Shown: piece by piece, positions 1-64,000 of the stretch | Layout of the letters: each line of letters opens with the position of its first letter | How positions within the stretch are numbered: the stretch's first letter is position 1 | IMG/VR virus record: IMGVR_UViG_3300025012_000028 | Span: 150,554 to 214,553 of that record | Length of the DNA stretch: 64,000 nucleotides | Reading direction: 5' to 3' (one strand) | Notes under the pieces: generated by a model | The model's database searches: none | What the model was told of the DNA's origin: nothing | The model's input: the letters and a program-made list of their open reading frames with translations, nothing else | Position numbers and translations under genes: made by a program

Positions 1-274
1 GTATTTCCTGTTCTTTCTTGGGTTTGGTACAATTCCAAGGGATATACTTTCCCTTGCCCTTGTTGTCAATCTCAGGCAAACCATGATACAAACAATCATA
101 ATGCATACGATCATCCATTGGTTTGCTTAATTCACACGCAAGGAAAACCAATGACTGGTCGTTACTCATAATCTTACCCATCATCCATTGTGAATAACCT
201 GACAACTCTTCATTGGAAAGGTGCGGCTTCTTGGTAAAACACATCTTCATTACATCGAATGGTGAAAGTGACAT
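1..274 (-). CDS. gp62: Clamp loader small subunit (T4 gp62-like), runs off window
   Basis: Hand translation from ATG 274: MSLSPFDVMKMCFTKK...YSQWMMGKIMSND...MHYDCLYHGLP...KYIPW; downstream of gp45-gp44 as in T4. Confidence 0.7.
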   Translation of the reverse strand, partial: MSLSPFDVMKMCFTKKPHLSNEELSGYSQWMMGKIMSNDQSLVFLACELSKPMDDRMHYDCLYHGLPEIDNKGKGKYIPWNCTKPKKEQEI

Positions 275-537
275 TATTCATCCCCAAATATGATGGTACT
301 GATTTGACTTCTAATAATGATTTGATTTTGGTTTTTTCTACCACTGTCCTCAAAACTTAATTTAAAAGTGGCGGGTCCAGTTGGATTGTAGAACCATTCA
401 AAAAACTTTTGAAATGATTCCTTATCAGGACTATTCCAATAATATCTCTTACCACCCACCATATCCACAATCAAATAGAAAGAAACCTTTTCTTCAACAG
501 GTTCGGTTTCTTTTGTCTCTTTTCTCCACCAATACAT
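274..537 (-). CDS. Hypothetical protein
   Basis: ORF track; GGAGG RBS, coupled to neighbours. Confidence 0.6.
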   Translation of the reverse strand: MYWWRKETKETEPVEEKVSFYLIVDMVGGKRYYWNSPDKESFQKFFEWFYNPTGPATFKLSFEDSGRKNQNQIIIRSQISTIIFGDE

Positions 538-822
538 TCAAGCCTCCAAATAATACAATTTATTTTTCAACCACCGATTTTCTTCTTCGTAGAATTTTAT
601 TTCTTTATGAGTATCGTCTATTTTTTGTTCTAAATCATAATTTTTATCGGTAAGGGTTCTTATGTCATATTCCGTCCATTTTAGTTCTTCTTCTACATCT
701 TCTTTATTTCCCAAACACCAATTTAAAAGCTGATGAATAATTTCGTATGGGTCTTCGTCCCGGTATCTCCCACAATTCCAACGGTGTTCAAACTCTATGA
801 TAGTGTTTCCTATAATTTCCAT
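538..822 (-). CDS. Hypothetical coiled-coil protein
   Basis: ORF track; start at MEIIG after GAGGAG RBS. Confidence 0.6.
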   Translation of the reverse strand: MEIIGNTIIEFEHRWNCGRYRDEDPYEIIHQLLNWCLGNKEDVEEELKWTEYDIRTLTDKNYDLEQKIDDTHKEIKFYEEENRWLKNKLYYLEA

Positions 823-844
823 AATTTCTCCTCGACAATAATTC

Positions 845-873
845 ATCATACCGCAATTTTTGATGGTGGTCTA
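845..873 (-). promoter_or_regulatory. sigma70-like early promoter TAGACC-17-TATGAT
   Basis: Motif with 17-nt spacer upstream of the 822 start. Confidence 0.5.
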
Positions 874-883
874 TTTTTATTTT

Positions 884-891
884 TATAAATA
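884..891 (+). promoter_or_regulatory. T4-type late promoter TATAAATA
   Basis: Exact consensus upstream of the + strand membrane gene. Confidence 0.7.
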
Positions 892-939
892 AAGTTGATG
901 AATGACAATTCATCCCTATCCCACTCCCAAGAGGTCCAC

Positions 940-1431
940 ATGGAAAATGATGAATTGTTCCAAATTAAAACTGATATAGCAGACCTGAGAGCTAATGTGA
1001 ATACAATCAAATCTGACATTTCAGAGATGAAACATAGTGTTTCAGGTGCTATGGAAAAGATATCCGATTCGTCGGTTCGAATGGCAACAGTTTTGGAAAA
1101 GTTAAATCATAACATTGAAGAACATAAAATCATTCATAAACGCATCGATGATCAAAAAATTAATATAGAATATATTGAAGATGATGTAGAAACTCTCAAA
1201 ACTACATGTAAAATTTGTCAAGAAACCACAAAGATCAGATCACAGACTGAGCAAAATTCCCCTTGGACACTAGCAAAAAATAAAGCCATTGAGTATCTAA
1301 CCATCGGTATTGTTTTGTTAATTTTCTTTATTATGTATATTAATTTGGATCGCTTCGTTAAGAGTTATTTTCCGGTTGCTGATTTACCGGAACAGACAGA
1401 TGTGAATCAACACCACAAACCTAAAAGGTAA
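940..1431 (+). CDS. Late coiled-coil protein with C-terminal TM helix (possibly lysis-related)
   Basis: GAGGT RBS before ATG 940; heptad pattern then YLTIGIVLLIFFIMYI; late promoter. Confidence 0.6.
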   Translation: MENDELFQIKTDIADLRANVNTIKSDISEMKHSVSGAMEKISDSSVRMATVLEKLNHNIEEHKIIHKRIDDQKINIEYIEDDVETLKTTCKICQETTKIRSQTEQNSPWTLAKNKAIEYLTIGIVLLIFFIMYINLDRFVKSYFPVADLPEQTDVNQHHKPKR

Positions 1432-1470
1432 GAAAGCTGGTTAGAATTTTCTAACCAGCTTTTCTTTTTT
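1431..1470. terminator. Bidirectional intrinsic terminator
   Basis: aaagctggttagaa/ttctaaccagcttt inverted repeat with T tract between convergent genes. Confidence 0.8.
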
Positions 1471-2434
1471 ATCTCCACTTCGCCTCTTTCATCAGAGTGA
1501 CGGCACAACATACACACGCCAATTCTTTATCATTACTCATTCCTGCTTTCCACTGCCAATCCCCGATGGTCAGAATAACGTCTGGTTTGGACTCATCTTT
1601 CAGATGTGGTTCTATCACATGATAAAGAACAGAAAAGAAGTTCATGAAATCCACTTCAGAAATAATCTTCCTGACACTATTGAACTTCTTGTTCTTCATC
1701 TCTTCAACTAGATCCTCTATCTTGGACGAATCGGAAGCGGAAAGAATCTTTTCGTCCACACACCCATTCATCTTGACCAACATCTGAAGCTTGTTCAGAG
1801 TTTTGCGGAAATCAGGATAGTGTTTCTGAACGAACTCAGCCAGTACCTTCTTTTCGTATGGTACTTTCTCGTTGTCCAGAATCCAACACAACCTTTTGAA
1901 GTAAGCTTTCATCATGCTTACAGATTCTTCTGTTGCGAAATTGAAATTGATATGTCTACCACAACGAGACTGTAAAGCTTCATTGATCCTAGAAACGTTA
2001 TTGGTAGTGAAGATAAACCGACAGTTCTTCTCCGCAACTTCAATCAGAGATTTCAGAGCGTTCTGAGCACCAGCACCATTGACATTATCAGTAAGACATT
2101 CGGCCTCATCTAAAATTACAACTTTCTTAGCTTGTTCCAAAGAAAAAGTTGTGGCAAACTGCTCAACCTGATTCCTAATAACTTCGATTTTATTATCTTT
2201 GGATGCGTTAATGTAAAGATATTCCGCCCCCACATCACTACACAGAGCGCGAGCTACAGATGTTTTACCCCTTCCCGCCGTACCGGAAAGTAGCATGTTA
2301 TCTATCTCACCGGACGCCACCATATCCAGAAAGTATTTCTTTTCCTTTTCGGGAAGAATCAGATCCTTTACAGTCATGGGCTGATATTTATATTCCCACA
2401 AAGAAGAAGTTCCAATTGATTGCATTTCACTCAT
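1469..2434 (-). CDS. gp44: Clamp loader large subunit (RFC/AAA+)
   Basis: LWEYKYQP, Walker A GTAGRGKT, ILDEAE, LQSRC, PDFRK. Confidence 0.95.
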   Translation of the reverse strand: MSEMQSIGTSSLWEYKYQPMTVKDLILPEKEKKYFLDMVASGEIDNMLLSGTAGRGKTSVARALCSDVGAEYLYINASKDNKIEVIRNQVEQFATTFSLEQAKKVVILDEAECLTDNVNGAGAQNALKSLIEVAEKNCRFIFTTNNVSRINEALQSRCGRHINFNFATEESVSMMKAYFKRLCWILDNEKVPYEKKVLAEFVQKHYPDFRKTLNKLQMLVKMNGCVDEKILSASDSSKIEDLVEEMKNKKFNSVRKIISEVDFMNFFSVLYHVIEPHLKDESKPDVILTIGDWQWKAGMSNDKELACVCCAVTLMKEAKWR

Positions 2435-2631
2435 TATTCAGCACCCTCTTCCATAATTCTCTTCCTAGTCTCGGTCCACTCGACAATCTCGATGCCGTTG
2501 ACACAAACAATACTATTATCTGGACCCATCAGACCCAAACAGTATTCTCCCTCTTTCATATCGGTTCCGTAAAATTCCCAACCGGTAGGATATCCGTGTT
2601 TATCGAAGGTTCCAATTTTAGAAATTTTCAT
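2434..2631 (-). CDS. Hypothetical protein
   Basis: ORF track, overlapping start/stop. Confidence 0.55.
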   Translation of the reverse strand: MKISKIGTFDKHGYPTGWEFYGTDMKEGEYCLGLMGPDNSIVCVNGIEIVEWTETRKRIMEEGAE

Positions 2632-2879
2632 GAATTAATAATCTCCCTCACCTTTTTAAAAGTTGGTAAATCACACATTTTGTTCCACTCTTCAGGAGTA
2701 GTGCAACAAAGATACATTTCATATTCCCACTTCCTCAGATATTCCTTCTGCGCTTCCAAGGAAAGCATTTCAAATTCCCACGATGAAAGATATTCAAAGG
2801 ATGTGGGTTCGTCGGGGAAGTGAACGAATCTCACTTCCCCGCCAATTGATCTGACTTCTCTAAACACTTTGAGCACCAA
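2628..2879 (-). CDS. Hypothetical protein
   Basis: ORF track. Confidence 0.5.
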   Translation of the reverse strand: MVLKVFREVRSIGGEVRFVHFPDEPTSFEYLSSWEFEMLSLEAQKEYLRKWEYEMYLCCTTPEEWNKMCDLPTFKKVREIINS

Positions 2880-3594
2880 TGAAGTATTTCAGATCGACAT
2901 TAGCAGCTTCCCACTTGGTAATACCCTGAGAGCAAACCTGAACCCTGAAATCATCGTTAATCAGTTTGAGTTCTTCGACCTTAACCGCCATTACTTTGGG
3001 AAGTTCATTCTTGGTGATATCTTCCGATTTAATTTCCAGTTCCCAGTTGTTGGTGTTACCTTCAAGTTCATTGCCAGCAGTCACACGAATGGTATCGGGA
3101 GTAGTTTCGAAGAACACAAATTTAGCAGGAAGGATGTTTGCCATCTTCAGGAGCATAGCAAGCTTCTCAGCAGAGAAAACAAAATCAAGTTCGCTGGTAG
3201 CCTTGTCGAAATTGTTTTCAATGCGGTAACGACCACTGGCCTGATCGAAAGGATCGATGGTATTGCCTTTGACTACCTGAAAGTATTTCAGCATTTCAAT
3301 TGGGGAAAGGCCATACCTCACCTTAGAATTTCCTTCGCTGACAGTGAGGAATTTATCCTGAACTTCAATGAAGGGCGTCTTATAAGCTTTGTGGATGGAC
3401 AGGAGACTTGAGATTTCATAGATACCAAAACGTTCAAATTCGAAAGTTTCCTTGGGGCGATAGATCGCAACAAGAGAATCCGCATTAGACCTAACATAGA
3501 ATTTGTCTTTGTCGAGGATTACGTTCTGGTGAACTGTACTGAAATTCTGAAGAATGGACACGTCGGTACTGCTGAATTGAAATTTACTTCCCAT
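2860..3594 (-). CDS. gp45: Sliding clamp
   Basis: ILQNFSTVHQNV, FGIYEISSLLS, LKYFIG; 244 aa; upstream of gp44. Confidence 0.85.
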   Translation of the reverse strand: MGSKFQFSSTDVSILQNFSTVHQNVILDKDKFYVRSNADSLVAIYRPKETFEFERFGIYEISSLLSIHKAYKTPFIEVQDKFLTVSEGNSKVRYGLSPIEMLKYFQVVKGNTIDPFDQASGRYRIENNFDKATSELDFVFSAEKLAMLLKMANILPAKFVFFETTPDTIRVTAGNELEGNTNNWELEIKSEDITKNELPKVMAVKVEELKLINDDFRVQVCSQGITKWEAANVDLKYFIGAQSV

Positions 3595-3627
3595 TAATTA
3601 GTTCCTTCTTTCCTTAATTTAGTTTGT

Positions 3628-3662
3628 GAATTCATCCTACAAGGGAATTCTTTATTTGTCTA
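3628..3662 (-). promoter_or_regulatory. sigma70-like promoter TAGACA-17-TAGGAT, -10 flanked by short IR
   Basis: Motif upstream of gp45. Confidence 0.55.
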
Positions 3663-4173
3663 ATAATTTATTCACGCCGGAAAAACATTTTAAAATCTTT
3701 GTTGGCGGTTCGGATTTCTTCAACATCTTCCTCTTCATGTTCGTCACAATGAACCCACACCCATTTATATCCAATGAGAGTTTTCTCACAACCACAAGGC
3801 AAAACTTCAGTTTCCATTAATACCAAAACTCCTTTTTACTTGATCTTCGTTTTTATTGATGTACCTGAGATGATTTTTCATTTGCTCCATCACTTCATTC
3901 CTATCAGAATATTCAACATCTGAACGGCTCATTATCCACGGACCATACGAAACTCGAACAGTCCATAAAAGTTTACCATTTGCAGGTTCTACAAACCACG
4001 CACTGAAAGTCTTCATTCGTATTCCTCTCTTGTTAGTATTTGTTGACACTCACTGCAAAACCCCCAGATACGGAAAACATCTCTCTCGTTCTTATCCCTG
4101 AAATCTTCCACACGAATATCTTCCAGACATCTAGAGCAATATTCCTGTGTTCCAAAATCACTTTCTATTTCAC

Positions 4174-4365
4174 TCACCGCTTTCTCCCAAAATAATAATT
4201 CAATTCTAATATCTGTTTACCCAAAGTATTAGGTGTCTTTCCTAATCCTTTACATGCCCAACACACTTCAGACACTTCCACCGATATACCGATCTTTGAA
4301 AGTAAGAAGCCTTCACCTTTACATTTCTCACATGTTTCTGTGATAAATTGATTTTCCATTTTCAT
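4174..4365 (-). CDS. Small DnaJ-type Zn-finger protein
   Basis: CEKCKGEG and CWACKGLG. Confidence 0.6.
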   Translation of the reverse strand: MKMENQFITETCEKCKGEGFLLSKIGISVEVSEVCWACKGLGKTPNTLGKQILELNYYFGRKR

Positions 4366-4652
4366 ATCATCTCACCGATCATATAATTTGGAATTATTTC
4401 TATATCCCTGACAAACCCACCAACATTAATTTCGGGTAATTGTTGACTATATTTGAATGCTTCGGATTTTGAATCTATTTTGAAAATAATATTATCTCTT
4501 GCCTGTTTTGTTTCTAAACTTTTAAATTCAAATCTCCCATCTATCTTACATAAAACAAACGTCTCATTTAACCACTTATACCCAAGAGCAAACCACTTAT
4601 CATAACGCAAATCTTTGATGAATGAGCCAACGGTTCTTCCACGTTTATGCAT
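4362..4652 (-). CDS. Hypothetical protein
   Basis: ORF track with RBS. Confidence 0.55.
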   Translation of the reverse strand: MHKRGRTVGSFIKDLRYDKWFALGYKWLNETFVLCKIDGRFEFKSLETKQARDNIIFKIDSKSEAFKYSQQLPEINVGGFVRDIEIIPNYMIGEMI

Positions 4653-4664
4653 TGAATGACTCCA

Positions 4665-4889
4665 TTACATTTCAATTTTGGGTTGGTTTGCATTGCGCTG
4701 AACAGACTTATTATAAGCCTTGATAACCTTCCTGCTCCTTGCCTTGGCAATACGTATTGCCTTGCCCCTAGAACAGCTATTCTCGACCATCAGACGTGAT
4801 ATAATATCATCGAATCTGGTCTTTTGTTGATCCAAAAATTGCTGTTCATCATCATTTGAAATCATTGAATGTGCTGGTGCTTCCGTCAT
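4665..4889 (-). CDS. Hypothetical protein
   Basis: ORF track, AGGAGA RBS. Confidence 0.55.
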   Translation of the reverse strand: MTEAPAHSMISNDDEQQFLDQQKTRFDDIISRLMVENSCSRGKAIRIAKARSRKVIKAYNKSVQRNANQPKIEM

Positions 4890-4899
4890 ATCATCTCCT

Positions 4900-5328
4900 T
4901 TATTTTCCGGTGTATTTTATTTCATGAACTTTCACACCACAATTCTTGGCACGTTTAACCATATCATTACTTCCCGGTGTACCAGTTTTACTCTTCCTGA
5001 TATCGTTGATGATAATGGCATGAGTCGATTTTTCTGCCATCACTTGGTTTCTATTGAAACCAGCAAGGCAATTATATTCTTTTCCATTGCGAGTTTTGAT
5101 CTTACAGATAGGAACAGTGAGGTCATTCCAATCGGCGGGGTTCTCATCGACTTTGAAATTATTTTCTATTGCCCAACGGAAAGCGATATCATCGACACCT
5201 TCCGGTGCCATTCCATCAACAATACATTCGATAAGATTTCTCTTGGGGAGGATTAACTTGTTGAGGGTTCTGTAAATAAAACCAACATCAGTAATCGACC
5301 TACTACCAGCAATCAACAGGCGAATCAT
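4900..5328 (-). CDS. SLOG-fold protein (YspA/DUF2493-like)
   Basis: IAGSR, GMAPEGVD, ADW, AGFNRNQVM, PGSNDMV. Confidence 0.8.
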   Translation of the reverse strand: MIRLLIAGSRSITDVGFIYRTLNKLILPKRNLIECIVDGMAPEGVDDIAFRWAIENNFKVDENPADWNDLTVPICKIKTRNGKEYNCLAGFNRNQVMAEKSTHAIIINDIRKSKTGTPGSNDMVKRAKNCGVKVHEIKYTGK

Positions 5329-5354
5329 TGTAAATCCTCATAACTCAATTTATT

Positions 5355-5861
5355 TCAAATAAAAAACTTGTTGCTGATTTCTACCGTGACTTTCTTGGGT
5401 CTGCCACGTTTCTTCTTTTCACCCGGAATATCGGTGGTAGGTTTCACCACATTTTCTTCTGGTAGTTTTGCTTTCCTACCACGTTTTGATATTTCCTTTT
5501 TAATCATCCTAGCAGTCTTTTTGTCTTCGCGCAATTTCTTTTTTTCAGTTTTTAATAATTCTTTTTCTGCTTTCTTCTGATCCTTGATTTTCTTCTTATT
5601 AAGTTTCTCCAATTCCAAAACTTTCTTTTCAGTTTCGCGCTCTTTTTTAGAGAGTGCCTTTTGTTTGCGCACAATAGAATCAGGAAGTGGGAACAGAGGA
5701 ACCCCGTATTTCTCTAGATAAAAATCCGGAATGGGTTCTTCTTGAAGTCGTTCATAATTTTTGGTATAGGTCGAACATTTGATTTTATCACAGGTTGGAC
5801 AAGAGAAGATACACACCACATGCGGAACCCTCGCTGATTTCAAATCACAAAAAACGTACAT
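5355..5861 (-). CDS. Basic putative DNA-binding protein with Cys-rich N-terminus and AT-hook
   Basis: CIFSCPTC..KC; Lys-rich coil; KKKRGRPKK. Confidence 0.55.
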   Translation of the reverse strand: MYVFCDLKSARVPHVVCIFSCPTCDKIKCSTYTKNYERLQEEPIPDFYLEKYGVPLFPLPDSIVRKQKALSKKERETEKKVLELEKLNKKKIKDQKKAEKELLKTEKKKLREDKKTARMIKKEISKRGRKAKLPEENVVKPTTDIPGEKKKRGRPKKVTVEISNKFFI

Positions 5862-6131
5862 CTATTTCTCCTGAGTAATCTTCAAAGAATCACTGAACAT
5901 TCCAGTCAACTTATAAACATAATTCTTGCGTTTCCATCCGTTTGCGAATTCCCTGATGATTCTTCTATTTATTGTACAATCATCATCCCAAAAATAATCT
6001 TCCTTATATTCACCAGAACATACTGGACATTCCTTATGAATATAATCACTGAAGATGGTCAGTTTGTAAAGCTTACCCGTACCACCACAACATTTGCAGG
6101 ATGGTTTTAATTTCTTAAACCAGTTGAACAC
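5862..6131 (-). CDS. Small Zn-finger protein
   Basis: CKCCGGTG, CPVCSG. Confidence 0.5.
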   Translation of the reverse strand: MFNWFKKLKPSCKCCGGTGKLYKLTIFSDYIHKECPVCSGEYKEDYFWDDDCTINRRIIREFANGWKRKNYVYKLTGMFSDSLKITQEK

Positions 6132-6139
6132 AATAACTC

Positions 6140-6367
6140 CTAACTTTTCGAAAAAGTATGAACAATCTTTGTAAATTTGATATTGCGTGATTCAATTATC
6201 CCATCGATATATTTAATAGCTGCTTCTTCTGTGCTAAAACAAACTTCGCCCAGACAATCCATACATACGCAGGTATACCAACTTTTCCAGAACAGAAACC
6301 ATTTATATTGAGGGACAAATGAAATCGTTTCCCCATTTCTCTTATGTTCTATAATTCTATATTTCAT
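6140..6367 (-). CDS. Hypothetical protein
   Basis: ORF track. Confidence 0.55.
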   Translation of the reverse strand: MKYRIIEHKRNGETISFVPQYKWFLFWKSWYTCVCMDCLGEVCFSTEEAAIKYIDGIIESRNIKFTKIVHTFSKS

Positions 6368-6658
6368 TTACACAACCCCCAAATAATTTAATAAACGCTC
6401 TGCCACGTTATCAGCATCCATTTTATAAAGCTTTCTTATACCCATGCCACTCACAATAAAATTTCCACAACCCTCAAATGCGGTCATGGTACAGGCAATA
6501 CCTTCACCATCATCAATGGTCATTCGTGATCCATTGAATACCCGATGTTGTACTGTCACCACAAGTCCCTTATCCCGCAAGATTTCAGCAACCCGATCAA
6601 ATATAGGTTCGAAGGTCCAATATCGAATATGTGCTGGTCTGAGAGGCCAACGAGACAT
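6368..6658 (-). CDS. Hypothetical protein
   Basis: ORF track. Confidence 0.55.
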   Translation of the reverse strand: MSRWPLRPAHIRYWTFEPIFDRVAEILRDKGLVVTVQHRVFNGSRMTIDDGEGIACTMTAFEGCGNFIVSGMGIRKLYKMDADNVAERLLNYLGVV

Positions 6659-6661
6659 ATA

Positions 6662-6952
6662 TTATCCTTCCACCACGAAGATTTTTCTTGCGGCACGAAT
6701 TTCTTTAACCCTATTTACATCGAAGGAACGATATTGTTTTTTACTCATTTCAAATACCGTCACAATGTTATCAGGAGATGCAGCTTTGTTCTTGGAAGGA
6801 TTTTGGACCAGATGTTTATAAACTCCCCTGCGGCAATTCATCTTGCGTTCCGAACCGTCCTTTTTCTCAAAATGTACAGAAAAAATAGCACTCTTGGGGA
6901 TCATACACAGGATCATCTCAACTTCTTCTTTCGAAATGGATATTTTTCTCAT
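6662..6952 (-). CDS. SH3/WYL-like beta-barrel phage protein (DUF2693-like)
   Basis: FSVHFEKKDGSERKM, VFEM.KKQYRSF. Confidence 0.7.
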   Translation of the reverse strand: MRKISISKEEVEMILCMIPKSAIFSVHFEKKDGSERKMNCRRGVYKHLVQNPSKNKAASPDNIVTVFEMSKKQYRSFDVNRVKEIRAARKIFVVEG

Positions 6953-6954
6953 AA

Positions 6955-7019
6955 AAATTCCTCCTAGAGTATGATTCGAAATCTAGGAGGAATTTACCAC
7001 GGAATTAATTATTTGTCAA
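6955..7019 (-). promoter_or_regulatory. sigma70-like promoter TTGACA-17-TAAATT overlapping 14-bp IR that contains the RBS
   Basis: -35 at 7014-7019, -10 at 6991-6996; aaattcctcctaga/tctaggaggaattt. Confidence 0.75.
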
Positions 7020-7035
7020 GAAATAATTTTCGAAA

Positions 7036-7043
7036 TATAAATA
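7036..7043 (+). promoter_or_regulatory. T4-type late promoter TATAAATA
   Basis: Exact consensus upstream of endonuclease gene. Confidence 0.7.
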
Positions 7044-7141
7044 GAAGTGGCAAGTAAGATTTTTTAGCGGGAACTAAAAAATCGGTCAACGGAGAGTGTG
7101 TTGATTGTCCTTGCTCATTCTATTTATCTTCAAGGAGAGTC

Positions 7142-8023
7142 ATGTCTAGAAAACTCACAAATGAAATCATCGATGAACGTCTACTAGGAAGAAAAATTAT
7201 CAGAATTGGTGACTATAAAACTGCATTAACCAAAATATCATGGAAATGTTTGAAGGATGGTTATGTTTGGAACGCAACACCACACGATATAAATTCAGGA
7301 TATGGATGTCCTGCTTGTGCCAATAAAATACCAATTACGAATGAAACAATAGACATCAAATTACAAAACAGATCTATTGTCCGAATTGGCGATTGTATTG
7401 GACAGAACAATAAAATTTTATTCTGTTGTCAAATATGTGATTATCAATGGGTCACAACACCGAAAAGTATTTTACATGGAAATGGTTGTCCTGAGTGTTC
7501 GGGTAAAGTACCATTAACAAATGAAAGAATCGATAATAAATTATCAAATAGACCAATAAAAAGAATTGGTAATTGTACCGAGGGCAATAAAATTAATATA
7601 GAATGGCAATGTCTTATAGAAACTTGTGGTTCTATATGGAAAGCTTCGCCGGGTAGTGTATTGAACAATTTCAGAGGATGTCCACATTGTAGGTACAAAA
7701 ATGAAAAACGTATATATGACTATTTAAGAGAACAGTATTCCCAATTAAATATTACTCCTCAATATAGAATACATATAAACAACAAACTTTTTGTGATAGA
7801 TTTCAACCTCAATGATATATTCATTGAATATCATGGCATTCAACATTACGAACCAGTTGAATATTTTGGTGGAAAGAAATCTTTTATCAAACAAATTAAA
7901 CGAGATTACTTACTGAGGGAATATTGTAGTGAAAATAAAATCAAACTTATAGAAATACCTCATTGGTTTACGAACGATGAACAATATGAATTGTTACAAT
8001 TTTCGTTAAAAACTTCGACATGA
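7142..8023 (+). mobile_element. Free-standing putative homing endonuclease: 3 Zn-ribbon repeats plus PD-(D/E)XK/Vsr-like domain
   Basis: Three C..C-W.A.P...GCP.C repeats; IDFNL..IFIEYHGIQHY, RD...YC..NKIKLIEI. Confidence 0.8.
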
Positions 8024-9174
8024 TTCCTAGTAGGCCCATATGAAACCATAGCAATGTTTTTATTCTTGATAAATTCTCTCACATTTTGGGAAATAATTTG
8101 GCCTTCATCAATATATTTTATTGTTTCATCTTCCAATTGATCAACACAAGTCATACAAACTTTGTGGATTATACAAACACCTTTGTTGTTGTTTTCAAAT
8201 AAATCTTTTCTGATAGCTTTTCTAATCAAATCAAGGTTTAAAAAACTAAACCTTAAAGTTCCTTGCCATTGATTGGGAATGTTGGTGGCATCGATGATAT
8301 TGCAATAGGGTTTATCTACCAATTCCATTGGCAATGGTCCGTTACCGTGTCGAGTAGTATAAGTTCGCATAACATAGGTAACTTCAATTTCTTTTATATC
8401 CATTTCAACACTCAATTCTATTATATTATTCAACCCCGTCTTGGATCTTGTGACATACGGAAAGAATTCGTTATTTTCATCAAGAAGTAACCCTTGAGCA
8501 CCTTCGAAAATAACGTTTTTATATCTTTCACTTATATCTTTAGCAGACGATAAAATGATTATTCCTTTAAAGAATTCTAAATCTTTAATATACCGATTGA
8601 TCATATTTTCATTTTCCATCAGTGATTTATAATTATCTGGAATAGTTTGAATTTCCAACTTTTGGATTCGTTTATATGCATATTGTTTGATTTTTTTAAG
8701 TTCTTCATATTCGGAAGTTAAATTAAAAATTAGTCCATTTATGTCGTGTCGTTCGATAGTTTCCGAAATGCCCATTCCACAGGAACCATGACGATTACCG
8801 CCACGCATATCTTCCATCATTTGGTTGAGGATCATGTCATATGGAGTGGTCACTTTACAAGAAGGATCGACATACACAATGGGTTTAACCCCCTTGGAAA
8901 CAAGTTCCTCATACTCCTGTCGGAAAATGATGGGATTGACAATGAAATGTTTGGAAAGGAAAGTGGGCGAACCATTGAAGCTACCGCTTCCAAAATGGTG
9001 GAATACATGGCGAACTCCTTCAGGTGTCACTACGGTATGTCCTGCCTGTGCTCCACCGTTAAAACGTACCACCACGGCTTCCTCGTTGTACTTTGCAGAA
9101 AGGTAATCGACCTGTTTCCCTTTTGCACAATCCCCAAACCCCGAACCTATGACAGCAAATCCTTTCATACTCAA
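7960..9174 (-). CDS. purA: Adenylosuccinate synthetase-like protein (divergent family)
   Basis: GFGDCAKGK, RFNGGAQAGHTV, FEGAQGLLLD, FPYVT.S, Y.TRHG.GP. Confidence 0.85.
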   Translation of the reverse strand: MSMKGFAVIGSGFGDCAKGKQVDYLSAKYNEEAVVVRFNGGAQAGHTVVTPEGVRHVFHHFGSGSFNGSPTFLSKHFIVNPIIFRQEYEELVSKGVKPIVYVDPSCKVTTPYDMILNQMMEDMRGGNRHGSCGMGISETIERHDINGLIFNLTSEYEELKKIKQYAYKRIQKLEIQTIPDNYKSLMENENMINRYIKDLEFFKGIIILSSAKDISERYKNVIFEGAQGLLLDENNEFFPYVTRSKTGLNNIIELSVEMDIKEIEVTYVMRTYTTRHGNGPLPMELVDKPYCNIIDATNIPNQWQGTLRFSFLNLDLIRKAIRKDLFENNNKGVCIIHKVCMTCVDQLEDETIKYIDEGQIISQNVREFIKNKNIAMVSYGPTRNHVEVFNENCNNSYCSSFVNQ

Positions 9175-9413
9175 CCCTCCATTGTTTTTAATAGATTTTC
9201 AATATTCCACGAATGTCTGTGTGAACCCTGTTTTAGTGTAGCGCGGATCATCACCCTCTTTAACGATGATCCTTTCCTAATTTTTGTGGCACGAAACCGC
9301 ATCCACTTCCACAGATAAAAACGAATTATCCCAACTTTAAATGGAGTGCCGATACCTCCAAAATAATCGAATACTCGACCACCACTGCGATGAAGGTAAT
9401 AATCGTATTTCAT
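9171..9413 (-). CDS. Hypothetical protein
   Basis: ORF track, ATGA coupling to purA-like gene. Confidence 0.45.
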   Translation of the reverse strand: MKYDYYLHRSGGRVFDYFGGIGTPFKVGIIRFYLWKWMRFRATKIRKGSSLKRVMIRATLKQGSHRHSWNIENLLKTMEG

Positions 9414-9573
9414 TATTTCAACCTATTCATAAATGCCTGAAGTGCTGTCTTCAAATTAGCAGTTTCAAAAGAAACATCGGGCGCTTCGATTAAGAAAATT
9501 TCTTCTGTGATACTGTTTTTATTTTCTCTTTTATGAACGGCAGTTATACTAACCCTATATGTTTCTTCCATCT

Positions 9574-9900
9574 TTATTCCTCCATTAAAAATTTAGATTT
9601 TTCTAACCATTTGTTAATTTGATGCTCGGTGAACGCTATTGGGAGTTTACCTTTCCTATAATATTTTTTAAGATGATCTGGAACAACCCAACCTTTATTA
9701 TCTTCTCTTGCTGGAACCCAATACTCGGTTCTGTGATCGGGTAATGGTTTACAAGAAAAACCCATAAAATAAACCCTTGGGTGGTACTTCACGGCCCATT
9801 TACAATAGGCATCCACACCACCTTTCTTGTGGTCTATCACACCTATCAGGCGATAGACAACATCACCATAATAATCTGAATGGTGGATTTCTGTTTTCAT
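9574..9900 (-). CDS. Hypothetical protein
   Basis: ORF track; start MKTEIH after GGAGG. Confidence 0.5.
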   Translation of the reverse strand: MKTEIHHSDYYGDVVYRLIGVIDHKKGGVDAYCKWAVKYHPRVYFMGFSCKPLPDHRTEYWVPAREDNKGWVVPDHLKKYYRKGKLPIAFTEHQINKWLEKSKFLMEE

Positions 9901-10104
9901 TTTATTATCCCTCCGCAATTCGTTCAAAGTTCATCATATCAAATTTCATTTTGCGTCTACCCATTCTACCCAGACGTTTCAGATCTTTTTTGGGAGGAGC
10001 ACAACAGGAACATTTCCACCCACCAATCCCAATACAAAGATATTTCTCCCTCATACGTCTGGTGATCAAGATTGGTGATTTCATAATTCCTCCTCAGATA
10101 AATT

Positions 10105-10148
10105 AAAAGCCTGAATAAACTTATATCATTTATTCAGGCTTTTGTCAA
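10105..10148 (-). promoter_or_regulatory. Terminator hairpin with embedded promoter TTGACA-17-TATAAG
   Basis: 15-bp IR 10105-10119/10129-10143; -10 in loop. Confidence 0.8.
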
Positions 10149-10166
10149 GATTTATTTCTTATTAAT

Positions 10167-11090
10167 TTAGAACGTCACGATACCACCAGCAACGGTTCCA
10201 TTTGCCGCAAGGTCTTTGATCGCCTTGGAAACTACCACACCAGTCGTTCCATCCCACGAAGCAACCACGTCTGCAACATCGGCGCCCTCGGTTGCCTGAA
10301 TGATGGACACGATAACCTCAGACATCTTGCTTGCATCAGCAAGAGGAATTGCGTTCTGACCGAGAATTTTGCTCCACGAATCACGAACCCTGACACCATG
10401 ACTCATCATGTAGTTGCCCTGTTCCACCATCAGATGGAACACATGATACTTCCTCGATACCATCATCAACAGTTCTTCAGCAGAGAAAGCATCTTTTTCG
10501 GGTCGATACCCAAGATATTTCTCAATCAATCCTGCTTTAATGGGAGGAGGTACACATTCATCACCGGCAGTGAAGAGATAACCTTTTTTTCCACGCTTTT
10601 CAAAGCAGTCGATGGAAGTGTGCATTGCTGCGAAGTACCAAGGAAAAGTGTACGATTCCGATGAGTTACCACCGCCCCGACCTTCCAGATAAATCTTTTG
10701 AAGCTGTTCAGCAATGCGAATGTCTGCTTCAAACTGAGTCACAGACAGCGGAGCGACTTCGTACATCTCTGCATCACCGATTCCCATGAACATGATGTGC
10801 GGATCGGAAATTGGTTTGCGGTCATAAATTTCCGTTGCCAGAGTATTACAACCTTCACGGATCATCATACGCGCAAGAGAACCCATTGAACCGGTCTGAT
10901 CGATGCCAACAATCAGTGCCGTACTGTTGGGGTTATCTGCGCTATCCCTCGATTCCCTAACTGTGACACCCTTGGGATCGAGTTCATTTACCAGAGTTTT
11001 TGTTGTAAAAAGTCCGGCATCCGAAACACCTTTAACATTTGTGGAACTATAGGAGTCCCAACTGCTCCTGCTCCATGCACCAGATCCCAT
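10167..11090 (-). CDS. von Willebrand factor A (vWA) domain protein
   Basis: MIDAS DQTGSM, GIGD, EG.GGGN..ESY, AGDE. Confidence 0.85.
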   Translation of the reverse strand: MGSGAWSRSSWDSYSSTNVKGVSDAGLFTTKTLVNELDPKGVTVRESRDSADNPNSTALIVGIDQTGSMGSLARMMIREGCNTLATEIYDRKPISDPHIMFMGIGDAEMYEVAPLSVTQFEADIRIAEQLQKIYLEGRGGGNSSESYTFPWYFAAMHTSIDCFEKRGKKGYLFTAGDECVPPPIKAGLIEKYLGYRPEKDAFSAEELLMMVSRKYHVFHLMVEQGNYMMSHGVRVRDSWSKILGQNAIPLADASKMSEVIVSIIQATEGADVADVVASWDGTTGVVVSKAIKDLAANGTVAGGIVTF

Positions 11091-11745
11091 TTTCTTTCTC
11101 CTTTTTAGTTAATAGTTCATAGTAAACTTCATGAATTTTTGTTGCTACTTTATCAACATCACTCAATTCTCTATTGGAGAAACGCATTACAAACCACCCC
11201 AAAGATAATAAATATTCATCTCTAATTTTATCCAACTCAATATTATGAGATAAATTACCACTCCCATAATGATCAAGTTCAATATTTAATTTTACATCGG
11301 GGAAATAAAAATCCAAAATATAATACTTACGGCCATAATAAATCCGTTTGCTCCATTTTGGATTCATCATTTGAAAGATGCGATTTTGCCACAAAACTTC
11401 TTCATAATACGTTCTGCCATTATGTGTTTTTCGGTGGTCATTTATTTCTTTTAAATTATTGATGGCATGTGTCGAATATTTTTCTTTATTTTCTGGTTTA
11501 GCATTCGATATATCTCTAGCAATATCTCGTTTGATTACCAATTCTGGATCGTTATTGACCCTTGTGATATTTCGAATTGAATATTCAATTTGTTTCTGTG
11601 ATTTATTTCTTAACAATAATCGTTCTTTGGATAATTGTTTAATTAGTGAATTGTTTTTATTCCTCCAAATAGCCGCACATGATGTGCTACAATATTTTCT
11701 ATTTGGAGGAATAGATTTACCACAACCATTTTCACAAAACTTCAT
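11047..11745 (-). mobile_element. Putative homing endonuclease, Vsr/DUF559-like C-terminal domain
   Basis: YILDFYFP..KLNIELD, D..RDEYL...GW.VMRFSN; N-terminal C..GC..YCS..C. Confidence 0.75.
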
Positions 11746-11835
11746 TTACGCTACTTCTTCGGTTTTTTCGGTTGCTTCGACTTCAACAACTTCTTCGGCA
11801 ACATACTCTTCGATTTTCAGTGCGGGTGCGCCCAT
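11746..11835 (-). CDS. 29-aa acidic peptide MGAPALKIEEYVAEEVVEVEATEKTEEVA
   Basis: Hand translation; strong AAAGGAG RBS; TAA abuts next ATG. Confidence 0.55.
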   Translation of the reverse strand: MGAPALKIEEYVAEEVVEVEATEKTEEVA

Positions 11836-11851
11836 GTCGTTTCTCCTTTCG

Positions 11852-12235
11852 TTAGAGTGAGTTAAGATGAATTGCTACAGACGGTAATGAAATGAAACTG
11901 TTACCACCATTATTCTGAACCATCTTTGCTACTTTGGTCATAGCTTTGAATTTATGAGAACCAATTTCAAACCCCAAGAAACAGAAAATAGTTTTTTCAG
12001 GACGTTTGTTGCTATCATCAACAACTTCCGCCACGGAATAGATATTATCTTCTTCCGAAGTGATTACATAAAGGCAATAATCACATTCTTTGCGCTGCTT
12101 AAGTTCTTCCTCGTAAGCAGCGTCATTCCACGTTCCTTCAGGAAGTTGTGGGTTGAAATAATCAATACACAACATCTGAATTAATTCGTCCCGCCATATG
12201 GATTTGCCACACGTCCCACCCAGAAAAACTTTCAT
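11852..12235 (-). CDS. Nucleoside 2-deoxyribosyltransferase-like protein
   Basis: KVFLGGTC..S.WR, YFNP, YSVAE. Confidence 0.75.
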   Translation of the reverse strand: MKVFLGGTCGKSIWRDELIQMLCIDYFNPQLPEGTWNDAAYEEELKQRKECDYCLYVITSEEDNIYSVAEVVDDSNKRPEKTIFCFLGFEIGSHKFKAMTKVAKMVQNNGGNSFISLPSVAIHLNSL

Positions 12236-12335
12236 TGGTTTCTCTCCCGTTCATAATTTCTTTCCAATATTTCCATACGTGCTAAATGATACAGTTCTGC
12301 TCTTATTTTGTCAATATCTTTATCAAGTTTATTGA

Positions 12336-12569
12336 TTAATTGTTTTTTAAACTTCTCACATAGAGCCGCAAACTTCTTGCAGCATTAGACATTGATAAAC
12401 ATCCACCACTAACTTCTTCTACAAAAAGAGTGGAATTAACCACAAACCTTTTACCTCTCCAATTGAATCGGATGCTACTCGGATATAATTTAAGATCGCT
12501 GATAGTATTAGATTCGGGTAACTTGCTGTACACCGTTTCAATAATTTCTGCTAATGTTTTCTCACTCAT
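12336..12569 (-). CDS. Hypothetical protein
   Basis: ORF track. Confidence 0.5.
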   Translation of the reverse strand: MSEKTLAEIIETVYSKLPESNTISDLKLYPSSIRFNWRGKRFVVNSTLFVEEVSGGCLSMSNAARSLRLYVRSLKNN

Positions 12570-13578
12570 ACACATCCTCCCATTTCAAATCAAGATGGAT
12601 AAATTTTCTCTCACCATAACTCTCTTTTAGAATTTTGGTGTGCCAAGTTTCATATTCCTTGAACGGATCATCCCCCGCACCATATTCCAACCAGTTTTGG
12701 AAAGCTTTGGGAGCCTTGGCCTTCTCCAACAGTTTGCGCCCAAGTGCCTTAACAAATTCACCATCGGTGGTGCAGCTTGCCAGCTTGGATGCCCTGACAG
12801 TAGGAGGAACCGAATTATAAAGGTGTGATGGAACAGCAATCATCTTCTCACCGATATTGGTGGTGAACCACCACCCACCTAGAATTGCGACAGAGTGATA
12901 TTCGGGAGAAATGAAAATTGTTTCCAGAGAAATACTGTTATTAACTATACCATTAAATTTGAAATAACACAACAGATTATTTAATCTACTTTGCATCCAC
13001 GCCACGTGTTTGTCCCACGCCACTGGATAACCTTTGGAATTGTAATGATCATATACATCCTTTAATAGAAGTTGATCGGGTGTTTTGCTCACCACGATAA
13101 CGAACCTGCTATCTTTACATTTGAAGTTTTTCTTAATGGTGGGAAGGTATCTGCTGAACTCCTTTTTCATATCTTCGTTTGCATACTTAAAGGATTTCAC
13201 ATTTCGTAAGTAATTCTCATAGAACTTAATATGATCCTTATCCAGAACATATGCTATGACAGTTTTGGAAATGTACATCTCCCCCAATTCGAATTTATGT
13301 TTCTTCCTGAAACCAATTCGATAGGTGGTATTGTGTTCATCGGTGACGTAGACCACAAAAGGAATTTCCCATTTCCCCTGTTCGATCAGTTCAACCGACT
13401 TGGTGTACATGTCCTTAATGTGAACAAAAACATCGTTGGCATTGGATTCTTTATAACGATCAGGATGAAATTTCATGCTGAGAGTTTTGAATTCACTTTT
13501 AGCCACATCAATATCATTGCTGAAAATCTCACAGGGATTGACAATTTTTAATAGTTCGTTGGCTGTGAAATCTTTCAT
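12562..13578 (-). CDS. J-domain (HPD) fused to protein-kinase-like domain, probably a pseudokinase
   Basis: FKTLSMKFHPDR; HVAWMQSRL, IVNNSIS, ILGGWWF where HxD and DFG are expected. Confidence 0.7.
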   Translation of the reverse strand: MKDFTANELLKIVNPCEIFSNDIDVAKSEFKTLSMKFHPDRYKESNANDVFVHIKDMYTKSVELIEQGKWEIPFVVYVTDEHNTTYRIGFRKKHKFELGEMYISKTVIAYVLDKDHIKFYENYLRNVKSFKYANEDMKKEFSRYLPTIKKNFKCKDSRFVIVVSKTPDQLLLKDVYDHYNSKGYPVAWDKHVAWMQSRLNNLLCYFKFNGIVNNSISLETIFISPEYHSVAILGGWWFTTNIGEKMIAVPSHLYNSVPPTVRASKLASCTTDGEFVKALGRKLLEKAKAPKAFQNWLEYGAGDDPFKEYETWHTKILKESYGERKFIHLDLKWEDVYE

Positions 13579-13797
13579 TTAACTTGTCCTATATTGGATT
13601 TGGTTTTCTTCAAACACTTTAATCGCAGCTTCGAAATAATATTCCTGATCGAAGAGAAATATGAATTCTGAATATCCTATGTCCACCACATTCCTGATTA
13701 ATGGTTCGATCTTCCAGAAAACTTCAGCAGTCTCTTCCCACGAATCGTTCACATAAACAAGCTGAATGATCCATGTTTTAAAAACAGGCCATTCCAT
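13579..13797 (-). CDS. Hypothetical protein
   Basis: ORF track. Confidence 0.5.
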   Translation of the reverse strand: MEWPVFKTWIIQLVYVNDSWEETAEVFWKIEPLIRNVVDIGYSEFIFLFDQEYYFEAAIKVFEENQIQYRTS

Positions 13798-14258
13798 TAG
13801 GCAAGCCTCTTGGATTTGATTAAATCAATGAGTTTATATTCTGGAGACTCGGGTGGAAAATAGTATTGGGAATGAATATTACTATTTTCATCTATTTCTG
13901 AAATATTAAAGTAGTACCCATCATCAAATTTAACTGCATTAAAATATCTTTCTGGAACAATCACCCCACAACAAGTAATAATCCCACCAAGAGAATCTTC
14001 ATCTTCGTGGAACTTATCAAAGGGTAGATCCATAGAAGGGCATATTTCCCAAAGAAGATTAAATATATCCTCAATATCTTTTCGATTGCCCCCATTGAGG
14101 ATGATGATAGTTTTATCATGTCCTGCCCAACGATTATATCTTTTGCTTCTCGCACATTTCTGAGATAGATCACCCACAAGATGTGCCGTTTGTAGGCCAT
14201 GTTGAAGCGGCGAAAGATAAAAAATTACAAATGAATAAAGCCTGAGTTCTTCTTCCAT
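13797..14258 (-). CDS. Peptidyl-tRNA hydrolase 2-like protein
   Basis: LS..Q.GLQTAH, W...KTIIIL, F.E..LGG..T..G. Confidence 0.65.
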   Translation of the reverse strand: MEEELRLYSFVIFYLSPLQHGLQTAHLVGDLSQKCARSKRYNRWAGHDKTIIILNGGNRKDIEDIFNLLWEICPSMDLPFDKFHEDEDSLGGIITCCGVIVPERYFNAVKFDDGYYFNISEIDENSNIHSQYYFPPESPEYKLIDLIKSKRLA

Positions 14259-14277
14259 TTAATTTTCCTCCCAAAAT

Positions 14278-14321
14278 AAAAAACGTATCCGAACTTTACA
14301 TCCGAATACGTTTTTTGTCAA
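14278..14321 (-). promoter_or_regulatory. Terminator of late operon with embedded promoter TTGACA-17-TAAAGT
   Basis: IR aaaaaacgtatccgaa/tccgaatacgtttttt, -10 at loop, T tract follows on minus strand. Confidence 0.75.
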
Positions 14322-14339
14322 TATATTTTTAGATTAATT

Positions 14340-16076
14340 TTAATTAACCATATACCCAAATCCAGATTCATCTTTTAAAAAGTTCCTTGCGTCCAATTGT
14401 TCCCAACCGTCGAACCCGTAGTACGGCTGACTCGTTTTTATTTCAAATCCAATTCCATTTTCCAATTCAAAATCGGAATCAGTTAATAACAACATCACAG
14501 TTTTGAAATTCGTATATACTTTCATTGGTGCCTGATTCCATTTATTATCTACATCATTAATAAATGCCTCATCTTCTAGGTCGTTATATGTTTCCCCTCC
14601 AATTGTTATATCAAAACTTTTCAGCCCACCGTCTAAAGCAGACATCATTTCGTTATATCTGCCACCTTCAATACCTCTCTCCGCTGCCCATCTACATTGA
14701 GTATAAAGATCATCTCCCTCATCTTCCAAAAACTGGAACATATCATCTTCCCAATTTTCTTCATCCTCGTCCGGATATTCTTTTCTAATATACTCTTCAA
14801 CTTTCTTTTCGTCCAACATTTCATAACATTCTCTTATAGTATCATCACTCACTTCTATATCTGGGTCCGAATCTTGGTCTACTATCCATTTGGTTGTATC
14901 GTCACCATAATTTTCAACTAGGTCTTCTAAATCTCTGGCTTCATATATGACTGCAAATTCTTTCTTTTCATCCCACTCTAAAGAATGAAGATCTTTCGAA
15001 ATCCAGAGTTCATTCATTCTCTGCATAAATGAATCGGTTTTTCCTACTTTCTTATAATAATCCATCAAACCCATCAACTCGGGTCGTTGTTCAAATAAAT
15101 CTTCTTTAAATTCATCTGACAAATCTTCGGTACTAAAATCCGAATCTTGTCCATAAGAGGAACGTTCTATCCCTTTGATATAATAACTTTCGGTTCCCTT
15201 GGTTGATGTTACTTCTTTATGGAGCAGCAAATCCAGAATGTACTTGTGGTACTTCTCAACGGGTTTGGTATTTTGTTTGCCCTTCATTTGATATAAGATA
15301 TGATCATCACTACCCATCTCAAAAGTCAGATGGGGTTCCCATAACCACGTAGACGGTTCAGATTTGCGTTTGTTGAGGTATCGGAGGGAAAGTAAGGTAC
15401 TACCATGACTTCCAGTTCCGCAGTGTCCCATTGCCCTACTCTCGTTGCTACAGTAGTTGGTGTTGAGGTCTACCCAATACCAACCGTTCCCATACTCGAT
15501 TATAGGAAAACATCTTTTGTCTGGATAACCTTCTTCATGATCCAATGGTTGTTTGATATACTGAACTGTTCCATCTAACTCTGATGCCCATTCCTTTTCA
15601 ATCTTTTCCATATCGGCAAACACTTCTTCGGGGAATTTACCGGTAGGATTATAATCATCAATCTCTTTTAAGTGAAGATCCAGAAAGTGTTTATATTGAG
15701 TCAATGTTTTTCTAGGTAGAAAATCATTTTGCATTTTACTATCTAATATGTCGGGTCTATCCGCCAGATTAAATTTTTTACATTCGCTTTGTAAAAGTTT
15801 TTTGTAATATTGTTTTATGTTCTGTTCAGCAACTTTATCATCTAGAGTTAAATTGTCTAGTGTCCATGCCATATATATCTGCATTAATTTATTATACCAA
15901 ATAATTCTAAAATTCTTTTTTAAATACTCTGGCGATTGAAGAACATAAGATCTATAATATGTGTCGATTACCGGAGTAACTTTACCCAATTCCAAAACTT
16001 TGGTAAACATCTGCGAATAATCATATGCCTCAAGCAGCAGAGGAGCATGTAAAAAGGTTTTAAAAGAAATCATCAT
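14340..16076 (-). CDS. Putative internal head protein with PcfJ-like central domain
   Basis: Leader MISFKTFL...LLE; E..AMGHC, LLSLR, PHLTFE, QMKGKQN.KP; acidic C-terminus. Confidence 0.6.
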   Translation of the reverse strand: MMISFKTFLHAPLLLEAYDYSQMFTKVLELGKVTPVIDTYYRSYVLQSPEYLKKNFRIIWYNKLMQIYMAWTLDNLTLDDKVAEQNIKQYYKKLLQSECKKFNLADRPDILDSKMQNDFLPRKTLTQYKHFLDLHLKEIDDYNPTGKFPEEVFADMEKIEKEWASELDGTVQYIKQPLDHEEGYPDKRCFPIIEYGNGWYWVDLNTNYCSNESRAMGHCGTGSHGSTLLSLRYLNKRKSEPSTWLWEPHLTFEMGSDDHILYQMKGKQNTKPVEKYHKYILDLLLHKEVTSTKGTESYYIKGIERSSYGQDSDFSTEDLSDEFKEDLFEQRPELMGLMDYYKKVGKTDSFMQRMNELWISKDLHSLEWDEKKEFAVIYEARDLEDLVENYGDDTTKWIVDQDSDPDIEVSDDTIRECYEMLDEKKVEEYIRKEYPDEDEENWEDDMFQFLEDEGDDLYTQCRWAAERGIEGGRYNEMMSALDGGLKSFDITIGGETYNDLEDEAFINDVDNKWNQAPMKVYTNFKTVMLLLTDSDFELENGIGFEIKTSQPYYGFDGWEQLDARNFLKDESGFGYMVN

Positions 16077-16457
16077 TTACCTCAACGTCCCAAGTTTAAT
16101 AAAATCACCCGAATCTAACAGTTCGTGTACTCCGGTTCCATATTTCATCCCAGAATGTTTAACTGCATATTGACTTCCAGATTCCTCTTCACCTATAGTT
16201 TTTGTAAGATACATAGGGGAATCAAATTTAATATTCCAACTATAACCAGTCACCTGATAAACTTTACCAGTCTTATTTGATTTGAATCTATCACCCACTC
16301 CCAAGCGCCATCCTTGGTATGCCTCAATCTTTTCCATCATGTCTTTCACACCAAGCTTAATATCATCCCTCAATTTCTTATGAAACTCCCTTTCGGGTCT
16401 GGTGATAAGAGGAATGGGTTCTTTATCTTCGGTGATAAATTCTTTGAATGAAATCAT
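16077..16457 (-). CDS. Putative internal head protein
   Basis: Leader MISFKEFITE resembles T4 capsid-targeting sequence. Confidence 0.65.
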   Translation of the reverse strand: MISFKEFITEDKEPIPLITRPEREFHKKLRDDIKLGVKDMMEKIEAYQGWRLGVGDRFKSNKTGKVYQVTGYSWNIKFDSPMYLTKTIGEEESGSQYAVKHSGMKYGTGVHELLDSGDFIKLGTLR

Positions 16458-16483
16458 GGAGTTATCCTATATGAATTTTTTAT

Positions 16484-16512
16484 TTGACAATTACGGATTT
16501 CGGAGTTAAAAT
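16484..16512 (+). promoter_or_regulatory. sigma70-like promoter TTGACA-17-TAAAAT, antisense to late operon
   Basis: Near-consensus, intergenic, no credible + ORF downstream. Confidence 0.6.
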
Positions 16513-16571
16513 AATCTTGTCCGTTAGGACATAGACATCTACTGCCTTTTATTATAGGACAATGGACAATC

Positions 16572-17003
16572 CTAGAAATCATCATCTTCATCGGGAGGAA
16601 TGACTTCTACAACATCATATTTCTCACCAATATATTTATTTGAATATAAAAAGTCCTTCATATCTTCTACATCGACCCAACCTAATTTAAGATTGGTGGA
16701 AGTCAGAGTTATAATGCAGCTATACTTTTTAAATTTCTTCATTTCTCCAACAAAGTTAATTTCCAAACACAGAGGTTTTTCTAATTCAAATTTCCGCGCA
16801 ACATCTGTATGTAGAATGGTATCCCCGAAACCATAAACAATTTCACCATCCACAACAACTACTCTCATGATATCCCAACTCTTAACAACCTCTATGGATT
16901 TGATTTCATCAAAGGTGGGATTTTCGAATATAAGTTGTTCCTCACGCTTATACATGTAGGAATCTTTATAATTTTCGGATAAAAATTTTTTGAATGATAT
17001 CAA
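16572..17003 (-). CDS. Putative internal head protein
   Basis: TTG start with GAGG RBS; leader ISFKKFLSE. Confidence 0.6.
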   Translation of the reverse strand: MISFKKFLSENYKDSYMYKREEQLIFENPTFDEIKSIEVVKSWDIMRVVVVDGEIVYGFGDTILHTDVARKFELEKPLCLEINFVGEMKKFKKYSCIITLTSTNLKLGWVDVEDMKDFLYSNKYIGEKYDVVEVIPPDEDDDF

Positions 17004-17216
17004 TGGTTAGTTCCTCGAATGGTTATGTTTACCGTTAGAATGATAATCATTATTAAGGAGTCGTCTCAGTGCAAGATCAAAACGTCTAGCAAGTAAAAAA
17101 TCACACTCAGATATCGACTTGGCCTTTTCTCTTCTCAATCCTTCGATGATTAGTTGTTTCATAACACAATAACCTAAGATGGTAATAACAAAATTATCAT
17201 GTCAGTGGTGCTACTT

Positions 17217-20200
17217 TTATACTAGTGTTAATGTGGTACTCCGCACTGTGCCGTCCGAACCCTTGACTTTTACCGTCAAGGTAGTGTTGTCGGTCAACTC
17301 GAAAGTCATTTCCCCGTTTACTGTTGGTGTTGCCGACGTGAGGGGAAAAGCTGAAACGTAATCCGTTGTAGGGGTGTAGGCTGCTGTACCAAGGTTTGAT
17401 GATTTCACCAGCCCGTTTATTATAAACGTCGAATAAACCCCACCGTCATTAGTGAGTAGATAACCATCGCCGGTCCCTTGATCTTGTTCATACTGGTTAA
17501 TGATAGTTGCCATCATGATGATGCCATCATGAACTGAGACCAAGGAGCCAGAGCCGAACACTGTGGACCCACTTAGACCCGCCCCCGGTGTGGCTTCTCG
17601 TGCCTGAAAGATTGTGCCGACTGCATTGGACGTAGAAACATACCCGACTTGAAGCGGCGTAAAATCAGCATCGGTGTTATTTAGTATCTTATACCACCCT
17701 CCGACCTCAATATTCGTCAAGTTCGTATAAGAAATCGGCGTGCTGGCGAAAATGGCCCTCGATTGCCGTCCAATTCCCTGTTTTGATCTCAGATCGTCAC
17801 CATTGACCCTGAGATTAAGCATATAATAGTTACCAAGAACCACACCGTAACGAACTGCTGGTGTGCCGGAAACATACCCCCCATTGCCATCTACTGTCAT
17901 ATCGAGAGTGCTGGCATACATTCCATAACTAGAGTTGCCCAACCGGAATCCGTGTGAACCGTTCTCTTGTGCTTCTATTGTACCTTGGTGGTTCGCTCCG
18001 GTGAGAATTACCGCACCTTCAAAGTCATTAGCAGCAGTACCGAAATATGGAACAATATCGACAGATGAACCTGTGGTGGAGATGTTGAGCCGTCTAGAAA
18101 GAAAAACTTTGATGTCGGAATACTGAATATTCTTGTTTGCGAATCTCGCCGCCAAACCCCAGTGCATTGCACCGCCAATCTGGATTTTCGACAATTTGCT
18201 ATCGTTGGCCTTGCCGAGGTCCAGCCCCGAACCATCGACCCGCTGAACAATCAGCCCCTCAATTACTAGGTTGCTAGCGTACCCTTCATCGTTACTAACA
18301 ACCACGCCGTGACCACCACTCAACAGATGCGCTCCAGTGCCGGAATCGCGGATATCGTCGGCTGCGAACTCCTCGCGTAGGCCGTACACGCCTCCAGCGG
18401 CCCCCGATCTGTGTCCCGCGAAGAATTCAACTCTGGTGTCGGAAAGCGTCCGGGAATAAGTGTTGTCCACACCTTGGGCAATGTATATGCCGCTCCCCAC
18501 CGAGAACAACCCCCCACCAGCCTGACCATCGACCGTAAGCCCATGGATAGACCCGTACGCGCCGGTCCAGCGAATGACATAAAGCAAGGCGTCAGCGGCG
18601 TCATCTCCGGAAGGTTTGAATCGTATCTTACTGGACGCTGAACCATCCCCGATGAGATGCACTTTTGATTTCAACTCAACATCACGCCACCACGTAACCC
18701 CGCGCGGGACAAAAACGGAGCCGCCGTTTAGCGCGGCTTGCACATCAATCGCGGCTTGCGCGGCTGCCGAATCGTCCGAGCCGTCATATTTCGCGCCGAA
18801 CCATTTAACGTTGACCGCCCCGGTGTAATCCCTCAGCCATGCAGCCGAACCGTCGCCGCCTGTCGGCACAATGACGGTGCCGTTGTTGTCGGTGTAGGTG
18901 CCCGGTGAAGCACCTGAAACCCAACGGAAATGACCTCCCCCACCATCTCCTGCCGAAGTGTGATTCTCAAGGTATATAGATGGCACAGTGCCGTTCGTGA
19001 TGCCTCGTAACGCCGTGAGGTTTGTCACGACCAAGCCATCCATAGCATCTTGCACCGCCTTGACCGCTGCCGAGTTCGCCGCCGTGGTTGTGGAGTTAGA
19101 AGTAGTGGAGGATGAAAGCTCCGATGTTGATACAATATCCCCGAACTTTAAACCACCCACAACTTTCGATGGGTCGAAATTGTGTGGACCCACAAGTACC
19201 GGTTCTAGTGCTGCCGCCACATCAACTTCAGTAGTAGGAGGATATGTCTCTGAGTTAATTTTTCGGAAGGATAAGATTGTAGTTCGTGAAGCATTACCAT
19301 CTATCAAAAGATGTTGTGCATCGGGCGCTGCCGCAGCACCTATGGTGTCCTGTCTTGACATTCCCGAAATAATACTGTTACCTTCCCCACCTGAAATACG
19401 GTAGCTCCTGCCGGGAAACTCAGCAGACCTGTTAATGTTGGCTTCCACACCGGACCCACTCAGAGTTACGGCGTTAGCACCGTCCAACCAAAAACCTAGT
19501 CCGGCCTGTTCGATATATGTGCCGTTTATATTGACTGTAGTTGGACCATATAGATAGACCCCAAGGATAATATCTCGTACACTAGAACTAATAAAAGTAT
19601 GACCGTCACCACCATCTATAAATATTCCGGCATAACCACCTTGAAAAATTTTGACCTGATCATAGGTACAAAATGCACCAGTACCCACATAAAGTGATAT
19701 ATCATTGAGGTAACGTAGATGAACATTACGTACAGTCAAATTAGTAAGTATTTCTTGGGAGCTAACATGAATATCAATACCTTTATTCCCCGTGCCGACC
19801 CATTGACCCGGACCATCTATCCCAAAATTGGATAGATATACCCAATCTGTATCGACACCTAACAATGCTGGACCATCAAAGTCAGCCTTGATAAGTCCTG
19901 AGTCCAATGGTGACACACCGAAAATACGATGTCCGTCGCGCAGTGTAAGGGGTGCTGATATTTTACACCATGCCGGAAGTAGTATACTAGTTTCTGAGTC
20001 AAGTACAGCCTGTATTGCAGCTCTATCATCCGTTATACCGTCACATACAGCGCCTCTTGTTTTAACATTGACCGCATGTGTGTCTATCTGATCCTGCACC
20101 GCCTTGGTTAAAGAGTTAATTGAAGTTTTAACCGAATTACCATTTTGAACAATAGGTACTTTTTCTAAACCAGATAGTGGTATCGTAGCTTCATTAAATT

Positions 20201-20219
20201 CAGATATTTTCTTTGCCAT
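17217..20219 (-). CDS. Tailspike with two tandem pectate-lyase-like beta-helix modules
   Basis: KKIS head; VNVKTRGAVCDG.TDDRAAIQA and VNVKWFGAK.DG.DDSAAAQAA; tail-fibre repeat linker. Confidence 0.85.
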   Translation of the reverse strand: MAKKISEFNEATIPLSGLEKVPIVQNGNSVKTSINSLTKAVQDQIDTHAVNVKTRGAVCDGITDDRAAIQAVLDSETSILLPAWCKISAPLTLRDGHRIFGVSPLDSGLIKADFDGPALLGVDTDWVYLSNFGIDGPGQWVGTGNKGIDIHVSSQEILTNLTVRNVHLRYLNDISLYVGTGAFCTYDQVKIFQGGYAGIFIDGGDGHTFISSSVRDIILGVYLYGPTTVNINGTYIEQAGLGFWLDGANAVTLSGSGVEANINRSAEFPGRSYRISGGEGNSIISGMSRQDTIGAAAAPDAQHLLIDGNASRTTILSFRKINSETYPPTTEVDVAAALEPVLVGPHNFDPSKVVGGLKFGDIVSTSELSSSTTSNSTTTAANSAAVKAVQDAMDGLVVTNLTALRGITNGTVPSIYLENHTSAGDGGGGHFRWVSGASPGTYTDNNGTVIVPTGGDGSAAWLRDYTGAVNVKWFGAKYDGSDDSAAAQAAIDVQAALNGGSVFVPRGVTWWRDVELKSKVHLIGDGSASSKIRFKPSGDDAADALLYVIRWTGAYGSIHGLTVDGQAGGGLFSVGSGIYIAQGVDNTYSRTLSDTRVEFFAGHRSGAAGGVYGLREEFAADDIRDSGTGAHLLSGGHGVVVSNDEGYASNLVIEGLIVQRVDGSGLDLGKANDSKLSKIQIGGAMHWGLAARFANKNIQYSDIKVFLSRRLNISTTGSSVDIVPYFGTAANDFEGAVILTGANHQGTIEAQENGSHGFRLGNSSYGMYASTLDMTVDGNGGYVSGTPAVRYGVVLGNYYMLNLRVNGDDLRSKQGIGRQSRAIFASTPISYTNLTNIEVGGWYKILNNTDADFTPLQVGYVSTSNAVGTIFQAREATPGAGLSGSTVFGSGSLVSVHDGIIMMATIINQYEQDQGTGDGYLLTNDGGVYSTFIINGLVKSSNLGTAAYTPTTDYVSAFPLTSATPTVNGEMTFELTDNTTLTVKVKGSDGTVRSTTLTLV

Positions 20220-20819
20220 TTAGATAAACCCCTTTGAAGCAATAAAATATGCGTCCGTCAAATCCCATCTACCACTACTCATAGAGTATTTAGAAAATTC
20301 ATTTTGAATGTTTTCAGGAAGCTTACAAAAAGTTCTAAATTTTATGTTGGTAGATAAGATCAAATCAATATTATCTTTAGAAAATTGTAGTTTATCTTTT
20401 CTAGTCATTTCTTTATAACCGGCCTTTTCTTTGAGAGAAAGCAATTCTTTTTTTGTAAGACCTAACTCTTTATTCTCTACCTTGGAAAATAGTGGTGACC
20501 GCCATTCCATCACTTTAAAAACCTTCAAAGGTATAGTGGGAAAATCTTGTTTAATTTTGATACGCAAATACCAGTTCTGCCCCGCAATAAGATCCTTTTC
20601 GCCGGAAGGAGAATCATATGATAAATCTTCTAACGTCAACATATCCGGTTTGCAAAATGAAATGAAACTACAAATTTCATTTATATTATGAATTAATAGT
20701 GCTTCATCATTCAAATCTTTAGATGATGATTGAATGAGTTTATAATCAAACAAATTTTTATCTTCTAATAAACAAAGTCCAGAAGATCGTAATGACAAAT
20801 CTATACCTAAAATCCTCAT
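20220..20819 (-). CDS. ruvC: RuvC-like Holliday junction resolvase
   Basis: ILGIDLS..SSG, LTLED, DLTDAYFIA. Confidence 0.75.
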   Translation of the reverse strand: MRILGIDLSLRSSGLCLLEDKNLFDYKLIQSSSKDLNDEALLIHNINEICSFISFCKPDMLTLEDLSYDSPSGEKDLIAGQNWYLRIKIKQDFPTIPLKVFKVMEWRSPLFSKVENKELGLTKKELLSLKEKAGYKEMTRKDKLQFSKDNIDLILSTNIKFRTFCKLPENIQNEFSKYSMSSGRWDLTDAYFIASKGFI

Positions 20820-21373
20820 ACTCTTATGTCTACCATATTAAGTTTTATTTCCGTATCTACTTCTTCTGATAATACTTGATCAATCATATTGCATCTTACT
20901 GCCCATTTACTTTGTACATATGAGAAAATTGATCCGATCATTTCTTTAAATTCAACAAAAGATAGTTGTTGTGTATTATTATCTGCATCACGTATACTCA
21001 TAATTTGATCTGGATTTAATTGCCAAACCATCAAAAGTTTTACCCAATCTATTTGTGCTTCATTTGTAATATCTATATTAAATGTTTTGTTTGTAGATAA
21101 TTCAATTTGTAACTTATAAAGTAATGAATCGATATAATTGGTTTTAATGTTGACCACTTTTTTATTTTTTAAAATATTTAAAGGAACCGGACTGGGGATA
21201 AATGGTTCTTTAACTCCGTTCTTAAATATCCATTTACCTTGTTCAGAAATAAATGATCCCCAATCTTCATCAGATATATTTATTGCTTCTATTGGAATGT
21301 TCGTTGGATCATGTGTATCATCTGAAAAAAAAGCTTGTGGATGACCATCTTCATCAAAAATACCAAATTTCAT
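20816..21373 (-). CDS. Tail fibre assembly chaperone-like (DUF4376-like)
   Basis: FF...H..IP.EAI.ISDE.W; RDADN...LS; follows fibre gene. Confidence 0.7.
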   Translation of the reverse strand: MKFGIFDEDGHPQAFFSDDTHDPTNIPIEAINISDEDWGSFISEQGKWIFKNGVKEPFIPSPVPLNILKNKKVVNIKTNYIDSLLYKLQIELSTNKTFNIDITNEAQIDWVKLLMVWQLNPDQIMSIRDADNNTQQLSFVEFKEMIGSIFSYVQSKWAVRCNMIDQVLSEEVDTEIKLNMVDIRV

Positions 21374-21382
21374 AAAAACTCC

Positions 21383-22528
21383 TTAATACCCTATCGCAAA
21401 TATTGTTGCCCATGAATTTACTGTATCATTACCAGCAATTGATTGTCTTGTCACAACCACAGAACTTGTTGTGGGGGTTCCAATTATCTGGAATACAACG
21501 TCTCCACCTACTGTATATGAAGCTATCGAAGTTCCTACTATTGCAGTCAGACAAGCATTAGGAAAGGCAATAGGAAATGTGATTGTCTGTGCTGCCGATT
21601 CGCCCCCAGGTGTTACCTCCGCTGAAACACACCACTGTAATATAACACCGCTTGGAAGTTTCTGGTAACCAAAATTACCCACAACATCTTTCTGAAAATC
21701 TGTCAAATCGAGTGCATCAGATACCATTTGAAAATCTGAGATTGGTTTGCCATTAAAAAAATTAGCATCCAATCCAGATCCCACACCATCAACACTTTTA
21801 ATTTTTGTCAATAATGATGTTGGTGTATCAGCCAAAGCAATAGGAACCCAACTTGAACCATCACCAGTTATTTTCCACGAATATATGCCGATAGGATCAT
21901 AAAATGAATCATGAGAATACTTGACATTCTCTAAAAAGAAATGTTTATCCAATATATCAAATAATTCTAAACTTCCTTTTGATAACGAAAGTTTTTTGAT
22001 TGTAATTTCATTATCACCACTATAATTATTTTTAATCTTAAATGAAATATTGGAAAAGACTTCTGAGGTTTTAAATAAGAAATAATTATCGTATGATGTA
22101 ATTAAATCAGTGGGTGTAAAAGAAGTAGATAGAATACTGTTGTTAGATAAATTTATAAACCCAGAAGAGTTGGTAAGTTCAAATCCACAATTTTGTGATG
22201 CTTCTATACTTACAACAAGAAGATAAGTTGTAGATGGTTCTAACTTGTCTGTAATATCCTGTGAAATATATTGGTTTGTTGTTCCTGAAATAAAATTTAC
22301 CACAGAATAATATCCATCGATGTCAATATCAACAGAACCTGTGTCCGCTGCCACACTCCACCCAAAAGGTAGTGTATTACCATTTAAAAAGAATTTAAGT
22401 TTAGAGTTGATTAATAAATTTTGTAAAGAAGTTTTAGCCAAACCAGTAACTATTTGATTTAGATTATTTTTCAATCCAATTAATGATGTGGTCTGTGTGG
22501 ATAAATAATTCTCATTTATTTTTGACAT
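21383..22528 (-). CDS. Tail fibre protein
   Basis: LLTKIK.VDG.GSGLDA; C-terminal GYQKLPSGVILQW, ITFPIAFPN, FAIGY. Confidence 0.8.
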   Translation of the reverse strand: MSKINENYLSTQTTSLIGLKNNLNQIVTGLAKTSLQNLLINSKLKFFLNGNTLPFGWSVAADTGSVDIDIDGYYSVVNFISGTTNQYISQDITDKLEPSTTYLLVVSIEASQNCGFELTNSSGFINLSNNSILSTSFTPTDLITSYDNYFLFKTSEVFSNISFKIKNNYSGDNEITIKKLSLSKGSLELFDILDKHFFLENVKYSHDSFYDPIGIYSWKITGDGSSWVPIALADTPTSLLTKIKSVDGVGSGLDANFFNGKPISDFQMVSDALDLTDFQKDVVGNFGYQKLPSGVILQWCVSAEVTPGGESAAQTITFPIAFPNACLTAIVGTSIASYTVGGDVVFQIIGTPTTSSVVVTRQSIAGNDTVNSWATIFAIGY

Positions 22529-22538
22529 ATAATCCCCA

Positions 22539-24428
22539 TTAAATTATTAATGTAAATGATTCAACTGATGTAATGAATTTACGGTATAATGGTTGTTTGT
22601 TGGATAAATAAACAACTGTACCCAAATCCCATTGATGTGTAATAGGATTAAACAATCTATGTTCTATATCTTCTACATATGATATATCAGTACAGGTGAT
22701 TACTTCATTATCTATATTTAGATATTTAGGTTCGTGACATATTGCTATCTGTCTATATATCCCATCATAAATATCAAACAATTCGGAACTTTTGCCAAGT
22801 TGTACATCAACCATTATAGAAGTCATATCAAATTTTAAGGCATCTTCATAAGAAGAACAAAGAGCAAATTCGATTGATATATTGGTTGTTGATGGTTCAT
22901 GTAACATCACTTGTGGGTTAATTCTTGTGTCTGTGGTGGAAGGTATAATATCTATAGTTCCTAATGGTTTATCGACTCCAATATACATATTATTGTAGTC
23001 GATGGATGTGATTGTAAAGTAAGAAGATAAAGGGTAATATGTATTACTGGTTGTTTGTTTTCTAAACCTAATTTTATCTCCCACAATAAAATCGACAGAC
23101 CATAAATATAGACGCTTATCAGTGGAAAGATAAGGCGCACCATTTGGTTTTGGTCGGATATTGCCATACCTAATAATTCCTGAAGAGTTGAGAATATCGA
23201 TGGTGTGAATCTTTTTGGATGTGGTAGTAAAACCATAATCTTCAATATACTTTCGTTTTTCTTCTGAACTTCTTATCTCCCTCACAAACGAGAAGTTAGT
23301 ATATAAACTTCCATCTGTTGATGGATACTCTTTCTGTAACCGAATTAAGTTTTTTATATCGAAAAGACTAGCTTCAATATTACCATGTCTCAAATATGAA
23401 TTGGATAGGGATGGTGGAACAGCATCAGATACCGACGAAAAGTCATGAATTTTTTCATTGAAAATGGCTAAAGTATTATTGGGCGACTCGTAAGTTATTT
23501 TTAATGTAGCTTCTTGTGCCACAAAATCTTTGAAAGTGAAAATAATATATCTGATACCTTTCGAATCCACATTAAAGATATTATTGTTTATGTGTTTTAA
23601 ATATAAATTAGGTGAAATTTGTAAGTTGTTGGAATCGGCCAAATAAAAATAAAACCCAGAAGAGCTATTAGAAATATTAACATATTCCAAATATTCATTA
23701 TTAATCTTAGTAGTATTGATTGTCTCATCCAAACCAACTGTTCCAAATCCATTGTCAGACAATCCTTTGATCACCACTTCTCCCAATAAAGAAGTATACT
23801 TCACCAAATTTAAAACCTTCAAAGTATCAAACCTAGAAGAATGATTTGAGTCTGGGGGCGAACTCAATACTAACTTTACATTTTCTGTATATGAAATATA
23901 ATCTTCAGGTATTTCTTTAATCTTCACCATATTAGAAATTATGGGGTGAAGAGGATAAGTATCATTCTGATCCACAAAAATATAATATTTATTTCCATTT
24001 TCATTATTCAAAAACTCTGAATGGTTATATGGTAAACCTTTTATCGAACACCAACTATTATTCATATGAATTAGTGTTAGATTGACATCCTCTAATTCTT
24101 CAATAGAAGAATAATTATTCATATTTGAATTAAAATCGGATGTGGTAGATATTGTTTTATATATTCGGATCTTCGTAAATGATTGGGATATATCATAACC
24201 ACTACAATTCTTATCTACAAATAACCCATCAGTTTCGATTCCTGAAGCTAAAATGTCTGTGATGCTATCGACATTGGGTGGTAAAGAAATATTAATCAAA
24301 GCACAACTACCCCAAGCTTCTTCTGAACGTAGAAACGCAAGATAAAAATTTTCCTTTTCGAATTCTTTGAAAAGTAACTTAGTATTAGAATTTATATGCG
24401 ATCCAGAAATTTGATTATAGTTATTCAT
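22539..24428 (-). CDS. Baseplate wedge subunit, gp8-like (expanded)
   Basis: FYLAF.R..AW; YRQIAI..EP; G.VVY..NK.P..R...E...II. Confidence 0.6.
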   Translation of the reverse strand: MNNYNQISGSHINSNTKLLFKEFEKENFYLAFLRSEEAWGSCALINISLPPNVDSITDILASGIETDGLFVDKNCSGYDISQSFTKIRIYKTISTTSDFNSNMNNYSSIEELEDVNLTLIHMNNSWCSIKGLPYNHSEFLNNENGNKYYIFVDQNDTYPLHPIISNMVKIKEIPEDYISYTENVKLVLSSPPDSNHSSRFDTLKVLNLVKYTSLLGEVVIKGLSDNGFGTVGLDETINTTKINNEYLEYVNISNSSSGFYFYLADSNNLQISPNLYLKHINNNIFNVDSKGIRYIIFTFKDFVAQEATLKITYESPNNTLAIFNEKIHDFSSVSDAVPPSLSNSYLRHGNIEASLFDIKNLIRLQKEYPSTDGSLYTNFSFVREIRSSEEKRKYIEDYGFTTTSKKIHTIDILNSSGIIRYGNIRPKPNGAPYLSTDKRLYLWSVDFIVGDKIRFRKQTTSNTYYPLSSYFTITSIDYNNMYIGVDKPLGTIDIIPSTTDTRINPQVMLHEPSTTNISIEFALCSSYEDALKFDMTSIMVDVQLGKSSELFDIYDGIYRQIAICHEPKYLNIDNEVITCTDISYVEDIEHRLFNPITHQWDLGTVVYLSNKQPLYRKFITSVESFTLII

Positions 24429-24458
24429 TTAAACCTCAATATAAATATACTTTATTGT

Positions 24459-24466
24459 TATTTATA
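24459..24466 (-). promoter_or_regulatory. T4-type late promoter TATAAATA
   Basis: Exact consensus upstream of 24428 start. Confidence 0.75.
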
Positions 24467-24468
24467 AC

Positions 24469-24501
24469 AAAAAAACCTCCCATATCAATGGGAGGTTTTT
24501 T
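24469..24501. terminator. Intrinsic terminator (bidirectional)
   Basis: aaaaaaacctcccat-atca-atgggaggtttttt. Confidence 0.85.
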
Positions 24502-24521
24502 GAATTGTGGGGTTTTACAAA

Positions 24522-26855
24522 TTAAACCAATGTACCTTCTGATGTAAAAACAGGAGCTACATAGGACACGACACCACCAATAACGGTGTTGGTTGCGGTA
24601 GTATCTACAGTCACATTAGTTCCGGATATAGAGACTACTTTTTTTGATGTGGTTCCTCCAATCCCCGCTACAGTGATGAAGTTTCCAACAACAATACCGG
24701 ATGTACTATCTACCACGATCACATTGCTTCCTGCTGTGGTATTTCCTGTGGTATTTCCTGAGTTCAATGTTCCGGCAGTTCCAGCAGCAGTACATGTCCA
24801 TGCGCGTATTTGCCCCACTAAGGCGGGAGTTCGTACCACTCTATCATTAATTTTCCATGTGCCAGTAGTAGGAATTGCTGATTGATAAACTGTCCGATAT
24901 GCATTGGTAACTATAGTCGCATGACTTCCGCTGATAGATGATGCGATATTATTCAGTATGTAACTCTTACCAATACAATATATCACATCACTATAATTGC
25001 CTTTTAGAACATTATTGGTGATGATTGCGGTGGCATTAACGTCACCGCCCACTAACATAGAATATGAGTCATATGAATTGTTGGTGATTGTGTTACCATC
25101 AAATATTGACGTACCCGTCAAAGATGGGTTCAATACTACGGCACTATTGCCCCCATCAAAATGCGCCCCCATCACAGAACTATGCTCTGCATAAGCAATA
25201 TATAGAGTACGCTCGGTGTTTTTGAAGATACCACCTTGGATCTTGATATATGCGTTGGCCGATAATGATCTAAATCCGTTTCGCACTGTTGAGTTTAGAC
25301 CTACCTGTAAATTATGGAACTCCAACTTTTTATAGGTAGAATCGCTTTCTATCAACACCCCATATTCTGCATTATCCACTCTGACATTTGATATTATCAC
25401 GTTCTGTGTGGGGTAACCAACAAAGTAGAGTCCCTCTGTTCCTTTACCGACATAGACAGTCGGGGGGTCGGGTGGTACTGATGCGGGTGGAATAATTACT
25501 GTGGTGTCTGTGTAACCACTCCCACCATCATCGACAATGTAATTAACCACTTTATCACTTTCATCGCCCGTACCAAGCACAGCATGTATCTGTGCGATTC
25601 TTCCACCCGCTCCGTAAATGCGAACATTCGGCGCGGTAACATAACCCTCTCCTAACGTTACGGGCGTCACGGCAGTGACAGCATCACCTATTACCGTGGC
25701 AATTGCTGTAGCACCCGATCCACCACCATCATTTGCTAGGTAGCCAGAAATCCGCACGTTGTCGATAAAACCAACCACATTACCCGAAAACCGAATACCA
25801 TGTGTCGAGGTTGCTAACGTGTTTCGCATCCAACAATTGTTGATATTAAAGGTAGTTGTTTGGTAAGTGGTTGGGTCCATACCACCCACACTCATACAAT
25901 CCCTATAATGAGATCCATCAAATTTACATTCACTGATATTACAGTTTCTTGATTCCCACAAATAAATATTGGATCTAGGAGTACGTCCGAAATAACAGCG
26001 AGAAACATAAACATCGTTAGACATTGATGTAATGAACCCATACCCAACTCCAATGTCACCGGGAAGGTCTTTGATGATCATATCTACCATTTTAAATCCA
26101 TCTACTTTGTAGATATGAACTCCGGTCGTACCATTTGTTGTGGTAACTTCGGATATATTACCATCAATTGTTATTCCATATATGGCAATATTTTTGGTGA
26201 ACGACGATGGATCAGTATTTTCGTCCCAACTAATTGTGGTATCATTTCCTAAGAAGTACCTAGTAGTAGTATAACTCCCCGCCTCAAGTTTGAGTGTTGC
26301 ACCATAACCCATGATGGTGGTATTATCATATATGCGCAACAGATCACCACTGACAGTATAGGTTTTTCCTGATGTAAACTCCACTGTCTGTCCTGCTCCT
26401 GCCTTTAGTGCCTGAATTATTGCGGGGGCATCGTTAGTACCCTCACCTTTGGCACCAAACCACCCAACTTTAACTGTACCTTTTAATCCAGTTATATACC
26501 CTGTACCATCAAATTTTTGTTCGTCAGTCCATTTTGATGTACTGCCACCATAAAAAATGCTATGTGATCCATGAATTATCTTTGCTCCATTGAATGGAAG
26601 TAACTCGATGTTAGATTCAATTGATAGAGGAGCAGTAATTGGTAAATCTGTTTCATATACCAATGCAACTTTGGTTGTAGTTCCTATAGCACTGACTGCT
26701 GCGACTAAAGAACCATATTGAGCAACATTTACCCAAGGGTGAAGATCCTTCAATTTGGTATGGACGTTATCACCATCTTGAACTAACGGCAAAAGTTCTT
26801 CGCCAGTTAAGGAGGTCACGTTAGTAGTTTCTGAAATCTTCTTAGACATTATCAA
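24522..26855 (-). CDS. Tailspike, beta-helix
   Basis: KKIS head; VKVGWFGAKG.GTNDAPAI; beta-helix repeats; PTTGTW..DRV C-terminus. Confidence 0.85.
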   Translation of the reverse strand: MIMSKKISETTNVTSLTGEELLPLVQDGDNVHTKLKDLHPWVNVAQYGSLVAAVSAIGTTTKVALVYETDLPITAPLSIESNIELLPFNGAKIIHGSHSIFYGGSTSKWTDEQKFDGTGYITGLKGTVKVGWFGAKGEGTNDAPAIIQALKAGAGQTVEFTSGKTYTVSGDLLRIYDNTTIMGYGATLKLEAGSYTTTRYFLGNDTTISWDENTDPSSFTKNIAIYGITIDGNISEVTTTNGTTGVHIYKVDGFKMVDMIIKDLPGDIGVGYGFITSMSNDVYVSRCYFGRTPRSNIYLWESRNCNISECKFDGSHYRDCMSVGGMDPTTYQTTTFNINNCWMRNTLATSTHGIRFSGNVVGFIDNVRISGYLANDGGGSGATAIATVIGDAVTAVTPVTLGEGYVTAPNVRIYGAGGRIAQIHAVLGTGDESDKVVNYIVDDGGSGYTDTTVIIPPASVPPDPPTVYVGKGTEGLYFVGYPTQNVIISNVRVDNAEYGVLIESDSTYKKLEFHNLQVGLNSTVRNGFRSLSANAYIKIQGGIFKNTERTLYIAYAEHSSVMGAHFDGGNSAVVLNPSLTGTSIFDGNTITNNSYDSYSMLVGGDVNATAIITNNVLKGNYSDVIYCIGKSYILNNIASSISGSHATIVTNAYRTVYQSAIPTTGTWKINDRVVRTPALVGQIRAWTCTAAGTAGTLNSGNTTGNTTAGSNVIVVDSTSGIVVGNFITVAGIGGTTSKKVVSISGTNVTVDTTATNTVIGGVVSYVAPVFTSEGTLV

Positions 26856-26873
26856 TCCCTCTTAAAATATACT

Positions 26874-28625
26874 TTAGGTTTCATCTTCTAATATTATTTC
26901 GCCTGATTCTGTTGTCATCACATCACCATCTTCGGTTAAACATACACTTTGGAGAAAGGAGAAATCAGTTTCCAACATTAATTCTTCACCACTTATTTCA
27001 AAAATAAACGATCCATCATTTTCAGTTAACAAATAATTTTCAGACACAAACTCTTTTTGTATTGTATGAACAAAATCATTATTTATCAATGTGACCGAAA
27101 GAATGAACTCACCGGACAATAAAGATAAAGGAACTTCTGAGAAAAAGAGTGGATCGTTAGTCTGAAGTTCTTGAAACACATTTCCCGTATTTTTATTTAT
27201 GATCTTAAATAAATATTGTAATGCTACACCAGTCAGTAAATATTCCATACTGATATAATACATGTTTTCATTTTTGTTCATTATTTGAACTTTAAATTTA
27301 CTAGGTATATCTAGCAAAGATAATAGTTCAATATCATTATAATCATATTCAGTACTATAAATAGAAGGTTTGAAATTGATTCTATTATGTGTTTCAAAAT
27401 CCCCCACAGCAGCACCTTCATAATAATAAGGAACTGCTGTGGTTGTGCTAAGATTCTTATCCAGATATGAAACTGGATATTCTATCAATTGACCGATATT
27501 AGATTTGATGATGCTTTGTTCGTGTATCAGACCCATGATATTAATGTTGGGTAATATGGTAGAGGTATCAATGAAAATATATTCATCTCTCCACGAAACT
27601 GGATGGACAATATGCTTTATGTATTTTGTCCAATAAAACTTTGGTAGGTTGGATGTGATTCGGTATGTGAAATTCTTTTCACCTTCTTCCACTAAATAAA
27701 AATATCCACCCATTGCTTCACAAAACAGCCCGAATAAATTTTGTATGCCTACCAATACACCTTGTATAGAAGAGTGAAGCAGTTTGTGGTTATTAAATAA
27801 AAGTTTTTTTATTTCAATCACCAAATCTTGATTTGATGCTTGTTCTTCTAAAACAGTTATATAATTCTGATATCCATCCAAATATTGAGATATATATAAA
27901 GTCTCAAATTGTTTTGTAATATTTTCTTGGATTAATATTGGAGGTTCTATTTTTCCTTGGTGGTTGAGAGTGGGAGAAAATTGATAATTAAATTTATTTC
28001 CATTGAATATATCAGAAAAATTTTTCCGTTTGAATATGGGATTGATTGGGGCATTTGGAAAATTTATAACGAGTGACGTTTGATTTTCAGTGACAAAATC
28101 AAACGTCACTATATTTCGTTCATCGGACCACCCAAACATAATGTTAAAGTCGATATGAACCGAATAAATGGTTTGGTATTCGAAAATTGTTTTGGAGGAA
28201 ACCCCACCCTTTGGCCCACTCAATAAAGAAATATTTACAACACCACCCTCTATTTCGTTACATTGAAAAAGTAATTGAGTAGAATCTTTAATATTCTGTG
28301 GTATAAGTGTTTCTGTTTTTTTTCTATAAAGTTGAACTGCTAAATTTTCATTTTCACCTTCATATGAATAGAGAGTCTTATTTTTATTATTGGTTAAAAT
28401 AAACTGACTTAAAATGTCAGTTATGTTTGTAAATGTAGATAATATATAATTAACATCACCATATTGAGCTTCAAAGTATTGTGATTCTGCATCGTTCAAA
28501 AAAATGGAGAAAGAAAAATAATCTTCAACCAACAAATCTTTCGACAAGTCATTGTTAATTATTATTGTAAATTCTCTAAGGTTGTTTAAACTATCATATA
28601 AAGTAATCGGTACAGATATTGACAT
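26874..28625 (-). CDS. Baseplate protein (gp7-like position) with acidic LxTExG tail
   Basis: IKHIVHP motif; position between gp6 and gp8-like; C-terminal repeats. Confidence 0.5.
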   Translation of the reverse strand: MSISVPITLYDSLNNLREFTIIINNDLSKDLLVEDYFSFSIFLNDAESQYFEAQYGDVNYILSTFTNITDILSQFILTNNKNKTLYSYEGENENLAVQLYRKKTETLIPQNIKDSTQLLFQCNEIEGGVVNISLLSGPKGGVSSKTIFEYQTIYSVHIDFNIMFGWSDERNIVTFDFVTENQTSLVINFPNAPINPIFKRKNFSDIFNGNKFNYQFSPTLNHQGKIEPPILIQENITKQFETLYISQYLDGYQNYITVLEEQASNQDLVIEIKKLLFNNHKLLHSSIQGVLVGIQNLFGLFCEAMGGYFYLVEEGEKNFTYRITSNLPKFYWTKYIKHIVHPVSWRDEYIFIDTSTILPNINIMGLIHEQSIIKSNIGQLIEYPVSYLDKNLSTTTAVPYYYEGAAVGDFETHNRINFKPSIYSTEYDYNDIELLSLLDIPSKFKVQIMNKNENMYYISMEYLLTGVALQYLFKIINKNTGNVFQELQTNDPLFFSEVPLSLLSGEFILSVTLINNDFVHTIQKEFVSENYLLTENDGSFIFEISGEELMLETDFSFLQSVCLTEDGDVMTTESGEIILEDET

Positions 28626-28633
28626 AATTACCT

Positions 28634-29401
28634 TTAAATATCAGATTCCAGCATCTCAAGAAATGTTTTAGTTAGGTTGGGCATAAAATTATATTCTTCA
28701 AAATATTTTGGTTTGAACATATTCTTGTAAAATAAAGATGGATAATAATGATTGTCATTTAATAATATCGTTGTGGATGACTCTACTATCATATTATTTA
28801 TGATGAAAGGAAACTCAGAAGTTACGATACAATCACGCATTTCAACTTTAACTCCACTAATGACCACATCGAATAAAGGTGTCTCTTCATCATATAAAAA
28901 AATCTGTGACAAATTAAAATATGACCCACCATTGAGAAATTTATATAGTATTTCATACTCTTCTTGAGAAACCACGATTGGTATATTGTTCTGTGTATAA
29001 AAAGAAAATATTTGGTTATTATAATAATCGATCTTTATAATTTTCCCTTCCATCTTTTCTATTATTATTTGATCTGCCTCCTCCAAACCACTTTCATCTA
29101 ATGAAATTGATGAGAATTTATAATAATTAAATTTGCGCCATGTTATATTATCCAAGGAATAATAAAATGATACATCACCTACAAAATTGGACGAATACTC
29201 TAAATCAACAAACCGAATGGTTGAGGGTGCAGAAAGAAATAAAGTTAGATCGATATTTCTTACAACGGGTTCCGTGATAATTAGTTCTATTTCATCACGG
29301 AACCCATATTCACCTTCAATATTATCAACTTCGGTCATGTCCGCTGAGTATGTGGTGCAGTTTAATTTATTCTTTTGATTATAAACTAAATTAAGGATCA
29401 T
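28634..29401 (-). CDS. Probable baseplate structural protein
   Basis: In late operon; YYSLDNITW motif. Confidence 0.45.
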   Translation of the reverse strand: MILNLVYNQKNKLNCTTYSADMTEVDNIEGEYGFRDEIELIITEPVVRNIDLTLFLSAPSTIRFVDLEYSSNFVGDVSFYYSLDNITWRKFNYYKFSSISLDESGLEEADQIIIEKMEGKIIKIDYYNNQIFSFYTQNNIPIVVSQEEYEILYKFLNGGSYFNLSQIFLYDEETPLFDVVISGVKVEMRDCIVTSEFPFIINNMIVESSTTILLNDNHYYPSLFYKNMFKPKYFEEYNFMPNLTKTFLEMLESDI

Positions 29402-32400
29402 TATATTGTTTCCACTTCTCTAACATTGGTGATGATAAATTGATTGAATTTAGTATCGAACTCTGTTTTGTCTGTTTTAAACCGTATAATATCCATTTGT
29501 ATATCGCTTGAGTTGTAATTCTCATATTTGAAAATATCACTCAATGGTGTGATGCCTCTACTCTCTGTGATATCATCCAATCTCTCATTGATCTTGGGAA
29601 ATAAATTCAACACTCCATTGTAGTAGTCTAATTCACCTATAGAAACATTGTGATGTACATCTTCCACATATATCACCATCACGTTATCTGTTTTTTGATC
29701 TACCTTTAGGTCTGCATTAAAACCTTCATTATTGATTTCTATTTTATTTAGTTGATAAACATTTGCTGGTTTTGCTTTGACCCAATTGGTTCCAGTATAA
29801 ATTAAGAGGTCTTTATGTTTGAAAAGTTTATTACCATTATATAATGGTACAGATAACCTAGAATCGTTATTGAAGTTTCCCGAATCAACCACTTCAACCA
29901 TATCTCCAACGTTTGCCGTCTGTGCATCAGCAATTGGTGTTAAACCCAATACTGAGAATTTTTTCCATAAATCATCACCACCGATATATATAATTTGTTC
30001 ACCCGAATTATATTGTGTGGTATTTGTTTGTCCATTGAAGTTTTTGTTTGGTGCTACATCGGATGATATTATTTCAAATACATCACCCATCTCAATATTA
30101 ATAGGAAATTCTGAATTAGAATTTACAACATCAATGTTATTCTCATATATATCATCATCGAAAATTTTCCATTTGTCAGATCCAATATAAATTATATAGT
30201 CTCCACCATTGAGAAGGTTGTCTGATGGTGGATTAACAAACTTCGAAAGTTGATCTGTGATATCAATATCTGCGACGATTTTGAAAATTTGATAATAGTA
30301 TGGTGTTTCGGGTAATGATTCAATGTCTGAAGTTGGTTCGGCATGAACATAAACACGATCATAATTGAAGTATTCTTGGACCGATCCGACCTTGAATGAT
30401 GCACCAGTACCAGTACCAACATAAGCCTCTATTTCTAATTCTTGATTTGATAAAAACCCATATGCCGAATATAAAACCAACACGGAACTCACTTTACCAG
30501 TAGTTTCCAATGAGTTTACATTGAATGATGCACCAGTACCAGCACCAATATAGGATTGGACAGTCAACAATTCGTTAGTCGAAAATCCATAATCGGAAGT
30601 AGAAATTGCAATTGAATTGATACCGGCATTTCCAACAGAACCTACTTTAAAAGTTGCACCAGTACCAGTACCACCATATGTCTCCACAGTTAAAACTTCA
30701 TTTATTAAGAAATTATAATCGGAAGAAGATATTGAGATGCTAGCAATTCCAAAACCCCCGTTCACTGTTATATTTCCAGATATCAAATCACCATTCAAGT
30801 TTTTAAGAACAATATTTTCTCCATTAATATACCCCTCACCATCTGTCATCAATGTGATTGATGTACACTTATATGTGACGTTAATGGTTCCAGCTACCAC
30901 ATCATTGTCCGTATTCTTTAATATAATAGATTCGTTTGCAACATATCCACTACCTTTGAGATTGATGTTGATTCCATTACATTTGTATGATGCTGTAATG
31001 AGTCCAGATGTCAAATTCCCCGAAGCATTTTTAAACTCAATATTTTCGCCCGAAATATAACCAGTTCCACCAGTCACCACTTCTATTTCGGAACATTTAA
31101 TTCCTATTAAATCGTTAATATTTTCAACCAGATACCAACCAACTCCAACTAACTTGTTCTCATCGTTGTTATAGATCATCAGGTCGCCATTAAAAACTTT
31201 CTTGCTTGTGATCGATTCCCAAGTCAGATCATTCTTTATGCGATATAAATTATCGATTTTGTTGGTTTCTAATGATGGATAAGTCACCGAAACACCTTCA
31301 ACATCATGTATTTGATCGACTATCACCTTCACCAACATATCATTTTCTAATTTTTTTGGTAGAAGTTGGCTAGAGTCTACAGTTTTAGCGACAAAATTGA
31401 CTGTCGTGGTGTCCATAATTTCTTCATTATATACAACATAATCCGAACCACTAGTAAATATATCACCCTGCTCAAAGTTGGTATTGAGTAGATTAAGATT
31501 TAAACAAGATACAGTTCTTTTTATTTGACATTTGGTCAACCCATCTTCCCCAACAAACCCAAAATCATTTGGAAAATAATTGATACCATGAACTCTATCA
31601 TATACGAAATCGGTAAATAAGTAATAATCGCCCTCTTCATTCTGTGAAAAATCTATATTATTAAAATTGGAAGAGTCAATATACCCCCTGAACTTTTCAA
31701 TAGAATTTATTTCTAAAACTGCCACAATTTTATTATTCAGTTTGATGTTGGAATAAATCGCATTTACATTTTCAAAAGACCAATTTGTAATCTTTGAACT
31801 CATATTTACAACATCATAATTTCCCGATGTGATTGAGACATTAAACAAATCATTCCTACTATCAATCAAGAGTTGTGATGTATATGTGTTAGTTAACAAC
31901 TCCAACGAATAACTATTTACAGAATTGGTGATAATTTTAAAAGGACTTTTATCGTTTTCATTACCATAAAATTGGTATTTGGTTTCATCTATACCGAAAT
32001 AAAATAAAAGATCTTCCTTCTGTATCGAAGTAATAGTGGGTGAACCATCAACAACTTTTAAGGTCGCCACTTCTTTATCTATAATTATACCACCAATTTC
32101 ATATGAAAAAACTATTTTTCTATTGATCACTGAACCTTCAGCAACTTCGACCACTTTGACCACAACATTTCTTTTGAAAGAATCTTGATAATTATAAGTT
32201 TTAAAATAAAGAGAGTCGGAAACCAAAACCAAATCTATGATTTTAACATTTTTTATATCCCTATTATAAATATTTCTATGTAAAGAAGGGTTTATAAGGC
32301 CACCCGACCCCGAAAATAAAGAACAGTCAGAAGGTGCGATATTCGTTTGAAGATAATTCAACAAAACCAGTTTTGAAATGTACTGATCAATAAAAATTTC

Positions 32401-34128
32401 TGATAAGGAATCGGTGGTTTTATTTAAAATATTCCAATCTTCTGTGGGGAGTAGTTCAGTTTTAATAATGTCTATATTAGTTTTGATAAAATTGGTCGAT
32501 TCGACAAAATTCCCTGTAGTGTCCCTCACATCAACAACCGGAAGATATAAAGCATTAGTAGTGTTTGTAATTCCCGAAACTGTATTATTGTTGATGATGA
32601 ATGAATGAACAAACTTAAGCTTATAAGATTTGATTGATTCTAAATCGTTGATATCGGAAATTGTAGATTCTCTGAAAGGAATCTGTAAAGCATTATATTT
32701 GCCGTCGTAATAATCTTTTAATAATTTCTTAACTTGTATTTTTATTTTATTTTTGGTTGTAGTTGTTAAGTCCTTATCAATCTCAATGGTTGGAATAACA
32801 TCAACCATGAGATAATTAGGATTCCAAAAGTGACGTTTGGTGGCTGTTACAACTCTCGATTTGATTTTGGCAATTATCTCATTCTTTATATTGGATGATA
32901 TATAAATATTATTATCATTCAAGAATTCAGATATATTGAATGTTGGAGTTAGACAGAAATATATATTACCTAACTTAGAGTCATCTGGAAATAGTTCATC
33001 CCCACCGATGACAGAATAAGAACCAACACCATCCGTATTGGAAAGTTCAAATAGATAATCATAAGTTTTAGTTATACTTCCACCAGACGCATATACTTTC
33101 GGTGCGCTGAATTTAATGCTATCTAAGGATTCAACATCAGATCCTCCTGAAGATTTGTTATATATATTTTGATATAAAGTAGTTTCGAAGTTATTAATAT
33201 TGAAGTTGTTTCCTATTGACAACTTACTCACATCATAATAAACGTAAGTATTCGGTAAACCATCTTTGGTTAAAGATGGTGGAAGTGATGTTAAGTTCTC
33301 ATTGTTTGCAGCATAACCTTTCGTTTCGAAGTATTCACATATAATGACGTCTGTATCTGAGGGTACAGTCGCATTCACATTGGAATTACCAAATACAATC
33401 CTTGGAAAACCTTCTAAGGTAATATCTTCCTCAAGATAAAAAATCTTTGAAGAAAATATTTCATTGAAGTTTTTAATTAAAGACCATTTATAATCCAACA
33501 ATTCGTTGATGCGATAAGGCTGTTCTAATAAGTTATATTCTGCCAGTTTTGACATCGGTACTACGAAGAGAGAGAAATTTTCCTCATCCACATTTTTATT
33601 GTTAATGAGGAATGAAAAATTAGATTCTCCTGTTGGATAAGTAATATTATACTGAAATGATCCTTGGGATAGAAGGTATTCACCCTCCAACTCCGTAGGA
33701 TTACCATTGTACTTAAGTTCAATGGGTTGCATATTGAAGTATATGTTTCCAAAACTACCTTGGAAGGGCGAACGAGAATAGATGATCAACTTACTATTCT
33801 CGTTGAAGTTACTTCCATTGTAGACCAGTTTCCCGCTGAATTTTGCAGAGTAAGGACGTTTGGGTGTATAGTTAAGTTCCTTAGCCTTGGAAACCCCATT
33901 CTTTCGAATCTCCGTCGAATCCAGAAAGATGTTATTCGCCAAAAGAGAAGTATTAAACCCCTCGATCATGGCGATATACGACATACTATCAATAAAATAA
34001 CTTAGGTTACTAGAACTAAAATCGAATTGACCACCATTTAGCGTGGAGTCGGACGATTTCTGGTTAAAGTATTCGATTGTCTGTTTTTTAATGTCCTGAA
34101 ATTTTAAAAGATTGAGCGCCAATTTCAT
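29401..34128 (-). CDS. gp6: Baseplate wedge protein gp6, greatly extended
   Basis: L.FQDIK, FDF.SSNLS..ID.MSY, FLDS..IR..VS.AK.LNY.P, GGSD.ESLDSIK..AP. Confidence 0.85.
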   Translation of the reverse strand: MKLALNLLKFQDIKKQTIEYFNQKSSDSTLNGGQFDFSSSNLSYFIDSMSYIAMIEGFNTSLLANNIFLDSTEIRKNGVSKAKELNYTPKRPYSAKFSGKLVYNGSNFNENSKLIIYSRSPFQGSFGNIYFNMQPIELKYNGNPTELEGEYLLSQGSFQYNITYPTGESNFSFLINNKNVDEENFSLFVVPMSKLAEYNLLEQPYRINELLDYKWSLIKNFNEIFSSKIFYLEEDITLEGFPRIVFGNSNVNATVPSDTDVIICEYFETKGYAANNENLTSLPPSLTKDGLPNTYVYYDVSKLSIGNNFNINNFETTLYQNIYNKSSGGSDVESLDSIKFSAPKVYASGGSITKTYDYLFELSNTDGVGSYSVIGGDELFPDDSKLGNIYFCLTPTFNISEFLNDNNIYISSNIKNEIIAKIKSRVVTATKRHFWNPNYLMVDVIPTIEIDKDLTTTTKNKIKIQVKKLLKDYYDGKYNALQIPFRESTISDINDLESIKSYKLKFVHSFIINNNTVSGITNTTNALYLPVVDVRDTTGNFVESTNFIKTNIDIIKTELLPTEDWNILNKTTDSLSEIFIDQYISKLVLLNYLQTNIAPSDCSLFSGSGGLINPSLHRNIYNRDIKNVKIIDLVLVSDSLYFKTYNYQDSFKRNVVVKVVEVAEGSVINRKIVFSYEIGGIIIDKEVATLKVVDGSPTITSIQKEDLLFYFGIDETKYQFYGNENDKSPFKIITNSVNSYSLELLTNTYTSQLLIDSRNDLFNVSITSGNYDVVNMSSKITNWSFENVNAIYSNIKLNNKIVAVLEINSIEKFRGYIDSSNFNNIDFSQNEEGDYYLFTDFVYDRVHGINYFPNDFGFVGEDGLTKCQIKRTVSCLNLNLLNTNFEQGDIFTSGSDYVVYNEEIMDTTTVNFVAKTVDSSQLLPKKLENDMLVKVIVDQIHDVEGVSVTYPSLETNKIDNLYRIKNDLTWESITSKKVFNGDLMIYNNDENKLVGVGWYLVENINDLIGIKCSEIEVVTGGTGYISGENIEFKNASGNLTSGLITASYKCNGININLKGSGYVANESIILKNTDNDVVAGTINVTYKCTSITLMTDGEGYINGENIVLKNLNGDLISGNITVNGGFGIASISISSSDYNFLINEVLTVETYGGTGTGATFKVGSVGNAGINSIAISTSDYGFSTNELLTVQSYIGAGTGASFNVNSLETTGKVSSVLVLYSAYGFLSNQELEIEAYVGTGTGASFKVGSVQEYFNYDRVYVHAEPTSDIESLPETPYYYQIFKIVADIDITDQLSKFVNPPSDNLLNGGDYIIYIGSDKWKIFDDDIYENNIDVVNSNSEFPINIEMGDVFEIISSDVAPNKNFNGQTNTTQYNSGEQIIYIGGDDLWKKFSVLGLTPIADAQTANVGDMVEVVDSGNFNNDSRLSVPLYNGNKLFKHKDLLIYTGTNWVKAKPANVYQLNKIEINNEGFNADLKVDQKTDNVMVIYVEDVHHNVSIGELDYYNGVLNLFPKINERLDDITESRGITPLSDIFKYENYNSSDIQMDIIRFKTDKTEFDTKFNQFIITNVREVETI

Positions 34129-34160
34129 GTGGAGGTTACCTTATTTTGGTTGTTTGTATT

Positions 34161-34168
34161 TATTTATA
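34161..34168 (-). promoter_or_regulatory. T4-type late promoter TATAAATA
   Basis: Exact consensus upstream of gp6. Confidence 0.7.
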
Positions 34169-36266
34169 CTGTAGTTCCTGATCCATCTTTCCAGACTGTA
34201 CCATTCCATACTATGAGTTTATTTAATGTAGTATCAAAATGTTGTTGAAATGATGTTGGGTATATTGGTCGGTAATTTGTGGACGATGCGGGCAATATCA
34301 TTTGGTTGTAACCAATTAAGGTTGTGTCGGACACAAGTTTAATTCGTCCATGACTTTCATTTATAAGACTGTTATTTACGCCATCAACATCCCTAATATG
34401 AATTTCATATGCTCCACCAACAATTTTATATGAATTATCTTTAAATATACTACCCACAGCTTTTTCGGTATCTATGACCCTAGTTACATTTTTTACATCA
34501 AAAATATTATTGGTCACTTTCATATTAATTACTGTCAAGTGATTGGGGTGTGATCCGGTGATTGAAATACCTCTAGCATATATGAGATTGTCAGTAGTAT
34601 ATTCGTTCAAAATGCAGCTAAAAATATTATTGGATATAATTGTATTGATGCCATTATAATTTAAAATTCCGCCCAGTCGAAACACATTATTGGAAATGAT
34701 TGTATTTTTTGCACTATATATCTGAATACAATACTGTTCAGTATTTGAGACCGGATCAGAATTTGGTGTTGGTTCATTACTAAAATAGAGTATATTATTT
34801 GAGATGGTTGTATTATGTTCTATTGTGTTTTCATCCAATCCAGTAGCATCCCATTCTGCTTGTGTTGGTACATATTTCCAACTTCCATAACTAAATGAAC
34901 TGTATGATGTAGAATCAATACCAGTAAGGGAAAAATTATTGGAATCAATAACTAATATCACCGCACTTGCCCCATTAATTTGTGTCATACCCCAATTTGC
35001 GCTTGTGGTAATTTTTACGGTCTGACCAGTGGTGCGCCCATGACCCGTACTGTTTACGACCGCAGGGTTGGCGTTGGTAATGTTTTGAATGGTTGCGGTT
35101 GGTTGAAGTGGTTCGTCCCACAATTTATTGACAAATATATTAGCCACTTTATTATCGTAAATAATATTATTTGAAATTGTAACATGACCTACCATATCAT
35201 TTGGATAATCGTAAGACTCGCCAGCATTAATACCATAGTAATTGTCATGTATATGAGCACCAGTTATAGATAAGTTAAGTGCTCCTTGATGTACCCCAAT
35301 ACCAGAGTCGTGTATATTGTGGTGCCAGTGACCACCAATTATAGTAATTCCTATAACTTTACCTGAGTGCAATCCTTTCTTGCCGTTATGGTGTGAGTGA
35401 ACATTTATAAAAGAACAACCATCAGCACCAATAGGAACACCACACCCATTTCCAGTTATATTACGACACTCAACATTTTCGAGAGTACCGTTATCTGCAA
35501 GAAAGGAGACGCCATAATTGGCGTTGGCATTCCACAGCCAACTGCTATTGGTTCCGCCTGTTTCGGTCCAGTTACCATCAGCAGTCAGGCCGGATACTGT
35601 TGAACCTACCGCAGTTACAGAAATGACAGTAAAAGCAGAAGATGTAGCATCAAAAGGTAAACCTGTTATCGTACTAGTACCAGTTTTGATTGGTGCATAG
35701 TCCATAATTTTGATTATTGTATTTCCTGCACCAACTCCTTTTAAATTGACCCCCTCTTTATTGAGTGACACTTCATCCGAAATAATGTAAGTTTTACCCC
35801 TCAAAAGGACTTCACCCCGAACTACAGATTGAATTGCTTTATTAATCTCTATTTGGTCCGATACACCATCTATTCCCCACCACTCAGGTCGTGCCTCACT
35901 CAAATTCTGAATCAAACCCAATCCTTTGAAACAATCATCAGAACCCTTAAATAATCCATTAATAGTCACATCGTTACTATTATTTAAAGCCCCACCAGCC
36001 ATATATATATCTGCGTTTAATGTGGTCGGCACAACTGTCCATTCTTTATAGATAAAGAGAGTTTTATTTGAGGCTAGAGCAACGCTATCTGCCTCACTTA
36101 ACGTTTCAAATTCTAAATCACTTATCCACCCTACTCGACCATCCAACAGTACAATTTTATCATATAAATATAAAAAGTTTTCATCCATCTCATCCATCGT
36201 CAGCGGAATTAATGATTTAGTTATATCATCTTCTATTCTGTCGGTTGATCTAGTTCTTAATGTCAT
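34164..36266 (-). CDS. Tailspike, beta-helix
   Basis: PLT.DEMDENF attachment motif, PEWWG, ISNNI repeats. Confidence 0.85.
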   Translation of the reverse strand: MTLRTRSTDRIEDDITKSLIPLTMDEMDENFLYLYDKIVLLDGRVGWISDLEFETLSEADSVALASNKTLFIYKEWTVVPTTLNADIYMAGGALNNSNDVTINGLFKGSDDCFKGLGLIQNLSEARPEWWGIDGVSDQIEINKAIQSVVRGEVLLRGKTYIISDEVSLNKEGVNLKGVGAGNTIIKIMDYAPIKTGTSTITGLPFDATSSAFTVISVTAVGSTVSGLTADGNWTETGGTNSSWLWNANANYGVSFLADNGTLENVECRNITGNGCGVPIGADGCSFINVHSHHNGKKGLHSGKVIGITIIGGHWHHNIHDSGIGVHQGALNLSITGAHIHDNYYGINAGESYDYPNDMVGHVTISNNIIYDNKVANIFVNKLWDEPLQPTATIQNITNANPAVVNSTGHGRTTGQTVKITTSANWGMTQINGASAVILVIDSNNFSLTGIDSTSYSSFSYGSWKYVPTQAEWDATGLDENTIEHNTTISNNILYFSNEPTPNSDPVSNTEQYCIQIYSAKNTIISNNVFRLGGILNYNGINTIISNNIFSCILNEYTTDNLIYARGISITGSHPNHLTVINMKVTNNIFDVKNVTRVIDTEKAVGSIFKDNSYKIVGGAYEIHIRDVDGVNNSLINESHGRIKLVSDTTLIGYNQMILPASSTNYRPIYPTSFQQHFDTTLNKLIVWNGTVWKDGSGTTV

Positions 36267-36275
36267 TTTTTACTC

Positions 36276-36659
36276 CTATCTAATACTTTTAAAATCTATA
36301 ACCATTTCTTGATTAGAGTTTGTAAAATTAATTTCAAAATTCAAATAAATGATATATGTTTGTAGATCTTCATCACCAATTACTTGAACTTGTATATTAT
36401 TTATTCTGGGTTCATATCTTTTTAGTCCCATTTCGATATCTATCTTCATCATTGCTGCACTCAAATCATCAATAGGATCAAATAGATAACGATCCAAATC
36501 CAAACCTATTTCTGGGTTCATGGGAACTGTGAATGGTTGGGTTTGAAAAAGATTCATGATAGATTCTTTTACTGTTTGTTCGTTAGTGAGCATGGGAATA
36601 TCTTTAGTTCCCAATAAATCTCTACCCTTCTTAGAAATGTCATAGTAATAAATTGTCAT
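36276..36659 (-). CDS. gp25: Baseplate wedge subunit
   Basis: VKESIMNL..T...PMNPE.G..L..YLF.P, YEPRI. Confidence 0.9.
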   Translation of the reverse strand: MTIYYYDISKKGRDLLGTKDIPMLTNEQTVKESIMNLFQTQPFTVPMNPEIGLDLDRYLFDPIDDLSAAMMKIDIEMGLKRYEPRINNIQVQVIGDEDLQTYIIYLNFEINFTNSNQEMVIDFKSIR

Positions 36660-36683
36660 ATCGAACCTTATTTTAGTTTCTCT

Positions 36684-36691
36684 TATTTATA
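36684..36691 (-). promoter_or_regulatory. T4-type late promoter TATAAATA
   Basis: Exact consensus upstream of gp25, right after terminator. Confidence 0.8.
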
Positions 36692-36723
36692 AAAAGAAAA
36701 GCCCCCAAGATTTTCTTGGGGGC
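36691..36723 (-). terminator. Intrinsic terminator after gp32
   Basis: gcccccaag...cttgggggc stem plus T-rich tract on minus strand. Confidence 0.85.
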
Positions 36724-36752
36724 CAATTGCATTGCAAGGAGGTTCGGATTTG

Positions 36753-37733
36753 TTATTTGATTGCGTGTTTGAAGAATTCATCATCTTCATCTTCGGCTGA
36801 AGATGAAGTGCTGGTTGAAGTTTCAGGAGCAGCTTCAGAAGAAGTAGCCGTAGAATCAGAACCAAAATCAGGAATCTGATCATCTTCGCCGGAACCGAAG
36901 AAGTTATCAAGTCCCTCTCCGGTTTCGGGTTCTTCAGGTTCGCCACCACCCTCTTCTTCACGTTCTTCAATGGACATACCAAACACATGACCAACGAGAG
37001 CAATCACTTCATCGTTGGTAGGATATTTGGTTGGATCGATAAATTCATCCAGCAGAACTGATTTATCCATGACCGCATCAATTTTAGCTTCATCACCACC
37101 CATAAACGCTTTCTGGGGCATGAATCTAGATTCTGCATAGGAAGGGATAGACGTACCATTATCGAACTTTCCATTCTCCTTAGACGTAAGGAAGAAGTCT
37201 GCACCATCAAACAGATCGCAAGGAACGAATTCGATGAAATCCGGTGCTTCTTTATCCTTGTCGGTGGGGAACATTTTCTGTTTGTACTTGGCGATTACAG
37301 GTGCCATATCATAAAGAAAAGTTTTACCTTCATCATCGGGACGATCAGAATGTTTGATTACGTGAAGGTTGCAAACAAAATGCTCTTTCCTGCAAAGCTT
37401 CTTACCTTCTTTTTTGTCGGACTCAAAAGCGGATTCGTGATATTCCCAAGACTTCTTGCAGATCGGACATTCCTTTTCATACCCAAAGGTGTTGATGCAT
37501 TTTTTCCAATACTTCTTCTTCTCTTTTTTATCATTGGTGTAATCGAAAGAGTGATCCAGATACTTCACGAAAGGAGTACCATCGGGAGCCGGAAGGAAAC
37601 GGATCAGAGCGGAACAAACACCATCTTTGAAAACTGGACGCCAAAACCTTTCATCTTTGGTAAACCCTTTCTTTTCATCATCCTTCTTCAGCTTCTCTTT
37701 CACTTCGGTAAAATCGAATCGATATTTACTCAT
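36753..37733 (-). CDS. gp32: Single-stranded DNA-binding protein
   Basis: DERFW, IRFLPA, H.F, C..T.G...CPIC, GADF.L, SY.ES.F, acidic tail. Confidence 0.93.
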   Translation of the reverse strand: MSKYRFDFTEVKEKLKKDDEKKGFTKDERFWRPVFKDGVCSALIRFLPAPDGTPFVKYLDHSFDYTNDKKEKKKYWKKCINTFGYEKECPICKKSWEYHESAFESDKKEGKKLCRKEHFVCNLHVIKHSDRPDDEGKTFLYDMAPVIAKYKQKMFPTDKDKEAPDFIEFVPCDLFDGADFFLTSKENGKFDNGTSIPSYAESRFMPQKAFMGGDEAKIDAVMDKSVLLDEFIDPTKYPTNDEVIALVGHVFGMSIEEREEEGGGEPEEPETGEGLDNFFGSGEDDQIPDFGSDSTATSSEAAPETSTSTSSSAEDEDDEFFKHAIK

Positions 37734-37800
37734 CTTTACTTCTCCTTTTGTTACTGCACATTGGCAGTTTAAATTACTAGCGAAAGGCTAGTTTATAAAT

Positions 37801-38334
37801 TTAATTAGATGGAAAATTTAACCAAGCAAACTCACCATATTCTTTTAATACCGCATCATCATAAGCTTTTGCTGCTTCAAGTTCGGTCGCATAATGACCA
37901 ACATGTTTACCTTTACTTTTTATTTTTCCAGCTTCATCTACAAAAGTTATACTAATTCTGACTTTATATTTGTTGGGAGTTTTGTGGTGCTTGTAATAAC
38001 TCACTCCTTTATATTTAGATGTACAATCTTTTCCACTATACATTTTTTGTTTTCTTGTATTATATTGATTTTGTCTATCAGTAACCAATCTTAAATTAGA
38101 CTTTGTGTTATCTAACAAATTGTTATTAATGTGGTCTATTTCATTAACTGAATCATAAAAATTTAAAATAAACCTATGTAAATACACCTGTGGGGTGTTG
38201 CGCTCAATTGTGGCTCTAACATATCCTCTAGTGCTTACATACCATTTATGTCGATTAACTCTGTCGTAATCTTCATCGGAAACCAGTGTTACTTTACCTT
38301 TTCCATGTTTACCATTGAGTTTAATTTCTTTCAT
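37801..38334 (-). mobile_element. HNH-AP2 homing endonuclease
   Basis: LHRFI, DHINNN.LDN.KSNLR, SKYKGV, EAAKAYD.A...YGEFA.LNF. Confidence 0.9.
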
Positions 38335-38581
38335 ATAAATATGAAATCACTTCCTTCCTTTTTTCAAAATTGTTTTGAGATAAATCTATTTTGGTATATA
38401 AAACCACCATTTCTACCCACATCTCTTCGAGCGAATCAATGAAGGATTCTACCAAAGATATTGGAAACGACACGAAAGGAACTAAGATAATATATGTGAA
38501 GATTCCATAACAGACCCACAAATAATAATTCCAGAAAAGAAATTTAACAATATATTTCATTTTACTTTCCTTTGTTTCCAA
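38321..38581 (-). CDS. Hypothetical membrane protein
   Basis: Hydrophobic N-half. Confidence 0.45.
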   Translation of the reverse strand: METKESKMKYIVKFLFWNYYLWVCYGIFTYIILVPFVSFPISLVESFIDSLEEMWVEMVVLYTKIDLSQNNFEKRKEVISYLYERN

Positions 38582-38651
38582 AGTCTAATAATTTTTCTTA
38601 TGCGCGAAAAGAAAACACCATCAACTCTATCTGTTCCAAACCAGAATTCTT

Positions 38652-38876
38652 TCATTCAAAGAAATCTTTTAGAGAGTTTTCAATTTTATCTCTGGATAAA
38701 AATTTCTTAGCTTTGAATTCTGTTTTTACCTTTTCCAGTAAGATTGGATGAAGAAGTTCAACAACATCTTCGAAGTCGTAGATTCCCTTTTCTTCACATA
38801 GATTAATGATTGCTTCTATGTAGCCACCATCACGTAATGCTCTGGCTTCTATATCCATATTAAAATTATCAATCAT
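38652..38876 (-). CDS. gp33: Late transcription co-activator
   Basis: YIEAI..LCEE.GI, L...L.EKVK.E; between rnh and gp32 as in T4. Confidence 0.75.
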   Translation of the reverse strand: MIDNFNMDIEARALRDGGYIEAIINLCEEKGIYDFEDVVELLHPILLEKVKTEFKAKKFLSRDKIENSLKDFFE

Positions 38877-39126
38877 TCTGCTTCTCCTGCTGATCCATAT
38901 ACCAATCGTGTTGCTGTGCAACAGACTCCATTTCATCGAAATAAATTAAAGCACAATGCAAACGACAAATAAGATCTTTGACTTCTTCGGGAGAAAGATC
39001 ATAACCACTGACATATTGGTCATCGTTGGTTTTGATCATCAGACCAATCTTACCAATTTCCCACATGTTTTGAGCATCAATAAAACCTTCTATTTTTTTC
39101 CCTTCTTCATCTCTTTTTATAAACAT
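38869..39126 (-). CDS. Hypothetical protein
   Basis: ORF track. Confidence 0.5.
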   Translation of the reverse strand: MFIKRDEEGKKIEGFIDAQNMWEIGKIGLMIKTNDDQYVSGYDLSPEEVKDLICRLHCALIYFDEMESVAQQHDWYMDQQEKQND

Positions 39127-39422
39127 TCTTTCCCCGCTTCGTTAGTTCCACACATTTCAGGATAACCACAACATTCATCTATCGCTTGATCTTTATCATA
39201 ATACAAACAACATATAAATGTATCGGAACAGAATGGATGATCGTAAATTTTCCCATCATGTAACCACACAGAATTCTTCTTCCACTTAAATCCATTCCAA
39301 CATTTCTGTGAATCAAATTTGGGAATAGGAGTTGCGTTATCTACATGACCATCTTCGATATGATTGTGTTCATATTCCTTCCGGTCTGCGTTGTACTTAT
39401 ACCATATTGTGATAGGTTTCAT
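39117..39422 (-). CDS. Hypothetical protein
   Basis: ORF track. Confidence 0.5.
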   Translation of the reverse strand: MKPITIWYKYNADRKEYEHNHIEDGHVDNATPIPKFDSQKCWNGFKWKKNSVWLHDGKIYDHPFCSDTFICCLYYDKDQAIDECCGYPEMCGTNEAGKECL

Positions 39423-40382
39423 TTAGAAAAAGTCCTCTAATGTTTTGTCTTGCCATTCCTTCAATTCATTTTTAGTTTGGTGGTGCATATTGAGTGAAGT
39501 ATTTTTCATTTGTTCGGATAATTTAAAAGCCATCACTCGTTCACCAATAGCATTTAAACTATATTTCCTAAACAGTTTAATCAGATTCATTGCGTTATAG
39601 GTATATTTACCATCGTGGTTAGTCCATTCGGTTAAAATACTATCTACAATATAATCTGGAATTTCGTCAAAGTCTATTAATTTTTTATTGAATTCAAACC
39701 TTGCTTTCATTTCAGGATTGATTTGTAATTCTTCATCAAGTCTGGGAAGAAGTTTCAGAACAGTTTTTTCTCCGAGTCCACGTTTGACATTCTTAATATT
39801 ATCATCACCAGCAAGTAGAAAGTGAAGGGTTTTATATTCTTCCACGTTGGTCTGAGGAACAAAAATATTCTTGATAGGATTAAAAATATCAACCACATCA
39901 CATTGACATTGAACAAAGTCACCATCAGTCGAAATGATTCTACATGGTTTTTTCTCTGCTGCACATTTCTTAGCGAGGATAGCAATTATATCGTCTGCCT
40001 CACAATTAGGAACTTTCATTACATGGAAGTCGGAATTGTGTTTAAGACAGTCAACAATCTCATCGTTGATTTCGTTGATGGTATCCCAAGGAATGGTTTC
40101 GTCCTTGACCCTATCCCCTTTATAGGTCTGGAACCCTTGACCGTCCTTAGAGGCATATTCGGGGAAACCGGTACAGTTCTCTGAATAAAAGGCATGTCTC
40201 CAAGTAGGTTTGGAGTCGCAACACAATACCATAGGATTGTGCCTAGATGCCCCAAAACGCTCACTTAGATTCAGGATCATAGTAAGGGTTACGTGTGAAA
40301 GATAGTCGGGGTTTTCGATGATCTTAGCTTTGTTGGGGAAGATTCCCCGATTGAGGAGGTTATGCCAGTCCACCAGATTCAT
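39423..40382 (-). CDS. rnh: T4-type RNase H (5'-3' exonuclease)
   Basis: D...WR, YKG.R, EADDIIA, STDGDFVQ, GDDNI, N.KLIDF..IP. Confidence 0.9.
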   Translation of the reverse strand: MNLVDWHNLLNRGIFPNKAKIIENPDYLSHVTLTMILNLSERFGASRHNPMVLCCDSKPTWRHAFYSENCTGFPEYASKDGQGFQTYKGDRVKDETIPWDTINEINDEIVDCLKHNSDFHVMKVPNCEADDIIAILAKKCAAEKKPCRIISTDGDFVQCQCDVVDIFNPIKNIFVPQTNVEEYKTLHFLLAGDDNIKNVKRGLGEKTVLKLLPRLDEELQINPEMKARFEFNKKLIDFDEIPDYIVDSILTEWTNHDGKYTYNAMNLIKLFRKYSLNAIGERVMAFKLSEQMKNTSLNMHHQTKNELKEWQDKTLEDFF

Positions 40383-40529
40383 TTATTAGTTCCTTTATAA
40401 TAATCGTTATGCCACTCAGGACAGTTTTGGTTCCTCCCATACCCATAATATTGGGATATCGAGACAACTTCTAACCATTTGGTTATACCTTTCAATCTCA
40501 GAGGAAAAAATAAAAACTTAGTAACAGTT

Positions 40530-40784
40530 CTAATTTCTCCAATTGATGGGTGGGTAAATGTCATTTGTTAGTTCCTTTAATTCATTCTTGAATTTATCTT
40601 CATTTCTTTTTTCTTGGTTGGTTTTTTGTTTGAAATATTTACGTGGATTACCACACATAAAACAAGAACACGGAGTAGGAGTTTCAACAACCATTCCCAA
40701 TTCTTCTTTCGATAATACACGGTTCCAATGAGTCCGTCTATTATTTTTTAATCTTTCTATGTGGTGTCTGCGAATAGCTCTCAT
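40530..40784 (-). CDS. Conserved phage hypothetical protein
   Basis: TP.PCSC.MCGNPR motif. Confidence 0.6.
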   Translation of the reverse strand: MRAIRRHHIERLKNNRRTHWNRVLSKEELGMVVETPTPCSCFMCGNPRKYFKQKTNQEKRNEDKFKNELKELTNDIYPPINWRN

Positions 40785-40788
40785 AAAC

Positions 40789-40953
40789 TCACTTAATTAC
40801 AATTGGTTTAGTTTTGCTCGCCTCAACAAAAACCTTTTTCTTATCCTTGGTGTAGAACATAACCCCATTCTTATTGGTGGGGGATAACAGTCTCAATAAT
40901 TCAATTGATGTTAGATCAATAGCAACTGCTTCGATATTTGGAAGTTTGTTCAT
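40789..40953 (-). CDS. 54-aa hypothetical protein
   Basis: Hand translation MNKLPNIEAV...PIVIK; AGGAG RBS. Confidence 0.5.
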   Translation of the reverse strand: MNKLPNIEAVAIDLTSIELLRLLSPTNKNGVMFYTKDKKKVFVEASKTKPIVIK

Positions 40954-40990
40954 ATAGTTCTCCTTGGGGAAATTGTACTACTTATATTTA

Positions 40991-42373
40991 TCAATCCCCA
41001 AAATCAAATAACGCAATTGCTTCTTCACTGGCATCTCTTTTTTGTTGTTGTGCTTTCATTTGATCTTTGATGTGTAAAGGAATCTCTTGTTGATCGGCTG
41101 AAAGGTTGTGCATACGCATTTTATCATAATCAATTCCGATGGTATAAATCTTACCCTTGTTCTTTCCAAAACGAGTTTTCATGTTCTTGACAAGATACTT
41201 GCCTTGTTCTCTCAATTCGTCCGTCTGTATCAGCGCCCCTGCCCAATCCCCCGTCTGACTGATAGCATAAGCTTCACCAACATCTTCAAGGTCTGCTGCT
41301 TCTTTCTTTGCTTTAGCACCACGATTGAACTGTGCATTAGACAGCAGAGCATAGTTCATTTCCATTGCCAACGCTCTTTGTTCTTCTGCCACGTTCTTCA
41401 CATAGATCGGTGATCCTGCCTGAGAAGGGGGAAGTTTACTGGAAGCGAAGTTGTTGATACCATCAAGGATCACAACCACCGGAACAAAGTTCTGTTTCAG
41501 TTTCAGTTCCATCAACAGGTTTTTAACGTGAAGCGCACTGGCAGCACCAGTCGGAAATTCTTTGACCTTCAGCCGTCCATGTGCCTTGGAACAAAGTTCT
41601 TTAAATCTAGAATTGAAAAGGTTCTTATCCAAAGTTTTATTCAGACTATCCATTCCAATGTCCAACAGGTTTGCATCATTCTTTTTTAAAATCTCTTCTT
41701 CACTTTCCTCACCAGTAACATAAAGAACATCAATACCCAACCTTACTAAAGCAGATGCACAATGACAAAGAATAATAGTCTTACCCACATTGGTTGATGC
41801 CATAAATAGAAACATTGCTTTCCTGACAAGACCACCACCCATAGCAACATTGAGCAGTTCTATATCAAGAGGAATTTTATCATGTTCATTGAAATAATTG
41901 TCCCTGCGCTTTTCAGCATCATCAAAATAGTCATGACCAATTTCGACCACAAACTGAATTGCCATTGCTTCTTTGATCTTTTCTATCTTGGTTGCCTTAT
42001 CTGGCTTACCTTTCTCTAATGATTCGATGAAATCATAGGTTGCAATTTCAATTGCCCTGTTGCGAACCCATTCTTCAGTTTCATCTATTAGCAGTTGTTC
42101 ATCATCAATCAGGTCTGTTTTCCTGAGACTATTAAGTTTATCTTTGATGATCTGTGTATCTTCCACCGAAATATCTGTATCGGTATCAATGGTCAATTTT
42201 AAATTTGGGTATGTGGGAATCTTATTATATTTGTCTTGGTAATCTTTAATCTTTTTGAAAAGAAACTGATCCTCTTTGGCGGTGAAATAATCTCTCTTAA
42301 GGTGTGGGAAAACGATGCGATAAAAGTTGGAGGATTTAATCAAGTAAACAAAAATATTATCAATCAGCATCAA
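40991..42373 (-). CDS. gp41: Replicative helicase (DnaB-like)
   Basis: GHDYF, A.TNVGKT, KEFPTG, AEE.RALA.E, QFNR, KTRFG. Confidence 0.93.
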   Translation of the reverse strand: MMLIDNIFVYLIKSSNFYRIVFPHLKRDYFTAKEDQFLFKKIKDYQDKYNKIPTYPNLKLTIDTDTDISVEDTQIIKDKLNSLRKTDLIDDEQLLIDETEEWVRNRAIEIATYDFIESLEKGKPDKATKIEKIKEAMAIQFVVEIGHDYFDDAEKRRDNYFNEHDKIPLDIELLNVAMGGGLVRKAMFLFMASTNVGKTIILCHCASALVRLGIDVLYVTGEESEEEILKKNDANLLDIGMDSLNKTLDKNLFNSRFKELCSKAHGRLKVKEFPTGAASALHVKNLLMELKLKQNFVPVVVILDGINNFASSKLPPSQAGSPIYVKNVAEEQRALAMEMNYALLSNAQFNRGAKAKKEAADLEDVGEAYAISQTGDWAGALIQTDELREQGKYLVKNMKTRFGKNKGKIYTIGIDYDKMRMHNLSADQQEIPLHIKDQMKAQQQKRDASEEAIALFDFGD

Positions 42374-42426
42374 TTACTCCATAAACTAATAAAGTACCAA
42401 ATTCTATTAACGGTTCAATATTGTCT

Positions 42427-42816
42427 TTAGAAATCATGGAATCTCTCCTGTGCTATATCCACGACCAGCGCAACCGCAATCTCTTTAGAGACTTCCGACA
42501 CTATCTGTTTATATATTTCAAATTTATCGACATTCCCCGATAAACGGTCCACCTTTATCTGACCCTTTATTTCTTTTCCATTCAGGTTTACAATGTATCT
42601 ACAATTCCTTTTGAACGAAATATAATCATCATAAATATAACCACAAACGTTCAGAATGTTATTATTGATTTGAAATGAATCTAGAATGGAATTATAAGCT
42701 TTCTCTTTCATCTCTTCATAGAGTTTAATACTTTCATCCGTGGGAGCACGGTTGATTGTAACACTCTTTTCATATGGTATATAATCTGTTCTTGAGTTGT
42801 AATGTTTATCGAACAT
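42427..42816 (-). CDS. Hypothetical protein
   Basis: ORF track; RAPTDES motif. Confidence 0.55.
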   Translation of the reverse strand: MFDKHYNSRTDYIPYEKSVTINRAPTDESIKLYEEMKEKAYNSILDSFQINNNILNVCGYIYDDYISFKRNCRYIVNLNGKEIKGQIKVDRLSGNVDKFEIYKQIVSEVSKEIAVALVVDIAQERFHDF

Positions 42817-43440
42817 TTAGAAATGCTCCTCTTCTTCATTGGTAAAAGCTTCAACTGCCCTCGCCAGTTCGGGAGGATTGATAATATCTTCCATTCTCTT
42901 ACAAGAAGGGCAATTATCTTTATTGGGTTCTCCGTGATGGTTTTCACACCATGTCACATAACAACGAATTTCTTCAGGTATCCCATTCCAAATTTCATGC
43001 TTTTTAATTTGTGTAATCGGGAATATGAGCTTGGGCAATTCGGATCGACATAGCCCTTGCATTGAATTGTAGATGGTTTTAATTTCATCCAGAAACGAAA
43101 TTGCATCATCATTCATTACATAACCAATCGCAACCTCATCAACATCTTGAGGGATGATATAAGGCAACATTAAGAACAGAGGGGGATAAGACAGACACCA
43201 ATTATTATTACTGCACCTGACTGAGAAATCGATTGGTTCACCGATATATTCAAAGTTCCACTTCTCAAAAAACGGTCGTATTTTGGAGATTGCTTCTAGT
43301 TCTCGTTTGGTCTGTTCACCATTACCAACCAGATTTATATAACCCGCCTTGACTTTATGCCCTTCTTTTAAAAGACGCCAAATCAAATAGGTACTATCAA
43401 CACCACCACTCCAAAGAACAAATTTAGTTTTTTCTTTCAT
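42817..43440 (-). CDS. queC: QueC-like PP-loop ATPase
   Basis: LWSGGVDST; C-terminal WC...CPSC. Confidence 0.6.
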   Translation of the reverse strand: MKEKTKFVLWSGGVDSTYLIWRLLKEGHKVKAGYINLVGNGEQTKRELEAISKIRPFFEKWNFEYIGEPIDFSVRCSNNNWCLSYPPLFLMLPYIIPQDVDEVAIGYVMNDDAISFLDEIKTIYNSMQGLCRSELPKLIFPITQIKKHEIWNGIPEEIRCYVTWCENHHGEPNKDNCPSCKRMEDIINPPELARAVEAFTNEEEEHF

Positions 43441-43804
43441 TTTGATTGTCTTGCCTCTCTATATTGTTCTATGTATTTTTGATAATCTTCAAGGTTCTTA
43501 TTGTTGAGTTCAAATAACATATGAAAAGCATTACCCACTCTCAAAGGAGGACCAAGAGGAGGTTTTGAAATATCGATAATATTTTCTCCTTTAGGATCAA
43601 ATATTCTCAATTTCATTTCATCTTCCTTACTTCTTTACGTTTAACATCTCGTTTTTCTTTGGTATCATATAGACACGGTTTACCATCTTCCATTACATGG
43701 TGCCACGCTCCATCAACTAATACATCCAAACCATAACTAACTGTCATTGTGGTTGTATTCAACCAATCGTTCGTTTTTGTTCTCATATTTTCTCCTTAAA
43801 AATA

Positions 43805-43856
43805 AATAAGAGCTATCAATATGTTTCATGATAGCTCTTATTATTTCGGAAGTCTA
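43805..43856 (-). promoter_or_regulatory. Terminator hairpin overlapping promoter TAGACT-17-TATCAT
   Basis: 14-bp IR 43805-43818/43829-43842. Confidence 0.7.
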
Positions 43857-43873
43857 TTAATTTTTATGTGAGT

Positions 43874-44143
43874 TTACGCTAATCTGTCCAGAAGATATTT
43901 AGTTTTAATTTTCCCATATTTTTGGTATTCACCAATCATCTGTTTCATCAAATCCAACTTTTCCTGTTCTTCGGGAGTCATAGAATCGAACTTCACAATT
44001 GCCTTGGAAATCTTTTTGAACACGTCTGATATTACTCCTTCTGTTAGAGTTTTGTCGGATGTGATTCTTTTAATTTCTTTAAGGTAGAAATTTAAATCTT
44101 CAGTTTCAGTTAATAGATGTAAAGTCTTCTGGAAATTGTTCAT
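43874..44143 (-). CDS. Putative internal head protein
   Basis: Leader MNNFQKTLHLLTE. Confidence 0.55.
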   Translation of the reverse strand: MNNFQKTLHLLTETEDLNFYLKEIKRITSDKTLTEGVISDVFKKISKAIVKFDSMTPEEQEKLDLMKQMIGEYQKYGKIKTKYLLDRLA

Positions 44144-44485
44144 CTATTTTTCTTCCTTGGGAACTTTACCAACCTCAAAAATCCCCTCGTTGTCAGTTGC
44201 CGTGCTCAACTTGAAAGCTTTGATGATGTCAGCAGCTTTACACCCCTTCAGTGGTTTGCACATAGCTGCAAGCTTCTTGAGGGTACCATAACCGGCAGTT
44301 GGATTTTCTTTAATATAAGCCTTTTGAACATTTCTATATTGGTCGGCAGTAGCCCTTTCCTTGAACTTGAGAATGGTTTTACCATCGGGAAGCACAACCC
44401 CATTCTCTTCTCTTGATTCTACAATCACTTCTGTTTCTTTCGCTTCAGTAAGCGTCTTCAGAATTCGGTTAAAATTGTTTTCCAT
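44144..44485 (-). CDS. Putative internal head protein
   Basis: Leader MENNFNRILKTLTEA; own late promoter. Confidence 0.6.
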   Translation of the reverse strand: MENNFNRILKTLTEAKETEVIVESREENGVVLPDGKTILKFKERATADQYRNVQKAYIKENPTAGYGTLKKLAAMCKPLKGCKAADIIKAFKLSTATDNEGIFEVGKVPKEEK

Positions 44486-44510
44486 TTATGTTTCTCCTTG
44501 AAAGTTTATT

Positions 44511-44690
44511 TTATTTATAATACCAACTAATCTTTACTAATGATCCATCAACTTTATCTACAAAACTACCCAAGTAATCATCTTGTTGAAGCGTTCCAGA
44601 ACGTATGATAGGTTTGATGGAAATTGAATCTGGAGGTCGCACATTGACACAACCAGAAAGAAAAATACATATTAAAATCATTTTAAACAT
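44511..44690 (-). CDS. 59-aa late lipoprotein
   Basis: Hand translation MFKMILICIFLSG|CVNVRPP...ISWYYK; lipobox LSGC. Confidence 0.7.
   Translation of the reverse strand: MFKMILICIFLSGCVNVRPPDSISIKPIIRSGTLQQDDYLGSFVDKVDGSLVKISWYYK
44512..44519 (-). promoter_or_regulatory. T4-type late promoter TATAAATA
   Basis: Exact consensus upstream of 44485 start. Confidence 0.75.
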
Positions 44691-44730
44691 AGAAATCCCT
44701 CATTACGTTTATTTATAATGAGGGATTTCT
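44691..44730 (-). promoter_or_regulatory. 15-bp RBS-occluding hairpin with late promoter TATAAATA (44710-44717) in loop
   Basis: agaaatccctcatta-taaataaacg-taatgagggatttct-ATG on minus strand. Confidence 0.8.
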
Positions 44731-44734
44731 TTTC

Positions 44735-45940
44735 CTATTCTGTTACTTCTTCTACTTCAAGATCATCGGCAATCCCTTCGGAAGCTGAACAATAATTAAA
44801 CTTGGCTCTCATATAATCGGCCAATCCATGTTTCAAAAACTCTTCCCAAAATGCGGGAGTCATTTTCGCCTTGGTCATAAGATCATCTTTCTTATGAGCT
44901 AAGGAAGGTATTTTTTCAGGATTGATCTTATAGGAACTCTTTTCCTTCAGAAAGATTCCTTCTTCCTCATAACAGAATTCGAACAGACCGGAATAAGGTG
45001 TAAGCCCTTCTTCAAAATCAATATTGAACTTGATTTTAGTTTTCTCTTTTGCGGTCCTACATTTGACATTGGTGCTTGTGATCCTCGCCCCAATTACTTC
45101 ATCTTCTTTATCATTCTTAACCTGTGCTTTTGAGAAATCACTAATGATGGAGGAATTGTAAAGCGAACCTTCACCACCCGATATCACCTTACCACCATAC
45201 CCACCAATCTGAGAATATACATGGTTGATGGGAACGATAGGAACATTTTTGATACCAGCTTTGAGTGTTACTGTCCTGAACAATGCGCGGAGTGCCTGTT
45301 GCTTTGTCATATCCCTTGAATCAGTTCCAGTGGTTTTATCCGCAAGTTCTTTCTTCGAACTGATATTACCAATGGAGTCGATACCAATAAAAACTTTATC
45401 ATCGGGATCGAGTTCATCGATTATGTTGATCAGTTGTGTATTAAGTTCTTCAATGGTAGGAACCGGAATGAACAGCATGTTCTCAGTATCAATTCCACGT
45501 TTCTTCAGATCTTCTTTGGAGTTGTTGGACATCTCAGTTTCAAATAGAACGAAGAAGTATCCAAGGTCGCGCTGTGCGTGTTTAGCAGTCTCTAACATGA
45601 GATAAGTCTTACCGACCGAGTTCAGACCCGCCAATTGCCACACCCTACCAGACGGCATACCCTTATACGGATCGCCACTAATTTGAGCATTGAAAAGATA
45701 ATTACCAGTATTAATCCAGTCACGGATGGGATACTTATCTATTTCGTTGTCGCCCATTAACTGCGCGTACTCAGAACCAGACACATGTTTCAGACGTTCA
45801 CCAAAAGACATTGCTTTCTTTTTAGCTTTTTCTTCGGCAGAATTGTCTTTGAGAATTTTCTTCTCTTCTTTTGAGAGTTTGATGTTGTTTTCTAATTTGA
45901 TTTTAAGTTCTTTCAACACGTCTTCTGAAACAATAGCCAT
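44735..45940 (-). CDS. uvsX: RecA-like recombinase
   Basis: TG.Y.FNA.ISG, AGLNSVGKT, IDSIGN, DMT, INHVY, GG.G..Y. Confidence 0.92.
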   Translation of the reverse strand: MAIVSEDVLKELKIKLENNIKLSKEEKKILKDNSAEEKAKKKAMSFGERLKHVSGSEYAQLMGDNEIDKYPIRDWINTGNYLFNAQISGDPYKGMPSGRVWQLAGLNSVGKTYLMLETAKHAQRDLGYFFVLFETEMSNNSKEDLKKRGIDTENMLFIPVPTIEELNTQLINIIDELDPDDKVFIGIDSIGNISSKKELADKTTGTDSRDMTKQQALRALFRTVTLKAGIKNVPIVPINHVYSQIGGYGGKVISGGEGSLYNSSIISDFSKAQVKNDKEDEVIGARITSTNVKCRTAKEKTKIKFNIDFEEGLTPYSGLFEFCYEEEGIFLKEKSSYKINPEKIPSLAHKKDDLMTKAKMTPAFWEEFLKHGLADYMRAKFNYCSASEGIADDLEVEEVTE

Positions 45941-46162
45941 TCACACTTCTCCTTTAGTATTTCTCGTCAAGTAAAAAACCACACCGGTTGGTGCTGATAA
46001 TGGTTCTATTCCAACCAATTCTTTCGCATTTAAACTAGGATAAACTCTTTTGCCTAATAAAGTGAAGAATCGTTCTACAAATTTCTTATGGTACTTTTTC
46101 CTTATTCGTTTCTTTTTATGAGTGATGAATTTGAAATAATTTATGTGGCGGTTTCTTTTCAT
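45941..46162 (-). CDS. Small basic protein containing gp23 major-capsid-like segment
   Basis: KRVYPSLNAKELVGIEPLSAPTGVVFYL vs T4 gp23 RRAIPNLIAFDICGVQPMNSPTGQVF. Confidence 0.6.
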   Translation of the reverse strand: MKRNRHINYFKFITHKKKRIRKKYHKKFVERFFTLLGKRVYPSLNAKELVGIEPLSAPTGVVFYLTRNTKGEV

Positions 46163-46362
46163 TCGTCACAAACTCCCTTCCATGCATCATAAAGTTCATA
46201 CCAATCTTCTTTCAACTCATAATATCTAGGCGCAGTTTCCCCACCAAATTTTTCATTCAGGAACTTGACTATATGTTCCCCATAGAACTTTCCCACATTT
46301 TCAACAACCAGTTCATCACTGACAGAATCTCTATCGAAATTATCCTTTCCCACAATTTTCAT
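46159..46362 (-). CDS. Hypothetical protein
   Basis: ORF track. Confidence 0.6.
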   Translation of the reverse strand: MKIVGKDNFDRDSVSDELVVENVGKFYGEHIVKFLNEKFGGETAPRYYELKEDWYELYDAWKGVCDE

Positions 46363-46595
46363 TATTTCATTACTCCTTTGGTAAATGGAAAGATGAATTC
46401 TGAATGATATTCATCACTCAACTTTGTGGGTTTCTTGCCTATTTCTATATCAAACACTTGTGGAAGATGTCTAAATGAATCCCACATATCTGTTATAGAT
46501 AACAGAAATTGTTGAACCTCTTCGGTATTATTGAAAATTCTAATGGAGGTTTGATGAATTGTTCCTAAATGTCCAAATGGTGTGAGCATTAACAT
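46362..46595 (-). CDS. Hypothetical protein
   Basis: ORF track. Confidence 0.5.
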   Translation of the reverse strand: MLMLTPFGHLGTIHQTSIRIFNNTEEVQQFLLSITDMWDSFRHLPQVFDIEIGKKPTKLSDEYHSEFIFPFTKGVMK

Positions 46596-46795
46596 TATTT
46601 GTAATTCTCCAAATTATCTTTCATTTCCTGATGAAATATACTTCCACTCGCAATGTAAGTGGATTTGTTTGTGTCCAGATATTTATCCATCTCTCTGATC
46701 AGTTTTATTGCAGCATGTAGTCTTAATTGTGAATCTGTTGTGGTCATGGGAATGTATGGTGCATAAACATATCCCGGTTCAAAATCTGTTTTCAT
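46595..46795 (-). CDS. Small protein with gp23 C-terminal-like motif
   Basis: EPGYVYAPYIPM resembles gp23 (D/E)AG.(Y/F)Y(A/C)PY. Confidence 0.45.
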   Translation of the reverse strand: MKTDFEPGYVYAPYIPMTTTDSQLRLHAAIKLIREMDKYLDTNKSTYIASGSIFHQEMKDNLENYK

Positions 46796-47140
46796 TTAAA
46801 GATCCTCTTTTTCAAACATAAAAGTTTTGAATGGAGTTACCACGCTGCACCTTTCCTGTTCCAAGTTCTTCATCAGAATTTTGGCGAGTGTATATGCCTT
46901 TTCGTTGATGTTGTTGGCGGTATCTGGGAACCGAGGATAGTTGATTAGACCCACAATAATTCCCGGTTCATCACCTTCCACATAAACAAAATTGGTAAGA
47001 GTAATTGTAAGACCAAGTTTGACCTTATCACAATAATCCTTACACATTTTAAATGCCATTTCAAATGGCATCACCTTTTCCGAATAACCAGAACGCAGAC
47101 CCATATAAATTTTTACTTCATGTGTATTACATTTTTGCAT
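46796..47140 (-). CDS. Conserved phage hypothetical protein
   Basis: G.EPG..VGLINYPRFP motif. Confidence 0.65.
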   Translation of the reverse strand: MQKCNTHEVKIYMGLRSGYSEKVMPFEMAFKMCKDYCDKVKLGLTITLTNFVYVEGDEPGIIVGLINYPRFPDTANNINEKAYTLAKILMKNLEQERCSVVTPFKTFMFEKEDL

Positions 47141-47402
47141 TATCAGTTCCTTTATAGATTAGATTTAGAACTATATGATCAATGTGTTTACTAAGTGTGA
47201 TGATATCTTGAGCAAGTTTTTCTTCTTCGAATATATTACATTCTCTCCACAATACACATTTTTCTTTACCATCATAACCACAAAATCCACACCACTCATT
47301 GGTATCGTTGAGACATTCTTTTGAGGGCGGCATATGCCCAAAACATCGTTTAGGATATATACCGTTGGTAAGATTTTGAATGTCCTCTAAAGAATAGTTC
47401 AT
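47127..47402 (-). CDS. Hypothetical Cys-containing protein
   Basis: ORF track. Confidence 0.5.
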   Translation of the reverse strand: MNYSLEDIQNLTNGIYPKRCFGHMPPSKECLNDTNEWCGFCGYDGKEKCVLWRECNIFEEEKLAQDIITLSKHIDHIVLNLIYKGTDNAKM

Positions 47403-47572
47403 TACATATTCTCCATAAGAGTTTCACTTACACTTTCCTTATAAGATGCCATTACTTCATTCCTACCCCATCCAGTTTTAACTTGAAGCTTTTGAGCAAA
47501 CACTTCCTCAATTCGTTTAAGCAATTCTTTAGTGTTCATAAAAAATATCTCCTATAAATGTTAAATATCATA

Positions 47573-48859
47573 TCACGGAAAAACAGGATCGATTTTCGAT
47601 AAAATAGATTTAATTTGGTCAACTTCTTCTACACCATAATCGTGGTATTGTTCCATAAGATCGAATATGACACCACAAGATTGAAACGCCCATTTTCTAG
47701 AAAATGGGTATCCTTTCCCGTCGTTGTCGGAATCTACATATCTCCACACTTCCTGTAAAAAGGTTTTAAAATCCGTCTTAGAAGCGTTTCGTAAAATGCT
47801 TCGGTGATCGCCAATAAAAGTTAGTGTTGAGTTATGAGATGGTGGTACTAATCCAGTTCTCAAAAAGTTTAAAATTCTAGACATGTCAGATTTATCTCTG
47901 AATAACAATTCATTTATTTCGTCTAATGATCTGACAGCTTTAGTGAGATAGTCTTTATTGTTGAGTTTATCTATAACAGTAAAGGCATCTTTGGAAAGAA
48001 AGAACGCTTGCATAGGTTCGGATGGATGGATATAACCACGTCCCGATTTATCTGCAAAACCAGTATAGCCACAGGTTCTCAACACCCAATTCCACTTGGA
48101 TGAAACCACATTACCATATGACGCAGTAGCCACAAACATCGCCACAAAGCGCGACATCTGCCAAAAGGCCATGATAGGATTTTCTTCTTTCCTAGTCTCC
48201 AAACACACAGCAACCAAAACCATCCAACATTCAGAAACGAATTTATCGATCAATTTTGGATTTATAATATATTCATAATTTTCTGAAATGAAAAATTTAC
48301 TTTTGAAATTGTCCCTAAAATCCCTGTATATCTCATTGCTCGGATATTCATTGATCGTGAATAATCTCTGCAACAAACCATGCATGTCCATAAAACGATT
48401 TCCAGCTTCAAATTCTTTGGCGCGTTTCATGAAGATGTTTCTGAGAGTTCTGTAATCCGCATCATAATTATTACTGGTGTAGTTGGAATACATATCATTC
48501 ACAAACCCATCGGAGTCTTTCGCTTTCAGAACCCACATAAAAGGTCTATCAGCAGCGAAAGGAAGACCCCTTAAAGACTTCGTTCTGTCTACCTCATATT
48601 TCTCCCACGCCTCTACAAGTGGATAACAGTAAATGCCCAATGGTGTGTTGTAATTCGATCTAGGATTTATACCTATCTTTGTCTGACCTCTGTTCTTCTG
48701 TTTTAAATTTGATCGTTGATGATTAACCAAATCATCCGTAAACCCAATGTAAATGGTCGGATCGTTCTTATACTTCTTCAGATATTCGTATGCGGAAATC
48801 TTGGGATTAGAATCGGGGTGGGATCTTGCTTCAGCTATAAATTCCTTGAATCGTATCAT
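47573..48859 (-). CDS. Putative internal head protein, possible ADP-ribosyltransferase-like fold
   Basis: Leader MIRFKEFIAE; TPLGIYCYP, GY.G..D, EP.QA; late promoter 48947-48954. Confidence 0.6.
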   Translation of the reverse strand: MIRFKEFIAEARSHPDSNPKISAYEYLKKYKNDPTIYIGFTDDLVNHQRSNLKQKNRGQTKIGINPRSNYNTPLGIYCYPLVEAWEKYEVDRTKSLRGLPFAADRPFMWVLKAKDSDGFVNDMYSNYTSNNYDADYRTLRNIFMKRAKEFEAGNRFMDMHGLLQRLFTINEYPSNEIYRDFRDNFKSKFFISENYEYIINPKLIDKFVSECWMVLVAVCLETRKEENPIMAFWQMSRFVAMFVATASYGNVVSSKWNWVLRTCGYTGFADKSGRGYIHPSEPMQAFFLSKDAFTVIDKLNNKDYLTKAVRSLDEINELLFRDKSDMSRILNFLRTGLVPPSHNSTLTFIGDHRSILRNASKTDFKTFLQEVWRYVDSDNDGKGYPFSRKWAFQSCGVIFDLMEQYHDYGVEEVDQIKSILSKIDPVFP

Positions 48860-48946
48860 CACAATCCTTCCTGAAAACATTCATCACATTGTTCGTCTTC
48901 GATATGATCATGTTTGAAATATTCTCTACCACACACTTTACAGATG

Positions 48947-48954
48947 TATTTATA
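48947..48954 (-). promoter_or_regulatory. T4-type late promoter TATAAATA
   Basis: Exact consensus. Confidence 0.6.
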
Positions 48955-48965
48955 TATGTGTTTTT

Positions 48966-49229
48966 TCATTCCTCTTTGAGTTTAGAAACTTTAATGTTCC
49001 TGATATTGAAAGCACCATCCCCATCGATTCCAAAGGATTTCTTTTGATCGACATCCCCATCAGGATCTACGATAACCTCAAAAGAATGTCCACCATCACT
49101 ATTGCTCTTGATGTGCTCCAACATCCTCTGCAACGAGTTTTCACTATCACTTACCTGAATGGTGATGATGGTATCACCCTCCGATTTATACTCATTCAGA
49201 ATGTTCAAAATGTCTTGATACTTCTTCAT
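48966..49229 (-). CDS. Putative internal head protein
   Basis: Leader MKKYQDILNILNE; GGAGG RBS; late promoter 49255-49262. Confidence 0.6.
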   Translation of the reverse strand: MKKYQDILNILNEYKSEGDTIITIQVSDSENSLQRMLEHIKSNSDGGHSFEVIVDPDGDVDQKKSFGIDGDGAFNIRNIKVSKLKEE

Positions 49230-49254
49230 TATCTTCCTCCAACCATTTTAAATC

Positions 49255-49262
49255 TATTTATA
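49255..49262 (-). promoter_or_regulatory. T4-type late promoter TATAAATA
   Basis: Exact consensus. Confidence 0.7.
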
Positions 49263-49265
49263 AAC

Positions 49266-49754
49266 TTAATGGAATGTGCTGTTAGGAAGATCGATACCAC
49301 AGATTTTGCAATATCCTGTTTGTTCATCGATGATTGATCGTGGAACATACCGCTCACAAACGGGGCATTTAACAAACCCTCGATCAGTATGAATTTGTTC
49401 TTCAAATTTGGTATAAGCAGTCGGCCCGAAATAGAACTTTTTGTTCTTTTCATCTATGTAATTGTCTTCATGAATTGAAAGTTGGGATTGGAAATATAAA
49501 GAGAGGATGTGAGTGTACCACGCGACATCTTGGATGTTGTAGTTATTGACAGTAAAACTCAAAAGATACTGAACATCTGTCTGTTCATCTTTGGGGGGAA
49601 CTGCGAGGAGGATAAATCTTTTGGTGAAGTAGCATTGGTACTCTGCACCATTAAACTTGATTGGAACTATCTTGCCCTGTAAATCCTCCTTGCCCCGTTC
49701 AACCACTTCACAAATGTTCATCGCCTCTTTCAAATTCTCTTTGATAAATTCCAC
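49266..49754 (-). CDS. Hypothetical protein with C-terminal Zn ribbon
   Basis: CPVC...CKIC. Confidence 0.55.
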   Translation of the reverse strand: MEFIKENLKEAMNICEVVERGKEDLQGKIVPIKFNGAEYQCYFTKRFILLAVPPKDEQTDVQYLLSFTVNNYNIQDVAWYTHILSLYFQSQLSIHEDNYIDEKNKKFYFGPTAYTKFEEQIHTDRGFVKCPVCERYVPRSIIDEQTGYCKICGIDLPNSTFH

Positions 49755-49782
49755 GATATCTCCATTAAAAATAAAATAACAA

Positions 49783-49823
49783 AAAAGCTACACCACAATA
49801 TCATGAATGTAGCTTTTCGCCAA
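49783..49823 (-). promoter_or_regulatory. Terminator hairpin with embedded promoter TTGGCG-17-TATTGT
   Basis: aaaagctaca/tgtagctttt IR, -10 in loop. Confidence 0.6.
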
Positions 49824-49834
49824 AGGTTTTTTTG

Positions 49835-50074
49835 TTAAATGTTTTTTAAAAACACCGGGGTCTTTTCACCGGAACAATAAGTATATTCAGTTAAGAATTT
49901 ATCAATCTCCCTATCCACGATACTTTTCAGTTCCAATGATCCATCTTCCCTGAGTTCAAAAAAGTAAAGGGCAATATCACCCACCCGATATTCTCCATAG
50001 ATAGACTTACCCTTGAATTTAGAAAGGTCTATGATCGGAATGAACTGCTCAAGCTGTTCTTTGAAATAATTCAT
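49835..50074 (-). CDS. Hypothetical protein
   Basis: ORF track. Confidence 0.5.
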   Translation of the reverse strand: MNYFKEQLEQFIPIIDLSKFKGKSIYGEYRVGDIALYFFELREDGSLELKSIVDREIDKFLTEYTYCSGEKTPVFLKNI

Positions 50075-50349
50075 TTGTCTCTAAACTCCCTCGGTGCCAA
50101 CGGAAAGAAAGCCCAATGTGTTATTTTATCTGCCCAATATGTGTGGGGTGTTCCGCCAATATAACGCCATTCACCATTAGAACAATATTCCGCAAACCCC
50201 ACATTGGAAATTTCATTTGGTTCGGTATAGTCGGAAAAGTGTACCAACACATCTATAATGATATTAAATTGTCCTTGATTAGTATACTCTTCCAACGGAA
50301 GACAATCTTTGATACTGAACCATTCTATCTCTACTTTATCAGGTTCCAC
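50071..50349 (-). CDS. DUF551-like protein
   Basis: WFSIKD.LP...ITHW...P.AP. Confidence 0.65.
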   Translation of the reverse strand: MEPDKVEIEWFSIKDCLPLEEYTNQGQFNIIIDVLVHFSDYTEPNEISNVGFAEYCSNGEWRYIGGTPHTYWADKITHWAFFPLAPREFRDK

Positions 50350-52154
50350 ATCTGCTCCTCTGTTTTAATTTCCACACCAAGTTTCTGTGCTTTAGTATAT
50401 TTATTACTCTTGTCCCACGAATCTTCCGCACAGAAAAGAATGTCCAAATTCTTATTCACAGAGTCCACAATGGTAGCTCCCAATTCCACACACCTAGCTT
50501 CCAGCTTTGCTTTCTTCTGGGAGAAGCTACCAGTGAAGAGAACTTTCTTACCGGACAAGATACCATCTACAATAACAACTTCTTCTTTGGGTTCCGGTTT
50601 CTTGTAACGGACACTATTGATGATCCTTTCCTTTATGCCCCAATTGACATCAAAAGAAAGTTTAGCTTTCTCCAATGTACGCACACCAATCCCAGACGGA
50701 AGGGAAGTAGTATTGGGATTTTCAAATGTAATTTTCATACTCTCAAGACTACCTACATGGTTCAGTAGACTATCGAAAAGTGTGGTTCCCAAACCGTTGT
50801 ATGGCAGATGTCTCATGATGTTTTCAGCAGTTGTCTCATAGACTTTTTCCTGTAAAGCCACATGGAAGTCGTTTTGAGATTTGTAAGATACATCAGGACA
50901 CCACGAAAGTAAAGCGTCAAATGACGTGACATTCCAATTCAAGAGGGACGATTCAGACACGTTTTCAATCCCAATCGACTTAATGAACGATTCCACACGT
51001 TTGACCTCACCACACTCAAGGTTGGGGCATTGAAGATCAACACCGTCCCACCCAAGAACCTCACCACATTCAGGACACTTGTTAGGTAAGGCGACGGCAG
51101 AGGTTTCGATGATTTCGATAATTTTGGGGATCACACATCCACTTTTGATAATTCCAACCCTAGCCCCGATCCCAAGACCTCTATCTAAAATCCACTGCGC
51201 ATTGTTACCAGTGCAACGTGAAATCGTGCTGCCATCGATATCCACAGGATTCACAAGAGCGACCGGTTTCAGTTTCCTCTCTTTGCTCAAGTTCCATTCA
51301 TAACCCAAGATGGTAGTTTCTGTGAAATCCGAATTAACCTTGAAAGCACTTTTCCTTTCAGGAAGGAATTTATCATTTTCATTCTTCCACTCGGAATCAC
51401 TTATAACCAAACCATCAATGTCGTATTGTGCTTCGTCCTTTGAATTAAGATAATATGCCTCCATGCGATCAATGAGGCTTTCTCCAACACTAAATATACA
51501 ATGTTCAGGAGTTTGAAATCCCTGTACCTTGAGGAAATTGAACTGTTCAACCACATTCAGATTATCTGACAGAACTTGATAAGCAAATGCCTCGACCATA
51601 TGAATATTTTCGGAAACCACATCCCTATTCATAAGGCCAACGGTTCCGTTGCGGCGATTCTTGAAAGAAAGGTGTTCGTGACTGTTATCAGTAAGGGTGA
51701 ATTCACCACGGACATCAGTAGGCTCAAGATATGAAATGGTTTTTGGAATGGAAGGGATTTTCATTGCTTTGTCCGTCCAATCGACACCAGACTCCCCATC
51801 ACCACGACTCGTAACTTTCTTAAGATTGCCGTTACGGTATTCCGCATACCAACTACACCCATCAATTTTCAGAGAAGCAAAAAGGTTTTTAATGTTATTC
51901 TTTTTGATCCATTTCCAAAATTTATCAGGTTCGTCTGATTTGAGTTTTTCTAATGAACCGATAACATAATCAAATTTTACATCTCCTGATGTTTCAGTTA
52001 GAGATTCCTTAAACTCAATAAACTCGTCCCACTTAAGTTCTTTCTGAATCTCTTCCAGAAGAAGGTCATAGGCCGCATCCGAAACCAGTTCGTCGCCGTT
52101 CCGATACGCCTTGTTATATTTTACAGCCAGTTCCATTTTTTCTGCTATGTTCAT
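50331..52154 (-). CDS. ligA: NAD-dependent DNA ligase
   Basis: Y..G...VSD..YD, KIDG, SRGDG..G.D, RGE, DGLV, Zn finger CP.C, C-terminal BRCT. Confidence 0.92.
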   Translation of the reverse strand: MNIAEKMELAVKYNKAYRNGDELVSDAAYDLLLEEIQKELKWDEFIEFKESLTETSGDVKFDYVIGSLEKLKSDEPDKFWKWIKKNNIKNLFASLKIDGCSWYAEYRNGNLKKVTSRGDGESGVDWTDKAMKIPSIPKTISYLEPTDVRGEFTLTDNSHEHLSFKNRRNGTVGLMNRDVVSENIHMVEAFAYQVLSDNLNVVEQFNFLKVQGFQTPEHCIFSVGESLIDRMEAYYLNSKDEAQYDIDGLVISDSEWKNENDKFLPERKSAFKVNSDFTETTILGYEWNLSKERKLKPVALVNPVDIDGSTISRCTGNNAQWILDRGLGIGARVGIIKSGCVIPKIIEIIETSAVALPNKCPECGEVLGWDGVDLQCPNLECGEVKRVESFIKSIGIENVSESSLLNWNVTSFDALLSWCPDVSYKSQNDFHVALQEKVYETTAENIMRHLPYNGLGTTLFDSLLNHVGSLESMKITFENPNTTSLPSGIGVRTLEKAKLSFDVNWGIKERIINSVRYKKPEPKEEVVIVDGILSGKKVLFTGSFSQKKAKLEARCVELGATIVDSVNKNLDILFCAEDSWDKSNKYTKAQKLGVEIKTEEQMWNLIK

Positions 52155-52176
52155 ATCTTCTCCTCACTTCAAAATA

Positions 52177-52219
52177 AAAACTCATGATTACTTATACCAC
52201 ATAATCATGAGTTTTGCAA
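52177..52219 (-). promoter_or_regulatory. Terminator hairpin with embedded promoter TTGCAA-17-TATAAG
   Basis: 14-bp IR 52177-52190/52202-52215. Confidence 0.75.
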
Positions 52220-52413
52220 ATCATTTTTTTTTATTTTCGTTAAATCAAATCATCACCACTTTCATCCCAATACGGAACCTCGTAATCATCGGGAAAATGG
52301 ATGGATTCGACTTCGATCAATTCTCTGAGCATACTAATTGAAATGTGTCTCAGTTGATCCTCGTCCAGATCGTTAATCCACTCTTCTATTTTCCGTGATG
52401 TAAACATTTTCAT

Positions 52414-52770
52414 TTAATCTTCCTCCACGTCTATTGTCGATAAAAAGTAAAATGGTCGTTCGTATTCATTGCTAAAGCCAGTACCATCGATGGTAACAAT
52501 CTCTGCTAGTTTTTCTTCATATAGTTTGTTACACTCCATATCCACACGTTCGTAATCTTCATCACTACTATTATTATCTAGCCCCACATACCTGTTGATG
52601 CTTTTATCTCTAAATTCATCAATAATAAAATCCCCAAATCTTTTGGATTCTTCCTGACATTGTGTTAAACATTCGTTGGCGCGTTCTTCATTGAAGAAAG
52701 CTTTGGTAACATACTCATATCTATCTTCATAATCACCCAATACACCCATAATACAATAAACAGTTTTCAA
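52414..52770 (-). CDS. Hypothetical acidic protein
   Basis: ORF track. Confidence 0.55.
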   Translation of the reverse strand: MKTVYCIMGVLGDYEDRYEYVTKAFFNEERANECLTQCQEESKRFGDFIIDEFRDKSINRYVGLDNNSSDEDYERVDMECNKLYEEKLAEIVTIDGTGFSNEYERPFYFLSTIDVEED

Positions 52771-52771
52771 T

Positions 52772-53194
52772 TTAGTTGTTCTCCTTAATCATAAAATCAA
52801 ACCTTCGGATGGCATAATTATTAGTGACCATCGAACCACTTAAACTAGACATTGCCACAACAGAACTTCGTACCAGTTTATGTTCAATCAATGAAGCTAA
52901 CAATTTACCTTTTGGTGTTGGTAAAATTTGAAACTTACCAAAATATTTTTCTTTGTCTTTATGGATGTTGATTAACACATGGGAAACATTTATCAGATGA
53001 AGATCGAATTTTATTTCCTCTGGTGTATTGTATGCAGTTCCTAAACTTCTATTATTAGGAATGCAGTTCACCATATATTGATCTACCGCTTTATTTAATA
53101 TGTCTTCTGGATATATATTTCCATTTGGATCAGTATATTGTTTATGTTCCTCATTATATATGAACGTTGGAAATAACTGAAAGGTTTCAAACAT
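52772..53194 (-). CDS. Degenerate prohead protease (gp21) paralog
   Basis: NGNIYP..IL.KAV..Y, RSLG, INVSH, GK.QIL.TPKGK. Confidence 0.65.
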   Translation of the reverse strand: MFETFQLFPTFIYNEEHKQYTDPNGNIYPEDILNKAVDQYMVNCIPNNRSLGTAYNTPEEIKFDLHLINVSHVLINIHKDKEKYFGKFQILPTPKGKLLASLIEHKLVRSSVVAMSSLSGSMVTNNYAIRRFDFMIKENN

Positions 53195-54937
53195 CTATAT
53201 CTCCTCAATAGTGCTGAACCCACCCACTCTTTTTACAGAGTAATGGTTATCGATATACTTCACCGGAACATCGTTATGACTCATGATCATAGTACATTTT
53301 TTATTCTCGGCTGTAAATTCTTTTAGAATTTCGTAGAAAGTATTTTGCAGATTCTTGTCCAGACCTGTTCCCACTTCATCCAGAATCAACAAGTTGGAAG
53401 CACTCTGACTGTATTTTAAATTGCAGAAAGAGATGAACGCAAAGATGATTGCCAAATCGGAAATTCTTTTCTGACCTTCCGAAAGACTTTCATATTTGAA
53501 ATTCTCTTTGTGTCTGGTTAAGAATTCCTCATTCCATTCTTCATCAAACCGGAACAGAACATCTGCTCCAAATTTCTGAAGGTAAAGACTCAGGAACTTA
53601 TTGATACTAGGAAGATATTTCTTAACCACAAACGCTTTGATCTTATCGTCTGTCAGAAGTGTTCTACCATAGGCATAATGTTTTTTATCATATGCCTTAT
53701 CGTTATAATCTTTCTCAAGCTGTTTCTTTTGTTCGATATAACCTTTCAGCTTTGAATCATCAATCTTAATCTCTTGATCTTTCTCAACTTGAATTTGTTT
53801 CTTGAGATTTGCAATCTGTCTTGTGCCACTTGTTATGGCTTCCTGAAACCCTCGCTCCATATTGATATACTCTTGACACTTATCAATCTTGGGTTGGAAG
53901 GATCTTATCTCAGTTTCTTTTTGGGCCAGTTGTTCTTTGAGGATGGTTTGTTCTTTGAGAATGATAGTGTTATCAGCCGGTCTGTTCATCTCTTCTTCAA
54001 ACGCTTTTATCTTAGAACAAGTCCCACACGTCTTCTGAAGGAACTGAATCTTCTTTCCCTGATTTGCTCTTTCTGTTTCTTGTGCAGCAAGTGTGACATC
54101 GATGTTCTTTAATTTCTGTTCTATCTCACGATATTGATTCTTTAAAGTCTGTACTTCGTTGGATAATTCTGTTTTCTTGGTTTTATACTTTTGAATCTTC
54201 TCAACAGCCAATGTTTTTTTGTCAATTCCTTCTTGCAATTCAACTATTTGGGAATTGATTTCATCTATTTTTGCCGATGTTATTGCCGTTCTTTCATCCT
54301 TAAGCTGTTTCAGTCTTAGAAGGTGATCCTTCTCCTGAGTGATAAGAACATCGGTATAGTTCATATCTTTATTCAAGGAAGCAATCTCTTTGTCGAGAGC
54401 ATCAACTTTGAGTTTGGCAAGCTTGTTCATTGAGGTATACAGTTGAATGTTCAACATCGGCTCAACAACTTCACGCTTCTTGTCTTTGGTAAGTGTCAAG
54501 AAAGATGAATTCTTTGTCAGAGATTTGTAACTAACCTGCTCAAAAATGTTGGGAGTTGTTTTGAGATGATCCTGTTCAATAATTTCTTGATAAGATCGTG
54601 AAGATGATGGGACCGGAACTATCACATCATTTTTATACATACGAAGATAGTTCGGCTTAAGACCACGTTCAATCCTATAAGGAACAGAATTGATGTTGAA
54701 AAAATAATGGACCTCTGTTTCTTTTTTGTTGATGGAATTTATAAGATCTGGTAAATTGAATTTGCGGTATGGTTTACCAAAACACGCAAAATAAACCGCT
54801 TCAGTGATAGAACTTTTGCCCTCACCCGTTTCACCAGATAGTTTGTTCACACCCTGTTTAAAGTTAAACTCGGTCCAGTTGTTGCCATAACTTTGGAAGT
54901 TCCTGATCCTGATCTTTTCAGCTTCAATCATCAACAT
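53195..54937 (-). CDS. gp46: Recombination ATPase (Rad50/SbcC-like)
   Basis: NFQSYGN, GETGEGKS, FGKPYR, coiled coil with C..C hook, LSEGQ, LILDE. Confidence 0.93.
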   Translation of the reverse strand: MLMIEAEKIRIRNFQSYGNNWTEFNFKQGVNKLSGETGEGKSSITEAVYFACFGKPYRKFNLPDLINSINKKETEVHYFFNINSVPYRIERGLKPNYLRMYKNDVIVPVPSSSRSYQEIIEQDHLKTTPNIFEQVSYKSLTKNSSFLTLTKDKKREVVEPMLNIQLYTSMNKLAKLKVDALDKEIASLNKDMNYTDVLITQEKDHLLRLKQLKDERTAITSAKIDEINSQIVELQEGIDKKTLAVEKIQKYKTKKTELSNEVQTLKNQYREIEQKLKNIDVTLAAQETERANQGKKIQFLQKTCGTCSKIKAFEEEMNRPADNTIILKEQTILKEQLAQKETEIRSFQPKIDKCQEYINMERGFQEAITSGTRQIANLKKQIQVEKDQEIKIDDSKLKGYIEQKKQLEKDYNDKAYDKKHYAYGRTLLTDDKIKAFVVKKYLPSINKFLSLYLQKFGADVLFRFDEEWNEEFLTRHKENFKYESLSEGQKRISDLAIIFAFISFCNLKYSQSASNLLILDEVGTGLDKNLQNTFYEILKEFTAENKKCTMIMSHNDVPVKYIDNHYSVKRVGGFSTIEEI

Positions 54938-54955
54938 TCTCCATGTACAAAAATA

Positions 54956-54996
54956 AAAGGATAAATCAATCTACCACGATTTATCCTTTCAGTCTA
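54956..54996 (-). promoter_or_regulatory. Terminator hairpin with embedded promoter TAGACT-17-TAGATT
   Basis: 12-bp IR 54956-54967/54978-54989. Confidence 0.7.
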
Positions 54997-55018
54997 TTAA
55001 TTGATCAATTATTATTTT

Positions 55019-55201
55019 CTAATCGATTCCCAATTCTTTTCTGGCCCATGCTATATCTTCTTCATTTGGTTCTTCAAATCCACTTGTCGCTGTCACAAAG
55101 AACACATAAGCACTTATGGCTTTCTCTTTGTCAGAGATACCAAAATACCTGAACAACATATCCTCAAACGCTTTTAATTGATATTCGACATCTTCATTCA
55201 T
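55019..55201 (-). CDS. Hypothetical protein
   Basis: ORF track. Confidence 0.5.
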   Translation of the reverse strand: MNEDVEYQLKAFEDMLFRYFGISDKEKAISAYVFFVTATSGFEEPNEEDIAWARKELGID

Positions 55202-55461
55202 AATTCATCCTCATTATCACACTCATGATAACCCACAATTTCACAAATCTGTTCTAAGAAATCGGGAGTATTTAAAAGAATTTCATCTACCTGCCAAATA
55301 GATTCGGAGCAAGAAATGTGGTGGTCTTTGATATAAGCTTGACAAATAACCCAAAGAGTTTCATATCTTCTAAGTAAATCGTTCAGTTCTTTTTCTTGAA
55401 GTCTTAATCTAGTAATTCGATTAGCCAAACTTAAACAGATGGGTTCATTACACTGATTCAT
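55198..55461 (-). CDS. Hypothetical protein
   Basis: ORF track. Confidence 0.5.
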   Translation of the reverse strand: MNQCNEPICLSLANRITRLRLQEKELNDLLRRYETLWVICQAYIKDHHISCSESIWQVDEILLNTPDFLEQICEIVGYHECDNEDEL

Positions 55462-55812
55462 TTAAACTCCTTCCTTTTCCAGAAGCAAAGCTTCCTTATA
55501 TAGAATGTCAAAACACTCTTTCAGTTTATCAGGATCGATATCGGTTCCCATATCCAGTTCGTTGGTGTAAGCCGCAACCACTTCGATGGGAGAACTTTCT
55601 TGATTTACACTCTCTTCCATCTTATTCAGGTCAACAGATTCAAGGATTTCACATGCCTCAATGACCTCGACCTTATAATTGTTCTTAGATGAAGATAGCA
55701 TTGATTCAAGGAACTTGTCAAATTTTTTCTGTGATTTGCAATCCTTGATAATTATTTTTATGTAGTTATTTTTTACTAATTCAAGAGCTTCCTTCTCTGT
55801 AATTTTTCTCAT
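55462..55812 (-). CDS. gp47 C-terminal domain as separate gene
   Basis: YIKIII...FDKF, acidic linker, Y...L, LYKEA matches gp47 C-terminus. Confidence 0.65.
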   Translation of the reverse strand: MRKITEKEALELVKNNYIKIIIKDCKSQKKFDKFLESMLSSSKNNYKVEVIEACEILESVDLNKMEESVNQESSPIEVVAAYTNELDMGTDIDPDKLKECFDILYKEALLLEKEGV

Positions 55813-56039
55813 TTATTAAAGAACCTCTCTATTGTCTGCATTTCATTTTTAGCAGCATCCCACATATCCATCTTATCACAAAGCCAATTCTGCATTTTGA
55901 TAATTGAATCTCTAAGCTGATAAGGTACAATCAATGTATAATCAGAGTTATCTTCACTCCAATTACCACATATCATAGTTTTATTACTTTCGTGGGCATA
56001 CCATTTCGAATATAAGATACCTCTAAGATCATCAAACAT
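55809..56039 (-). CDS. Hypothetical protein inserted between gp47 halves
   Basis: ORF track, coupled at both ends. Confidence 0.55.
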   Translation of the reverse strand: MFDDLRGILYSKWYAHESNKTMICGNWSEDNSDYTLIVPYQLRDSIIKMQNWLCDKMDMWDAAKNEMQTIERFFNK

Positions 56040-56792
56040 TTATTCCCCCAGAACTGATAAACCGTCTTTTTCGCTGTAGAATATTTTCAAAAATTTGGGA
56101 CTAATTGTATTTGGTTGAAATTCTAAATCAAAGTTCTCACCGAGCGTAAAAAAACCCTTGGGTTCTAGAAAATCTCCGAAGTCCTTTTGATAGGGATTAC
56201 CGATATTAATTACATTTTTGTATTGGCTTTGGATATGCATATGACCATTCAAAACGTAGTGGTACTGTGCAAACGAATTTATTTCAAACCCGTCCTTACA
56301 ATCGATCCCTTTAGTGAATCTCATCCCCTTCATATCAGAATGTGTAAGACAAATATCTGCCGGTTTTAAGTCAACATCAGACAAATTTCCTGTGACCCAA
56401 GGAATTGCATAGAATGTATACTTACCAATCTCAAAAATGGTTGGTGTGTCGATATAAGTACAATATTTATACTCATTAAAATTTTCCACAAAGAAGTTAT
56501 GGCTAGTAGTATTCTTGTGGTAACAGGAGTGATTGCCCAACAGATATTTAATATTAACTTGATTCTGTTCAAACCAACCAAACATTCTCTGTTTTAGTTC
56601 TTGAAGAATATAAAGATCGATGTGATCGCGTTTGTCTGTAATATCTCCTAAAGATATTACATATTTGATGTTGTTTTTTAAAATAAATGGAAAGAGTTGT
56701 TTTTCGTAGAACTCCATTTGTGTTTCAAACACCAATTTATTACCATTATTACAACCCATATGTTCGTCTGTTAAAAATAAAATGTCGCCCAT
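56040..56792 (-). CDS. gp47: Recombination nuclease (Mre11/SbcD-like), catalytic domain
   Basis: TD.H.G, LGD..D.R, GNH, GH.H, GNPY...GD; start MGDIL after AAGGAG. Confidence 0.9.
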   Translation of the reverse strand: MGDILFLTDEHMGCNNGNKLVFETQMEFYEKQLFPFILKNNIKYVISLGDITDKRDHIDLYILQELKQRMFGWFEQNQVNIKYLLGNHSCYHKNTTSHNFFVENFNEYKYCTYIDTPTIFEIGKYTFYAIPWVTGNLSDVDLKPADICLTHSDMKGMRFTKGIDCKDGFEINSFAQYHYVLNGHMHIQSQYKNVINIGNPYQKDFGDFLEPKGFFTLGENFDLEFQPNTISPKFLKIFYSEKDGLSVLGE

Positions 56793-56796
56793 TCCT

Positions 56797-56855
56797 TCTC
56801 CTTTATATTTATTTATACAAACAAATCTCCTAAACATAAATAAATATAAAGGAGA
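56797..56855. repeat. Perfect 20-bp inverted repeat carrying both divergent RBSs and late-promoter motifs
   Basis: tctcctttatatttatttat / ataaataaatataaaggaga. Confidence 0.9.
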
Positions 56856-56861
56856 TTAAAA

Positions 56862-57647
56862 ATGATAATTTTGAAACCATATCCTTGTGAAACCTGTGGC
56901 AAAGAACGAAATTTTAAATTTAACACAAAAACTGAAAAAGTTTATATGTATAAATCTACTTGTCAGACATGCACTCTTATCGAACGAAATAAAAAACAAA
57001 ATTTTTCTCCACGAAAACATCCCATTGTAGATTATTTTGAATCTATAGATACCCAAGAGAAAGCATATATTTTTGGGTTTCTGTGGGCAGATGGGTGTAT
57101 GAGAGATGCCACACGTAAAAAGGGTGTAAATATTAAAAGTTTAATGTTAGGTATACACCCAAAAGACAAAGAAATTTTAGATTTCATCGTAGCTCATTTT
57201 GGTGGATCGTATAAAGACATCACCTTTCTTGATAAACGGTCTAATAAACGTTACAACAGATCACAGTGGCATTTAAACTCTAAGGAAGTTTATATGAATT
57301 TCATTGGCCTCAATTTCAGAAAAAATTCATTATCAGTTCCAAATCATCTATTCAATCATTTCCTTCGTGGACTTATAGATGGAGATGGATGTTTTCATGT
57401 TAGAAAAAATAAAACAAATTCGATAGAAATTAAGATTACATCAAATTATGACCAAGATTGGTCGTTCATTACTGATAGAATTGATTTCCCACACACAATT
57501 GCCAGATCTGAATATAATTCAGAAAAACGATCTAACTTACATATTTTGGGTGATAAAGTTCAATTTTTAACCTACCTATATAATGATGCTTCATTTTACT
57601 TAAAACGAAAATATAGATTGGCTGAAAAATTCATTATTCGTCCTTAA
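56862..57647 (+). mobile_element. LAGLIDADG homing endonuclease
   Basis: KAYIFGFLWADG and FLRGLIDGDG, LKRK. Confidence 0.9.
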
Positions 57648-57834
57648 GATCTATCTCTAGTTGTTCAACATAAGAACGTTTTGTGACAATCCAATCCTTT
57701 TCGGAATGTACCGAGCGGTATCCTTTTGCGCCATCTTCTAGTAACCGTTCATACCACTGTACTTCTTTTTGAAGTCGAGCTATTTCATTCCTCATATCCT
57801 GACGGGTGGGAAATTTCAATTCATTATAATCCAT
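57634..57834 (-). CDS. Hypothetical protein
   Basis: ORF track. Confidence 0.45.
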   Translation of the reverse strand: MDYNELKFPTRQDMRNEIARLQKEVQWYERLLEDGAKGYRSVHSEKDWIVTKRSYVEQLEIDLKDE

Positions 57835-57997
57835 TAATCTTCCTCTTCTCTCAGATGTTCCAGTAGCAATTGTGCCGGAAGACCTCTAGCAAAGGAACCA
57901 TCATCATGAGAAATTTCTAAAGGATGGATGGTACACATCGTCCATCCATGTCTCTCAAGAAGTTCTTCGTCCATTTTTATCAATCGATCAATAAATG

Positions 57998-58759
57998 TCA
58001 TTCCAATTCCTTCCTAAGTTTCTTCAGGATGTTCCGCTCTATTTCCATCACCCTTTGTTGAGAAATATTGAAATGATCTGCCAGTTCTCGCATGGTCATT
58101 TTATTCTCAGCAATAATTCGATTATAAACGATATACTGTTCTCTGTCATTTAAAATCGACAATGCTTTATTAATTTTTTCTTTTAAATTATTTTCTTCCT
58201 GATAAGCAATCAACATATCTTCTTGGTTGTCGCGTTCATCGGGAATGATATCTTTAAACGAATCCCCATCACCATCTATAATATCCTCTAATGAATGTTC
58301 ACCCTTCAGTCTTTCGGCCATTTCCTGAACCTTATCTTCTGCGACATCAGTATGTGAATCAGTATTGAAGAACAATTTCTTCTGAAGTTGGGTCGTTCCA
58401 ATCTTAACCAGACTCCATGAATGCATTATATAATCTTGGATGTGCGCTCTGATCCAAAATACCGCATATGAAATGAGACGAACACCTTTATGTGGATTGA
58501 ATTTCCTGACAGCTTTCATCAAACCAATATTGCCCTCTTGGATTAAATCGAGTATATTAAGGCCATATTCTTTATACTCAAGGGCAACCTTAAGGACGAA
58601 CCTCAAATTGGATTCTATGAGTATCCTTGCGGCTTCTAGGTTGTTATTTTCATATAAATCTATCGCAAGTCGTTTTTCCTCTTCATGTGTCAGAAGAGGG
58701 AACTTTCTAATTTCTTGTGTGTAAAGTTCAAAATTATCTATGGTGGTTATGTTGTTCAA
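57998..58759 (-). CDS. rpoH: sigma70-family sigma factor, RpoH (sigma32)-like
   Basis: PLLT.EEE, DLIQEGNIGLMKAV.KF.P..G.RL.SYA.FWI, RpoH box TTQ.QKKLFFN, region 4 HTH. Confidence 0.85.
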   Translation of the reverse strand: MNNITTIDNFELYTQEIRKFPLLTHEEEKRLAIDLYENNNLEAARILIESNLRFVLKVALEYKEYGLNILDLIQEGNIGLMKAVRKFNPHKGVRLISYAVFWIRAHIQDYIMHSWSLVKIGTTQLQKKLFFNTDSHTDVAEDKVQEMAERLKGEHSLEDIIDGDGDSFKDIIPDERDNQEDMLIAYQEENNLKEKINKALSILNDREQYIVYNRIIAENKMTMRELADHFNISQQRVMEIERNILKKLRKELE

Positions 58760-58782
58760 AAGTTACCTCCTTTAAATAAGGT

Positions 58783-58811
58783 TGTGCCAGAACATTCAAT
58801 GTTCTGGCACA
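58783..58811. promoter_or_regulatory. 29-bp palindrome upstream of sigma gene
   Basis: tgtgccagaacatt-c-aatgttctggcaca. Confidence 0.6.
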
Positions 58812-58827
58812 TGGGGTTTACAATCTC

Positions 58828-59445
58828 TTACATTTTCCTGCGTACCAGATGAACCATAAATTCATCGAATACACTACCAGCACTATGTTCTAGAACTCTC
58901 CATTCGTATTTTGAAACATCATAGATTTCATCACCCTCAACACATACTTCACCATCGTTGAGAAGACGGTAAACTGGTGTTTCAATTTTTCTACGAATTT
59001 GACAAGACCAATATTCTGGATAAGTTATATCCCAATAACATTCATCTAACGTTACCCATTCATCACGAATACTAAAATATTCATCTCCCTCTTTCAACAT
59101 TTCACCGATAGAAAGAAACCTGTACCCTTTTTCACATAAAAATTTAACAGGTTCTTCATCGCAGATAGTTTTGGGTTCGAAATATTTTTCCAGGATCTCC
59201 ATTAGAACTTCATCGATTGTAATGTTCATTTCATCTGCTTTTTCATAAAGGGCATCCATCAGTTTGTATGGAACTTCGCATGGGATTTCCACGCTCTCTT
59301 CGATCTTCAGACAGTCTTTGAAATAATACTTTTTGATGACACCGTAAGTGTCACCCACTTCGATGGTTAAGTTTAGTCCAACTTCCATAAAGTTGTTTAC
59401 CATTTTACCAACTTCAATCCACTCCCTCTTTTCACGAAAATCCAT
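58828..59445 (-). CDS. Hypothetical protein with two C-terminal repeats
   Basis: YR.L..GE...EGDE...W...RRK twice. Confidence 0.55.
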   Translation of the reverse strand: MDFREKREWIEVGKMVNNFMEVGLNLTIEVGDTYGVIKKYYFKDCLKIEESVEIPCEVPYKLMDALYEKADEMNITIDEVLMEILEKYFEPKTICDEEPVKFLCEKGYRFLSIGEMLKEGDEYFSIRDEWVTLDECYWDITYPEYWSCQIRRKIETPVYRLLNDGEVCVEGDEIYDVSKYEWRVLEHSAGSVFDEFMVHLVRRKM

Positions 59446-59456
59446 TTCATTTCTCC

Positions 59457-60422
59457 TTAATTTAATTTTTCGATAACTCCACGGCCACCACAACATTCAC
59501 ATTCTACCAGTTCTTTATTGATCATGTCAATTAATTCTTCCAGATAAACCTTAATATTATTTCGAAGATCTTCATAATTCTTACCTTCAAATTCCTTGGT
59601 TCTAGTATATCCTTTGTAAACTCCTTCCCTGCCCCCTCTATCGGGTGCAGTTTCAAAAACTTGAACATCCCTGTTGTGACGATACCGCACTTCGAATTTA
59701 GGTTTCTTGGGGCGCTTGCTGAAGAAATCCAAATTAACATCCACTTCATATACTTCTGGAACTGCCAATGGAATCATCTTCTGAACAACTAAACAAAACT
59801 CATAATCACTGGAAAGCCTTGCGACCTTTCTATCAATATTCTCCTGAAGATATTGACGAATGATCTTAAAACTTTCCGCCGAAGAAAGCTTACAGGGTTT
59901 GGTTGTCAGAAGAACCGGATGAGTGTTGAGTTGATCCAACAGATTATATTGCAGTTCAAATTTCTGATCTACAATCTTGAACTGATCCAGTTCTTCAATG
60001 ATGTTAAGTTCAAATGGAACATCTTCTAACGTCTCTTCGGTTGTGTCATACTGACATTCATAGAGGGATTGAAACGGACTTATATTGGGTGGAAAGAAGA
60101 ATGTAGTATATTCATCCTCACCATACTTTTTATATTCAATTATTGCAGGCAATACATTGGTTGGTGTAATTTCTTGATTCAATACCCATCTTCTATTAAT
60201 CATCTGAGGAGGAATTACTTTCTCAATCTTAGTTGGAAGCTTTGCAATTTCAAACCACTGAGATTTAAAGGTGGATAATGGTTGTTTTCCATCAAACAAA
60301 AGATCAGAAATGTTTGGGTAATTGACCCAAGATTTATTGCTAAGGTCAGCGGAAATATATACACAGGTCTTGGTTTTGATTGCAATCAATTGTAAGACTG
60401 AATTGGGTGTGAATTCTTTCAT
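59457..60422 (-). CDS. Hypothetical phage protein
   Basis: 321-aa ORF, C-terminal C.CC.G.G. Confidence 0.65.
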   Translation of the reverse strand: MKEFTPNSVLQLIAIKTKTCVYISADLSNKSWVNYPNISDLLFDGKQPLSTFKSQWFEIAKLPTKIEKVIPPQMINRRWVLNQEITPTNVLPAIIEYKKYGEDEYTTFFFPPNISPFQSLYECQYDTTEETLEDVPFELNIIEELDQFKIVDQKFELQYNLLDQLNTHPVLLTTKPCKLSSAESFKIIRQYLQENIDRKVARLSSDYEFCLVVQKMIPLAVPEVYEVDVNLDFFSKRPKKPKFEVRYRHNRDVQVFETAPDRGGREGVYKGYTRTKEFEGKNYEDLRNNIKVYLEELIDMINKELVECECCGGRGVIEKLN

Positions 60423-60436
60423 CTTCTCTCCTTCAA

Positions 60437-60479
60437 AAACGTGGAACCGAAACCCTTCTAAGATTTCAGTTCCACGTTT
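60437..60479 (-). terminator. Intrinsic terminator
   Basis: aaacgtggaac.../...gttccacgttt IR. Confidence 0.65.
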
Positions 60480-60486
60480 CGGGCAA

Positions 60487-61059
60487 TTAACGCTTCGGTT
60501 TCAGTTCCATAGCATCATCGACACCAGTCGTGAACGTTTCTTGCGTCTTGCTAGACATTACCATTTTCAGAGTGTCGAGATTGAATCTAGGGAACCCAAG
60601 CGAACTAAGAACCCAACCTTTAGGAAAATTATCGGGGTCGGTGTTGGTCTTGTAACCCGCAGTCATATCGAGAAGAACTTTCTGGTTCTGTTCGAAATCT
60701 TTACGTCCTGCCTCAACCCTGTTTACCACTTTGGTGAATGCAGTCTGATCATATGCCACGTTGTTTTCTTTAAGCCACTGGAACATTGCCTGTGATCCAT
60801 TCTTACCATACCTGCCCTGCATCGTTGCCCCAACAACTTCTTTGACAGAATCTTTCTGGATATCTGCCACCTGAAGCATTTCGACAATGCTATTGGTGAA
60901 GTTGCTATAGTTGTTCTGGTTCTGTTTGTACTGAGCCTGAAGTGCATTCTCAGTTTTTACTGCGTACTGTTTATATGAAACTACAGTACATCCACCAAAA
61001 CCCGCAACCACTACCAGACTTGCCATAATCACCGATACAATTACTTGCCATCTTTTCAT
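60487..61059 (-). CDS. LemA-like membrane-anchored protein
   Basis: N-terminal TM, helical body, FP..W. Confidence 0.55.
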   Translation of the reverse strand: MKRWQVIVSVIMASLVVVAGFGGCTVVSYKQYAVKTENALQAQYKQNQNNYSNFTNSIVEMLQVADIQKDSVKEVVGATMQGRYGKNGSQAMFQWLKENNVAYDQTAFTKVVNRVEAGRKDFEQNQKVLLDMTAGYKTNTDPDNFPKGWVLSSLGFPRFNLDTLKMVMSSKTQETFTTGVDDAMELKPKR

Positions 61060-62190
61060 TTACCATCTCCTTTTAGAATTGAATTTATTGTACCTAACAC
61101 GCCGCTTTAGAAAATCCCAATCATTGATAATTGCCGTACTACCAACACACATCAACAAACTTATGATCGAAGCAAATACTATCACCCAGATTGGCATATT
61201 GATCTGAGCCTTGAGGTATTCAAAATCTTTCATCGACTTGCGTTTAAAATTTTGCATCACATTCGAACTAACCAGTTCTATAAATTTATCGCTGGTGGTA
61301 ATCGTTTTCATGTCCATCAGTTCTTGTTCTAGCTGGACTTGAAATAGATTGTTATTGCAAAGAGCGAATACCTTTACCCAAGAAATTTCAGGATAATTCG
61401 GCGTACCAACAACAACCACTATATCATTTTTCTTGGCACCATTCCATTTCTTTCTTGCTGCATACGCATATTCTTTATCGGTATTTTTAGTAAAGAGAAG
61501 AATAATATTCGCTTCCCTTTGTGTACCCAACAACCTAAGAGCATTGGACAGATCCAGATTCCATTTGTTAATGTCCGTTAAAGGAACTCCGTTAGATATC
61601 ACCCTAACAATATAATGATAATCGTAAATGTTGCCGGGATAATCAGGAATACTGCTCATAAACTTTTCATAATCACCCTTAGAAACATTGAACAGTGATT
61701 CAGGAACCGCCTTGATGTAATTGGTATAAACATGTTGTGTCGCCATTGGATCATCTATTTTGGCCTTAGTCCATCGGGGAGGTTCAACAATCCCCTGCCT
61801 ATCCACACGATCAATGGTGATGGCATTATCAATCGAATCTTCCAATACCCAAATAAAATCTTCGGAGTGTTCATAACAAGTATCACAGACTGTAGTTGTG
61901 GTTTGATCCTTACCGGAACCAGATGTTACAGTTCTACAGTTGCAAGTATAAGAATGTTCACATGGTACGGACTTTTTATATTTTTTGACGATTCTACTAT
62001 TCCAAATCTCAAAATCCGATGTCTGAGAACGAAATGCCCAATACTGCAAACTACAACCAATGATGATGGTAATGACTGCTATAACACCGGCAATTCTATA
62101 ATCAATTTCTTGTTTAAACCACAAATGAGAGACGGAATACCAGACGATAGGAATGAGCAACAGCAGAAGAACCCAAGGATTAAAATGCAT
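61060..62190 (-). CDS. Membrane protein, 3 TM with large extracytoplasmic domain
   Basis: C.HSY.CNC...CDTCY.H; W.G.KKND.VVV; C-terminal TM. Confidence 0.65.
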   Translation of the reverse strand: MHFNPWVLLLLLIPIVWYSVSHLWFKQEIDYRIAGVIAVITIIIGCSLQYWAFRSQTSDFEIWNSRIVKKYKKSVPCEHSYTCNCRTVTSGSGKDQTTTTVCDTCYEHSEDFIWVLEDSIDNAITIDRVDRQGIVEPPRWTKAKIDDPMATQHVYTNYIKAVPESLFNVSKGDYEKFMSSIPDYPGNIYDYHYIVRVISNGVPLTDINKWNLDLSNALRLLGTQREANIILLFTKNTDKEYAYAARKKWNGAKKNDIVVVVGTPNYPEISWVKVFALCNNNLFQVQLEQELMDMKTITTSDKFIELVSSNVMQNFKRKSMKDFEYLKAQINMPIWVIVFASIISLLMCVGSTAIINDWDFLKRRVRYNKFNSKRRW

Positions 62191-62203
62191 TTATTTCCTC
62201 CAA

Positions 62204-62452
62204 TTAAAGTTTAATTCCGTTTTCGCGCCAAATAAAATCGCCAAATTTAGATTCAAATCTACATTTAAGACCCATCGAAGCACCCACGATACCAAACATA
62301 TTACAGGGGTTCTTTATATCTGAATAGGTATGTATTTCTCTATTTGCCAAAGATAAATAACGCTCCACAATCTTCTTATCTTCTATCGAAGAAGTATCGA
62401 TCAGACGTTTCATTTTCTGAAATGGAGTCATTGCGTCTTCGTAATTTATCAT
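62204..62452 (-). CDS. Hypothetical protein
   Basis: ORF track. Confidence 0.45.
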   Translation of the reverse strand: MINYEDAMTPFQKMKRLIDTSSIEDKKIVERYLSLANREIHTYSDIKNPCNMFGIVGASMGLKCRFESKFGDFIWRENGIKL

Positions 62453-62626
62453 TTCTGCACACAGAATGCTTTGATCTGTCTTGAGTGATTCATCAATATG
62501 TGTGCCGCGCTTTTACAACGGTCTATATCAAAGAACTCCTGTGTGGTTACTGGATAAAAATTTCCCGATGATGTGCCGGTGATGATCAAAATATAAATTA
62601 TGGCTGAAGACATTATTGTTCTCCTT

Positions 62627-62965
62627 TTAAGTTAAATAAACATTAATTTCATAACGACCAGTAGATTGTTTGTACCAATAAAGGGAAACCAAAACCTTGG
62701 GAACGTTTCCTTCTTCGTTGGCGATTTGAAGATAACAGGAACCTTCCACGCCACAGAAAACCCCCTCCCACGGTGTGCCATCTTCCTGAATCAAATGGTA
62801 GCCAATTTCATTGACGATTGCCTCAATATCGGCAATGGGAATGTGAGGATGATATACTTTGGAAAGAAGGTAGAAACCAGCACCAACTTTCTTTCTCTGA
62901 GCCTGTGTAATTTTAGGAACGATGGGAGTCGAATAGAGTCCTGTAATTTCTTTGATATAATTCAT
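62627..62965 (-). CDS. Hypothetical protein
   Basis: ORF track, AGGAG RBS. Confidence 0.6.
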   Translation of the reverse strand: MNYIKEITGLYSTPIVPKITQAQRKKVGAGFYLLSKVYHPHIPIADIEAIVNEIGYHLIQEDGTPWEGVFCGVEGSCYLQIANEEGNVPKVLVSLYWYKQSTGRYEINVYLT

Positions 62966-63234
62966 ATCTTAACTCCTTTCCGTTTATTTGAAATCCTTCT
63001 CTGTCTATCTTTACCTTTGTGGATTTCAGAACCCCTCATTCCTTCCAGAAATGAATAACGTTTTTCTTCCCATCCTTTTGAGTGGGGAAAACTTTCATCC
63101 CACAAATCCATAGCGCGATGTCCGTCAAATGATTCTAGGAGTTGGATAATTTCGGCTTGGAGTTTCTTGTGTGCATTCTTCAACTCTTTATACCGTTTCT
63201 TTAAATCTTCGTGTTGAAGTTCTAATGAAATCAT
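62962..63234 (-). CDS. Hypothetical protein
   Basis: ORF track, AGGAGG RBS. Confidence 0.55.
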   Translation of the reverse strand: MISLELQHEDLKKRYKELKNAHKKLQAEIIQLLESFDGHRAMDLWDESFPHSKGWEEKRYSFLEGMRGSEIHKGKDRQRRISNKRKGVKI

Positions 63235-63258
63235 AACTATCCTCCTTTAAATAAAAAA

Positions 63259-63306
63259 TTCCCCAAACCGTAGATAGAATATATCAGGGTTTGGGGAAAT
63301 TGTCAA
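63259..63306 (-). promoter_or_regulatory. Terminator hairpin with embedded promoter TTGACA-17-TATATT
   Basis: ttccccaaacc/ggtttggggaa IR, -10 in loop, T tract. Confidence 0.8.
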
Positions 63307-63323
63307 GATAATTTACAATTTAA

Positions 63324-63710
63324 TTATTTTTCGAATTTAGCCTTCAATTCTTCAAAAATTCTTAACTCATTTGCCTGTGCTTCTTCTATCTTCTTGCGCT
63401 CCCTTTCCAATCCATCTTCCAAAGCTTTGCGCTTTTCTTCTAAAATCTCAGAAGTAATTTTGGAACGGCATTCATCGGAATATATGAACTCGGTGGGCAT
63501 AGAACCATGATGTCGTTCATGACCACCATAACGCCAATATTCATCACCTTCAAAACATATTTCCGATACTCCTATATGAGTAATTTCACTAAAAAACTGA
63601 AACGAATATTCTTCTTTCACTTCAAAATATTCTTTAGCATAATCCCAAATGGCAGATTCAAGATCGGATTTAAGAGACAAATAGGTTTTTAGCTTTTTCT
63701 CATTATTCAT
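63324..63710 (-). CDS. Hypothetical protein
   Basis: Start MNNEKK after AGGAGG. Confidence 0.55.
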   Translation of the reverse strand: MNNEKKLKTYLSLKSDLESAIWDYAKEYFEVKEEYSFQFFSEITHIGVSEICFEGDEYWRYGGHERHHGSMPTEFIYSDECRSKITSEILEEKRKALEDGLERERKKIEEAQANELRIFEELKAKFEK

Positions 63711-63720
63711 TTGAGCCTCC

Positions 63721-64000
63721 TTAAGCTGCTTCAAATTCTTCGGTGTACTCGCCCTCTGCCTCTTCAGCATCTACAAACCCCATATCTTTTACAAGCCCCT
63801 CTAGGCACTTAAAGAGGAACCCCTTGTTTTTCTTGATCTTCACCTTCCCATCCAGACCTTCAATGCGAACACATACACCTTCCTTCGGATGTGAAGGATC
63901 GATAGGGTCGTGGTTTTCATCTTCAGTTAGACTTTCGATGCGCTCTTTCAGGAACGCGACCTGAGATACATCAGTAATAAGGTGACGTTCAAACTCCACA
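63721..64000 (-). CDS. RNA ligase (Rnl2-like) C-terminal part, truncated by window edge
   Basis: EGVCVR and K.K...F nucleotidyltransferase motifs, D.EE tail. Confidence 0.6.
   Translation of the reverse strand, partial: VEFERHLITDVSQVAFLKERIESLTEDENHDPIDPSHPKEGVCVRIEGLDGKVKIKKNKGFLFKCLEGLVKDMGFVDAEEAEGEYTEEFEAA

What the first reader, a model, noticed from the sequence alone, without database searches (positions are those of the whole stretch)
52772..53194. Degenerate prohead-protease (gp21) paralog outside the head operon
Seen: gp21 hallmarks (NG.IYP..IL..AV..Y, R.LG, VSH, GK..IL.TP.G), but the GVSSRG.GS serine motif is degraded (VRSSVVAMSSLSGS). The protein is only 140 aa and is coupled to gp46 under an early-type promoter. 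Inference: a probably inactive decoy of a structural protein that defences can sense; with the gp23 fragments this suggests a 'structural-protein decoy' strategy.
Basis: partly seen in the sequence, partly recalled or inferred. Interest (0 to 1): 0.6.

Follow-up and report, generated by a model that had tools for sequence, protein, structure and literature searches.

The report
Dead, truncated copy of head protease
A T4-like groundwater phage carries, next to its DNA-repair genes, a short second copy of its head-maturation protease that has lost a catalytic residue and both end regions, is missing from about a third of the phage population, and may bind without cutting to blunt host immunity that senses this protease.

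Summary
The ORF at 52772-53194 (-) is real and encodes a 140-aa homologue of the T4 prohead protease gp21. Evidence: Pfam S77 E 1.7e-5; profile-profile 99.95%; AF2 pLDDT 94.6; Z 15.1 and 1.9 A to PDB 5JBL. It covers only the core (gp21 residues 38-173). It lacks the autoinhibitory N-terminus and the C-terminal tail. The catalytic His and three other invariant residues are gone; the Ser and Asp positions remain.

The genome's true gp21 (228 aa, intact His/Ser/Asp) lies about 135 kb away, ahead of gp22 and gp23, with two T4-type late promoter motifs directly upstream. The paralogue has none nearby and abuts the gp46 stop codon.

It is not a one-off. About 30 diverged short gp21-like proteins from metagenomes share the truncation and mostly lack His and Ser. 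All five contexts examined are DNA or nucleotide-metabolism regions.

In two groundwater samples, a co-occurring strain lacks exactly this gene (a 422-bp indel, about 37% of the population).

A published precedent exists: the "cryptic protease" paralogues of phiKZ-like phages, whose function is unknown.

The decoy idea is untested. It is now plausible, because CBASS sensors are triggered by gp21 cleavage. The "early-type promoter" claim is not supported.

The parts
52772..53194 (-). 140-aa stand-alone gp21-core paralogue (pseudoprotease). It matches gp21 residues 38-173 only.
53027..53029 (-). Codon of N56, the position aligned with the catalytic His (T4 H85; H79 of this phage's gp21). No His occurs in residues 51-65.
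52862..52864 (-). Codon of S111, aligned with the catalytic Ser (T4 S140; S132 of the true gp21). The flanking invariant Arg and Gly are replaced, giving S-V-V-A-M-S.
52796..52798 (-). Codon of D133, aligned with the third triad residue Asp. It is kept here and in most short homologues.
52774..53195 (.). A 422-bp one-gene cassette that is absent from a co-occurring strain. The joint is 52773|53196. The deletion form keeps the gp46 end (...IEEI plus TAA) and an RBS plus TTG start for the next ORF.
53201..53206 (-). GAGGAG ribosome-binding site for the paralogue, inside the last codons of gp46. The gp46 TAG stop abuts the paralogue ATG, in frame.
53195..54937 (-). gp46 (Rad50/SbcC-like recombination ATPase), the upstream gene coupled to the paralogue.
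52414..52770 (-). Downstream ORF of unknown function. It is 118 aa from TTG, or 111 aa from ATG. Its RBS (AAGGAG) lies in the last codons of the paralogue.
54954..54991 (-). Terminator-like hairpin just upstream of gp46.
56810..56817 (-). Nearest upstream T4-type late promoter motif (TATAAATA) on this strand. It lies 18 nt before the likely gp47 start. There is none between it (apart from one inside gp47) and the paralogue.

Best explanation
Shown:
- The gene encodes a free-standing, catalytically disabled copy of the core domain of the prohead protease gp21.
- It keeps the gp21 fold.
- It has lost the catalytic His, three other residues that are invariant in true gp21s, the N-terminal segment and the C-terminal tail.
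- It sits among recombination and replication genes, abutting gp46. No late promoter is adjacent, whereas the true gp21 has two.
- It is a dispensable one-gene cassette, present in about 63% of the natural population.
- It belongs to a wider, fast-evolving family of short gp21 paralogues that lack the catalytic triad.

From the literature: in T4 gp21 the N-terminal segment blocks the active site. In a giant-phage protease the C-terminal region is inferred to target the enzyme to the prohead.

Inferred mechanism:
- The protein stays in the cytoplasm instead of entering proheads.
- It acts as a binder that does not cut.
- It most plausibly occupies gp21 recognition sites on host immune 'tripwire' sensors, such as the activation loops of CBASS CD-NTases. 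This would stop free gp21 from tripping abortive-infection immunity.
- On this reading it is an anti-defence shield built from the very protein that is sensed.
For: Identity and fold: pLDDT 94.6; Z 15.1 to 5JBL; model 1-138 matches gp21 38-173.

Inactivity:
- There is no His at the catalytic position.
- R49, H79, R134 and G137, invariant in 45 true gp21s, are replaced.
- Every full-length homologue in the tally keeps the His, and complete ones also keep Ser and Asp. Of about 32 short homologues, only three keep the His (one by an uncertain alignment) and few keep the Ser.

Missing termini:
- The N-terminal residues of T4 gp21 block the active site until they are self-cleaved (PMC9958956).
- The C-terminal region is inferred to target a giant-phage protease to the prohead (PMC5694885).

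A separate true gp21 exists, with two TATAAATA motifs directly upstream. None is adjacent to the paralogue.

Accessory status: a joint skips exactly the ORF in two samples, and the depths add up (13.3+7.8 against about 25; 18.9+11.1 against about 33).

Family and contexts: short homologues lie beside an HD hydrolase, RNR/dUTPase, UvsX and a DNA polymerase, never in head modules. Their branches are long, and the window's protein does not group with its own gp21.

Rationale for an immune role: gp21 proteolytic activity is sufficient to activate CBASS by cleaving a CD-NTase loop (PMC12991175). CBASS escape mutations map to prohead proteases (bioRxiv 10.1101/2023.05.21.541620).
Against: - No binding partner has been shown.
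- The host and its defence systems are unknown.
- Expression timing is not established. No RNA data exist. A late-type motif stands upstream at gp47, so late co-expression cannot be excluded.
- A presence/absence polymorphism is also what a decaying, useless gene would show.
- S111 and D133 remain, so residual or non-canonical activity is not strictly excluded.
- The indel rests on short Logan contigs from one study. It was not recovered in assembled contigs.
Confidence: 0.35

Rival explanations
1. Regulator of the true protease. The dead core mixes into, or caps, gp21 oligomers (gp21 is a pentamer). This would restrain gp21 activity outside the prohead or set the timing of its activation. It would be a classic pseudoenzyme controlling its active paralogue.
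For: gp21 is pentameric, and its activation is tightly controlled (PMC9958956). The paralogue keeps the whole core fold and the motifs shared with true gp21s, NG-x-YP and ILxTPxGK. It lacks the prohead-targeting tail, so it would act on the free cytoplasmic enzyme.
Against: It shares only 27% identity with its own gp21 and groups with other short paralogues rather than with that gp21, which argues against a co-evolving interface. A third of the population does without it. It is encoded far from the head genes and has no late promoter of its own.
Confidence: 0.2
2. Neofunctionalised domain. The gp21 beta-barrel has been recruited as a scaffold for a task unrelated to gp21 ligands, for example an accessory factor of DNA recombination, replication or nucleotide metabolism, or an inhibitor of a host protein.
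For: All five contexts examined lie in DNA or nucleotide-metabolism gene blocks: gp46 and ligase here, and elsewhere UvsX, RNR/dUTPase, a DNA polymerase and an HD hydrolase. The gene is tightly coupled to gp46.
Against: The neighbouring gene differs in every case, so no constant partner is evident. These regions of T4-like genomes also hold many unrelated small accessory genes, so location alone says little. The motifs most conserved in the short family are those shared with true proteases.
Confidence: 0.2
3. Functionless remnant. A duplicated or imported protease fragment is drifting towards loss, and the indel polymorphism is that loss in progress.
For: The gene is absent from about 37% of the population with no visible damage to its neighbours. 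Its branch is long. tblastn with it and with three short homologues returned only true head proteases among the listed best hits in cultured phages. Only 4 of 2,562 records gave a second match.
Against: The ORF is intact, has its own RBS and supplies the RBS for the next gene. The fold prediction is very confident. The identical protein occurs in contigs from several samples. About 30 mutually diverged homologues (22-37% identity) keep the same truncated architecture and motifs. The Atlas holds many viral clusters of this size with more than 50 members each.
Confidence: 0.12
4. Active protease with a non-canonical site. S111 and D133 would work with another His (H66, H72, H77 or H105) to cleave a cytoplasmic target.
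For: Residues aligned with the catalytic Ser and Asp are retained. One short homologue (P0011) keeps the full triad.
Against: The catalytic His and the invariant Arg and Gly around the Ser are lost. Across the short family neither Ser nor His is conserved. Catalysis therefore cannot be the family's common function.
Confidence: 0.05

Closest known systems
T4 gp21 prohead (capsid assembly) protease, MEROPS/Pfam S77, PDB 5JBL
   Same: Same fold over the whole model (Z 15.1, rmsd 1.9 A, 125 residues). The family motifs are shared (NG-x-YP, KAV..Y, ILxTPxGK). The positions of the catalytic Ser and Asp are occupied by Ser and Asp.
   Different: - No catalytic His, and no G-x-S-S-R-G-x-G context around the Ser.
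- It lacks gp21 residues 1-37, which include the self-cleaved blocking segment, and the tail beyond residue 173.
- It scores 24.9 bits, under Pfam's 27-bit cut-off.
- It is encoded beside gp46 rather than between the portal and scaffold genes, and has no late promoter directly upstream.
- It is dispensable in nature.
'Cryptic protease' paralogues of phiKZ-like giant phages (SPN3US gp117, 201phi2-1 gp206, PhiPA3 gp143; Thomas et al. 2017, PMC5694885)
   Same: Each is a second, diverged, C-terminally truncated copy of the prohead protease, in a genome that also has the real one. The sizes are similar (136-145 aa against 140 aa). The residue pattern is the same: Ser and Asp align and the His does not. 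Function is unknown in both. Small uncharacterised proteins of such phages (Phabio, Psa21) appear among the structural matches.
   Different: Those are relatives of the S80 (phiKZ gp175) proteases in giant phages. This one is an S77/gp21 relative in a T4-like phage. Direct sequence homology between the two sets was not tested here. The cassette polymorphism, the family-wide loss of the triad and the constant DNA-metabolism context are new observations.
Herpesvirus assemblin proteases (e.g. VZV 1VZV, HCMV, KSHV)
   Same: Same ancestral fold as gp21. Weak but consistent structural matches (Z 5-6.6).
   Different: The similarity is only distant, with no sequence similarity. They have a different (Ser-His-His) site and are dimeric enzymes.
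Phage counter-measures to CBASS (Acb1, Acb2) and the protease 'tripwire' sensing they oppose (PMC12991175)
   Same: The proposed role is the same: keeping gp21-triggered CBASS from killing the infected cell. Like those genes, this one is a small accessory gene outside the structural modules.
   Different: Per PMC12991175, Acb proteins disrupt the nucleotide signal downstream of the sensor. The protein here would act upstream, at the sensor-protease step, and is unrelated to them in sequence and fold. No experimental link exists.

Membership tests
Peptidase S77 / gp21 prohead protease (as an enzyme) | Sequence match to PF03420 above the curated cut-off | tested here: not met
   24.9 bits against a cut-off of 27, E 1.7e-5. 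Homology is nevertheless secure: hhalign 99.95%, E 1.7e-38.
Peptidase S77 / gp21 prohead protease (as an enzyme) | gp21/assemblin fold | tested here: met
   AF2 pLDDT 94.6. Foldseek E 7e-7 to 5JBL. VIA-align Z 15.1, rmsd 1.9 A over 125 residues.
Peptidase S77 / gp21 prohead protease (as an enzyme) | Catalytic His (T4 H85, motif GE-L-x-H-P) | tested here: not met
   Asn, Thr or a gap falls at that column in four different alignments, and residues 51-65 contain no His. The His is invariant in 45 true gp21s.
Peptidase S77 / gp21 prohead protease (as an enzyme) | Catalytic Ser within G-x-S-S-R-G-x-G (T4 S140) | tested here: inconclusive
   S111 aligns with the Ser, but the invariant Arg and Gly that follow are Val and Ser.
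Peptidase S77 / gp21 prohead protease (as an enzyme) | Catalytic Asp | tested here: met
   D133 aligns with D154 of the true gp21. The triad is given as His-Ser-Asp in PMC5694885.
Peptidase S77 / gp21 prohead protease (as an enzyme) | N-terminal pro-segment and C-terminal tail for incorporation into the prohead core | tested here: not met
   The model covers gp21 residues 38-173 only. There are 23 residues before the NG-x-YP motif, against 34 or more in all full-length homologues, and 7 after the Asp strand, against 40 or more in nearly all complete full-length homologues.
Peptidase S77 / gp21 prohead protease (as an enzyme) | Encoded in the head module under late promoters | tested here: not met
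   The true gp21 lies upstream of gp22 and gp23 with two TATAAATA motifs directly upstream. The paralogue lies between gp46 and a DNA ligase with none adjacent.
Peptidase S77 / gp21 prohead protease (as an enzyme) | Cleaves after Glu in L/I-x-E motifs | not testable with these tools
   Needs a biochemical assay.
Truncated inactive prohead-protease paralogues ('cryptic proteases', Thomas et al. 2017) | A second copy in a genome that also has a bona fide prohead protease | tested here: met
   Two PF03420 matches in the 214.5-kb genome: 60.2 bits (true gp21) and 22.8 bits (this gene).
Truncated inactive prohead-protease paralogues ('cryptic proteases', Thomas et al. 2017) | C-terminal truncation to about 135-145 aa, with loss of the catalytic His while Ser and Asp still align | tested here: met
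   140 aa with N56, S111 and D133. This is the pattern described for SPN3US gp117.
Truncated inactive prohead-protease paralogues ('cryptic proteases', Thomas et al. 2017) | Direct homology to the giant-phage paralogues themselves | tested here: inconclusive
   The only evidence is structural matches to small uncharacterised proteins of the phages Phabio and Psa21 (Foldseek E 9e-5 to 6e-4, TM 0.49-0.57). Their sequences were not compared.
Anti-defence decoy or shield proteins | Variable, dispensable presence among close strains | tested here: met
   A joint at 52773|53196 skips exactly the ORF in two samples. The depth across the ORF falls to about 63% of the summed depth of the two forms. One study, short contigs.
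Anti-defence decoy or shield proteins | Made before the sensed protein appears | tested here: inconclusive
   There is no adjacent late motif and the gene is coupled to gp46. However, promoter scans are at chance level, a late motif stands at gp47, and no RNA runs exist.
Anti-defence decoy or shield proteins | Binds an immune sensor and blocks its activation | not testable with these tools
   The host and its defence repertoire are unknown. This needs experiments.

The most novel reading that the evidence does not exclude
Short gp21 paralogues without a catalytic triad form a widespread class of phage anti-immune pseudoproteases. They occupy the protease-tripwire loops of host sensors (CBASS CD-NTases or similar) without cutting them, so the real prohead protease cannot set off abortive infection. 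On this reading, phages recycle the sensed enzyme into its own shield, and the gene comes and goes as a one-gene cassette under fluctuating selection.
Probability: 0.2. Interest if true: 0.85.

Novelty: new member of a known kind. Interest (0 to 1): 0.55.

Why it matters
Truncated, apparently dead copies of the prohead protease were noted once, in phiKZ-like giant phages in 2017, and were left without a function.

This case adds four points:
- The same phenomenon exists for the T4-type (S77) protease.
- It forms a sizeable, fast-evolving family.
- That family loses the catalytic His and Ser as a rule.
- Here the gene behaves as a dispensable cassette in a natural population.

In 2026, gp21 protease activity was shown to be a direct trigger of CBASS immunity. 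The family is therefore a concrete and easily testable candidate for a new kind of counter-defence, acting at the sensing step rather than on the signal. If that fails, it is still a clean example of a viral pseudoenzyme whose role needs explaining.

Tried and rejected
- The search for homologous proteins with the protein found only itself. With the short-family alignment it found 7 proteins. The word index is too coarse for this family.
- The search for related loci in IMG/VR found no close relative.
- tblastn against cultured phages, with the window's protein and three short homologues, returned only true head proteases among the listed best hits. The two 'hypothetical protein' hits inspected (phiXF1_160, 474 aa; RsoM2USA_379, 175 aa) look like unannotated head proteases, not paralogues.
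- Complex prediction of the paralogue with the core of the true gp21 gave no verdict (score 0.02). This is not evidence either way.
- A search for the deletion junction in JGI metagenome contigs and in IMG/VR gave no match.
- Identity look-ups of the neighbouring small proteins returned only the strain that carries the gene. One contig starts 11 codons into it.
- The whole-record search of the 172-kb contig carrying P0002, to look for its true gp21, failed because the record is not held.
- NCBIfam gave no match for either protease copy.
- The sigma-70 promoter scan was at chance level.
- No RNA runs hold this phage.

Full report
**1. The observation**

The minus-strand ORF at 52772..53194 encodes 140 aa.

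The similarity to the T4 prohead protease gp21 is well beyond chance:
- Pfam Peptidase_S77: E 1.7e-5 and 24.9 bits, just under the 27-bit cut-off; residues 22-110 match profile positions 57-144 of 198.
- PHROG 207 'head maturation protease': E 4.5e-12.
- tblastn hits in 156 phage records, the listed ones all annotated head proteases, at 31-38% identity over about 80 residues.
- BLASTP against the phage's own gp21: E 3e-12.

An AlphaFold2 model built on 26 homologues is very confident (pLDDT 94.6, pTM 0.86). Its best solved match by far is T4 gp21, PDB 5JBL. Foldseek gives E 7e-7. VIA-align gives Z 15.1 and rmsd 1.9 A over 125 residues, with model residues 1-138 on gp21 residues 38-173. Herpesvirus proteases follow at Z 5-6.6.

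**2. The true gp21 is elsewhere**

The window is the last 64 kb of a 214,553-bp virus record. That record has two S77 matches.

The strong one (60.2 bits) is a 228-aa ORF at genome 67984-68367. It is followed on the same strand by a gp22-like scaffold gene and by gp23. It has the His (GECGHP), the Ser (GTSTRG) and the Asp that align with T4 H85 and S140 and with the Asp of the published His-Ser-Asp triad.

T4-type late promoter motifs (TATAAATA) are enriched in this phage: 19 in the window against 6.7 expected. Two of them stand directly upstream of the true gp21, and others stand upstream of gp22 and gp23.

The paralogue lies about 135 kb away, in this gene order: gp47 (SbcD-like), four small ORFs, gp46 (SbcC/Rad50-like), the paralogue, two small ORFs, then an NAD-dependent DNA ligase. 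No late motif lies between it and the interior of gp47.

The gp46 TAG stop is followed at once by the paralogue's ATG, and a GAGGAG sits in the last gp46 codons. The coupling to gp46 is therefore real.

The 'early-type promoter' is not supported:
- Sigma-70-like matches are at chance level.
- A late-type motif sits 18 nt before the likely gp47 start.
- A terminator-like hairpin precedes gp46.

**3. Is it inactive?**

The 5JBL chain is the H85A/S140A mutant. This fixes the catalytic columns.

In four independent alignments the paralogue has no His at the catalytic position. It reads LGTAYNTP where true enzymes read G-E-L-x-H-P.

Of the thirteen residues invariant in 45 true gp21s, it has lost R49, H79, R134 and G137, among others. 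S111 and D133 still align with the catalytic Ser and Asp.

T4 itself has no His there.

The protein also lacks two regions:
- The first ~37 residues of gp21. In T4 these block the active site until nine residues are self-cleaved (PMC9958956).
- Everything beyond residue 173. The C-terminal region is inferred to carry giant-phage proteases into the prohead (PMC5694885).

The inference is a soluble core domain that does not enter proheads and does not cut.

**4. It belongs to a family**

An exhaustive HMMER search of 1.84 billion representatives gave 197 hits. They fall into two classes:
- Proteins with 34 or more residues ahead of the NG-R-x-YP motif. Every one keeps the His, and complete ones also keep the Ser and Asp.
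- About 32 short proteins (118-160 aa, with a few up to 200 aa) with only 10-31 residues ahead of the motif, most of which end a few residues after the Asp strand. Only three of these keep the His (one by an uncertain alignment) and few keep the Ser. Most keep the Asp.

The short set matches the true set profile-to-profile at 99.95% probability (E 1.7e-38). Twenty-one of 26 members hit PF03420.

On a weakly resolved tree the short proteins have long branches. They cluster far more than chance would give: 8 label changes against 29 for shuffled labels. The window's protein groups with other short ones (SH-aLRT 85), not with its own gp21. It is therefore not a recent in-genome duplicate. At least a few short forms arose independently; P0011, for example, keeps the triad and sits among true enzymes.

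The ESM Atlas holds many viral clusters of look-alikes of 114-154 aa, each with more than 50 members. BFVD lists small uncharacterised proteins of Yersinia phage fHe-Yen9-04, Aeromonas phage AS-szw and the Pseudomonas phages Phabio and Psa21 among the structural matches.

Where context could be read, the short genes sit in DNA or nucleotide-metabolism blocks on the same strand as their neighbours:
- beside an HD hydrolase in a 172-kb T4-like contig;
- after RNR and dUTPase;
- after UvsX;
- before a DNA polymerase.

**5. A new observation: the gene is a dispensable cassette**

I laid Logan contigs of three groundwater runs (one study) on 50400-56300. In two samples they show a joint from 52773 to 53196 that skips 422 bases, which is exactly this ORF.

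The depths fit two co-occurring strains:

| Sample | Contig with the gene | Joint | Flanks |
|---|---|---|---|
| X1 | 13.3 | 7.8 | about 25 |
| X3 | 18.9 | 11.1 | about 33 |

About 63% of the population therefore carries the gene. gp46 shows two haplotypes at matching depths.

In the deletion form, gp46 still ends ...IEEI, with a TAA stop rebuilt from the two stop codons. The next ORF keeps an RBS (GAGGAG) about nine bases before its TTG. In the carrying form that RBS (AAGGAG) is supplied by the paralogue's last codons. The indel respects gene boundaries on both sides.

Caveats: the evidence is short contigs with 30 letters on the shorter side of the joint, from one study. The junction was not found in assembled JGI or IMG/VR contigs. 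All assembled contigs with the protein are the same strain.

**6. What it most likely does**

What is shown: a stand-alone, triad-defective gp21 core, encoded away from the head genes, dispensable in nature, and a member of a fast-evolving family with the same traits.

What is inferred: it binds rather than cuts.

Two recent papers give this a concrete target:
- T4 gp21 activity is sufficient to activate CBASS, by cleaving a disordered activation loop of the CD-NTase at L/I-x-E-type sites. Such loops occur in about 24% of CBASS operons (PMC12991175).
- CBASS escape mutations map to prohead proteases (bioRxiv 10.1101/2023.05.21.541620).

A cytoplasmic, non-cutting gp21 core could occupy such loops, or titrate free gp21, and so keep the tripwire from firing. 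I rate this anti-defence shield reading at about 0.35.

The rivals are:
- a regulator of gp21 itself (0.2);
- a recruited scaffold with an unrelated role (0.2);
- a functionless remnant on its way out (0.12);
- a non-canonical active protease (0.05).

The one complex prediction allowed (paralogue with gp21 core) gave no verdict and counts for nothing.

**7. Comparison with what is known**

The closest described thing is the 'cryptic protease' of phiKZ-like giant phages: SPN3US gp117, 201phi2-1 gp206 (145 aa) and PhiPA3 gp143 (136 aa). Its authors called it unprecedented in 2017 (PMC5694885).

It shows the same pattern: a truncated second copy in which Ser and Asp align and His does not, with function unknown. 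The present gene is the T4-type (S77) counterpart, so I file it as a new member of a known kind.

It is not a member of the gp21 enzyme family in the functional sense. The His, the termini, the genomic place and the Pfam threshold all fail.

**8.

Besides gp23 and gp24, the genome has only one gp23-like piece. It is a 28-residue match (39% identity, E 9e-9 pairwise; PF07068 26 bits) inside a 73-aa ORF at 45941-46162, just upstream of the UvsX-like gene. It exists, but it is thin support for a general 'structural-protein decoy strategy'.

**9. Verdict**

- The 'inactive paralogue' interpretation is supported.
- The 'decoy' interpretation is plausible and now testable, but unproven.
- Interest is moderate to good (0.55).

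Noticed in passing
window 45941-46162 (-): A 73-aa ORF directly upstream of the UvsX-like recombinase gene (44735-45940). It carries a 28-residue stretch like the conserved gp23 motif R-R-I-F-P-N-L...V-G-V-Q-P-M (39% identity to this phage's gp23; PF07068 26 bits). It is the only gp23-like piece in the genome besides gp23 and gp24.
   Followed up: partly
window 50331-52154 (-): A 607-aa NAD-dependent (LigA-type) DNA ligase with adenylation, OB and BRCT domains, in a T4-like phage. From general knowledge, T4 itself uses an ATP-dependent ligase.
   Followed up: no
window 53281-53453 and 54542-54833 (gp46): Two haplotypes of gp46 coexist in the groundwater samples (11 differences in 173 bases, 16 in 292). 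Their depths match the strains with and without the paralogue. Several public assemblies break their contigs in this region.
   Followed up: partly
window 56792-56837 (-): The longest gp47 ORF starts at 56837. However, a TATAAATA late-promoter motif (56810-56817) and a strong RBS precede the ATG at 56792, which is probably the real start. The recombination nuclease genes may therefore also be transcribed late.
   Followed up: partly
window 53192-53197 (-): The gp46 TAG stop and the paralogue ATG are adjacent and in the same frame, so stop-codon read-through would give a gp46-paralogue fusion. In the strain without the gene the stop is TAA. Nothing suggests that read-through happens.
   Followed up: no
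whole window / genome G000: The phage is a 214.5-kb T4-like virus from groundwater metagenomes (one study). It is very distant from cultured phages: its gp46 is at most 31% identical to the best hits, which are cyanophages, and megablast of 6 kb finds nothing.
   Followed up: partly
L003 8001-8384 (172.7-kb metagenomic T4-like contig): A 127-aa short gp21-like protein (P0002) follows an HD phosphohydrolase gene. It keeps the Ser but has Thr for the catalytic His. It is 44-46% identical to cyanophage gp21s, which suggests a younger, separate origin of the same kind of truncated copy.
   Followed up: partly
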